Part shown: piece by piece, positions 1 through 64,000 of the stretch
How the letters are laid out: every line of letters starts with the position of its first letter
Numbering within the stretch: the stretch's first letter is position 1
Source: Eledone cirrhosa
Lineage: Eukaryota
DNA: 64,000 nt
Reading direction: 5' to 3'
Assembly (NCBI GenBank): GCA_964016885.1
Contig: OZ024742.1
Location: forward strand, 236,220,001 to 236,284,000
The notes under the pieces: generated by a model
The model's database searches: none
What the model was told of the DNA's origin: nothing
Seen by the model: only the letters and a program-made list of their open reading frames with translations
Program-made: the position numbers and the translations under genes

Positions 1-29
1 GATCAAAAGATGGTTAAAGGAGTTCCATG

Positions 30-98
30 TATTTTATTATGCGCATTTCAAAAACAAACATCATCATGCAATAATATTTGTGTTTTCATCAGATAAAA
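30..98 (-). ncRNA. Type I hammerhead ribozyme motif, family A (minus-strand copy of the 33066 motif; element spans ~1-222)
   Basis: Reverse complement reads TTTTAT CTGATGA AAACACAAATATTAT...GATGTTTGTTTTT GAAA TGCGCA TA ATAAAA. Confidence 0.75.
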
Positions 99-219
99 CA
101 GGAGAACATGATATGAAGGCTAAAAAACACTTGTGGATAGTGCAGTTTTATTGTACTACAATAAAACTCACCTCCTACAATAAAACTCACTTTATTGTAC
201 TACAATAAAACTCACCTCC

Positions 220-255
<36 letters not shown>

Positions 256-261
<6 letters not shown>

Positions 262-432
262 AAATAACAGATTAAAGTTTAAGCAAAGAATCGCTTAAGG
301 GTGAAAGCACCGATTCTTTGCTTAAACTTTAATCTTTTATTTTAATAAATATTGCTCTACGGTTTTTATATATGATATATATTTATCCTTATCGAGCCCT
401 CTTTGGATTTTAGTCTTCAAATTTATTATTAT

Positions 433-438
<6 letters not shown>
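256..438. mobile_element. Truncated head-to-head fragment of HHR family B element between (TA)n tracts
   Basis: aaaataacagattaaagtttaagcaaagaatcg is inverted against cgattctttgcttaaactttaatcttttatttt; contains the 3' half of the HHR (gggtGAAAgca..tgcTTaaac); matches 29790-29930. Confidence 0.7.
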
Positions 439-468
<30 letters not shown>

Positions 469-482
469 TTCGTTTTTTATAC

Positions 483-566
<84 letters not shown>

Positions 567-634
567 TATGTATGTATATATACATAGATATATATGCATC
601 TGTATTATATACATACATATATGTGTGCGCGTTC

Positions 635-666
<32 letters not shown>

Positions 667-808
667 CAAAGCAATCCACACTATTACATACATGTGTACA
701 CACGCATCATCATCCATTTCTTCTTCAAAAAATATTTATTAAAATGAAAAATCTTTAAAAAATATATTGTAATACGTATTTAAATATTTTAGATATATTT
801 ATTCATTA

Positions 809-1656
809 CTAGCAGTGGTACCCGGCGTTGCACGGGATAAGGTATTTTGGAACGCGGGCCGCTAAAAAACCTAAAAACTGCATGCCGGGACAATATGTAA
901 AGAAAATAAACCGAATACTCTGATGGCTGGATAATCTTTAAGATTTTCCTCGATGAAGGAGGAAAAATGCAGGTTTTCACTAGGGGATCAAGGAAAGGAA
1001 TTTTTTTTATGTGCATAATATGCCCTGAAATTTCGTGATAATCGGCTAGACGTAACGCCCCCCCAAAAGCCCTAAGAAGCTGAAAAATGAAGTTTTTCAC
1101 CTAATGCAGGCCCTAGGCCATAAGGTATGAAGAGACTGACTAATACATAAGGTATGAAGAGACTGACTAATACATAGTTACAATTTCAAGTAAATCGGTC
1201 TGATGTAACGCCTCAATAAACCCCTAAAAATGTTAAACAACGCAGTTTTTCACCTAATGCGGGCCCTAGGAGATTAAAAAAAATTGAATTTTATGTGCAT
1301 AACACTCCCTGAAACATAAGTAATACACATGTAAAGTTTGAAAAAAATCGGTTGGGTACTTCTCGAGTTTTAGGGATTCAAACTCACACACACACACAGA
1401 CAGATATTATAAGGGCGCGACGTTATAAGTATGTATCTATCTAAAAAGAGAAAGACTAAGAATTATAGAGCGAGATCGTTAAATCGCCTAATGTGGTCCC
1501 TGGGCATAGAAAATTTGAAATTTTCTTTGCTCAGAACACTCCCTGAAACATAAGTATTACATGTGTAAAGTTTGAAAACAGTCGGTTGGGTGGTTCTCGA
1601 GTTTTAGGGATTCGAACTCACACACACACAGACATCCTCAGTTTTATATATATAGA
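809..1656 (-). mobile_element. Non-autonomous Helitron
   Basis: Minus strand starts A|TCTATATATATAAAA and ends with hairpin CCCGTGCAACGCCGGG followed by CTAG|T; internal ~240-bp duplications. Confidence 0.75.
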
Positions 1657-2018
1657 TATTCGTACATATGTACAAACACACACAAATGTGTATCTATATA
1701 TATATATATATATAATACATATACGTACATTATATATATATATATATATATTAAAATAACATTAAGGTTTAAGCAAAGAATCGTTACTTTCACCCTTATC
1801 GAGCCCTCTCTGGATTTTAGTCTTCAAATTTATTATTATTACTATATATATATATCTTATATATATATATATATATATTTACAAACTTATATGCATGTGT
1901 ATATATATATATATTTATATATATATTTATATATATGTGTATATATATATATATTTATATATATATATATTTATATATGATTATAATACACATGTATATA
2001 TATTTATATATTCATGTA

Positions 2019-2148
<130 letters not shown>

Positions 2149-2407
2149 ATATATGTTTGTGTGAGTGTGTGTGTGTAATTTCTTTTTTTTAGGATATGAC
2201 CTTTCCAGGATTAATGCTTTTTTATTTGGTTGAAATAATAGAAATCATTTCTATATAAATATATTTATTATATAGCTCTGTATTTATTTAACTGTCCTCG
2301 TTTGCCATCGTATCTATATTTAATAAGAGGTACGGTGATAAATAGAGATGGGTATATAGGTACATTAATACACAGAGAGATAGATAGGCAGACAGACAGA
2401 CAGATAG

Positions 2408-2485
<78 letters not shown>

Positions 2486-2512
2486 GGGGGGGGATAGATA
2501 GATAAGTAGATA

Positions 2513-2698
2513 GATATGTTTCTTTATTAGCCACAGGGGCACAAAAGAAGGGGACAAATATTAAGGGGGAAGTTTACATACAATAAAAACGTGTAAAATA
2601 TTATCATAAATGTAATTTAAAAATTAGAGGTAGATAGATAGATAGAGAGGTAGGAAGATAGAGAGGTAGGAGATAGATAGATAAATAGATAGATAGAT

Positions 2699-2733
<35 letters not shown>

Positions 2734-2870
2734 GAGGTAGGAAGATAGATAGATAAATAGATATGTTTCTTTATTAGCCACAGGGGCACAAAAGAAGGGG
2801 ACAAATACAAAGGGGGAAGTTTACATACAATAAAAACGTGTAAAATGTTATCACAAATGCAATTTAAAAA
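2513..2870 (-). mobile_element. Two tandem copies of an L1/Tx1-like LINE 3' end with (ATCT)n tails
   Basis: Reverse complement tgtcccct...ccctgtggctaataaagaaa at ~2515-2560 and ~2762-2805 resembles the LINE 3' end at 22200-22245. Confidence 0.55.
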
Positions 2871-2942
2871 GATAGATAGATAAATAAATAGATAGATATA
2901 TATATAAATAGATAGATAGATAGAAAGATAGATAGATAGATC

Positions 2943-3005
<63 letters not shown>

Positions 3006-3124
3006 GGCTTCTACAGGACTAGAACTGTTTCATTCGGGAGAAATATATTAAATATTTATACTCTGCTATGTATTGAGTACCTTACTTACTGTGGTTACCC
3101 ACGATTGAACCCGGGATAAATATA

Positions 3125-3243
<119 letters not shown>

Positions 3244-3310
3244 GTGTATGTGTGTGTTTGTGTTTGTGTGTCTGTGTGTGTGTAAATATCTTCAACAGTG
3301 TGCCAACAAC

Positions 3311-3385
<75 letters not shown>

Positions 3386-3479
3386 CATATTATGTATACT
3401 CCAGTCCTACAAACTGTAGAGTGCTTCTTATCCGATATCTGCATTGCTTTATTGTACTACAATAAAACTCACCTCCTAC

Positions 3480-3564
<85 letters not shown>

Positions 3565-3625
3565 GTGTGTGTGTGTGTGTATATATATACACATATATAT
3601 ATGTTGTTGACACACTGTTGAAGAT

Positions 3626-3747
<122 letters not shown>

Positions 3748-4049
3748 ATCTTCAACAGTGTGTCAACAACACTAGAAATACAAGGAAAAACAACATTGTT
3801 ACAGGAGTATTTATTCCATGATTCCATTATGATGACGGAGTGTATTTACTTTCATAACGTTGGATTACACTTAGCATGGTGTGTGTCGAAAGATGTACAT
3901 AAACAGTTAATTGAGCATGGAGTTCTGTGTCGACTGTTTGTATTTTGACTTTTTAAATATATTACAGTAAAGTTTCTCCTTAAAAAAATGTTTTGCGTTT
4001 AGCCTTGTTTCAGTACATTGTCTTCACCTCTCTTGGTTAATTTTCTTAA

Positions 4050-6058
<2,009 letters not shown>

Positions 6059-6178
6059 AATAATTGTTTCTACTTTTGGCACAAGGCCATCAATTATCCA
6101 GTGTATTACTGGTACTTTATTTTATCGACCCCGTAAGGATGAAAGGCAAAGTTAACCTCGGCGGGATTTGAACTCAGA
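6059..6178 (-). mobile_element. tRNA-derived SINE family 1, 5'-truncated
   Basis: Matches the full copies at 27914-28107 and 32423-32613. Confidence 0.8.
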
Positions 6179-6262
6179 TGTGAATACATGTGTCGTGTCT
6201 GGAGGTAATCATAGTTAAAAAAAGGTACTCAATACATTATTGAGCAATTTTATTTTCTAAGA

Positions 6263-6310
6263 CTTCTACGTACCTGATCATACTAATGAAACAGTTCTAG
6301 TTCTGTAGAA
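6263..6310 (+). ncRNA. Degenerate hammerhead motif, family Q
   Basis: cttctacgtac CTGATCA tactaat GAAA cagttctag TT ctgtagaag; homologous to 60227-60270; 3' halves at ~3005-3036 (-) and ~33985-34015 (+). Confidence 0.4.
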
Positions 6311-6313
6311 GTA

Positions 6314-6379
<66 letters not shown>

Positions 6380-6582
6380 ATATATATATATTTATATATA
6401 TATGTGTGTGTATATACATATATATACACACACAACCATATATGTATATATTTATATATATATATACGTACATGATGATGCTGATGGCTGCCCCCTCGTT
6501 ATCGAGTATGGCAAATGCACGATATAACATTATTAATAATTATCAATTAATGAAATCGTGCAATATATGTACGTAAATATAT

Positions 6583-6614
<32 letters not shown>

Positions 6615-7012
6615 TCTAGTACTGTAGAATCTCATCTATAATAAAACTTTTATACTCTGCTATGTATTGAGTACCTTACTTACTGTGGTTACCTCCGATT
6701 CAAACCGGAATAACTTACCTATATATATATATATGTTTTTTTTAGTGAGGAAAGACTGTGCACTGAGCCAATCCCACACTTTGAGCGACAGTAGCTATAA
6801 CCCGAAAAGAAGAAAAGATCAACATCATAGGCAACTATTGAGCCGCAGGTTTTATGTCTGAGTTATCCCAGTTTCCTGAGTTGCCTTCTCCTAGAAGAAT
6901 GCCCTGACAAAGGCTAGGGGTCCTTCACTCACTCCAAGTGGTTTAACTGCGCGATCGGGTATCCAGCCCGATTATTTCTATGTCCCCACGCATATACATA
7001 CACATGCATACA

Positions 7013-7117
<105 letters not shown>

Positions 7118-7227
7118 TTACATATTTACACAATTTTGGATGGCCGTTGACTCTTATGAGTTCTTTGTCCTGCATATATATACACACACACACACATACA
7201 CACACACGCACACACACACACACACAC

Positions 7228-7317
<90 letters not shown>

Positions 7318-7373
7318 ACATGAAAATAAAACAAAATTAGTTTTCGCTCTAACATTCCGGATACGAAAATGAA

Positions 7374-7495
7374 GTCGTGAGGTTTACCCTCGAATAATAA
7401 TGGTAAAACTCACGACTACTGCATTACCATCGAATAATAATGGTAAAACTCACGACTACTGCATTACCATCGAATAATAATGGTAAAACTCACGA
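7374..7495. repeat. 40-bp tandem repeat (~2.7 copies) with short inverted start
   Basis: cgaataataatggtaaaactcacg starts at 7391, 7431 and 7471. Confidence 0.9.
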
Positions 7496-7556
7496 GATCT
7501 TAACGGTTCAAGTTTTTCCTGGATATCCAGGAAAAACTTGAACCGTTAAGATCTCG
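7493..7556. repeat. Perfect 64-bp palindrome
   Basis: cgagatcttaacggttcaagtttttcctggat|atccaggaaaaacttgaaccgttaagatctcg. Confidence 0.9.
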
Positions 7557-7592
7557 TTCCTGGATATGTCAATATTTATAAAACAAACTTTG

Positions 7593-7653
7593 TATTTTAT
7601 CTGATGAGAGCGTACCAAAGTTTTGGTACCCTTCAAATATATATAATAGAATA
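7593..7653 (+). ncRNA. Hammerhead motif, family C (G12->C mutated copy); element ~7560-7795
   Basis: TATTTTAT CTGATGA GAGCGTACCAAA..TTTGGTACCCTT CAAA TATATA TA ATAGAATA; homologous to 45009-45070. Confidence 0.65.
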
Positions 7654-7795
7654 AATATGGTTTTATAAATATAGTTTCCATTTATTAATATCATTGATAT
7701 TATACTCCAGAAAACTGCCGAGTGCTTCGAATCAGTTATAAATATATATATTTGTTGAATTACCAAAAAATTAAATATCCCTTTTGCTTATATAT

Positions 7796-7865
<70 letters not shown>

Positions 7866-7919
7866 AGTGTATACGTATATATATATACATATATATATAT
7901 AAATGTATATATCTATATC

Positions 7920-8198
<279 letters not shown>

Positions 8199-8306
8199 GT
8201 ATGTATGTATATATATATATATATATTATATATATATGTATGTATGTATGTATATATATATATATATATATTATATATACATTACATATATATGTGTATA
8301 TATATA

Positions 8307-8367
<61 letters not shown>

Positions 8368-8427
8368 TGTGTGTGTGTCTTTAGATGTGATTGTATATAT
8401 ACTTATACATATATATACACACAGAAA

Positions 8428-8464
<37 letters not shown>

Positions 8465-8687
8465 AGGATATCCGTAGATATCCCTGCGCCTGACGAGAGG
8501 GGGTGGTTTTAGAACTGCTACTCTTCTATACACTGACAGCCATAACTGGACCACGAAGCCTAAGGCCGCGTCTACATGTTAAGTGTTCAATTTTAATATT
8601 AAGGTGTGAAAGAATATTAATTATTCTAATAAAGACAGTCAATATTGGAAGACATTCCGTCATCAGAGTCATTCTTTGGAATTAGAA

Positions 8688-8875
8688 AATAATTATTTCT
8701 ACTTTTGGCACAAGGTCAGTAATTATCCCATTACGTTACTAGTACTTTATTTTATCGGACCCGTAAGGATGAACGGCAAAGTTAACCCCGGCGGGATTTG
8801 ATCTCAGTCCGTAAAGGGACGTAATTCTATGCTGTAAAGCATGGCGTCCGATCCTCTACCGATACTGCCAATCCA
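8688..8875 (-). mobile_element. tRNA-derived SINE family 1, near full length
   Basis: A-box TGGCAGTATCGG and B-box-like GAGATCAAATCC on the minus strand; family tail gtagaaataattat. Confidence 0.8.
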
Positions 8876-9207
8876 CACAGACCTTGTACCTATGGAAACG
8901 GCATGTTTCGTTAAATAACACGCCTGCGTATTTCAACTATTAAATGAATATCTGTATTTCTGGACAATCTGACAGGTTTGTAATGACGCTAGAAATAGCA
9001 CCCATAAAACCCGTATATAGCAATACAACAATGAATGACTAGTAAATATCCCGCAATGGAGATTTTGGCATAAGGTAAACTATGTTCAAATGCTTCTCTG
9101 ATTTGATACTTTTAGCTATTGTCTTTGAGATTTGTGACAGATACATGTTTATATGTGTATATGTAAGAGTAAATACATAAATTATCTCTTGCTGTTTCTC
9201 TGTTCTG

Positions 9208-9242
<35 letters not shown>

Positions 9243-9326
9243 AGTTAATATAAATTAATATATATGATAAACACTAATACAATCATATAAGTGTTTGTAT
9301 TGCAAATGACCAAGCTAGTTAGATAG

Positions 9327-9360
<34 letters not shown>

Positions 9361-9398
9361 TATATGTGTGTATGTGTGTGTGTGTGTGCAAATATACG

Positions 9399-9485
<87 letters not shown>

Positions 9486-9562
9486 GTATATATTATGAAG
9501 AGAGAAGAAACATTTAGATATAATTAGTAATAAAATGTATCATACCTAAACTGCTCCTAGAT

Positions 9563-9652
9563 TCCTCGACTGCGTAGTTTCGTGGCATAAACAAAAACAA
9601 TACATCATAAAGATATAGAGTCCTTGCGAGGTCTGCCGACTTATCAAGAGGA
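9563..9652 (-). ncRNA. Hammerhead, family D (U3-A8 core variant), one stem III substitution
   Basis: Reverse complement TCCTC TTGATAA GTCGGCA...TGCCAC GAAA CTACGCAG TC GAGGA. Confidence 0.7.
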
Positions 9653-9870
9653 TACCTAATTTTACTAGTCTCAAGAACGCGTCTACACGACGTGAGAAGG
9701 AATCCCAAAAGGCGGAGGGGGAGATAGTCACGCGATATAACGGTCGAGAAACAGAGCTAAGCCTCTTATAACCCCGAAGAAAATACCACGGAGGCGGAGG
9801 GGGTATTTATATCGAAGCCGTAGAAGAGGTGGTGAATGCATCCGCACCCAGAGACTAGTAAAATGAGGTA

Positions 9871-9960
9871 TCCTCTTGATAAGTCGGCAGACCTCGCAAG
9901 GACTCTATATCTTTATGATGTATTGTTTTTGTTTATGCCACGAAACTACGTAGTCGAGGA
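9871..9960 (+). ncRNA. Hammerhead, family D (U3-A8 core variant)
   Basis: Stem I TCCTC/GAGGA; core TTGATAA; stem II GT-C-GGCA/TGCC-AC; GAAA; palindromic stem III ACTACGTAGT; GTC cleavage triplet. Confidence 0.8.
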
Positions 9961-10463
9961 ATCTAGGAGCAGTTTAGGTATGATACATTTTATTACTAAT
10001 TATATCTAAATGTTTCTTCTCTCTTCATAATGTATTTTTAACTCTGATACTGGTTCAGTCTAGTTCAACCGGATTGGTCTGTCCCAGTCATTCATTGAGC
10101 AACATCGGTGAAGTTGTCACCCTTAACTCACGGTTGGGTGCGGATGCATTCATGTATATGTGTGTGTCCACATGTATCTGTGTGTTTCTAAATATATTGT
10201 TAATAACTCCCTCTGGTCGAGCAACCTTTGAAGTGTGGGGACTGCTGAAAAGCTTCCATTACTCATACTTCTCGCCCCCTTCACCACCTCTTCTACGGCT
10301 TCGATATAAATACCCCCTCCGCCTCCGTGGTATTTTCTTCGGGGTTATAAGAGGCTTAGCTCTGTTTCTCGACCGTTATATCGCGTTACTATCTCCCCCT
10401 CCGCCATTTGGGATTCCTTCTCACGTCGTGTAGACGCGTTCTTGAGACTAGTAAAATGAGGTA

Positions 10464-10553
10464 TCCTCTTGATAAGTCGGCAGACCTCGCAAGGACTCTA
10501 TATCTTTATGATGTATTGTTTTTGTTTATGCCACGAAACTACGTAGTCGAGGA
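10464..10553 (+). ncRNA. Hammerhead, family D (second tandem unit)
   Basis: Identical to 9871-9960, 593 bp downstream. Confidence 0.8.
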
Positions 10554-10759
10554 ATCTAGGAGCAGTTTAGGTATGATACATTTTATTACTAATTATATCT
10601 AAATGTTTCTTCTCTCTTCATAATGTATATATGTATATATGTATATACATATATATATATACACACATACATATATATAACGTGTAAAAAGATAGAAGGC
10701 TAAACAATACAAAATGGACTGTAAGATGAGGTAACGAAAAGTAAGTTACCTGGTAATCT

Positions 10760-11230
10760 TTGTTTTATTTTTTGTTGTTCTTTTTCTGTCCAATATTTCG
10801 GGACCCAAAAGTCCCTTGTTCAGGATTTAAGCAACTTTCAATGGAATCTTTGGGATTGTTGTCTCTGGATTGCTTTTTAGATAGTTATCTACGCAGTGAA
10901 GGGCCGGAGTATGCCAATCGTATGTCCAGTCATTGTTTGCGGATAGCCCTGCAGATAGCTCTGGAGATAGTTGTGGTTATGCTTTCGCTGAAATGTGGTA
11001 ATTTCACGGAGCAGGTTTTAGAGGAGGTCTTATGCCTGCGGCGCCTCCAATTCTTAAGACGATTCACTGCGGATGTTGAGTATACGTTCGTCTTCAGTAC
11101 ATCTATGAAGAGAGCAGTGTGAGTGATCTGGTCCTCTGTCTTGCCGCATTTATTCCGGATACTCGTGTGTTCATCATAGTTAAGATGTAAGAAGTTAAAG
11201 CACTCTACGTGATGCAAATCATTCAACGTA
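10760..11230 (-). pseudogene. Penelope-like element (PLE) ORF remnant, RT thumb/linker region
   Basis: Translation FIDVLKTNVYSTSAVNRL...VKLPHFSESITTTISRAI...RKQ*LDIRLAYSGPSLRR*LS resembles the PLE pattern L..NGYP / LPY.SE.IS..I.R.L....IRV....P.L; lies just 3' of the HHR at 11328-11367. Confidence 0.5.
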
Positions 11231-11269
11231 GGTCTGGTATCCCGTAGCTGGTGCAGGAATGGAGGTAAA

Positions 11270-11640
11270 TATTTATTTAAAAAGAACAGAAGGTCGGACT
11301 TGAAATATTCTTTTAATGTTGCAAAAATACAATACGTATTTCTATGACCTAGTTACATCATCAGATCCTTATTTAAGACATTGTCGCTGTCATCAGGTGT
11401 GGGCTGCAAAAGATAAGTGATAACCATCTTACCTAAAAAATAACATCGAATCAAATATATTCTCCATTCTCTGTTTGCCATAATCCTGTTATCGGCTATC
11501 AAATATTGCAATCCACACCCGAAGACGTCACCAAAATCTTACGTCATGATCTGATGATGTAACTAGGGCGTAGAAATACGTATTGTGTTTTTGCCACATT
11601 AAAAGAATATTTTAAGTCCTGCCTTCGGCTGTTTTTAAAT
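11270..11640. ncRNA. Inverted pair of hammerhead-bearing pseudo-LTR-like segments, family E (11328-11367 -, 11548-11587 +)
   Basis: gat CTGATGA tgtaactagg(g/t)c(g/a)ta GAAA TACGTA TT in both arms; arms ~100 bp, diverged. Confidence 0.6.
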
Positions 11641-11702
11641 ATACATAGATACATACATACATACATTTTTCGTTGTGTAAACCGCATGGTTAACTAGCAT
11701 AT

Positions 11703-11764
11703 AACTGCCTCGGTGTTCGGAGTTTCCCGAAGCCAGCTGATGTTATTGCCGCTTCGTTCGTCAA
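11703..11764 (-). ncRNA. Degenerate hammerhead, family S
   Basis: Reverse complement TTGACGA A CGAAGC...GCTTCG G GAAA CT...AG TT; stem I weak. Confidence 0.4.
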
Positions 11765-11811
11765 CCAAATTGAGGGATCAATTTTTAGCGATTACAATCC
11801 CACACTCAGGC

Positions 11812-11869
<58 letters not shown>

Positions 11870-12065
11870 AACTTTAGAAAATTAACAAAGAGGGCAAGAA
11901 CGAAAACAAAACAAAACGAAAAACAATTTATTAAGGGGAAACCTTAAAAAATTATTTTAAAGAAATTAAAATACAAATGAAGGACCCGGAACTCCATGAT
12001 CATCGGTCGTTGAGATGGACTTTGGTAGCTTCCATCCCTACCAACGGTATATATATATATGTATA

Positions 12066-12137
<72 letters not shown>

Positions 12138-12159
12138 CCGTTAGTAGGGGTCGAATCTA

Positions 12160-12209
12160 CTAATTGCAAACGAATCGAATGTTATTAATATTCTTAAAAC
12201 TCAGATTAC

Positions 12210-12266
<57 letters not shown>

Positions 12267-12515
12267 AATGTAATCTGAGTTTTTCGAATATTACTAATAA
12301 CATTCGATTCGTTTGCAATTATGCAAAAAAGCCTCAATTTTATAGCCATGTCAGTAGAATGAACCCTTCATTCTTGCTCTTGTGTTGGCATGTAAACAGC
12401 ACTGCATGAAGGGTTCATTCTACTGACATGGCTTTAAAATTGAGGCTTGTTTGCATAATTGCAAATGAATCGAATGTTATTATTAATATTCGAAATAACT
12501 CAGATTACATTTATT
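12160..12515. repeat. Inverted-repeat element flanked by (TA)n, arms 12265-12372 / 12405-12515; further copies at 12160-12212 and 21388-21495
   Basis: gccatgtcagtagaatgaacccttca / tgaagggttcattctactgacatggc; no convincing HHR core found. Confidence 0.8.
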
Positions 12516-12546
12516 GTATTCGGCCATGGAGAGCGAAATTTTCCTT

Positions 12547-12653
<107 letters not shown>

Positions 12654-12660
12654 ATATATA

Positions 12661-12800
12661 CAGTGGACACCCGGCATTCGCGGTCTAGGTTATTTGCGGA
12701 ACTTTCCTTAGAACCTAACTAATAGTTGTTCGTGGAAACCACCGTATATTCGCGGAATCGTAAATATATTCCGCGATGTTTTAATGGATTTTTTCGTGGC
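12661..12800 (+). mobile_element. Terminus of a pogo/Tigger-like DNA transposon or MITE
   Basis: TA|CAGTGGACACCCGGCATTCGCGG start with repeated TTCGCGG subterminal motifs; partner end not found. Confidence 0.4.
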
Positions 12801-13189
12801 AATATATATATATTTTTAGTGTGTCTATGTAGGGACTCCCACAGGAGCACTGAGTGCAGTGTTAACTCTGCATCTCGGTAAACATGTTCAGCAAACCTCA
12901 GTTTGCTCTGTGTTACTTTCGAGTTGATGAAGAGTTACTTGGAAAGGAGGACATGCAGTCCAATCGCCATGGCGGAGTTTGGGGCTGCGGAGCCTTACCT
13001 TACTTATAAGCTAATTTTAATGTGAGAAAATGCACTTCTACCAACAGACCTCACTTCAGGCTTGATAACCTCTCCACTTGACTTGATGTCTCTCCATTAG
13101 TAACATTCTGGCGACAGGCCTGTCACAATGACCCTTATTGGTTACGAGAGAAATATGAGCAAATAATAAATACATCAAATAATGAGATA

Positions 13190-15300
13190 TTTAAAATTAA
13201 TTTGTAAATCAATTTAATTCTTGGTTTCTTTTTGGCAACTCCATCAATCACTTGGTTATAAAATATATCGGCACCACACTTAACCTTCATCTTCTTCAAA
13301 AGGTCGTTGTTCGTGGCAATGAAAACCAAATTACCCAATCTCTTTTTACTTTGAGAACACCTCATATAATGATTTACTTGCTTTAATGAAGAAAACAATC
13401 TCACATGAAGCAGCTGTGGTAGGTATGGTCAGAATCAGGTGTAATAATTTTGTTACTTCTGTCAGAGCTTGATTTAGATCAAGTTCCTATATGTCTGCGA
13501 TTTCCTGAATGCCTGATGCTTGCTTTGCAAAATCTGCAGCATAAACTGATTTCAGCTCGCATTTCAATCCATCCAAATCGAATATGTTTATATAAACACC
13601 CAAGGATGAAAACGCTTCCATCGGAAATTTTCTTTCGTAAGCGTGAAAAATCTTCGGATTCAACAATTCAACAAATCTGAACTGTCTCATTGTTTTAAAT
13701 CTTTGCTCAACATGGACAATAACTTCTTCCAAAATGTTGTTAAACAATGTTTCTAAAATAGCTTCTGGTTCTTGATATCGACCCCACTGCTCCGGTGGTT
13801 AAGCGACACCATACAGAACCCGGCAGTAAAATTCCTCAAACTTGTTGTTCTTGATATCAACCAATTGTTTCTGGAAGTTTTCAACCTCATGAATTCACCT
13901 CGAAATATCAAGGGAACTTTTTTGAAAAATCGAAAACAGAATTTTTGAGCCACTCAATATGGTTTCAAAAACTATTAATAAAAATTTAAACTGAAAATCT
14001 TCTAGGATTGCAACGAATACCCTTGCCTGTGTTAATTCTGAAGCATTCCAATCATCTGGATTTTCTAATATCGTTGAAAATAGCTAAGAAAACATAGCAA
14101 TTTTATCGGATAAAATAGATACTTGTCGAGATGAATAATTCCAACGTGCCTCAGGTAATTTTGGAAATCGCCTTCCAACGATTTCATCCAATATTCGAGC
14201 CGTTGACTTTGAGAAAAAAGTTGAAATTCCTTTTAAAGTTTAGAAGAAAATTCGACATTCACGAATGAAGCTGATTGAGGGAGTACCAAATTAAGTGAAT
14301 GCCCTTAACAATATACAAACATGACGTTCGCACAAAAAAATCTTTATTCTTGCTTGCACTCCGTTCAAATGCCCAGCCATTACGCTCGCTCCACCATAAG
14401 TTTGTGCAATTAATATTTTACCACAATTGAATTCATTAACAAATTTCTGAACTTCTTCTGTCAGCGATGCAGTTCTTCTATCTTTACTGACATCGACGTG
14501 TTCCAAAAACCTTTCTTGAGACTTTTCTTTCTCATCAACAAATCACAAAAAGTTGAGATTACATTCGAAGATCCGTAATTTCATCAAATATAACAGCAAC
14601 AAATGATGTTTTTTCGACCATTGCCTTAATTTCACATTCAATTGTAGCAGCTATACAATTAATGATCTCGTTTTAAATATCACTTGAAAGTCCAGCAAAT
14701 GTACAGTTAGCATTTTTCTTCATGAAATCTAAATGCGATCTTAAACAATCATCGTATTCCACTACAGCTTGATATATAACCAGAAAATTACCCTTATTGA
14801 TTGATCCTTCTGTTTCATCGTGTCCTCGAAATGGTAATTCTTGACAGGCCAAGATTTCGATATATCACGATTTTTCTCAACTCTCAACTGATCTATTATG
14901 CAACTGAATCGAAGCTGTTTCCAGTGATCGATCTCTGTATCAATTCGTTGTCGGCCAAAAGTTTTCAGAGCAATTACGGAATTCAGATAGTTCTGACAGT
15001 TTTTGTGTCTTGTTAAAGCTGTAATCGAATTGTTCAAATCGCAATAGCCGTTAGTTGTCCACGTGTCCTTAAGTTGACAAAATAACAGACATGGGAAACT
15101 GAACAATTTGTTCAGAATGGGATACCCCGTCATCCACTCATACTATTCGTAATCAAAATAACTATAACAGTCATTGCTACCCACTTTGATTTTGGTTTTC
15201 AAGCTTCGGTTTCTCTCTTCCGAGAATGATAATATTCTTTTCTCTTTGAAGGTTTTTGTCGCATAAGAACGGAAAAGTTGAGAAAAAAGTGAGCTAATTG
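13190..15300 (-). pseudogene. Decayed hAT-superfamily transposase (ZMYM1-like, DUF4371 + hATC)
   Basis: Frameshifted pieces: LFSFPCLLF..WTTNGYCDL, AQTYGGASVMAGHLNGVQARIK, RWNYSSR, LILTIPTTAASCE.LFSSLKQVNHYMRCSQSKKRLGNL. Confidence 0.85.
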
Positions 15301-15887
15301 ACTCTGAGGGTGAATGAAAATAGGAAAAAATGTTACAGAGAAATAATTTTTTTAATGAATCGAAGCTTTATTCCAACAAAAAAAAAAAAAAAGGTGTGAG
15401 TGTACTTTTTACGTAACATTTTAAACAGTAATTTAATATATTTAAAATCAAATTTTAAAGCATTGGAATGAATATATGGATGAAAACTTTACCTTTTTAA
15501 TAACGAGAATTTCGATGGTTACTCCTTTACAATTGAACCCGGGTCTTAAAACACTTTTTAAAAAATTGATGTGACATTAAGGTCACCAAACGTCGCGTAT
15601 CAGAATCAACGATTCTAAATGTCTGAAAGAACAAGTCTTTGGTCTTAGCCGCACGGAGTACGACTCGTTCAGCATGCAAGATAATTTCTGGTTTCTGGTC
15701 ATCCCTGACTTAAACTCTCTCACCCACTGATAATATAGGAGGATTAAAGTGTGTGTGTGTGTTTGTGTATGTGTGTGTGTGTGTGTCTGTGTCTGTGCGC
15801 GCGTGTGTGCGTGTGTGTGTGTTTCAGCAAGCAAATAAAATACTGTATGCCCAGAAAGGGGAAGCTATTTTCTCTGCTTACATTTTA

Positions 15888-16180
15888 AATAATTGTTTCT
15901 ACTTTTGGCACAAGGCCAACAATTATCCCAGTGTATTACTGGTACTTTATTTTATCGACTCCGTAAGATGAAAGGCAAAGCTAACCTTGGCAGGATTTGA
16001 ACTCAGACCATAAAGGGCCGTAACTCTTTGCTGCAAAGCTTGGCGTCAGATCCTCTACCGTTACTGTCAATCCTCAATGCTTACATTTTAAATAATTGTT
16101 TCTACTTTTGGCACAAGGCCAGCAATTACCCAGTACATTACTGGTACTTTATTTTATCGACCCCGTAAGGATGAAAGGCA
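15888..16180 (-). mobile_element. SINE family 1, full copy plus duplicated 3' half
   Basis: tgcttacattttaaataattgtttctacttttggcacaagg occurs at ~15876 and ~16078. Confidence 0.8.
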
Positions 16181-16232
16181 ATTTAAATAATATAGCTTGT
16201 TTACAAATTATCTTAAGAGACGAAAGAACGAG

Positions 16233-16324
<92 letters not shown>

Positions 16325-16422
16325 GGGACTCATCGGAATCAATCATTATACAAATAAATACCTCAACAAGTTCATCTCTTCGAACGCACAAAAATTCCGT
16401 AAAATGATTTGTATAATGATTG

Positions 16423-16460
16423 ATTCCGATGAGTCCCACGAGGATGAAACACTTGTAAAT
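16423..16460 (+). ncRNA. Hammerhead motif, family F (CCGATGA core), with inverted partial arm at 16326-16356
   Basis: ATT CCGATGA GTCC CACGA GGAT GAAA C ACTT G TA AAT. Confidence 0.55.
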
Positions 16461-16710
16461 TAAATTATGATGTAAATAAGTGTTTGGTAACATATCTTAA
16501 TGGATAACTTGCTCTACGTGTAAATAATCTAACACAGTAGGAGCTCATATAATTATTTTTTAATTATATGCAGTCGTGTGTACAGTTTATTTTAAGTTAT
16601 CGAATTTTGAGCTGATATAACTTTTTTAACTACACCTTTCCAGCTTTTATATTTGAAAACGAATTTCTTTGGCCTCAGCCGGATGGCTTGGCTGAAACAG
16701 GCAAAAGATT

Positions 16711-16813
<103 letters not shown>

Positions 16814-17150
16814 GTAGAATTTCACCACATTCTATTTATTATGTAACCCATGTTATACATATTCGATGGTAACTGTCAAGCAATCATCAAATACGATCTC
16901 TTCAGACAGTTCTCGCATTTATAATAGCTGGTATATCAAATACTATTTCTTATTACTTGATATACCAGCTACCAGGCTTAAATTGTTGTTTCGTCATCAT
17001 GTAGCTGACATAGAGTCACCCAAAGATGTTCTTGTTCGCATTCTTACGGAGTGACTGTATATATGTATGTATATATATTTACACATTGGTGCAGTTTCGG
17101 TTACCCACTCTGTATTTATACAAATATAACTTCATCGTATACTTCTGCTT

Positions 17151-17202
<52 letters not shown>

Positions 17203-17209
<7 letters not shown>

Positions 17210-17263
17210 GTACCAGTAATGCACTGGGTAATTGTTGACCTTGTGCCTAAAGTAGAAACAATT

Positions 17264-17307
<44 letters not shown>

Positions 17308-17418
17308 AATTGTTTCTACTTTAGGCACAAGGCCAGCAATTACCCAGAGTGCATTACTGGTACTTTATTTTATCGACCCCGTAAGGATGAAAGGCAAAGT
17401 TAACCTCGGCAGGATTTG
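17203..17418. mobile_element. Two SINE family 1 3' ends tail-to-tail across a (TA)n tract
   Basis: ...gtagaaacaattattg(TA)n caataattgtttctac... Confidence 0.8.
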
Positions 17419-17424
17419 ATATAT

Positions 17425-17810
17425 ATACAATAATTAGAGGTACACAGATATATGTGTATACATACATATACATGCATATATATACATACATTTTTCACAA
17501 GTATGTGAGATTGTGTGTTGTCAACCTTAACCAGTGTTGCTCTATGACTATGAGAGACAAGATAAACTGTACAGTCGGGAATTTGAAGAAAAAATGGGTA
17601 TTTATTTATGTCTAATATTTCTTCTTTCTTTATAATGTATTACATAGCTCTGATATAGAGTCAATTTAATTATTCCAATTATCTTGTCTCTCATAGTCAT
17701 AGAGCAACACTGGTTAAGGCTGACAACACACAGTCTCACATACTTGTTAAAAATGTATGTGTATATATGCATGTATATGTATGTATACACATATATCTGT
17801 GTACCTCTCA
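17425..17810. repeat. ~135-bp inverted repeat enclosing a copy of 18341-18418
   Basis: gaggtacacagatatatgtg...ctatgagagacaagataa versus ttatcttgtctctcatag...cacatatatctgtgtacctc. Confidence 0.8.
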
Positions 17811-17820
17811 TTATTGTCTC

Positions 17821-18008
17821 GGTGAATTGGCAGTATCGGTAGAGGGTCGGACGCCATGCTTTGACGCATAGAGTTACGGCCCTTGCCATTCTGAGTTCAA
17901 ATCCCGCCGAGGTTAACTTTGGCTTTCATCCTTACGGGGTCGATAAAATATAGTACCAGTAATACGCTGGGTAATTGCTGGCCTTGTGCCAAAAGTAGAA
18001 ACAATTAT
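17821..18008 (+). mobile_element. SINE family 1, full length
   Basis: TGGCAGTATCGG (A box) ... GAGTTCAAATCC (B box) ... gtagaaacaattat. Confidence 0.85.
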
Positions 18009-18013
18009 TGTCT

Positions 18014-18414
18014 ATAACTCCCTCACGGTAGAGTAACCACGGAAGTATAGTGACTGCTTTCAAGCTAATACTATATACCCTTCTAGTCTTCCTTATGTAG
18101 CCTCTGCATCGTATTAATATCCCCTCCGCCTTCTGTGATATTTTTCATTGCTACAAAGGATTTAGCCCCATTTCTTGACCACTGTATCACGTGATAAGGT
18201 CTCCCTCCGCCTTTTCGAGATTCTTTCGCGCGGTGCAGACCTGTTTTGAAATTTTTCCATCAGGTATTCCCTTGAAAAGTCGGCAAACCTCACAAAAATG
18301 TTACATCTCTATGATATAGGATTATTGCATAGTAATTACGTAACTGTACAGTCGGGAATTTGAAGAAAAAATGGGTATTTATTTATGTCTAATATTTCTT
18401 CTTTCTTTATAATG

Positions 18415-18418
<4 letters not shown>
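18014..18418 (+). mobile_element. Diverged relative of family D with HHR at 18266-18359
   Basis: Collinear with the D unit (ataactccct, cccctccgcc twice); ATTCCC TTGAAAA GTCGGCA...AC GTAA CTGTACAG TC GGGAAT. Confidence 0.7.
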
Positions 18419-18451
<33 letters not shown>

Positions 18452-19290
18452 GAAAATAAAAAGTTACGGGCGAAAGAGGGTATTGTCCATCATCAGTTGT
18501 CTGCTAGGAATCATTGATATTTCTTCGCGTTAGAGACAAGATAAAACAACCTAGTGCGATCAATAACTAAAATAAGTTATTGGGATAAAAAGGGGGAGAG
18601 AGAGAAAAATACGTAATTTTTTCTCTCCCTCCCCCTTTTTATGTTGTGTGTGGTTGTGTTCGTCTATATGTGTAGTCAAATGTATCTATCCTGACCTATC
18701 TAGATAGGATAATTCAGGGAGTGGCTGTGTGTGGTTTTGTGTATAAATATCTAGCTTAGTGATTGTTTATAGGTATGTGTGCATCTATATGTGCGGTGAA
18801 GTGTATCTTTCCTGACCTGACTAGATAGAATAATGTCTATCAGTCTATTAAACAGGAAGATGTGTAAATATAAAAATACACTCTTGACAGGTGCAATGTG
18901 TCCGAACACGGAAGAGCCGAACTTCTACCGTCATCGCCCCATCTCTCTCGCCCTCCCCATCTCTCTCGCCCTCCCCCATCTCTCTCACCCTCCCCATCTC
19001 TCTGTATAGTGAGCAAATGGGATCCCATGTGCTGGCCGCTCCACCGCTCGGCGGACAGAATGGAAAAAGGCGTTTCCCAGGAGGATGGATAGAATAATTG
19101 GGGAGAGGGCCGAAATATATTTATCGAGAAGGTATGTAAGCTTAGTCTGTGTGTGTGTATGTTCCTACCCTCAGGCATGATGAAAGAATATGACAAATTG
19201 ACAAAATGGTAATTTATCAGCTATGAGATGGATAATGTTATTATTTATCTGAGAAATCCGATTCAGCAGCGAACACACGCATCTGAAGAC

Positions 19291-19347
<57 letters not shown>

Positions 19348-19974
19348 TATAACAATGCTACCTGCGTCTAGCCTCTTTCGAAAGAACAATCCTCAGAAGC
19401 TGGCACGAGCACTCAATGAGATGATATCGATTTATCGATAAGTTAATGCTCAGAGTAATAAACATACGTTAAGGGAGTGATTAATTGCAAATTGCGGCCG
19501 GGTAAGAAATGCCGCAAAAGCCACCACAACAACGAAAGTACAAACAGAAAATATATTTATTCTAAGGTAGGCCAAGTGGAGGAATCTGTATATTTATGAT
19601 CATTCTTCACAATTCAAAACTTTTAATTTTTATAGGAAAAACTAGATTTTTCACAGAAATATCTTAAAAGAAAAGTTGTAGATAACGATTGCAGTGATGG
19701 AATCGATAATATATCTAATCCAATCTGGCCGAGTTTACACTCGCAAATAAGAAGAACCAGAGCCGCCTCTAGGGGGATTGGATTTGGCGTATTTCATATT
19801 TGTTGAATACAATCAGCGGTCGCTACTTCTCTTGAGCGCCTTTCCATTGTCAATTTACTTTCATCATCTGAAAAGCCGATCATTTGCAAAGCCGCATTGT
19901 TCTCAGAACCACTACACCAGTCTTTCAATGCGTGCAGCTGGAACTATTGCCACCCATTGATTTGGCAGGATCGC

Positions 19975-20108
19975 AACTCATTTCTATAGCTGAGTAAACT
20001 GGAGCAATGTGAAATAAAGTGTCTTACTCAAGGACACAACACATCACCCGGTCCGAGAATCGAACTCACAACCTTTCGATTGCAAGCCCAATGCTCTAAC
20101 CACTAATC
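19975..20108 (-). mobile_element. tRNA-derived SINE family 2 head (others at ~24600-24700 -, 25877-26020 +, 26137-26450 +, 34560-34672 +, 36350-36470 +)
   Basis: Reverse complement tagtggttagagcattgg...gtgagttcgattctc...gtgtccttgagtaagacactttatttcacattgctcc. Confidence 0.7.
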
Positions 20109-21088
20109 CCCCATCTCTCTCGCCCTCCCCATCTCTCTGTATAATTCACTCTGTATAACTCACGATAATTCCTATTTAAATTGAAAAAATAAAAGATAGA
20201 TAAAGGTGTCAAGTATAAAAAGATAGAGATGCGGTCAATTAGCCAGTGCTAAATGGAGTAATATCTAGTAGAATTAATTTTCTATAACTAATCTGGTACG
20301 TATAACTATGATTAGGAGTATAGATTTGATTCATTTACGATGTCCCCGTTATGTTGTACTACTGGGATAATTGTGGTGATTATATTTCGTAGATTTGTCG
20401 TGGAGTATGTAGAATGGGGAATTGTTAATTGATTATGCACGGTAGGGGCCTATTTTCATTTCTTAGTTGCGTATGTATGTTGCATGGGGGGGGGGGGGGG
20501 GTCGACATACAAATAGGTAAAGATATTTCTGTAGTGGAGTGTGCTAGAATAGGTGTAGCCACTTTAACGCCGCTATTGTAGAATAAGATGTTGTGGTAGG
20601 TTCCCCTTTGGGGATATATTTATGTAGCTGAAGGGTCGGATGTGCGACTCGGGTAGCTGCAAAGATGAACAACTTATGTACTTGTTTCATATGCTAATAA
20701 CTTTAATGGTGGTATGTGTGTTTTGGTATGTCACTGTCAACTCAAATGTTTCTATAGGAGCTAATTCTGTGTGTATTTATGGGTGCGTATGTACTCTATA
20801 TACCTAGGGATCCGTTTGCAAATGTACTATGGTACCCTAGGGTGCCTATTGCAGTGTGTGTATGTACAATGAATGTTGGAAAATTTATCTGACCCTCCTG
20901 GATCGAGAGGTCTGAAATTTTGATGTGTTTTGTAAATCCAGTGTTTGCGCGAGGTAATGAGTCCATTTTTGTTTAATAATTGTTCCTTGGCGAACAGCAT
21001 TTTCATTGTATCCTCAGAGCAGGCGTGAACCTAATACAATTGTGTACAACTGCCTCCTGCATTTTGTTTGTTCTTTTCAACTATACAT

Positions 21089-21167
21089 ATATTGGATCGT
21101 CAAGTATGAAATTTGTAGAAATGTATAAAAAAAAAAACAAATTTCTACAAATTTCATACTTGACGAC

Positions 21168-21172
<5 letters not shown>
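21089..21172. repeat. Short inverted-repeat element next to (TA)n
   Basis: attggatcgtcaagtatgaaatttgtagaaat / atttctacaaatttcatacttgacgacccaat. Confidence 0.8.
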
Positions 21173-21245
<73 letters not shown>

Positions 21246-21529
21246 TATATATATGCAAACATACATATATACAATAATAATAATAATAATAATAATTAAC
21301 CGATACCAGGACTTAAAGTGGGAGGTAAAAAGGATTTGGAACTGCCATGAAGTCATAGGCGCACTAGGTACTATATATATATATATATAAATGTAGTCTG
21401 AGTTTTTCGAATATTAATAATAACATTCGATTCGTTTTCAATTATGCAAACAAGCCTCATTTTTAAAGCCATGTCAGTAGAATGAACCCTTCATTCTTTT
21501 TATTCCCTCGCTTAGCAGTGCTACCGGGG

Positions 21530-22245
21530 GAAGTGTTGTCAGACGGACCTGCCCAAGATGCGCACAGAACGACGAAACCGTTCTGCACGCACTTGTCCAA
21601 TGTCCATGCATTACTGACTTGTGGAGTTATGTCGAACAGCTACTGTCGCGTGTGGAACGAATCCGGCTATCGGCCGAGTCCATAGTGAAGATCGAGCCGC
21701 CACCTTCCTTAGGTCAGGGAGAGCAGGAAATTTTCCTCTGTCTGGTGGCAGTTGCGAAAGAGATTATATGGTGGACCAGGTTGAAAGGACTAAAGACAGA
21801 CACTTTTCTCTTCGGCCAATCCCTCATCAACTTCTTCAAGTTTCACCTGGAAAGGAAGGTGAGGGTGGAGAGAGAAGTGCTGCCCCCCAGTACATTTGCT
21901 AAAAGGTGGGTGAATGTGGCGAGAATGGCTCGTGTGAATGGGCCTACTCTGACCATGCGCCTATAGGCTGGATAACTTGAGGAGAGGGGAGCTCTCCCTG
22001 GGTGCCCTAAAAGCGCAGGGTGGTTCAGGATTGGTGGGGTCCTGAAGCACCCCAGGGTCGTACACCCCCTATCGGGGAATTTATTTTGTTATATTTATGC
22101 ATAGTTTATTTTATATTTTTATATTTTCATTGTTAAATTAGTCTTGCCATTGTGCACTTTTACTCCACTTTATTGTAAACCACCACTGTCCCTGTCTTTG
22201 TATTGTCCCCTACATGTCGGCCCTGGTGGCTAATAAATGAAATCA
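21530..22245 (+). mobile_element. 3' end of an L1/Tx1-clade LINE (ORF2 C-terminal CCHC zinc finger plus 3' UTR)
   Basis: CPRCAQNDETVLHALVQCPCITDLWSYVEQ...AKEIIWWTR...FAKRW* (stop 21964-21966), then AATAAA and a (TTA)n tract. Confidence 0.8.
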
Positions 22246-22269
22246 TTATTATTATTATTATTGTTGTTA

Positions 22270-23151
22270 TTACTCTTTGAGTCACAGTCATTGATGTTAG
22301 TTAACTGGAAAGTTTGTTGAAATGAATATCAAGCCACTACCTGCAGCCTCAGATATTAAGGACGTATCGGAGGGTTCTTGCTGTTCCCAGCAAGCATGCC
22401 TTTTGAAGCGTTCCAAAAAGCGTGAAGGGGCCAATTTTCTTTAACCATCCCTGGAAACTTTTTGAGATAGTCCCTAGTGCGCCTATGACAATCGGGATCA
22501 CTTTGACTTCATGGCAGTTCCAAATCCTTTTTACCTCCCACTTTAAGTCCTGGTATCGGTTAATTTTCTCCCTCTCCTTCTCTTGCACTCTCGTGTCGAA
22601 TGGGCAGGCCACATCCACAATCAGCCACGATCTTTTTCCCTTGTCCAAAACCACCAGGTCAGGTCTATTGTGTTCCAGTTTCTTGTCCGTCTGTATCCTA
22701 AAATCCCATAGCACCTTCACCTGATCGTTTTCTATCACCGACTCTGGCTTATGCTCATATCACTTCTCAGAATGTGGTAAATTGTTTACTTTGCATAGGC
22801 GCCAGTGGATCACCCTGCCCATCACATTATGTCTCCAGCCTTTATAGTGAGTCTGGGCTAGGTGTTTACACTCGGATACAATGTGAGCCACAGTCTCCTC
22901 TCTCTCTCTCCACAGATCCTACACAGTGGGCTAGCCTCCTCCTTGTAAATATGGTGTTTCGCCCACTTCGTTTTGAGGGCCTGCTCTTGCGCAGCCATTA
23001 GCATTCCTTCTGTAGCCTTTTTAAGGTCTCCTCCTTTCAACCAGTTCCATGTCTGTGGATCTCTAAATTCAGTTTTCTCAAAGAAAGCACTATGAAGGGA
23101 GTTTTCATGAAGATTGCTCTTTCTCCTTGTTGTTATTTCCTCCTTGGACAT
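22270..23151 (-). mobile_element. 5'-truncated R4/Dong-like non-LTR retrotransposon (CCHC + restriction-like endonuclease)
   Basis: LKKATEGMLMAAQEQAL, CRICGERE, HNRPDLVVLDK..IVDVACPFD..EKINRYQDL; bounded by (TAA)n tracts; frameshifted. Confidence 0.85.
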
Positions 23152-23175
23152 TTATTATTTTTATTATTATTATTA

Positions 23176-24024
23176 CAGTTGCATTTATCTTGCTTTATGT
23201 TCATACGAGTTATCACCAAGTCACAACCAGTGACCTCAAGAGACAACAAGGTCCGCCATGTTCAAGAAAGAACATACATATTCACACATGCATCTTTAGT
23301 GTTTAGACTTGTGATGTACTTATATTGACAGAATCTTCCTTAGTATATGGGCAGTTCCCATTAGTACTATCTTTTGTATTTCTCCTATACGCGGGTTTCC
23401 TGGGATTTGCGATAAGTATTCATTAGACCCCTTAGGTATCATTCCCAGAGCGCCTACAACCACTGGTATTGTTTTAGTTCTCAATTTCCACATTTTTCCA
23501 ATTTTTATCTCCAGGTCCTTATACTTGCTCAATTTTTCAAATGTTTTTATAGATACATTCTTGTCTATTGGAACAGACATATCAATTAGCAGGCATACCC
23601 TCTTTTGAAAGTCTTTCAATATTATATCAGGTCTGTTTGCATCTATTTTTCGGTCTGTTTGGATGCTAAAGTTCCACAAGATTGAGATGTGATCTTTTTC
23701 AAGTATGGGAGGTGGTTGATGCTCCCACCAATTCTTTTGATGGGGCAGGTCAAAATGCTTACACATTATCCAATGTATGTATTGTGCAGCTCTGTCATGC
23801 CTGTTTAGGTATTCGGTTGGAGCTATAGGACTGCACATTGAAATTATATGGTCAATGGTCTCTGGTTGTTTTTTGCATACACGGCATAATGGGCTGCACC
23901 CATTTTTTATTATGTTGGCTTGGTAATTTTTTGTTGGCAGACACTGATCTTGTGCCGATATAATCAGTCCTTCAGTCTCCGATTTCAGTCCAGAGGATGC
24001 CAACCACTGATGGGTTAAAGTTTT
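23176..24024 (-). mobile_element. Second, distinct 5'-truncated R4/Dong-like element with open C-terminal ORF (23320-24024)
   Basis: LKSETEGLIISAQDQCL, CRVCKKQPETIDHIISMC, RHD, NRPDIILKD..LIDMSVPID..EKLSKYKDL; 5' end joins (TAA)n at 24040-24120. Confidence 0.9.
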
Positions 24025-24037
24025 GTCATCATCATCA

Positions 24038-24124
<87 letters not shown>

Positions 24125-25658
24125 CTATGTATATATGTATGTATGTATATATATATGTGTGTGTGTATGTGTGTGAGTGTGTGTATATGTATGTATGTGA
24201 GTGTGTGTGTACACACTCACAGTGTGTTCTCCTGTCGAATTAGTGATTTGATCAACTGAATGCCTACTCGTTTGAATTATCATTCAGAGTGGCTGAGTAT
24301 TCCTCACACGTCAATACAATTAATCAATAAAATTAATAACAGTCTAATAAAAATAGTACTAGCGTCTATGTTTATACAGTCATGCATACACATGGAATAC
24401 ACGCATGTACATAAACAACACCCAAACATGTATTCACTTTGGTTCCGACGTGGAATGTTAAGGAAAATTCTATCAACGGAACAGTCTGATGGGAAAATTA
24501 ACAGGCAAGTGACTGCGTTACACAGACACGTGTACTTTTAACGTATTATTTTTCAAGGAAACTTAGCGTGACACAGGTTATGGCAAGGCTGGCCCTTTGA
24601 ATTATAGGTTCCACTAATTTTTGCTCGCTGAGTGGACTGGCGTAATGCGAAATATAGTGTCTTGCCCAAGGACACAACGAGCCGTTGGAATCGGTCATTA
24701 GACAAACACTTTTACCTTCACTCAACATGCAAACGCACACGCACACATTCACAAATCAAAGTTGCAATACATAAACTATCAGAGCACATGGATGCATATA
24801 TTTACTGAAACATACACAGGAATGGACCTCCATTGGTATTAACGATGAGTATTCCAGTTGTTCGTCCCGAAAACAGCCTCCTCATGAAATTAACGCGTAT
24901 GGTTTTGAATATTCCATGGACGTGTTTACATTTAGCGTAATTCTCAGTGATATTTAGTGTGACAAAGCATGACCTTTAGATTACAGGTAGAATCCATCCA
25001 ATGGACTTTCAAATAGTTTCCGTCTACCCAGATTTACTCACAAAGCTTGGGTCAGTCCGAGGCGATGGTAAATGACACTTGTCTTAGATGTCATACACTG
25101 GCATTGACCCGGGATATGATGACAAAGCGATTTCCTTAATGATTTGGCTACGCTGCATCTGCACACACACACACACACACATACACACACACATAAAAAT
25201 ATACCCCCTCCACACACGCACACACATTTATGCATACACATACCTGCATGCATGCATAAAATACATAAACACACATACACATTTACTGAAACACTCAGAC
25301 ACACACATACAGGAACACACACACATACACACACATACACACATACACACTCACACACACGTACACACTCACACATTCTCACACACAGGGAGAAAGAGAG
25401 ATGGGGGAAAGAAAGGAAGAAAGAAAGAGAGAAAGAGATGAATTATTAGATGGATAGAGAGGTTGGAATGATATTCAAACACATTCATAGTGTTGAGAAG
25501 AAAGTTGGTCAAGTAGTTTGTTATTAAAGATGGTATTATATGATAAGAATATAATAGTGAAATAGTGTCAAGAAGTATATTAAGATACTAAATACTAAAT
25601 ACAGAAACTGTTTTTTCAAAGGCGGCTTAAGTGGTTTACATTGAGCCTTAATAATAAT

Positions 25659-25780
25659 CACAGTACTACCAAGGACTATAATAGTATTCACAGAACTAGC
25701 AATGACTATAATTGTATTCACAGTTCCAGAAAGATCTACAATGGTAGTCACAGTTCGAAAGAGGACTACAATGGTCGTTG
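25659..25780. repeat. 30-bp degenerate minisatellite, 4 copies
   Basis: cacag..........gacta.aat.gta.t repeated every 30 bp. Confidence 0.7.
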
Positions 25781-26654
25781 ATGAAGATGGATACACATCC
25801 GAAATTTTAGACAACTACCGATTATTAGAAATTTAAAAAAATAGGTGAAAGTGTTTTATGTCTATATGTGTGAAGACGTGCGGCTTCGTGTTCGTCTCAC
25901 GATTACAAAATTATTAGCTTGATTCTCGGCAGCACGTTGGATACCGGACAGTGTGGTGTGTCCTTGAGCAAGGTACTTTATTTCACATTCCTCTAGTCCA
26001 TTCAGCTGGGAAAAAATGTGTTGGACCTGTGGTTTTTTTCCTAAATTCAAACACACATCTGAAACTGTTGACAGATGCTGATTATTAAAGGTTAAGAAAT
26101 AGGTTAACGTCTTATGTGACATGTGCATATATGAAAGTGCGTGGTTTTGTTGTTAACGTATTCGACCCACGATTGTAACATTACGAGTCCGATTCCCAGT
26201 AGGGCGTTGTGACCATGAGGAAGACACTTAAGTTGCTCGAGTTTACTGAGCTGGAAAGAATGAGTTGTACCTGTATTTCAAAGAGCCAACCATTTCACAT
26301 AATGTGTTTTGATAACATTTCTCTGGGAACTATGTTCGGGGTTCACGTGTCTGTGAAATACTCAACCATCTGTAGGTAATTTTCACGAATAAGCTGTTCT
26401 GTTCATTAAACTACTGGAACACTCACCGACGGAAACGATAGAAATCCAACACACACATTCATATTTATTTATCTACAGACATACGTATGTATGTATATAT
26501 AGCTATCTCACAGTCTCTGTCTGTCTCTTTCTCTCCACACCATCTTCTTCTTCTCACCCGTCTATTTTTCACTCCCACCCTACTACCTTCAATAAGACAT
26601 TTTATTCCAATTCCATCCCACCCGTCCCCTCAATCTATCTTATTTCTCATTCTT

Positions 26655-26690
26655 TCTTCTGATGAAAGACTAGCGTCCGAAACGTTAAGA
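26655..26690 (+). ncRNA. Minimal type I hammerhead, family G
   Basis: TCTT CTGATGA AAGAC TAGC GTCC GAAA CG TT AAGA; palindromic AACGTT stem III. Confidence 0.75.
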
Positions 26691-26955
26691 CCCTCTTCCT
26701 GCTATTTCAAGCGTTAACCTAATGTATCTGTATATACTGTACCGATTGTGTTGTTATTTCTTTACACACACACACACACACGCGCGCACACACACAACAC
26801 ACACACGCACACACACACTCATATACACACACACACGCACGCACACACACATATATATATGTATGTATGTAAAAGGTAAACAGAAATAACAACACAATCA
26901 GTACAGTATATGGAAGGTATATATTAGGTTAACGCTTGATATAGCAGGAAGAGTG

Positions 26956-26991
26956 TCTTAACGTTTCAGACGCTAGTCCTTCATCAGAAGA
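26956..26991 (-). ncRNA. Minimal type I hammerhead, family G (opposite copy; arms ~26610-26765 and ~26878-27040)
   Basis: Reverse complement TCTT CTGATGA AGGAC TAGC GTCT GAAA CG TT AAGA. Confidence 0.75.
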
Positions 26992-27465
26992 AAGAATGAG
27001 AAATAAAATAGATTAAGGGGACGAGCGGGATGGAATTGAAAAAAATGTCTTTCGATAAAAATAACAGGTCCATTCATGTTGACATCTCTTGCAAAACTGT
27101 TGGTCCTGGCGTTTTGTGTGTGTGTATATATATATATATATATAATATATATATATACATATATTATATATATATACATATATTATATATATACATATAT
27201 ATATATATATACATATATATATTATATATTATATATATACATACACCCACACACACACACATATATATATATATACAAGTATATATATAATATATGTATA
27301 TATATATACAAGTATATATATAATATACATATATTATATATATATATATATTATATATATATCATATATATTATACATATATACAAGTTTATATATATTA
27401 TATATATATATACAAGTATATATATATTATATACATATACATATATTATATATATATATATATAA

Positions 27466-27630
27466 TATTCCTTAAAGGTTTATTATACTATGATCCAACA
27501 AACCTAAATGAATATATATATATAGTATAACTGAACAAAAAAGAAAAACGAACATATACATGTATGCGTTCAAATCGTATATTAATTTTGGTTTGTTGGT
27601 TCATAGTATAATAAACCTTTAAAGAATTAC
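27466..27630. repeat. Inverted-repeat element between (TA)n tracts
   Basis: ttaaaggtttattatactatgatccaacaaacc / ggtttgttggttcatagtataataaacctttaa. Confidence 0.75.
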
Positions 27631-27652
27631 ACCAGTCCAGCCTCCTGTTATT

Positions 27653-27700
<48 letters not shown>

Positions 27701-27703
27701 AAT

Positions 27704-27753
<50 letters not shown>

Positions 27754-27772
27754 CATATATATATATATATAT

Positions 27773-27913
<141 letters not shown>

Positions 27914-28283
27914 ATAATTGTTTCTACTATTGGCACAAGGCCAGAAATTACTCAGTACATTACTGGTACTTTATTTTATCGACCCCGTAAGGATGAAAGG
28001 CAAAGTTAACCTCGGCGGGATTTGAACTCAGAATGGCAAGGGCCGTAACTCTATGCGTCAAAGCATGGCGTCCGACCCTCTACCGATACTGCCAATCCAC
28101 CGCCCTTTATATATATAATTGTTTCTACTTTAGGCACAAGGCCAGCAATTATCCAGTGCATTACTGGTACTTTATTTTATCGACCCCGTAAGGATGAAAG
28201 GCAAAGTTAACCTCGGCGGGATTTGAACTCAGATCGTAAAGGGACGTAACTATGCTGGAAAGCATGGCGTCCGACCCTCTACC
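27914..28283 (-). mobile_element. Two tandem SINE family 1 copies
   Basis: 27914-28107 full length; 28114-28283 slightly 5'-truncated. Confidence 0.85.
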
Positions 28284-28300
28284 TTTATATATATAATAAT

Positions 28301-28437
28301 GTCCAGAACTAGCCGTCGAAACGGCTTGAGCTCAGCCGTCGGGGTCCTACTCGTTCCTATTACCCACTCTACTACCCTAAGTATTGAGTACTTTGGTGCG
28401 TTATGGTCCACCTGTTTCCTTACCACATTTCCTTCGT

Positions 28438-28440
<3 letters not shown>
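28301..28440 (+). mobile_element. Family R element with the 3' half of a hammerhead
   Basis: tagccgtc GAAA CGGCT tgagctc AGCCG TC GGGGTCC; CTGANGA half absent. Confidence 0.7.
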
Positions 28441-28464
<24 letters not shown>

Positions 28465-28471
<7 letters not shown>

Positions 28472-29927
28472 TAACAGATTAAAGTTTAAGCAAAGAATCG
28501 CTGCTTTCACACTTAACGGGATCTTCTGAAACGAACAAAGTCAATCTGTGAACGCAGAAGTAAATATTTCAAAAAACGTTGCACAGGAAGACGATAGTTT
28601 GGTTCGTGGAAACGTTCTCTGGCAAAGAACGGGAAAAAACGAATATAATACGCCATTATTTGGAGCGGTGAAAAACAATTACACGCAAAGACAAAACCAC
28701 GTTTATGGTATAAAAGAAGTCGTAGACTAATATTCTATTAGGTGGTTCATAGAGACGTTCCTTGGCAATGAACGAAAAAAGACGAAGATAATACGTCATA
28801 TGTGGAGCGGGGAGAACAATTCCACGCAAAGACAAAACCACGTAAATGGTATAACTGAAGTCGTAGACTAAAATTCTAACTAGGAAACCGAATGATTCTC
28901 GGCTTCAGAGTTAAGAATAAAGTAAATAAAATATACCATTACTTATTTGTATAGGTAAATATATATTGCCTGTATGTTTTCTGAAGGTACGTATACTTTC
29001 TCGTACGTATATTTGATTGTATATGTTATGGCGTATATATTATATATTCTGGTTCATATGCTTTTGGTTATGTGTATACGTGAGTTTTGCGTCTGTGTGA
29101 GTATGCGGGTTCGTACGTATGTTGGGTGTGTGTATATGTGTACTTTGTGTTTTGGTTGACGTAGTCTCCGAACATATGTGTATTTACATGTAGGTATGTG
29201 TGTGCGCTTGTTATATACGTATTTATTTATTTATATACGTTTATTTAATTATATGTATACACGCACACACACACACCCATATATATATATATTTTTTTAA
29301 ATATATATTTTTATGTGTATTTGGTGTATACATTCGTATGCATGCGGCTACAGCCATTGCGTGGGTTCTGTATGTGCGTGCGGGTTTCTTTTTTGTGTGT
29401 ACGTGCGTGTATTTGTATACCTATGGCGAGTGTTTTCGTGTATGCTTGTGTATGTAGGTATATGGATGCGTGTATGTATTTATTTAATTTCAATTACCTC
29501 TGTATTTTATTTACTTTATTCTTAACTCTGAAGCCGAGAATCATTCGGTTTCAGAGTTAGAATTTTAGTCTACGACTTCAGTTATACCATAAACGTGGTT
29601 TTCTCTTTGCGTGGAATTGTTTTTCACCGCTCCAAATAATGACGTATTATATTCGTTTTTTTCCCGTTCTTTGCCAGGGAACGTTTCCACGAACCAAAGT
29701 ATCGGCTTCCTGTTTTCCTTCGGTTGCAACGTTTTTTGAAATATTTACTTTTGCGTTCACAGATTGACTTTGTTAGTTTCAGAAGATCCCGTTAAGGGTG
29801 AAAGTAGCGATTCTTTGCTTAAACCTGTTATTTTAATAAATATTTTGCTCTACGGTTCTTATATATTTGATATATATTTATCCTTATCGAGCCCTCTTTG
29901 GATTTTAGTCTTCAAATTTATTATTAT

Positions 29928-29932
<5 letters not shown>
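28465..29932. mobile_element. Family B head-to-head inverted pair (arms ~28465-28935 -, ~29500-29932 +) around a ~570-bp TG/TA-rich spacer
   Basis: Long inverted similarity, e.g. ccgaatgattctcggcttcagagttaagaataaagtaaataaaata; HHRs at 28484-28532 (-) and 29776-29824 (+). Confidence 0.85.
29776..29824 (+). ncRNA. Hammerhead-like motif, family B (CAGAAGA core variant)
   Basis: GTTT CAGAAGA TCCC GTTAA GGGT GAAA GTA..TGC TT AAAC; the same core at 28484-28532, 36731-36779 and 46067-46115 (all -). Confidence 0.6.
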
Positions 29933-29975
<43 letters not shown>

Positions 29976-30120
29976 AGGTTTGACGGACCCAGCATATTTA
30001 TCAATGCCAGTACCGGTTGTATCTCAGCGCACTCCATGGGCAATGTAAGCTACATTCCCAGAGTATGCACAAAGCTATTTGCTTCAACACAACACACGCA
30101 AAACGGGTGCCTATAAGGTT

Positions 30121-30230
30121 CCCGGACTCGAGTTTCTGCCGCACTAATGCAGCAGTAAGGTGCACTGCACCATCTGTCTGCATATATTATGCAACAATGC
30201 ACAATCGGCTTATGCGGCTTCATCAGTGGG
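30121..30230 (-). ncRNA. Hammerhead, family H (long stem II insert)
   Basis: Reverse complement CCCA CTGATGA A GCCGCA...TGCGGC A GAAA CTCGAG TC CGGG; palindromic ACTCGAGT. Confidence 0.7.
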
Positions 30231-30496
30231 TATCGCCTAATTAAAAACCAATCGATCGACAGAATCCTAAGACCAGCCTATATATATATATATATCTACG
30301 AGTGTGTCTGTGTGTGTGGATAGGAGCTATTTGTCAGATCGAACCAAGGAAACAATATTTCCATTCAGTTTTGCCATTTCTGACAGAAGATGCAATGTGA
30401 AATAAAGTAATTTTGCTTAAGAACACAACCCACCGCCCTGCCCAGGAATGAAGCCCACGACCTTATCACTGTGAGGCGAACACTCATCCACTAGGA

Positions 30497-30738
30497 CAGG
30501 CATGTCAAACATCCGGCCCACGGGCCGCATGCAGCCCTTTACAATCACACCTGCAGCCCTTTACAATCACACCTGCACCCCGTACAAAGATTTTTTACAG
30601 CGCGAGTATGTTTTATCTTCGTAATATAAAATTAAAACAAATTATTTGTAATGTGCGCAACTAGTTAACGTGTGTGGCCCTCAGACAACACATATGTGAC
30701 CCATGTGGTCCTCGGGAACCCTCAGTTTGACATGCCTG
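30497..30738. mobile_element. hAT (Charlie-like) MITE inserted into a SINE family 2 head
   Basis: TIR CAGGCATGTCAAAC...GTTTGACATGCCTG; 8-bp TSD cactagga/cactaggc; internal 22-bp duplication; flanks rejoin to a SINE A-box on the minus strand. Confidence 0.85.
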
Positions 30739-30783
30739 CACTAGGCCACGCGTGTTATACACATACACGGGCGCACACACACT

Positions 30784-30814
<31 letters not shown>

Positions 30815-31776
30815 CTTAAGAAATGAAGAAAATCTCGAAAGCAGAAGAATAGTTGTAAAAAACAGCTACAGAAATAAAATAAAATTACCCCTATAGAAGG
30901 AAAATGTGGCCAAACACACACACACGTTAGTGTGTGTGTGTGTGTGTGTGTGTGTATAGTAATATTTTCTGTGTATATTAAGATACCCCATTTTTAATGT
31001 ACGTCTGTGCCACACCAGTGGTTCCTGTCTTGGAACCTGATACAAATTTAAAACGACTTTCATTACTGCGATGCATATGTATAGCTCCAACACGGCATTT
31101 GAATACAGGAAATGAGAAATCAACATTGTCATTTATTGAAAAGCCAATTTCCGGTTGCTATTTATTTCCATAAAAAAGTTTGTTTTTAAGATAAAAGCAT
31201 AAATATTATTTTTATTTTATAAATTTGGCATTTTAGAACTATTCATTTATGTTTATATAAAAGAATGTTTTACCTCTCGCAAATGCCACTACAACACATA
31301 ATTAACTATAATACAATTGAATAAAATAGCCTGTCATATGTTTGAAAGCCGTGGTACCACTGTATGTATAGTGGCAACATAGTCTTCCAGGATACTGTAG
31401 AGGCGTTGTTCAATTCCTACAAAGAATTCTGTTCATTTTTTCTGTCTCAAAGGATTATATTCTCGATTTTATTTAACTAGATAATATGTGTTGTAGCAGC
31501 ATTATCTTAAATTTCAATTTGACTACACTCTCCTCAAACCTTGTTTACACTCTTGTCATAAATTATATGTTCATACTTGGTAATCACTTGTCCTGTATCG
31601 CCCAACTTGCCGAAACAAAATATTTGAGGGAACATGTGCAGCATAAACTAGACGCATCGCAGAGGTTTAGAGGAACAGCTCCACACGCAAGACACGAGCG
31701 ATATCTACCTCCTCGGCAGCACATACCGCACGTGCCCCACGTGTGGGTGTGGTTTACGGGCCTGAATTGGCCTCAC

Positions 31777-31823
31777 CTGACACATCCGGTCCCATAGTCA
31801 AATATTCGTCGTTACCTTCTTCT
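31777..31823 (-). CDS. Candidate 47-nt host exon (EEGNDEYLTMGPDVS)
   Basis: Minus strand: ttttgtcgttcgtctttcag acceptor, CAG|GTGAGG donor, one open frame; non-repetitive context. Confidence 0.25.
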
Positions 31824-32102
31824 CTGAAAGACGAACGACAAAACTCTACACCAAAAACGAAACCAGAATGATTAATTCAGGGTTCGTTTAAATATAGGTC
31901 TGCTGAGTTAGATAAAAGCCGCCTGTGGTCAAGGAAGGGTATCATTTTGTCGACATATCCTTCGCATTTACCGAGTGCTGTATCTTTTTATTAGATTGCC
32001 GACATGGCCAATGAGAGAGACGCCAGCTGGAATGCACATGCACATGCTCATGTATGTTGTGTAACTGTCTCTCTGTGGACATATGGATGTAAATACGGGC
32101 GC

Positions 32103-32135
<33 letters not shown>

Positions 32136-32139
32136 CATA

Positions 32140-32231
<92 letters not shown>

Positions 32232-32255
32232 ATATGTATATATATATATATATGC

Positions 32256-32352
<97 letters not shown>

Positions 32353-32422
32353 TAAATAAAATATAGAGTTATTAACTCATATTGATACCCTGCAATTAAC
32401 AAGCTCAAAGTATAAAATATAT

Positions 32423-32613
32423 AAGGGCGGTGGATTGACAGTATTGGTAGAGGGTCGGACGCCATGCTTTGCAGCATAGTTACGTCCCTTTACGATCTGA
32501 GTTCAAATCCCGCCGAGGTTGACTTTGCCTTTCATCCTTACGGGGTTGATAAAATAAAGTACCAGTAATGTACTGGTGTAATTGCTGGCCTTGTGTCAAT
32601 AGTAGAAACAATT
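32423..32613 (+). mobile_element. SINE family 1, full length (others at ~39908-40040 -, 40958-41146 +, 46451-46552 -, 57203-57396 +, 61936-62082 -, 63040-63200 -)
   Basis: A/B boxes and conserved body cctttcatccttacggggt.gataaaataaagtaccag. Confidence 0.85.
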
Positions 32614-32623
32614 ATAATATTAA

Positions 32624-32903
32624 TAATATATGTAGAAATAAATACAGTAAATTCTGCATCTAAAATTACGAGGGTAGATTATACCACAAATGTTTTATAT
32701 ATTTAAACTGAAGCATACAGTCAGATACAAGATTTCCTATACATACCGTCTGTCCGAGAGATGAAATCGTTATTGATACGGTATGTATAGGAAATCTTGT
32801 ATCTTACTGTATGCTTCAGTTTAAATATATAAAACATTTGTGGTATAATCTACCCTCGTAATTTTAGATGCAGAATTTACTGTATTTATTTCTACATATA
32901 TTA
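32624..32903. repeat. Near-perfect inverted repeat (~124-bp arms, ~28-nt centre)
   Basis: atatgtagaaataaatacag...tatacataccgt / acggtatgtata...ctgtatttatttctacatat. Confidence 0.9.
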
Positions 32904-33065
32904 ATATATATGTAGGAGGTGAGTTTTATTGTAGTTCAATAAAGCAATGCAGATATCGGATAAGAAGCACTCTACAGTTTGTAGGACTGGAGTATACATA
33001 ATATATATGTTGATTTAAAACTGCACTATCCACAAGTGTTTTTTAACCTTCATATCATGACTTCC

Positions 33066-33136
33066 TATTTTATCTGATGAAAACACAAATATTATTGCAT
33101 GATGATATTTGTTTTTGAAATGCGCATAATAAAATA
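33066..33136 (+). ncRNA. Type I hammerhead, family A (element ~32910-33165; related piece at 3390-3482)
   Basis: Stem I TATTTTAT/ATAAAATA; CTGATGA 33074-33080; long stem II; GAAA 33117-33120; palindromic TGCGCA; TA cleavage site. Confidence 0.8.
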
Positions 33137-33177
33137 CATGGAACTCTTTTAACCATCTTTTGTTCTTATATATTATA

Positions 33178-33319
<142 letters not shown>

Positions 33320-33359
33320 TCTGGTTTTATAATTTCACAAATTTTTACCAGTAGAGAGA

Positions 33360-33612
33360 GAGAGCCGGTTTCTAACGTAGATACAAGACTCTCTCATTGG
33401 AATTTACACAACATCAACTAGGTAGATATATATGCATGTCTGTAAGCATGCATGTGTGTGCAGGTATGGATGTTATTGTATGTGTGGATGTATATGTTTT
33501 GAGTTTTATGTGTGCATGTGCATATGCTTTGAATATGTACAAGTGTATATGCAGTTATTAGATGCCGAATTTTTGGAATGTTTTACATATTTTTACTGTT
33601 CCATTAATGGAT
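33360..33612 (-). mobile_element. 3' end of the RLE-type LINE family also seen at 39290-39885
   Basis: Reverse complement aatggaacagtaaaaatatgtaaaacatt...aaccggctctct matches 39641-39885. Confidence 0.6.
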
Positions 33613-33699
33613 TGTATGTATGTATGTATGTATGTATGTATGTATGTATGTATGTATGTATGCATGTATGTATGTATGTATGTGCCTTTGTTCACTATA

Positions 33700-33930
33700 A
33701 AAGCTTCACGGCACAGGCATTGCTTTATATCTGGAGATCTCTCTGCACTTGTCGTCACCTGGTACCATGGGCCCACCACTAATTGTCACAAGTGTAGTGT
33801 TTGTACCAGAGTTTTCAAGTCGCTGGCTGGACTAAAAGATCACACTCGTTCAGCACATCGGTAGGGGTTCTCCTACATGGATATAAACTAGTGGCCGTAC
33901 TCGAAAACGAGTTGGCAGCCACCATACCAT
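33700..33930 (+). mobile_element. RTE-type LINE 3' end with C2H2 finger
   Basis: HKCSVCTRVFKSLAGLKDHTRSAHR*, short UTR with ctcg..aacgag hairpin, (TATG)n tail; similar tail at ~6470-6512 (-). Confidence 0.6.
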
Positions 33931-34133
33931 GTATGTATGTATGTATATGTGTGTGTGTGTGAGTACTAGGTTCAATCGGTGGTAATGAAACAGTTCTAGT
34001 CCTGTAAAAGCCATTTCTATATTAAACTTGATGTTTACACTCTACTCATGTATTGAGTACCTTACTAACTGTATATTTGTATGTATGTATGCATATATGT
34101 ATGTATATGCGTATAGTATATATATATATGAGT

Positions 34134-34482
<349 letters not shown>

Positions 34483-34503
34483 TATATACATAATATATAC
34501 ATA

Positions 34504-34538
<35 letters not shown>

Positions 34539-34825
34539 CGTATATATATATATATATATGTGTGGCGGAGTGGTTAGAGAATTGGATTCGCAATTGTGAG
34601 GTTGTGAGTTCAATTCCTGGACCGGGCGATGCGTTATGTCCTTGAGCAAGACACTTTATTTCACATTGCTCCTTCTACCTGGAGTTGCGACCGATAGATA
34701 GTATTAGCAATTGGAAAGACCAATGGAAGCATTGTTTCCTCGGTCCGATTTGACGAAAGTCGATCGTTCCTATATATATATATATATATGTGTGTGTGTA
34801 TATGTATATATATATATATATATAT

Positions 34826-35007
34826 ATAACGAAGGAAATGTGGTAAGGAACCAGGTGGACCATAACGCACGAAAGTACTCAATATTTAGGGTAGTAGAGT
34901 GGGTAATAGGAACGAGTAGGACCCCGACGGCTGAGCTCAAGCCGTTTCGTGGGTCCAGAATTAGCCGTCGAAACGGCTTGAGCTCAGCCGTCGGGGTCCT
35001 ACTCGTT

Positions 35008-35010
<3 letters not shown>
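34826..35010. mobile_element. Family R head-to-head pair (long arm -, short arm +)
   Basis: ...gagctcaagccgtttcg | ggtccagaattagccgtcGAAAcggcttgagctcagccgTCggggtcctactcgttccta(TA)n. Confidence 0.8.
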
Positions 35011-35045
<35 letters not shown>

Positions 35046-35827
35046 GGCGCACGTTTATACATCCATATGCGCAGAGAGGGACACTGTCACACACATACAT
35101 GTGCGTGTGTATGTGCACAAATGTATTGACCTATGTGCGTGTATGTGTGTTTTCATTTGTGAGCGAGTTTATCGAAATCATTTAAACCGGATAACCGCCT
35201 GAATGCTAGTCACACTCACACACACACGCACGCGCACACGCACACACACACGCACAGACAAACGCACATACACACACACACAAACAAACATACACACACA
35301 CACACATATACATATATCAAAGTTCAGAAGCAGAGGTGGTGTTGATGTGGGCGGTACCATAAATGTTACCACCCACTTTATGACGAATGTTCAATCTTTT
35401 CTGTCTAGCAGTCAGTACCAACATCAACATTGAAGCCATATATATATATATACAGACACACACACGCACGCACGCACACACACACACACACACAAATATA
35501 TATATATATATATATATTTATAAATATATATAAATATGTATAAGTTTATATATATTTGTGTGTATATGTATGTGTATTTCGTATGTGCGTATGTGCGTTT
35601 GTGTGTGTATTTCTATGCGTTCTGCTTGTTGGACTGTTACCCAGTTTAAATGTTTCCGATAAACTCACTCGTACATACATAAATGCCAATACTCTCATAC
35701 GCATACACATACGTATATATGTATATGGAATTGTGTGTGTTTGACGCCTGTGTTTGACCACACATACATGTATGTCAATGTATCCGTCTTTTTGATTCTG
35801 TCTGTTGTCTATCTCTCCCTATTCTCC

Positions 35828-35913
<86 letters not shown>

Positions 35914-36538
35914 GTCGATGTATTTGTGTTTTGCGTGATGTGTATGTATGTGTGTATGTGTGTGTTCATTAGCGAGTGTGTTTGTTAAAACACATTACAC
36001 ACATATACAGGGTTAGCTGCTAAATAATACTACACAGAGCTTATATAGTTGACAAGCCAATAAAAAAGGGAGAAAATTTGAAAAATAGTTGGAGGATAGC
36101 TTATACGAACCAGTTGTAGTATGATGCTGAATTCTGTTGATGACAAATACTAGCCAATGATATTACGTTGTGTCTGAAGAGATTCCATTTTTCTTAACCG
36201 CTTGCCTGTCTTCTCCCGCCTCATATATGTTGTCTGTGATCTCAGTGAGCCGTTCTTCCTCCACCCATAGGCAAACGAGCGGCGAATGAATGTGCACTGA
36301 AACTCTAATACACTCATATTTGTATCTCTTATAGCTAGATGACTTGCGAAGGCGTGTGGCTTAGTAGTTAGGATTGCTGAACTCTCAAGTTCATGAGTTC
36401 GATTCTGGATCGGCCGGCGCTTTGTGTCCTTGAGCAAGACACTTTATTATTCGGTGCTCTAGCTCACACACCTGATGCCAAGCTGTATTAGGTATACAAC
36501 AATTTGCCATGTATTTTATACAATATTGTATACCACTA

Positions 36539-36833
36539 CTAGCAGAATGGCCCGGCGTTACTCGGGATTTGCTCTAGGGTTGTTTTATATTTGATATATA
36601 TTTATCCTTATCGAGCCTCGTGAAATAAATACGTTTGTTTATATTTTGTTATAGTGTATGCAAAAATATCTGTACACGAATATATAATTATATATATATA
36701 TATATATATATATTGAAATAACAGATTAAAGTTTAAACAAAGAATCGCTGCTTTCACCCTTAACGGGATCTTCTGAAACTAAAAAAAATCAATCTGTGAA
36801 CGCAGAAGTAAATATTTCGAAAAACGTTACACA

Positions 36834-36891
<58 letters not shown>

Positions 36892-37214
36892 TATATATGC
36901 ATATACACACACACACACCGCGTCATAATGTCGTAATGCAGACAGCCAGGCATACAGACAGATATTATAAGGGCGCAACGTTATATCTATGTATCTATCT
37001 AAAAAAGAGAAAGACTAAGAATTATAGAGAGAGATCACTAAATCGCATAATGCGGTCACTAGGGCATTGAAAATTCGAAATTGTTTTCGCTCAAAACACT
37101 CACAGGACCATAAGTATTACATGTGTAAAGTTTGAAAACAATCGGTTGGGTGGTTCTCGAGTTTTAGTGAGCAGACAGACAGACTACAGACATTCTCTGT
37201 TTTATATATATAGA
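36539..37214 (-). mobile_element. Non-autonomous Helitron (same family as 809-1656), interrupted by family B HHR fragments; inverted duplicate of its 5' end at ~37297-37372
   Basis: CTAG plus cccggcgttactcggg hairpin at the left, ttttatatatatagaT at the right; 36955-37170 matches 1397-1610. Confidence 0.7.
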
Positions 37215-37265
37215 TGATTACAAATTGAGCGTCCTTTCTTTAATGATTACAACTATATATTCAGG

Positions 37266-37298
<33 letters not shown>

Positions 37299-37368
37299 GT
37301 CTGTATGTCTGTCTGTCTGCTCACTAAAACTCGAGAACCACTCAACCGATTGTTTTCAAACTTTACAC

Positions 37369-37426
<58 letters not shown>

Positions 37427-37475
37427 AGTGAAGAATAACATGGTCAACAGTACAAACAAGGGTTTTATTTACAGT

Positions 37476-37583
37476 ATTTTAACAATTGTTTCACTGATTA
37501 AGTTGTCTAAAAATTGCTGAACACTTGAAGCTGTGCCACTCAATTTTAAATACGATGTTAGCTTAACCAGATCACCAGAAAGG
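37476..37583 (-). ncRNA. Hammerhead, family I (A6->G)
   Basis: Reverse complement TTT CTGGTGA T CTGGTTAAG...CTTAATCAG T GAAA CAATTG TT AAA. Confidence 0.55.
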
Positions 37584-37754
37584 ATACATACTCAGCGTTT
37601 ACGAATTCAAATTACCACATCATTAATAATGATATCTAAATATTAGATATCTATACATAGAAAGAGAAGAGGTGGTCACAAAATGTCTCTCCTTTGTTCA
37701 GTCCATCTTCATGGTGTAGGACAGAACAAATGAGGGACACAAAATCAGAAATCA

Positions 37755-37797
37755 GTCACTGAGGAGGTCACAGAATGTGTGACCAAAGAGCTTTGAC
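37755..37797 (+). ncRNA. Hammerhead, family J (G12 deleted)
   Basis: GTCA CTGAGGA GGTCACA GAATG TGTGACC -AAA GAGC TT TGAC; partner copy at 45367-45409. Confidence 0.65.
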
Positions 37798-38101
37798 AAT
37801 ATATAAACAACCATCCGGTTATTGAACCAACCAGCCGGAAATTTATAATAAATTGAAGTGAAAACAAACAGGTGCGTGTGTTTTAATTGGCAGCATGACC
37901 CTCCCAAAGTATAACAATATATATATATTCCTATTTTTGGTGAGGCTAGGTGTCACAACCTTAAACAATTCATAGTGGAAGGCCTTAAAATGTTTTTCAT
38001 AAACAATAAACACCTCGTATATTGTTCAATATGATACATACATGTATATGTAGGAGCACCAATACAAATTTATATATATATATATATATAATATATATAT
38101 A

Positions 38102-38150
<49 letters not shown>

Positions 38151-38176
38151 CGAAATTAAGTGCTTAATTAGTTCAT

Positions 38177-38316
38177 TTTTTACGATCGTTTCAGATGGCT
38201 CATTGATCGTGCGTTACATAATTATTATTGACTTGATTGACTAGTCGATAGTAGTTATGTAACTTCCTATTATTAGTTTCGATATAATATATCAATCAAA
38301 CCGTCTTCGACTGAAA
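38177..38316 (-). ncRNA. Degenerate hammerhead, family K
   Basis: Reverse complement TTT CAGTCGA AGACGGTTTGATTGAT...ATCAATGAGCCATCT GAAA CGATCG TA AAA. Confidence 0.4.
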
Positions 38317-38672
38317 CATTCCGGTCCAGGGATACTCTCACCATTATTCTTCTCTACTATATCTTTGTCCGGTCCCATCTTGGATACTGTTGCCCGTTGA
38401 TGTTTCCCCATACGAAACAAAATATTATGAACATTGATGAAGCCCAGAAGTCTATTAAAAATAGACGACATGACTTACCTTGACTAATTAGGTCGGGTAG
38501 AAAACCTCAAACTCTACTTGCTCCACATTGGCAAACCAATGTGGCCGAACATCAACATGCAAGAATCTTAACGTCAAAACAATTTAACCTAATAACAAAT
38601 GTTTTGGAGATCCAAAACGGAGAAAGTAAGCTTTACTAACATCAGTTTCTTATACATGTTATAAAGATCCTT

Positions 38673-38722
<50 letters not shown>

Positions 38723-38741
38723 AAGAAAAGGGTTCGAAAAA

Positions 38742-38789
<48 letters not shown>

Positions 38790-38914
38790 TTTTTCGAACC
38801 CTTTTCTTTTATCATTTTCCGTATATAACGTCATCTGTATAGAAGGTTTTCTAACGTCCACACTTATATATATACTTTGAAAAATGAAACCAAACACTGC
38901 TAATTATATCATAT

Positions 38915-38961
38915 TTTAATTAACATATGTTTCATCCTTAATTACGAGTACTCAGAATTAA
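38915..38961 (-). ncRNA. Degenerate hammerhead, family L
   Basis: Reverse complement TTAATT CTGAGTA ctcgtaattaaggat GAAA CATATG TT AATTAA. Confidence 0.4.
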
Positions 38962-39051
38962 ATAAGATATAAATTCCTTAACACCGAAATATTTCCTCCA
39001 AAATATACAATTGTCTGTTTTCGAAGTTGAAAACGAATTACTTTATATATG

Positions 39052-39095
<44 letters not shown>

Positions 39096-39289
39096 CGTGT
39101 GTGTGTGTGTGGGGGGGGGGGGGGGGTATACAAGGACGATTTGTTAAGCCTTCATACGTTTGTTGATTGGTGACGCGCGTTTCGCTATTGATCAGCTGAA
39201 GGCCAAAACACTACACAATGCAATCCGTAGAAAAGATAGCCCCGACTAAAATCATATTAAAAGTTACAGCAATATGGAAGACATATACA

Positions 39290-39885
39290 TACATAATATG
39301 AGTACTGGTGGAATGTTCCAGTCAAAACCCCAGTAAAATGCAAGCATAAAAGACCAGATATAATGATATGGAACAGGGAAAAGAAGGCATGCACAGCAGT
39401 GGAAGCCAAATACCCAGCAGATGCGAAAATAATATTAAGGATTAGTTAAAAGGAGAACATTTCTACAGAACTAATGAGGCACCTCCAGATACTCCACCCT
39501 GACTATGCCTTCAGATTTATACCTGCGATCATTAGGGCACTGGGATATGTTAGTAAGTGCCTCAGTACACATTTTGAGAAGTTGGGCTTCAAAGAATCAG
39601 AAAGTACACAACTAATTAGGGGTTACATGTACAATGCAAGAATGGAACGGCAAAAATATGTAAAACATGCCAAACATTCTGCCTGCATAACTGCATAAAC
39701 ACATGTATAGATACAAAACGTATATAACTCAAAACATACAGATCCACACATACAATAACATCCATATTTGCACACACACGCATCCGCACGCATACACACG
39801 CACGTATGCAAACATACATACCTAGTCGATGTTATCTAAATTCCAATGAAAATGTTTTGTATCTATGTTTAGTAACCGGCTCTCT
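39290..39885 (+). mobile_element. Third RLE-type (R4/Dong-like) LINE 3' remnant
   Basis: EYWWNVPVKTPVKCKHKRPDIMIWNREKKACTAVE...FIPAIIRALGYV; preceded by CATA repeats. Confidence 0.7.
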
Positions 39886-40216
39886 TTCTATAAAAAAAAA
39901 TGTATAAAATAATTATTTCTACTTTTGGCACAAAGCTAGCAATTTAAAAGGGAGAGGAAAGTCGATTAAATCGACCCCACTGCATTACTGGTGCTTTAAT
40001 TATCGACCCTGTAAGGATGAAAGGCAAAGTTAACCTCGGCGATAATGAAACCAGAACATACATACATATATACACAAACATGCATAAAACACACACGCAC
40101 TCAGAAAAATGTACATACACATACACACAAATACATGCATACATAGTCACATACGTACTTAAGTCCATACATACATTCATACATACATGTATACAAACAT
40201 GCATACATTCATATGG

Positions 40217-40250
<34 letters not shown>

Positions 40251-41679
40251 ACATATATATATATATATATATACACACACATACAAACACATATACATAC
40301 ATATATAGGTACACACAAACCTATCTACATACATACACACGTACGAATAGATATAACATCATACATACATATATACGTACATACACACGTAGGTACAAGC
40401 CTATACATATATACACACGCAAAGACATAAAACATATAAACAGAACCCTATTTGTATGAATGTTATCAGAAACCCCAAATAATAATACAAATAATCTTTA
40501 ATGATATTCCTCCGAATCGTATTGCTTATTTTTGTAATGAAATTCCACCTTGATGGAGGTGTCGCTTTTGCTTTAGACTTTCAGCTGATGGTCTTCAGAG
40601 AATTGGACCGTTGGTTCAAAAGGACAAATCTACAGTATATTGATATCACAGATACAGAGATTATGTTGAAAACTCATGGACATTTAGTGCATATTTGAGT
40701 AAAATGGTCTAACATGATGGCCGCTTTAACACCACCACCTGGTCGTTGGCAGGGTCGCTGCTACCATTAATACCCACATGGCAGCTACCTAGGGCGCAAA
40801 CATTACAGTGGCACATTACTGAACCTTATAGGATCACAGTTTAATTGACTTTTTTTTTCTTTTAATGGTTTCAGTCATTAAACTGCGGCCATGTTGGGGC
40901 ACCTCCTTGAAGATATTTAGTCAATCATATCGACACAAGTATTTATTTATTTCGAGTATTGGCAGTATCGGTAGAGAGTCGGACGCACGCCATGCTTTGT
41001 AGCATAGAGTTACGGCCCCTTACGGTCTAAGCTCAAATCCCGCTGAGGATAAGTCTGCCTTTCATCCTTACGGGGTTGGTAAAATAAAGTACTAGTAATG
41101 CACTGGGATAATTGCTGACCTTGTGCTAAACGTAGAAACAATTATTACGAATTGTATCGATCTCATTTTTGTTGAGTCGCTAAATTACGAAACACAGACA
41201 TTGACACAAACGTAAACATAGACACACACACACATACACGTATATATACGTATATATTATATATGCGCATATATGACAGGCTACTGCAGTTTCCAGCAAC
41301 CAAACTCCATAAGGCATTGGTTAATCCGAGACTTTACTAGAAGACACTGTATCACGCAACAGGAATGAATTCAGGTCCACGTAGTCACGAGGCAAATCCC
41401 TCAACTACACAGCTATGTCTGCGCGTTTATGTTGAAAATTCACGGGCATTAAACTGATACTTGTGTAAAAGCTGTCGTAACACAACAACAAATGTAATAC
41501 TACCACCACCATTGGTACAGTCGGCGCTATCAGTAAGTCCGTCTAGGCTGCTGCTCAGGGTGCATACGTCAGAGAATCGCGTTACCAACATATAGTACAT
41601 AAAAGGCACAACAGCATTTTCCGCGACAGAAATGAAATGACAAGACCGTATTAATGATCGATCAAGCAATAGCAAATAA

Positions 41680-41905
41680 AGGAGTGTGGGTTCAATTCCT
41701 GGACCGAGTAATGCCTTGAGTTCTTGACCAAAGCACTTCATTTCACCTGGCGCCATTATACTCTGCTGAAAATGAGTATCAGCAGTAGCTGTAGGCTTAA
41801 CCCTGTGATGGACTAGCATTCTGTCTACCGGGAAGTCGCTTTACTCCAAGGAAACCAAGATAAGCACCGGCCTAATGAGCCTCCGAGCTTGAGACAGACT
41901 TTAGA
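41680..41905 (+). mobile_element. SINE family 2 (V-domain-like core), diverged
   Basis: gggttcaattcc B box; aaccctgtgatggactagca; gaaaccaagataagcaccggcc; homologous to 47062-47340. Confidence 0.65.
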
Positions 41906-42599
41906 TTTTAGAATACTAAATGATTATAACGTTATGTAGAAGGGAGCTGACACTAACTTACCTAAATTCATGGCCAGCGCTACCATTATGGCCAACTAAT
42001 CAGCCGCTATGGTCGCAAATTTCAGAGTGGCTCATTACTGTATCATAAATGATTACAGTTTTATACAGAAATGTGAAGAATTAAATTAAAAACATAATAA
42101 TCTCTTGCGATTAATAAGTATATAGCTAAACATCTTTGCCGCGTAGTATCAGTGTTGTGAAAATATCCAAAATGGTGGAGACGAACGCATGTTCTTATGA
42201 TCTGTCACATAATATGGGGTCAGTGGATGTGGACTGTGTGGAGAAAAAATGCAGGTTTAATAATTTTGTAATATAGTCAGAGCAAGAAATGTCAAAAACT
42301 AGGTTCGTCAGCTTACTTAACTGTCAGTTGTTATTATTTTATTTATGATAATGGGGTGCACATTGTAATTGGAGTAATTTATCTTGTCTCCCTTTTTGAA
42401 AATTGGGGTTATTACTCCAGACTGCCATTGATTAAGTGCTTTTCCAGAGATCCAGGCCACCCGGCATACACAAGTCAGTCAGAGAATACCTTCTCTATTT
42501 AAGGCTTTTAACATCTCGGGCTGGATTTCATTTGAGCTCTTTAACTGCTCTTGTGACCTCAGCCTACGAGAGATTAGTCATCGGACCTTGATACACCTC

Positions 42600-43410
42600 A
42601 TGTGCATCAGAAAATGCTGTTGTGATCGGGTTCAGAAAGTATTCTCTCCACCTTGCGAGGATGCACCTGAAGAGAGGAGAACTCCAGGCACATTCTTGAG
42701 AACAGGTGTGGAGGAGGACTTCTCATTACGAAGTCCGGTATTTTTTTTGTAGACCTCGAAAAGGCATATAACCGCGTTCCTCGGGACCTACTGTGAAAGG
42801 TTCTGCTGGAGTATGGGATCAATGTTCAGCTTTCTGTTGCCCTGATGTCTCTACGAATGCACGAGTATTTGTCTTCGGATAAATGGTGCTAAACCGAAAC
42901 CATTCAATATGGGAGTTGGATTCCACCAAGCGTGCGTACTGTCACCAATCCTGTTCATTATTTTCATGAACAGGATTGATATGCAAAGCTGGGATGGAAG
43001 TAGTATTACAACTAGTGGGTGTAAAGTCAGTTGGCTGGAATTTGCAGAATAAATGGAGTTCCACTGAAGCAGATAGAGAAGTTAAAGTATCTCGGGGCCG
43101 TTTTCAAGGGTGACGGAAGGCGGGAGGCTGAATTAAGTGCAAGAATTGCTGGAGCTGGTGCAGTAATGCGCAAGCTCCTAGAATTCAGTAATCACGGTAT
43201 CCGTGCCAACATTTGCTTATCTTGGGTAATGACCGACAAAATACGATCGCGAATACAAGCGGCCGAAATGGTGTCCTCCGAAGGGTCTTTGGAGTAACAT
43301 TACTAGATATAGATCACGGCTCCGATACTATGGACATGTCTCAGGAAAAGGTCGCTGGATAGATTTTACTGACAAAACCAATCTGCAGGAGACCCATGTG
43401 TAGACTTGGC
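42600..43410 (+). pseudogene. RTE-clade LINE RT remnant
   Basis: FVDLEKAYNRVPRDLL*KVLLEYGI, GFHQACVLSPILFIIFMNRI, LKQIEKLKYLGAVF; homologous to 48960-49700. Confidence 0.8.
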
Positions 43411-44215
43411 TTAGCTGTTTGTTCTTGTAGATTCGCTAGGACAATTTACACAAGGCTACATAAGCTGATCTTATTCTGATCTTATTCTGATTTCTCTTGG
43501 AATGTTGACTTCCAAGTTACGGAAAATGATCAATGTGCTCAAACGATGTGCCAGAAACGGTGTAATTAAAGTTTGGGATTGATGACCACAGAACTGATTT
43601 CTGTAATGACATGAATTAGATCAAAATGGCCGTAGAGGAGAAATACGACAACAAGGAAACATCCGACTTAATCAAGTAGGCCCTTTACCACATGTTCTAT
43701 ACAGCAATTGACCTCCTCAGTCATTAATGTCATCGACTTAGAGAAGCCAGTGAAATGAGGGGAAAGTAAATTATCTGATATGTGCAACAGTCAACGGAGA
43801 AAAACGACGAAGATCAGAATTTTATAATCAGTTTAAAGAAAGAAAAAAAAAAACAAAAACAAAAAACGGAAATTAGTCATAGAAAACAAAATAATCATAT
43901 TATGCAAAGAATGTGAAACGTAATCATGGTTGAAATCTAAATGATTTTAAATGCAAACAAATAAAACGTTTACATGGTTTATTCAGCAGACATATTCCGA
44001 TGTATGGATGTATTTTGGTATCGTTGCTGCTGGAGAATGGATTTGTGGGGAAATTTACTGGAAGTTAATTTTAACAAAAATAAACTTAGATAGATGTATA
44101 TATTTATTTACTTACTTATTTATTTGAATAATTAGATTAGTTTCTCATTCAAATACATTTCTTTCTTCCATCTGGACTGGTTTAATGACTTTGCTGTTGT
44201 GCCATATGCTTTGTG

Positions 44216-44319
<104 letters not shown>

Positions 44320-44439
44320 ATATATATATATATGTATGTATATATGTGTATATATATATATATACATATATTAATATGCCTTACAAGTTTAATATCCCTT
44401 ATATATATATATATATATATATATAAGGCATATTAAATT

Positions 44440-45112
44440 TGTTGGAAATTCCACAAATATAAATGTTTATAACTGATTCAGAGCACTCGACAGTTTTCTG
44501 GAGTAAATATTCAATGATATTAAATAAATGGAAACTATATTTATAAAACCATATTTATTCTATTATATATATTTCAAGGGTACCAAAAATGTTGGTACGC
44601 TTTCATCAGATAAAATACAAAGTGTGTTTTATAAATTTTGACATAGCCAAGGAAACATACCTTATCAGTTGAATTTACCCAAGGAAAATTCAACTGATAA
44701 GGTATGTTTCCTTGGCTATGTCAAAATTATGCTTTCATCAGATAAAATACAAAGTGTGTTTTATAAATTTTGACATAGCCAAGGAAACATACCTTATCAG
44801 TTGAATTTACCCAAGGAAAATTCAACTGATAAGGTATGTTTCCTTGGCTATGTCAAAATTATGCTTTCATCAGATAAAATACAAAGTGTGTTTTATAAAT
44901 TTTGACATAGCCAAGGAAACATACCTTATCAGTTGAATTTTCCTTGGGTAAATTCAACTGATAAGGTATGTTTCATTGGCTATGTCAAAATTTATAAAAC
45001 ACACTTTGTATTTTATCTGATGAAAGCGTACCAAAATTTTTGGTACCCTTGAAATATATATAATAGAATAAATATGGTTTTATAAATATAGTCTCCATTT
45101 ATTTAATATTAT
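44440..45112. mobile_element. Family C head-to-head pair with iterated fold-back centre (132-bp period)
   Basis: HHRs at 44556-44617 (-) and 45009-45070 (+); gctttcatcagataaaatac at 44599, 44731 and 44863. Confidence 0.85.
45009..45070 (+). ncRNA. Type I hammerhead, family C, intact core
   Basis: TATTTTAT CTGATGA AAG-C-GTACCAAAA/TTTTGGTAC-C-CTT GAAA TATATA TA ATAGAATA. Confidence 0.85.
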
Positions 45113-45114
45113 TG

Positions 45115-45151
<37 letters not shown>

Positions 45152-45366
45152 ATGGATATATATATATGTATATATGTATATATATTTATATATATATCTA
45201 TACATATATACATATATATATACATATTGTTATACTTTGGGAGGGTCATGTTGCCAATAAGAAACACACGCACCAGTTGCTTTCACTTCAATTTATTATA
45301 AATTTATAAATTTAGGAATTTATAAATTTCCGGTTGGTTCCACAACCAGATGATTGTTTATATATT

Positions 45367-45409
45367 GTCAAAGTTCTTTCGTCACACATTCTGTGACCTC
45401 TTCAGTGAC
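45367..45409 (-). ncRNA. Hammerhead, family J
   Basis: Reverse complement GTCA CTGAAGA GGTCACA GAATG TGTGAC GAAA GAAC TT TGAC. Confidence 0.7.
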
Positions 45410-45791
45410 TGGGGATTCTTTTCTTTGTTTGTTTTTGTGCCTCTCCTTTGTTCTGTCCTACGCCATCTTGTTTTTGTGTGTGTTGTGTGCTTAGTTTGCG
45501 CATGTGTTACATCCGGGTGTCTGTGTGTTTATATTTGTTTATTTATTTGTTTATTTATATGTTACTGGTTGGTTGTTTGTTCTATGTGCGTGTGTGTTTT
45601 CCTTTTGTCCTTAATTGTAAGGACAATTAAGGACAAAATGAAAACACATGACCAAAAGTTAAACAAGGTTCATTGATTAATCAATGAATATAGTTTTACA
45701 ATAGATTAGAAGCACTCAACAGTGAGTTTTCTGGAGTTATTAATATTAATTTAAAATATTAATAAATATAGACATTCACGTAATCAAAATA

Positions 45792-45858
45792 TATTTTATT
45801 ATATATATTTCGGAGGTACTGTGGTGTTTTTTTCAGTACGTCCTCATCAGATAAAATA
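45792..45858 (-). ncRNA. Type I hammerhead, diverged family C relative
   Basis: Reverse complement TATTTTAT CTGATGA GGA-C-GTACTG...CAGTAC-C-TCC GAAA TATATA TA ATAAAATA. Confidence 0.85.
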
Positions 45859-45912
45859 TATAAATTGATGTATGACATACCTCAACTGTGCTGATGGTTC
45901 AATTCCAGTCTT

Positions 45913-45961
<49 letters not shown>

Positions 45962-46049
45962 GCAAAGACCAAAATCCGAAGAGGGTTCGTTAAAGATTGT
46001 ATATATATATATATATAAATATATATAAACCCATCGAGCAAGTAATTGC

Positions 46050-46420
46050 TATTAGTACAGATTGAAGTTTAAGCAAAGAATTTCTGCTTTCACCCTATAC
46101 GGGATCTTCTGAAACTGAAACTGAGAAAAATAAATCTGTAGCCGCAGAAGTAAATATTTCAAAAACCGTCACGACCAAATATTGCCTTTAGAAAGCAGGA
46201 AAACATACTGGCGGTGTGTGAAGATATTCTCTCGCGATGGGCGAAATATCTGCAAGGATAATTATGTCATTATGTGGAGCGAGAACAACAAATTCTTACT
46301 ATGGAAAAACATTTCTGTTATGAAAATATCAGGAGACTAACATTCTTTTTAGAATAGCCGAATGATTTTCAGTGACCATGTATGGAAAAATGATGTTAAT
46401 AAAAGTAAAATGATAAAAAA
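46050..46420 (-). mobile_element. Diverged family B element (HHR at 46067-46115)
   Basis: Collinear with 28470-28925 (cgcagaagtaaatatttcaaaaa, tggagcg, ccgaatgatt). Confidence 0.7.
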
Positions 46421-47061
46421 AAAAAAAATGAAGGTTTTAATAGTAAAACTAATAATTGTTTCTACTTTAGGCAAAAGGCCAGAAATTAACCAGTGCATTA
46501 CTGGTACTTTATTTTATCGACCCCGTAAGGATGAAAGGCAAAGTCAACCTCGAGAAGAACATTAATAGCAATGTTATCGGATTTAGGCTCGTACATAAGT
46601 ATGAGCTGACCGGTGTGGATGCATGTGTAAACGAGGATATAGTGTATCAAAACATGTATACAATATACACGTGTATGTGTACACATATAAGCACACGTGC
46701 TTTTGCATGTACTTGCACAATTATATACATACACATACACATACATATACTCGCGCTCATATGCATATAATATACACACGCGTGTGCATATACGTATATA
46801 CACAGGCATAAATATTCAATACACGCATGCACACACATACATATGCACACACTTACTTACAAATAATATGCATATATATACATATATAATTTAATTTTAG
46901 GCTTAATCAATACATATAAAATATATATCAATAATGTTTCTCAGTAAAAAGCTCAATAAATTCGGTTCAGAGCATCTACAGTATAATATATTTATAAACG
47001 ATATATACATGGATATATCAAGTGAGAAACAAATTAGTATTTTGTACATATATATAAGTGG

Positions 47062-47340
47062 AGGCAGGTGGTCTAGTGGTAAGAGTGTTGGACTTACGAT
47101 CATAATGTCGTGGGTTCGATTCCTGGGTTGCGTGTTGTGTTCGTGAGCAAAACACTTCATTTCACGTTGCTCCAGTATACTCAGCTGACAATGAGTACAA
47201 ACAATAACTGGAGGTTTAACCCTGCGATGGACTGGCGTCCTGTCCAGGGGGAGACTTGTACTCTCAGTAGCTTCACGCCATGAAACCGGGATAAGCACCG
47301 GCCAAATGAGCCTTCTGGCTTAAGACAGACTTTAGACTTT
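47062..47340 (+). mobile_element. SINE family 2, full length
   Basis: A box TGGTCTAGTGG, B box GGTTCGATTCC, core accctgcgatggactggcgtcctgtccagggg, tail (agacttt)2. Confidence 0.8.
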
Positions 47341-47699
47341 TTAGACATATAAATATAGCAAATGATAAGTAGATTTAAATGCAAACTTAAACGGTGCTGT
47401 ACTTTCATAAATATTATGCTTGCATAGACAGAACTGTTTCAAACAATCAGAGAAATAGATAGTTCACCATTGATTGCAGTAATTAGTATCGATCACTAAT
47501 CATCGACTTTTGGAAAACATCATTAAGACCATGATTTATGTAAGTACAGCACAATGTTTAAATTTACATGCATCTACACACATATATATATATATACACG
47601 TAATACATACTCATACACATACATATGTATATACACATACATACACACATGTTGGCATCGACTACCTGACAAGGAAAAGAGTGATTGGAATGAAGGTCG

Positions 47700-49945
47700 A
47701 TCCCGGTCTAAATATGAATGGAGAGGCATTATTAGATATCTGTTCTAGCAATGGACTCTCTATTATGAACACCTTCCAACACACGGACATCCATAAATAT
47801 ATATGGCATAACGGGAATAAGAGACAGAGATCAATAATTGATGTTGTTATTGTATCTGATCTCTTCGATTCTGTCCTGGATGTTCGTATTAAGTGAGGGG
47901 CTGAGCTATCAACTGATCACTATCTAGTTATCTGCAACTCTAGACTACCTAAAGCCAAAGAAGCCTTAAAACTGGTAGATCCAGGTTGACCTAAATGATA
48001 AGAGGGAAGCGTTAGTAGATAAGGAAGTCAGGACTAGATATGTGGATACTATTGTATCCAAATTCAGAGAACTCCCTGAACAAACTGAGAATGTTGAAAC
48101 AGTGGAGATTATTCAACTGAACAGTTTCTGCTTTAACTGTTAAATGCTGCTGGAGAAAATGGCTTGGTGTGGCACTGGATGTCAGGAGGACCCCTTGGTT
48201 CAATCAAGAGGTTAAATATGCTATCCGAGCAAAGAATGAGCCTACAAAGCTTGGCTTGGAAATAAGTCCTCCTTCATGCATTTGCGGTACAAGCAGGCAA
48301 GAAGAATCGCGGAAGAAACAGTAACAGCACCCAAGGTTAAGACATGGGAGGACTTTGGAGTTAAGCTAGAATCCGACTTCAGATCAGCAAATAAAGTGTT
48401 CTGGCAGACCATCCACCGTTTTCATAATAAGAGGTCCTCCTCCACACCTGCTAAGGGATGTGTCAGGGGTTCTCCTCTCTTCAGAGAGTTGCATCCCTGT
48501 GACGTGTAGAGAATACTTTACTGATTTTCTAAAGCCGAACAAAACAGCAACTTCGGATGTACACGAGGTGCATCTGGGTGCGAATACAAGAGCAATTACA
48601 GACCTCAAATGTGGCAATGCAGGCTGGGGAGGATGACCAGAAGTTAAAAGTCTTAAACAGAGAAGGTATTCACTGGTTGACACGTGTGTGCCAGGTGGCC
48701 GAGATATTTGGAAAGGTACCTGAGCAATCACAATTGGGATAGATAATACCAATTTTCCCAAAGTGAGACAAGAGAGATTGCTCCTATTATAGAAGGATCT
48801 CCTTGTTAAGCCTCCCCGGAAAAGTCTTCACTAAGTGTCTGGCAAACAGATGTAGAGAGTTTGTCGCTTCTAAGTTAGCTGATGAACAGTGTGACTTTCG
48901 CTCCAGACTCAGCACAACCGGCAGGTCTTTGAGAAATCTTGGAAGTACAGTCAAGAAGTGTATTCTAGGCTTGTAAACCTCGAAAAGGCGTATAACCGCG
49001 CTACACGGGACCTGCTTTGGAATGTTCGTATGGATGGTCTTCCATGCAAGGAGTATGGGATCGATGGTCAGCTTCTTGTTGCTCTGATGCCTCTATACGA
49101 ATACCCTATTATTTGTGTTCGGATAAATGATACTGGTTGGAAGTGGTATCACACCTGGCAAGTGTAGAATCAGTAGAAGGTGATTTCCGACTTGCGCTTG
49201 ATAGGTTTGATTCTCAGTGCTGCATTGCTGGAATGAAAATCAGTGCTGTGAAAACTGAGAAACTCGTCCTTTCAAGAAAGCCAGTGCAGTGCACTCTACG
49301 TGTGAATGGAGTTCTACTGAAGCAGGTAGAGGAGTTAAAGTATCTCGAGGCCGCGATCATGAGTGATGGAAGAAGTTGAACTAAGTGTAAGAATTGCAGG
49401 AGCTGGTGCTGTAATACGACAGCTTCAGAAGAAGGGTGTTAGGTGAAAAAGCCAAACTCGCTATCTTCAATTCGGTATTCGTGCCAATCCTTACCTATGG
49501 TCATGAATCGTGAATATAAGCGGTCGTAATTGGGTTAGTCCGAAGTGTCTTTGGAGTAATGTTGCTTCAGGGAGAGCCACAACGCCTCCGAATTGGGAGA
49601 TCACAACAATAATACTACAGATTTGTTATTAGAATGTCTCTGGAAAGAATCACTGGACACAGTTTAGGGACAAAAAAAAAAACTGGCAGGAGACCCAGTG
49701 GTAGACTCCAAGCAGGATGGTTGGATAACATCCATAAGCTTGGCTAGTCTCGCTTGGGGATCCAGCTGGATCAGTTGGAAACGATTGCTTCTGACAGGAC
49801 CCACTGGAAGGGGTGTTTGAGGACTCTGCCTCCATGATCCTCTTGTGTATCCACAACCATCCAAAGAAGAAGAAGAAGAAGAAGAAGAAGAAGAAGAAGA
49901 AGAAGAAGAAGAAGAAGAAGAAGAAGAAGAAGAAGAAGAAGAAGA
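47700..49945 (+). pseudogene. Decayed RTE-clade LINE (APE endonuclease + RT) with (GAA)n tail
   Basis: NGEALLDICSSNGLSIMNTF..RSIIDVVIVSD..GAELSTDHYLV; YRRISLLSLPGKVF; NLEKAYNR; GMKISAVKTE; tail 49864-49945; 3' fragment also at ~63830-63985. Confidence 0.9.
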
Positions 49946-50383
49946 GTCGATCCCGGAACCATGTGGATATGAAGCGAATTCCTTAAACCATATAGTATGC
50001 ATTTACCCATGTCATATGAACGAGTAATTTTAATGCACTCAATTGGCTAAACAGTTGTATTACTTAGTTACTACTCTCTGACTCTCTAACAAGATAGCCT
50101 AGTTGGTTGTAATGTCAGCGCCGATCCTGAGTCTGATAAGTGACAAAAGAATATACAGAAATAGTTTGGATATCGAGGCATTACTGTCACTCAATCAATC
50201 AATAAGTTTCTTCACAATCGCTGTTATTAACAAACATAAACATTAGTTTGTGCTATGTTTTAAAACAAAGCACGCAGAAAGTCCGTAAATCTTAATGTGA
50301 GATCTCCCTGATAAGGCAATTCCTCTGTGACATCGATATTGATATGGATATATGAATATAAAAGAGCACAGAACGGGGGATCA

Positions 50384-50428
<45 letters not shown>

Positions 50429-50533
50429 GGAACTCCACGTGACAACACAACAATTAGTACGGAAATATGATAACGTAGAAATAATGCATTATTGAATATA
50501 TTAGAACGTCATTTAGACACGCACGCACACACA

Positions 50534-50585
<52 letters not shown>

Positions 50586-50672
50586 CACACACGCGCGCAC
50601 GCACACGCACACGCACACGCGCACACGCGCACACGCGCACACGCGCACACCCGCACACACACACACACACAC

Positions 50673-50764
<92 letters not shown>

Positions 50765-51044
50765 GGAAGATGGGATGCGGAGGAAAATATAACAAAAACG
50801 AAAACTAAAAAACACATGATATATCACCATCGAACCGTTGATGTACAAAGGAACGTTTGAAATAAGGGAGGTAACTCCCGTTAAAATAATTGAAAAGCAA
50901 TGTAATGTGAATTCTTTATATTTAATACCGTATTTTATGAACGATATTTAAAGGATCCCAAACGCGCAATCAACACATAAATCCAATGTAATGGAAGAAA
51001 GATGAAGGGAGAGAGGGCGCGGCGTCGGTGAGAGAACTATAGTT

Positions 51045-51128
<84 letters not shown>

Positions 51129-51187
51129 TTATTAAAATAACAGATTAAAGTTTAAGTAAAGAATCGCTGCTTTCACAAAATTATTAT

Positions 51188-51248
<61 letters not shown>

Positions 51249-51252
<4 letters not shown>

Positions 51253-51440
51253 AAAAGAGTCAAGACCACGACGGCTGAGCTCCAGCCGTTTCGACTACTA
51301 GGTTTGAAACGGCTGAACTGCGGCCGTTTCGACTGCTGTCGGGGTCTTGACTCTTTCCTATTACCCATTCTACTACCCTAAGTATCCAGTACTCTGGTGC
51401 CTTATTGTCCACCTGGTTCCTTACCACACTTCCTTCATTA
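51249..51440. mobile_element. Family R head-to-head pair (short arm -, long arm +)
   Basis: (TA)taggaaaagagtcaagacc...gtttcg ... GAAAcggctg...gtcggggtcttgactctttccta...ccttcatta(TA). Confidence 0.75.
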
Positions 51441-51454
51441 TATATATATATATT

Positions 51455-51735
51455 TAATGTATAATAAACAATACATTATAATTACCTCATTACCAGAGGT
51501 TTCCCGAATAAGACGAATACAAGAAACGTCCGCATTCGTTCATCAGAAAAGGCAATTTAAAACATAGTGAAATATTTGAAAAATCTACTCAAGAAAGGCC
51601 AAGATTTTTCAAATATTTCACTGTTTTAAATTGCCTTGTCTGATGAACGAATGTGGACATTTCTTGTATTCGTCTTATTCGGGAAACCTCTGGTAATGAG
51701 GTAATTATACTGTATTGTTTATTATACATTAAATA
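51455..51735. ncRNA. Family M inverted pair with hammerheads at 51482-51555 (-) and 51631-51704 (+)
   Basis: TTGCCTTGT CTGATGA A CGAAT...ATTCG G GAAA CC TCT GG TA ATGAGGTAA. Confidence 0.7.
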
Positions 51736-51809
51736 GTTAGCTCTGTAACTTACATAGAGCACTCTTCATTCCTCTGACTTTTTCAATTTTCAACGGAAAC
51801 TTCAATACT

Positions 51810-51931
<122 letters not shown>

Positions 51932-51947
51932 ATATATTATATATGTA

Positions 51948-51981
<34 letters not shown>

Positions 51982-52303
51982 CAATGATATTAATAAATGG
52001 AAACTATATTTATACCAGGGGACAAGTCCCCCATCCCACTTTTTCAAACGTCTATGTCTTATTCTTTGTTTATTTGAAATAAATTCTTTTTAACCTTATT
52101 TTCTTTATATCTGAACTTCATTTAAATATATAAAATTTCATTAGCGTAAAATGTTACTTATGTGATAGGGTCCGGGAAAGACACCATAAGCAATTCATGC
52201 TCCTTTAAGAATCAACAAATGTTGGTTTGTCCCCTTCACATTTTTAAGGCAAACGAGGCCCCTGAATATATATATATATCTTTTTTTTCCATTACCATTA
52301 CAA

Positions 52304-52390
52304 GGCGTCTGATGAGCCGCGGTTTACAGAGTCGGGTCAGATCGATACAGATCGAACCTTGAGCTGATCAGTGGCGAAACGCGCGTCACC
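52304..52390 (+). ncRNA. Hammerhead, family N (3' half also at ~39169-39200 -)
   Basis: CTGATGA GCCGC...GTGGC GAAA CGCGCG TC ACC; palindromic ACGCGCGT. Confidence 0.7.
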
Positions 52391-52439
52391 AACCAATAAA
52401 TGTAATGAAGGAGTAACCAATCGTCCTTGTTATTTTATT

Positions 52440-52496
<57 letters not shown>

Positions 52497-52500
<4 letters not shown>

Positions 52501-54423
52501 TATGAAGAGAGAAGAAACATTTAGATATAATTAGTAATAAAATGTATCATACCTAAACTGCTCCTAAATTCCTCGACTACGTAGTTTCGTGGCATAAACA
52601 AAAACAATATATCAAAGATATAGAGTCCTTGCGAGGTCTGCCGACTTATCAAGAGGATACCTCATTTTACTAGTCTCAAGAACGCGTCTACACGACGTGA
52701 GAAAGAATCCCAAAAGGCGGAGGGGGAGATAGTCACGCGATATAACGGTCGAGAAACAGAGCTAAGCCTCTTATAACCACGAAGAAAATACCACGGAGGC
52801 GGAGGGGGTATTCATATCGAGGCCGTAGAAGAGGTAGTGAAGAAGGCGAGAAGTATGAGTAATGGAAGCTTTCCAGTTGTCCCCACACTTCAAAGATTGC
52901 TCGACCAGAGGGAGTTATTAATATATTTAGAAACACACAGATACATGCGGACACACACATATATACATGAATGCATCCGCACCCAACTGTGAGTTAAGGG
53001 TGCCGACTTCACCGATGTTGCTCAATGAATGACTGGGACAGACCAATTCAGTTGAACCAGACTGAACCAGTATCAGAGTTAAAAATACATTATGAAGAGA
53101 GAAGAAACATTTAGATATAATTAGTAATAAAATGTATCATACCTAAACTGCTCCTAAATTCTTCGACTACGTAGTTTCGTGGCATAAACAAAAACAATAT
53201 ATCAAAGATATAGAGTCCTTGCGAGGTCTGCCGACTTATCAAGAGGATACCTCATTTTACTAGTCTCAAGAACGCGTCTACACGACGTGAGAAAGAATCC
53301 CAAAAGGCGGAGGGGGAGATAGTCACGCGATATAACGGTCGAGAAACAGAGCTAAGCCTCTTATAACCACGAAGAAAATACCACGGAGGCGGAGGGGGTA
53401 TTCATATCGAGGCCGTAGAAGAGGTAGTGAAGAAGGCGAGAAGTATGAGTAATGGAAGCTTTCCAGTTGTCCCCACACTTCAAAGATTGCTCGACCAGAG
53501 GGAGTTATTAATATATTTAGAAACACACAGATACATGCGGACACACACATATATACATGAATGCATCCGCACCCAACTGTGAGTTAAGGGTGCCGACTTC
53601 ACCGATGTTGCTCAATGAATGACTGGGACAGACCAATTCAGTTGAACCAGACTGAACCAGTATCAGAGTTAAAAATACATTATGAAGAGAGAAGAAACAT
53701 TTAGATATAATTAGTAATAAAATGTATCATACCTAAACTGCTCCTAAATTCTTCGACTACGTAGTTTCGTGGCATAAACAAAAACAATATATCAAAGATA
53801 TAGAGTCCTTGCGAGGTCTGCCGACTTATCAAGAGGATACCTCAACTCCCTCTGGTCGAGCAATCTTTGAAGTGTGGGGACAACTGGAAAGCTTCCATTA
53901 CTCATACTTCTCGCCTTCTTCACTACCTCTTCTACGGCCTCGATATGAATACCCCCTCCGCCTCCGTGGTATTTTCTTCGTGGTTATAAGAGGCTTAGCT
54001 CTGTTTCTCGACCGTTATATCGCGTGACTATCTCCCCCTCCGCCTTTTGGGATTCTTTCTCACGTCGTGTAGACGCGTTCTTGAGACTAGTAAAATGAGG
54101 TATCCTCTTGATAAGTCGGCAGACCTCGCAAGGACTCTATATCTTTGATATATTGTTTTTGTTTATGCCACGAAACTACGTAGTCGAGGAATTTAGGAGC
54201 AGTTTAGGTATGATACATTTTATTACTAATTATATCTAAATGTTTCTTCTCTCTTCATAATGTATTTTTAACTCTGATACTGGTTCAGTCTGGTTCAACT
54301 GAATTGGTCTGTCCCAGTCATTCATTGAGCAACATCGGTGAAGTCGGCACCCTTAACTCACAGTTGGGTGCGGATGCATTCATATATATATGTGTGTGTC
54401 CGCATGTATCTGTGTGTTTCTAA

Positions 54424-54430
<7 letters not shown>
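52497..54430. mobile_element. Family D retrozyme-like locus 2: ~2.3 head-to-tail 590-bp units on - (52497-53843) fused to one monomer on + (53844-54430)
   Basis: attatgaagagagaag at 52499, 53089 and 53679; HHRs at 52570-52657, 53160-53247, 53750-53837 (-) and 54103-54190 (+). Confidence 0.9.
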
Positions 54431-54490
<60 letters not shown>

Positions 54491-54551
54491 AAATAAGACA
54501 TCTTATTTTATTATTTTTATAAAATTCTCCATCGTAACTAAAACAACGAAC

Positions 54552-54622
<71 letters not shown>

Positions 54623-54649
54623 TTCATTTTATAAAGGCTAAATAGTGAG

Positions 54650-54699
54650 TCTTGTTACTCTGGGGTTTCGCCTGTTTATCACAGGGTCATCAGACAAGA
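54650..54699 (-). ncRNA. Hammerhead, family O (deleted partner at 57664-57700 +)
   Basis: Reverse complement TCTTGT CTGATGA C CCTGT GATAA ACAGG C GAAA CCCCAGAG TA ACAAGA. Confidence 0.75.
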
Positions 54700-55053
54700 A
54701 CTAACGTTTCAATATCAGATACAATGTAAATAAAGGAAGACTGAAGGAGGGGGAGGGGGCATTTAGTTGAGAAAGAGTAATTAAGCTATGGTGGGCAGGG
54801 TAGTGGTAGTAGTAGGGGTGGATAAGGCAGTGTGAAAGAATGGGATTGTGGGTGGTAGTGTCCATAGCCATAGTATTTTAACTGGTCAGGTGATGAATGT
54901 GAACGTATGTGTATAGGTGGGGTGGTGGTGAAAAGAGTGGTGGGATTGGTAAGATAAAGTGGTGGATGGGTGGAATATAGATATTTATATAATTACACTT
55001 GTACATAAATATACATAAGCACAAACATATCTACACATGCATAAAGCTAAATC

Positions 55054-56921
<1,868 letters not shown>

Positions 56922-57804
56922 GCACAAGCACAACTTATACATATAAAACACATATATGTTGGCAACCACTGTTAATCCCTAAACCTCACTAACTATGGGT
57001 AACCCAGCAATCTGTTTCGTATATTTTACCACTCTTATGTCATATGCCATACATTATACTCTATAATTCTATGAACCCCACCGTCCTTAAATTCTTCTAA
57101 TCCTTACTCCATATTATATTTTTGTTTTTAATTTTAATTCTTATCTTTTCTAATATTTAATTTCTTTTCTTCTATTTTGTCATTTCTGTCATCTTTCCAA
57201 TTGGACGGTGGGATTGTCAGTATCAGTAGAGCTACGGACGCCATGCTTTGCCGCATAGAGTTACGGCCCTATACGGTCTGAGTTCTAATCCCGCCAAGGT
57301 TAATTTTGCCTTTCATCCTTACGAAGTCGATAAAATAAATCACCACCAATGCACTGGGAGGCAATTGCTGGCCTTGTGCCAAAAGTAGAAACAATTCTAT
57401 TATAATTTATAGATTTTTTTTAGTTAATTCTTCAACTTTTCATTTTTCCATTTTCATTTTTCATTTTTTTCATTTTTTTCATTTTTTTCCATTTTCTTTT
57501 ACTTACTTTATTCCACATATTTTATATCACCTTTTACCACCTTCTTCTTTCACACAGCCCTATCCTACCCCACTGCCACCACCAACATGTCCACTCTATC
57601 TTAATTAACCTTTCTCAATTAAATCCACACCCCCACCTCTAGTCTTCCTTATTTGTACTGTGTTTGTCTGATAAACAAGCGAAACTCCAGAGTAACAAGA
57701 CTCACTATTTACTCTTAATAAAATGAATAATAAAACTCTACTTCAGTATTGAGTACTCTTTTCTCTTAGCCGTCAACCACATACGAATAATATATATATA
57801 TATA

Positions 57805-57865
<61 letters not shown>

Positions 57866-57870
<5 letters not shown>

Positions 57871-58518
57871 TAAAGTGGTCCTCATCAGTGATCTTCCAAC
57901 CATCACAGGTATTTCTTCGCTTTAAAGACCATATACCTCCGGTTGGTGCGAGCAACGGCTAAAAAAAGTCGTTGGGACACGTAAATAAAGGGGACAGCGA
58001 GAGTGTAAACAAACAAAGATGGTGAAGCAACGAAAAATGAGGAAGAACGAGTCAAGTCCCAAATTTCCATGAATATAAGTTCGGTGAAATCGTGAACGAG
58101 AGAGAATAAAGACCATCAAACCTGGTTGTGTGAGCAAGGAAGGAATTCCGTACAGGTCTAACGGGAGGAAGAAGGAATCTAGTCTGTGAATTCGGTCTAG
58201 ATTCCTTCTTCCTCCCGTTAGACCTGTACGGAATTCCTTCCTTGCTCACATTCCAACCAGGTTTGATGGTCTTTATTCTCTCTCGTTCACGATTTCACCG
58301 AACTTATATTCATGGAAATTTGGGACTTGACTCGTTCTTCCTCACTTTTCGTTGCTTCACCATCTTTGTTTGTTTACACTCTCGCTGTCCCCTTTATTTA
58401 CGTGTCCCAACGACTTTTTTTAGCCGTTGCTCGCATCAACCGGAGGTATATGGTCTTTAAAGCGAAGAAATACCTGTGATGGTTGGAAGATCACTGATGA
58501 GGACCACTTTATTCATAT
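57866..58518. repeat. Large near-perfect inverted repeat (~315-bp arms) between (TA)n tracts
   Basis: atgaataaagtggtcctcatcagtg...ggaatctag / ctagattcc...cactgatgaggaccactttattcat. Confidence 0.9.
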
Positions 58519-58550
58519 GTAACTCATTTGCAACCACGCAGCACGTTTAT

Positions 58551-58617
<67 letters not shown>

Positions 58618-58621
<4 letters not shown>

Positions 58622-58801
58622 AACGAGTAGGACCCCGACGGCTGAGCTCAAACCGTTTCGACGGCTAGAATTGGCCGTCGAAACGGTTTGAGCTCAGCCG
58701 TCGGGATCCTACTTGTTCCTAATACCCACTCTACTACCCTAAGTATTGAGTACTTTGGTGCGTTATGGTCCATCTGGTTCCTTACCACATTTCCTTCGTT
58801 A
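58618..58801. mobile_element. Family R head-to-head pair
   Basis: Junction gtttcgacggctagaattggccgtcGAAAcgg. Confidence 0.8.
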
Positions 58802-58837
58802 TATATATATATATATGTATGAATATATATATATATA

Positions 58838-59757
58838 CTAGCAGCAGTACCCAGCGTTGCCTGGGTAGGTAAAATAATATCTGCTTTGATGAAAAGGTGT
58901 TGATCTTAGCGACTGCGAGTTTCTTGAAAATCGGTCGTAAGGTGTAGCAAATGGCGAAATCTTGAGTGAAATCGTATGGAATATGTGGGAGGTGGAACAA
59001 ATTGTATTTTGAAGAGTTAAACGGCTGCCACGCCGTCCCTGAACAACAAAATGCAAAATGCATAAGATGTGCAATGATAGGTTCTATCGTAGTATAAAAG
59101 TTAAACCAAATAAATTGATTTATGCGTGAGGTGGAGCCGAAGTTTCGAATTTGAACGAAATCGGTTGAAAAATGTGGGAGCTAGAGCCGAAAAGACGGAA
59201 ATTTGAGCGAAAATTTGGTATTTTCGAATATTTAAGCGGCTGTCACACCGTTCCTGAACAAAAAATCCAAAATGTAAAGCCCCTTTAAGACGTTAAATAA
59301 TCAGATCTAGCGTAGTGTATAATTTGAACAAAATAGGTTGATTAATGTGGGAGCTAGAGCCGAAAAAGTGGAAATTTGAGTCTAAAAGTTGTATTTTTGA
59401 ATATTTAAGCGGCTGCCACGCTGTCCCTGAACAACAAATGCAAAATATAAAGCCATTACAGGATGTGCAATGATAAATTTTATTTTGCTTTAAAATTTGA
59501 ACGAAATCGGTGGCAAAATGTGGGAGCTAGAGCCAAACATCTTATTTTTCGATACCTAAAAAAAGGTGACACCCCTATCGATGTTTTTCTGCAGAATGGC
59601 CCCGGAATAAAAAAAAAAACGATGCGCTGATATATAGAAAACACTCCCCGATGACTAATCTATGAGCCTGTAAAGTTTCATGAAAATCAGATGTAGGCCC
59701 CTATAGGTAATACACAGACACACACTCACACACATACTTAATTTTATATATATATAG

Positions 59758-59758
<1 letters not shown>
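58838..59758 (-). mobile_element. Non-autonomous Helitron, second family, with ~173-bp internal tandem repeats
   Basis: A CTAG plus cccagcgttgcctggg hairpin at the left, ttttatatatatatag at the right; aatgtgggagctagagcc repeated three times. Confidence 0.7.
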
Positions 59759-59800
<42 letters not shown>

Positions 59801-59815
59801 TACATATATACATAC

Positions 59816-59856
<41 letters not shown>

Positions 59857-59910
59857 ACAAACAAGAAGTGTAAGTCAACAGGTTAAAATTAACTTCGTTT
59901 ATTCACATTC

Positions 59911-59969
59911 GCTGTTATATATATTTCAGTGATAACCATTATTCAACAGCTATGCCCTCATCAGACAGC
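59911..59969 (-). ncRNA. Type I hammerhead, family P
   Basis: Reverse complement GCTGT CTGATGA GG..ATAGCTGTT/AATGGTTAT..CT GAAA TATATA TA ACAGC. Confidence 0.75.
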
Positions 59970-60226
59970 TAGAACTCGAACAGAAAAAACAGAAAAACAT
60001 AATGATGGAACAAAGTTTACCGCCGTTATTTCGGTCCTTTGATATGCCCTGTATGGTGTTGTTTTCTCAAAGAACTGCTGGCATACACTTCTTGTTTTTA
60101 AATTATTCCGGGGGTAAACAGACCCCCGCCCTGCACACTTCGTTGAGTGCTCTACCCTGCATACTGAAATGTCGGTAACCAAACAACACATATTCAAATT
60201 TTATATATTATCTAATATAGAAATGG

Positions 60227-60270
60227 CTCCTACAAGACTAGAATTGTTTCATTCGTATGAAATCATCAGG
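60227..60270 (-). ncRNA. Hammerhead motif, family Q
   Basis: Reverse complement CTGATGA T TTC ATAC GAA T GAAA caattctag TC ttgtagg. Confidence 0.5.
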
Positions 60271-60488
60271 AATCTGATGCCATCAGCCGCTGCGGGGAGA
60301 CGAACATCATATATCTCCCTGCTGATGGCAACGTTTTTTCCGTCTTAAGGGTCTTCATCCTAATTTATAAGCTATTTTATAACATCTCGTATTATATTAT
60401 ATTAACTTTATTATATTAAGCACATATTATATTAACTTTATCCCCTTACGTCTTCCGGCTACGTATACACGATATATGTGTGTGAATG

Positions 60489-60572
<84 letters not shown>

Positions 60573-60776
60573 AAGATAGATAAATAGATAGATAGATTGA
60601 TAGATAGATTGATAGATAAGTAGGCAGACAGCGAGACGGACAGACAGACAACAGACAAACATAGATAAAATGAGAGCCGACACAGCGAGACAAATAATGT
60701 GTTGTACATAGTTACTACTTTTACATGAAGGGAAAGAGGGAAAGAATAAAATAAAGAATACTGGGGAGAGAGAGTG

Positions 60777-60835
<59 letters not shown>

Positions 60836-60838
60836 TAT

Positions 60839-60891
<53 letters not shown>

Positions 60892-62403
60892 GAAAGACTG
60901 AGATATAGAGAGACAGACAGATAGCGAAAGAGACAGAGTCAGGCAGGGTGAGAAAGAGAGAAAATGAAAGAGAGACAAAGCGACAGAGATGGGAAGATCA
61001 GAAAGGAGAGGGAGTAAATGAGTTAATGAGCTGGGTTATATAATTAATTCTGGTCACATATTTCAGGACGTTAGAACATTTTTTATTATTATCATTTTTT
61101 TTTTTTGTTGCAATGTTCAGAATATCAGGAAAATTCATTTTCCTTGGCTGGTCCTGTCATCACATGTCATAAGTTTCACTTGTCATCACACCGACAACTA
61201 CAACTACTACAACTACAACAACTAGAACAACTACAACCTCAACTGCAACCAACACCTCCAACAATAACTACACCACCACCAACGACAACAACACCAATAA
61301 ATAAATAAATACAAAAATATATAGATAAATAGCAAAACAAACCAAAAGTCGAAGCAATTAAGTCAGATTACAGAGGAGGATTTTTACTTCCTGAGTCACA
61401 GAATATTTTGGGTTAATGTTGAATACATTTCTTTAACTGACATTCAGACAGTACTTCATATAAGGATTAGCAGTAACACTAGCACAGCGTGATTCAGAAT
61501 AGAGGTGTAAACGAAAGCATCTACAATATGAGGTAGAACACAGCTTAAAATACCTACAGTATATATTTATTATACATAAACATAGTGTTTACATATGTTC
61601 TATTCTGATCAGCTCTCCTCTCAGTAGTCTCATCTTCACGAGTTTCAACGGAGTACCAGATTTGTGGCTGTTTTGGCGGGTGTCGTTGGTCATTGTCCGC
61701 GCAATGCCTTTGCCATTTTGTCCGCGGAACGCAGCCTAAACACCACTCTGTCTTAGGTGTATGTATGGACCTGTAACTCCTGATGAAGTCGCAAGGGCCC
61801 AGTCGTGACATACAGCGTACCTTGGGCACTTTAAACGTGGCGGAGCCGATCTCTCTCGAGGTCTCGAGCATAGTCGATTTCTTCCAGAAAATAGAGAGGA
61901 AGTGAGGAATAGATACAGAGAAAGAATCGTCTCCAGTACTGGACTGGTACTTTTTTATCGACCTCGAAAGGATGAAAGGCAATGTTGACCTTGGTGGGAT
62001 TTGAATTCAGAGAGCTCAGAGAGCTGGAACAATTAGCGCAAAAATTATATTCGACCTTCTAACAACTCTGCCAATCCACCGCCATGCAATATTATGCGAA
62101 TTCATTAAAATTAACAAATAAGTAACAACTAAAAAGCAAATTTTACCAAAAATAATTCCATAAACTCTTTCGACACCAAACCACCTAAAACCATTCCTGG
62201 TTCTTCTATAAAAAGCTGTTGATCTTAAAATGTTCATATTTATCTAAAAACCTTCCATCATAATTTTATGTAAGAATATTTGTTAAGTTATATTCCAAAC
62301 ACCAACTTAATGAGAATGTTATTTATATTACCACATCCCCACAGATTCTTGATTATTTTCAAACTTAATTAAAGATATGTTTTTGAAACAGCGAGCGAGT
62401 TTG

Positions 62404-62656
62404 AAATTAGAAATAGAAGCTTTCGCCGTATTTTTTAACTAAAGACATTTTTTAGCATGATAGTGGAGTTTAGAACCCTCTAAGAAATGGAAAAATATTA
62501 GTAATGATGTACATTGTACGTCATGACTTTTCCATTGAGCACAATGTTCGTCAATACTCATCTTTTTCCATTTCTTAAAGGGTTCTAAACCCCACTATCA
62601 GGCTAAAAAAATTATTTAGTAAAAAAAATACGGTGAAAGCTTCTATTTCTAATTTA
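62404..62656. repeat. Diverged ~100-bp inverted repeat lying between two copies of a ~150-bp direct duplication (62235-62375 / 62717-62860)
   Basis: aaattagaaatagaagctttc.ccgtatttt / aaaatacggtgaaagcttctatttctaattt. Confidence 0.75.
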
Positions 62657-64000
62657 ATTAAAAATCATAGACTTATGTCTTTCATTAAGCATATGCTAAT
62701 AAATAAGTTAAAGTGTTTATATTTATCTAAAAAAATCTTCCGCCATATTTTATGTAAGAAATGTTGTTACGTTATGCTCCAAACACTAACTTAATAATGA
62801 GAAAGCTGTTTATATTATCAAATCCTCACAAATTCTTGATTATGTTCAAATTTAATTAGACATCATAGGTAGTGTCTTTCATTAGAAATATGTTAATGAA
62901 AGAGTTAATGAAACTTATCAACTTGCATCTTGCTTTGGAAACTCAAAGATTCTGAGATGGAACTGGCGATAGAGCGATTCTTAGTTGGTTTTCAAGATGA
63001 CTATCTATATGTCTATCATCATGTGGTTCTGGGTTATATATAATTGTTTCTACTTTTTGGCACAAGGCCAGCAATTACCCAGTGTATTACTAGTACTTTA
63101 TTTTATCGACCCCGTAAGGATGAAAGGCAAAGTTAACCTCGGCGGGAGTTGAACTCGGATTGGAAAGGGCCGTAACTCTATGCGTCAAAGCATGGCGTTC
63201 TGGGTTATATATAATGTTATGAAAGACTTCATATTAATAATTGGTAGAAAAGACGGCGAAGTTAGAACGTTGGATAGAATGCTTCGTGATTGTTATTCGT
63301 TATTCGTTATTCTCTGCAATTTGAGCTCAAATCTCGTCGGGACCAATTTTGGCTTTCATTCTTTTGAGATCGATAAACGAAGTACTAGTCCTGGGGTCCA
63401 TTCATCTCTCCCCATTTCTTTCTCTCTCTCACATTCTGTGGAAGAAATTGTCTGCGTTCAGGCACACTACAACTCAATCAAGATTTAAGATGGTAATATT
63501 TTATATTATTATATATGTTTATCTTCACTTAGTTTTTGGTTAAATTTAATGTTGAGAAAGACTTTTCCTATCAATAATTAATAAAAAAAAAATTGACACA
63601 ATTTTCAAAGCGCAATACCTCAAAAGTGAACATTCTTAGAGTAATAACAATTTAAGATCGAAATTAATTAAATTTATCTATTTTGGAATTTCAATATTTA
63701 CATATAATTCCAAAATAGATAAACTTTGTATCTTAAAATATTATCCGACTGTGATGATGAATCCTCCGTCGGTTTCAACGATGAATATTTAGTTATTCGA
63801 TGAATTGAACCGAATTGAAAGATCAGAGCTCCGATATTGCGAATGTGTGGTTAGAATGTCTCAGGAAAGAATTGCTGGACAGATTTTACAGACAAAACCA
63901 ACCGGCAGGAACCCGAGCAAGCTCAGATAATCTCGTTTGGGGATCCAGCCAGATCAATAGAAACGGTTGCTTCTGAGAAGACCCGCAAGAAAAAATATTT

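Follow-up and report, generated by a model that had tools for sequence, protein, structure and literature searches.

Metazoan non-LTR retrozymes, described from coral, mussel and axolotl, are non-coding tandem repeats with one type I hammerhead ribozyme per unit (Cervera and de la Pena 2020, PMC7229834). According to that description they have a GC content below 50%, occur in thousands of copies, are self-paired as predicted circles and have Penelope-like elements (PLEs) as their proposed driver. PLE-driven retrozyme movement through circular RNA is a published hypothesis (PMC7229834; bioRxiv 2026.07.22.740005), which as presented in these sources rests on shared hammerheads, co-occurrence and pLTR similarity. 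The Eledone cirrhosa repeat analysed here agrees with these elements in its head-to-tail units with a type I hammerhead, its absence of protein-coding capacity, its GC content (42%) and its self-paired predicted circle. Judged by its sequence, it is a variant of the non-LTR retrozyme in which the marks of PLE insertion are unusually clear, and this kind of element is already known. Its 590-nt unit exceeds the 170-400 nt given in PMC7229834 and lies within the 51-972 bp of bioRxiv 2026.07.22.740005. Metazoan retrozymes carry a canonical loop-loop hammerhead, whereas the Eledone unit has a U3-A8 core and a 58-nt stem II. The self-blocking by a downstream hairpin that is predicted below is atypical for metazoan retrozymes as PMC7229834 portrays them. 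RNA and circles were demonstrated for the retrozymes of that study, whereas the two-site PLE ends and inversions of the Eledone element are read from DNA. The plant LTR retrozyme (LTRs, type III hammerhead, PBS/PPT and 4-bp TSD) is not matched, as the Eledone hammerhead is type I and there is no LTR-internal-LTR layout. A literature search that covered few subscription papers found no report of this family, of a cephalopod retrozyme or of a two-end rule for retrozymes.

PLEs themselves are reported to form partial tandems and head-to-head inversions with a one-sided tail of 30-40 bp (Craig et al. 2021, PMC8557442; PMC3846280), and how PLEs come to form these structures is treated in the literature as an unsettled question. 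The anole Penelope/Poseidon element PAc is described as having two internal reverse transcription start sites, two fixed 3' ends downstream of its hammerhead, a tail and an AT-rich target, both strands of which are cut and extended (Frangieh et al. 2024, PMC11167929). The Eledone element shares the two fixed ends and AT-rich target of PAc and the partial tandems, head-to-head inversion and one-arm tail of PLEs, but it has no ORF, its tail measures 166-168 nt rather than 30-40 nt and its arrays reach about 8 units. PLE-type multicopy head-to-tail insertions are also known for non-autonomous Chlamys elements such as MRC1, from a clade biased to microsatellites; most Chlamys elements are described as being without canonical hammerheads (PMC8557442). 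The hammerheads of Schistosoma PLEs (PMC4209133), from which a U3-A8 core is also reported, and other natural U3-A8 cores, described as active in vitro (PMC3088659), have the same core covariation, short stem I, bulged stem II and palindromic short stem III as the Eledone motif. As described, the Schistosoma motifs are mostly single and heterogeneous, whereas the Eledone motif occurs once per unit of a homogeneous tandem, its stem II has a long extension and its 5' flank is predicted to form a pseudoknot.

The window is a 64,000-nt stretch of contig OZ024742.1 (assembly GCA_964016885.1, positions 236,220,001 to 236,284,000). The first-pass annotation, made by a model from the letters of the window, had described a non-coding repeat of about 590 bp that occurs some 2.3 times on the minus strand and once inverted, in almost identical units, and this description holds throughout (Table 1). 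The head-to-tail array at 52497-53844 has a period of 590 and comprises 1348/590 = 2.28 units; its 760-nt overlap with itself contains one internal mismatch (99.87% identity). The inverted arm (588 nt, 2 mismatches) lies head-to-head with the main arm and is ordered as unit positions 171-590 followed by 1-168. (TA)n borders the array and inverted arm on either side. The longest stop-free stretch in three tandem units is 86 aa in the sense and 71 aa in the antisense direction, and no tRNA gene was found within the 64-kb window. The 590-bp unit was missed by TRF, which had a period limit of 500, and the direct-repeat family search of the window was dominated by TA. Each unit also has two conserved GC-box-like motifs, for which a promoter role is conjectural.

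Table 1. Features of the retrozyme loci and other hammerhead-like motifs of the window.
Feature	Position	Strand	Remarks
Second locus	9492..10626		inverted piece 9492-9836 (-), plus arm 9851-10626, three hammerheads
Third locus, old subfamily	17422..18423		inverted B arm 17422-17565, plus arm 17564-18423
(TA)n target tract, left	52444..52496		TRF 52444-52497, 27 copies; sequence
Unit 1, 590 bp	52497..53086	-	3' end is fixed end A, ...CTCTTCATAATGT followed by ATAT
Unit 2, 590 bp	53087..53676	-	G515A at 53162
Unit 3, 5'-truncated	53677..53844	-	unit positions 423-590; G515A at 53752
Inverted arm	53844..54431	+	3' end is fixed end B, ...TTTCTAAATATATTA followed by TATA
(TA)n-rich target tract, right	54432..54619		TRF 54424-54619
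Two CCCTCCGCCT motifs per unit, GC-box-like	53954..54045	+	near-invariant over three subfamilies
Hammerhead, unit 1	52570..52664	-	core 52646-52652; predicted cut after 52575
Hammerhead, unit 2	53160..53254	-	stem I mismatch, GUC/GAAG
Hammerhead, unit 3	53750..53844	-	stem I mismatch, GUC/GAAG
Hammerhead, inverted arm	54096..54190	+	intact; predicted cut after 54185
Hairpin A	54186..54257	+	fold z -4.37; begins at cut, ends ~6 nt before end A
Hairpin B	54355..54418	+	fold z -4.77; ends ~13 nt before end B
Hammerhead-like motif	38-92	-	CUGAUGA core
Hammerhead-like motif	33068-33136	+	CUGAUGA core
Hammerhead-like motif	44564-44609	-	CUGAUGA core
Hammerhead-like motif	45017-45062	+	CUGAUGA core
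Hammerhead-like motif	45800-45850	-	CUGAUGA core
Hammerhead-like motif	51640-51705	+	CUGAUGA core
Hammerhead-like motif	52300-52390	+	CUGAUGA core
Hammerhead-like motif	59916-59964	-	CUGAUGA core

The hammerhead of the unit is of type I, with a stem I of UCCUC and GAGGA, a core of UUGAUAA (the U3-A8 variant, compared with CUGAUGA), a bulged stem II and the strand GAAAC-UACGUA-GUC. The 3-8 pair, G5 and A6, A9, G12, A13 and A14, the NUH and the three stems required of this type are all present. One hammerhead per unit had been annotated, and a type I motif does occur in each, but the core is not canonical and the cut site GTC/GAGG (the slash marks the predicted cut) is present only in units 1 and 4. 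Units 2 and 3 read GTC/GAAG; this variant, G515A, disrupts the third stem I pair, and two of the four hammerheads at the locus are damaged in stem I. G515A is rare, with 40 exact matches genome-wide against 5,981 for the core 22-mer. Rfam returned no hammerhead match for 52500-54420, and none for the whole window among the matches listed (150 of 287), which were mostly miRNA models on simple repeats. The canonical C3-G8 form of this hammerhead family, sought as an ancestor, had 0 matches in the genome.

The genome surveyed comprises 3.0 Gb in chromosome-scale contigs. A genome-wide copy census, a check proposed in the first-pass annotation, gave 5,981 exact matches to the core 22-mer (3100+2881) and 6,419 to a relaxed core pattern; because the reversed control gave 0, the repeat is not due to chance. 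This amounts to about 6,000 units with a hammerhead in the genome. At 1.9 matches per locus, roughly 3,000-4,000 loci are estimated, and 129 were sampled: 25 from DNA and protein searches (non-redundant top matches, including both retrozyme loci of the window), 53 stretches of contig C1, 16 multi-unit arrays and 35 loci from the G515A list. Within this sample only the 53 C1 stretches, which span the first 100 pattern matches on C1 (two clusters counted elsewhere), are near-unbiased. Cores are intact in 143 of 154 cases (78 loci), and unit periods are 585-607, mostly 590-595. Among the arms of 79 arrays, a figure that counts one stretch with a duplicated array twice, 61 of 120 are longer than one unit and consist of tandem unit along their whole length. 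A TA-rich flank is found on at least one side of 78 of the 79 arrays and on both sides of 61; as the flanks are (TA)n, a target-site duplication is unreadable. One stretch (L060:2975-6826) contains an identical inverted array twice, 2,554 bp apart, a local duplication. The repeat had been called recent, which is true of the subfamily at 52497-54431 and does not extend to other subfamilies, whose identity falls to 66%.

The 3' ends of arms lie at two fixed sites, each just 3' of a long hairpin (z -4.4 and -4.8): A, at unit positions 588-590, is 78 nt downstream of the predicted cut, and B is another 166-168 nt along. The 61 head-to-head arrays include 56 with one A and one B end, 1 with two A ends, 0 with two B ends and 4 that are not assignable, an excess of A+B over free choice of ends (P 4e-16). 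The sole A+A inversion is the second locus of the window. In the old subfamily arms also end at A and B, with 13 A and 12 B junctions to TA over 30 loci. The 5' ends show no fixed position: 2 of 120 fall within 508-518 and none at 513, the cut. Because they do not pile up there, copying does not usually stop at the end of an unligated cut monomer.

The same anatomy is found in autonomous PLEs of this genome. PLE-A (909 aa, RVT_1 and GIY-YIG) ends at 541/581 in (TA)n, with one of each in 6/6 inversions in which both ends are seen, and PLE-B ends at 1077/1118, with one of each in 9/9. Both families are young and TA-targeted, with tails of 40-41 nt, a quarter of the retrozyme tail; PLE-D likewise has two ends. 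The retrozyme and the intact autonomous PLEs of one genome therefore follow the same two-site, one-of-each insertion rule. The features of a PLE-mobilised element (two fixed 3' ends, one-arm tail, partial tandems, head-to-head inversions and microsatellite target) are all present in the retrozyme, and because this footprint matches that of the resident autonomous PLEs and of the anole PLE, mobilisation by PLE machinery is strongly inferred. The first-pass suggestion of copying in trans by a PLE reverse transcriptase gains considerably from this agreement. The 590-bp element has no RT and GIY-YIG ORF between pLTRs of the kind that defines an autonomous EN+ PLE. No sequence in common was found between the young, mid or old unit and PLE families A, B, C, C2 and D; matches were limited to neighbouring true copies and TG-rich stretches, and the D and C2 flanks were covered to 1.5 kb. 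Non-autonomous Chlamys elements, in contrast, generally share 3' sequence with their autonomous partner as described in PMC8557442.

The genome has at least five young PLE families, whose intact ORFs measure about 760-1200 aa and which occur in many near-identical copies (L037, L172, L194, L204-L211 and L266-L273). Read by eye, the PLE-A terminal repeat (L037:5740-5900, minus strand) has a hammerhead-like motif with a CCGAAGA core of U4C type, and the PLE-D terminal repeat (L205-L211, downstream of the ORF) has a minimal CUGACGA motif. PLE matches near the sampled loci are separate insertions except at L248 (1433-3292, in the G000:C5:84190600 stretch), 1 of the 129 loci. Here, in one block between (TA)n borders, a retrozyme arm and a short inverted piece are joined to a PLE-D fragment (600 nt of mid-ORF, 97.7% to the family) that abuts the broken arm. 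The join could be an RT template switch, in which case PLE-D would be indicated as the driver, or the result of a deletion that came later.

Young and old units are 66% identical (374/564). Over 12 aligned rows from about 3-4 subfamilies, 95% of the cells of the proposed hammerhead structure are paired. Five pairs are double-changed: two in stem I, one in the stem II extension and those of the palindromic loop, which changes from ACGU to GUAC. These amount to about 5 compensatory events, counted in related rows from which the structure was itself derived and whose old members were chosen partly by the core pattern. In these alignments the hammerhead fold is kept by compensatory change across subfamilies that are 66% identical, and such retention of core and stems suggests that the ribozyme fold is under selection. 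A predicted pseudoknot, of a general kind that PMC3088659 describes in hammerheads, would join UGAGGU in the 5' flank to ACCUC(A/G) of stem II; it is 98.6% paired and has no double-changed pair.

Hairpin A occurs in every full unit, and GAGGA can pair with UCUUC within it. Similar folds were obtained for hairpin A in 3/3 other subfamily copies folded (z -1.5 to -3.3) and for hairpin B in 2/2 (z -2.7 and -2.1). In the fold models the 3' strand of stem I can be drawn into hairpin A, which predicts cleavage during transcription and self-blocking afterwards. The free MFE fold of the isolated hammerhead is no better than shuffles (z -0.13), and a hammerhead-compatible fold costs 1.1 kcal/mol alone and 2.4 kcal/mol with hairpin A. 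The constrained fold of the G515A unit was disregarded, as it forced a non-canonical pair. When the monomer is folded as a circle, in which 62% of the unit is predicted to be paired, young and mid units are more stable than shuffles in the sense direction only (z -5.2; antisense -0.8 and -0.2); a single old-subfamily unit beats shuffles on both strands (sense z -4.1, antisense z -3.3). Related hammerheads are often slow according to several reports (PMC6765202; PMC4209133; PMC11167929; bioRxiv 2026.07.22.740005). Weak cleavage is given for PLE hammerheads (PMC4209133), and cleavage of 1/9 dimers for Xenopus retrozymes (bioRxiv 2026.07.22.740005).

Variation among the units bears on the template from which they were copied. 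Unit divergence is 0.33% within arrays and 2.26% between arrays, and the nearest other array is as close as an array's own units (median 0.34%). At common polymorphic sites the two arms carry the same allele in 446 of 458 comparisons, where about 34% discordance would be expected if they were independent, and 11 of the 12 disagreements are matters of indel placement. Both arms of an insertion derive from one sequence variant. Furthermore, in 38 of the 97 arrays with more than one unit, at least one rare allele is fixed across all units that cover its site (55 alleles with 63 occurrences, 25 of which span both arms), and L084 carries four changes, private within the sample, in 7-8 units. Rare variants fixed through whole arrays imply that multimers are rebuilt from a single unit, and the template is likely to be an RNA of one unit that is probably circular. 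With site A only 78 nt from the cut, arms as long as 7.6 units could be made from a linear cut monomer only by jumping. A circle, as proposed in PMC7229834 and PMC4209133, accounts simply for such arms, and end-to-end jumping would give the same bottleneck. Variants confined to a subset of units occur in three arrays (52497-54431, L215 and L217), one of those in L215 being common to both arms; they fit a heterogeneous multimer template as well as later DNA duplication or conversion. In sequencing runs X1 and X3, which may be of RNA or DNA, the element assembles as one contig (620 and 621 nt, the period + 30 nt) that forms a closed cycle in the assembly graph. This cycle is not counted as a circle, as trace-depth tandem DNA gives the same result.

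The fixed variants also differ in kind from singletons. A>G accounts for 13/55 array-fixed variants and 5/172 singletons (Fisher 9e-6), and A>G and T>C combined for 22/55 and 17/172, which indicates an origin other than DNA mutation after insertion. In L082 there are four A>G changes, three of them in hairpin A. The ratio of A>G to T>C is 13:9 among rare fixed alleles (P 0.04) and 26:18 when common polymorphisms are pooled with them (P 0.004), but it does not differ significantly from that of singletons (P 0.11) and is 14:12 for lineage changes, and G>A is on the high side as well (14:8). As this strand asymmetry is modest, A-to-I editing is only a lead to the source of the fixed A>G changes, alongside RT error and selection on structure.

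The preferred explanation, given a probability of about 0.6, is a protein-free non-LTR retrozyme of some 6,000 units that borrows the RT/GIY-YIG protein of a PLE and uses a single-unit, probably circular, RNA as template. Multimeric RNA would arise by read-through or internally promoted transcription, and the U3-A8 hammerheads would cut it during its synthesis, with help from the predicted pseudoknot or from dimers joined at the palindromic loop of stem III. Hairpin A would then sequester stem I and protect the product, and the 590-nt monomer would be closed by a host ligase. The PLE protein would nick both strands of a (TA)n tract and start synthesis from the two nicks at A and B, immediately 3' of the two hairpins. 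The template would be copied round for 0.1 to about 7.6 units, after which the two cDNAs would join head-to-head. A bolder version takes the arrays as a record of rolling-circle reverse transcription of one self-blocked hammerhead circle, on which the PLE protein would prime both target strands at the two sites marked by hairpins, with A-to-I edits of this double-stranded RNA fixed in every unit and driving subfamily turnover. This version is speculative and on present evidence unlikely; if true, it would link the circles of retrozymes with the way PLEs move and account for the tandems and one-sided tails of PLEs. The thousands of young copies provide a measurable sign of single-unit copying. 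The 590-nt RNA, candidate start sites, variant ribozyme and intact candidate enzymes make up a compact in vitro system, which could test a circular against a linear template and the role of the hammerhead.

A PLE could also have copied uncut linear multimers, or jumped between linear RNAs of one locus, with a hammerhead that is slow or acts as a binding or processing signal and with circles that are absent or a by-product. The insertion anatomy would be identical, and possible sources exist in single arms of at least 7 units (L259). According to PMC11167929 the anole PLE mainly used uncut RNA in vitro and the hammerhead was dispensable for insertion. The L215 variants common to units of opposite arms, and G515A in both units 2 and 3 of the window locus, would suit such a template. 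Linear inheritance, however, only shortens arrays and cannot spread a new change to all 7-8 L084 units in both arms; singleton alleles recurring in two arrays number only 5 among 128; and the ribozyme core and stems have been kept, with compensatory changes, as the subfamilies diverged. Linear templates are accordingly considered somewhat unlikely. Growth in DNA, in which retrotransposed monomers would later have been multiplied and homogenised like a satellite (by slippage, unequal exchange or conversion), has been proposed for Xenopus (bioRxiv 2026.07.22.740005) and would give adjacent units such as the two with G515A the look of a local duplication. It is improbable here, where arrays are short and dispersed, 5' ends are random while 3' ends are fixed, the 25 fixed-variant cases cover both inverted arms and A>G and T>C are enriched among fixed variants relative to singletons.

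The first-pass annotation had also named an outcome that would count against a retrozyme, namely that the unit occurs only as the pseudo-LTR beside a full PLE ORF, the arrays being 5'-truncated ends of an autonomous PLE. The PLE-type ends, the U3-A8 hammerhead shared with Schistosoma PLEs (PMC4209133) and the match of Xenopus retrozymes to pLTRs reported in bioRxiv 2026.07.22.740005 would all agree with such an origin, and the sample represents 129 of roughly 3,000-4,000 loci. In none of these 129 does an arm run 5' into the end of a PLE ORF, about half of the arms pass one unit and continue into more unit, and the flanks of the five PLE families have no homology to it. Truncated PLE ends are therefore rejected as an account of these arrays; the idea is largely refuted and can be given very little weight. 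The retrozyme is nevertheless likely to be of ancient pLTR origin.

Two further copies of the element lie in the window. At the second locus, for which a 593-bp period had been noted, two plus-strand hammerheads are indeed 593 nt apart and the sequence belongs to the same family as 52497-54431 (95-98% identical), but its tandem part is limited to about 1.3 units, beside an inverted piece of 345 nt. A decayed PLE ORF fragment beyond it (10700-11350, minus strand; 52% to PLE-A residues 692-793) is a separate insertion. The third locus, absent from the first-pass annotation, is about 66-73% identical, with a decayed hammerhead core at about 18272. Its plus arm is interrupted by a SINE-like insert (17821-18010), an element with 17 BLAST matches in the window. 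This SINE-like element stands at the same point beside end B in 3/30 old-subfamily loci (the third locus, L107 and L117), either as an amplified cargo-bearing unit or at a preferred target site.

At least eight more hammerhead-like motifs of other families, with a canonical CUGAUGA core and a palindromic stem III, occur in the window (Table 1). Several of them sit within short inverted repeats, and they are probably the ends of other PLE or retrozyme insertions. Near-perfect inverted repeats of 225 and 268 nt are found at 44504-45122 and 57861-58521, accompanied by a 132-nt tandem in which hammerhead-bearing palindromes alternate. Judged by their motifs, fragments at 22349-24216 and 55000-56450 resemble other retrotransposon ORFs and a mariner-type transposase.
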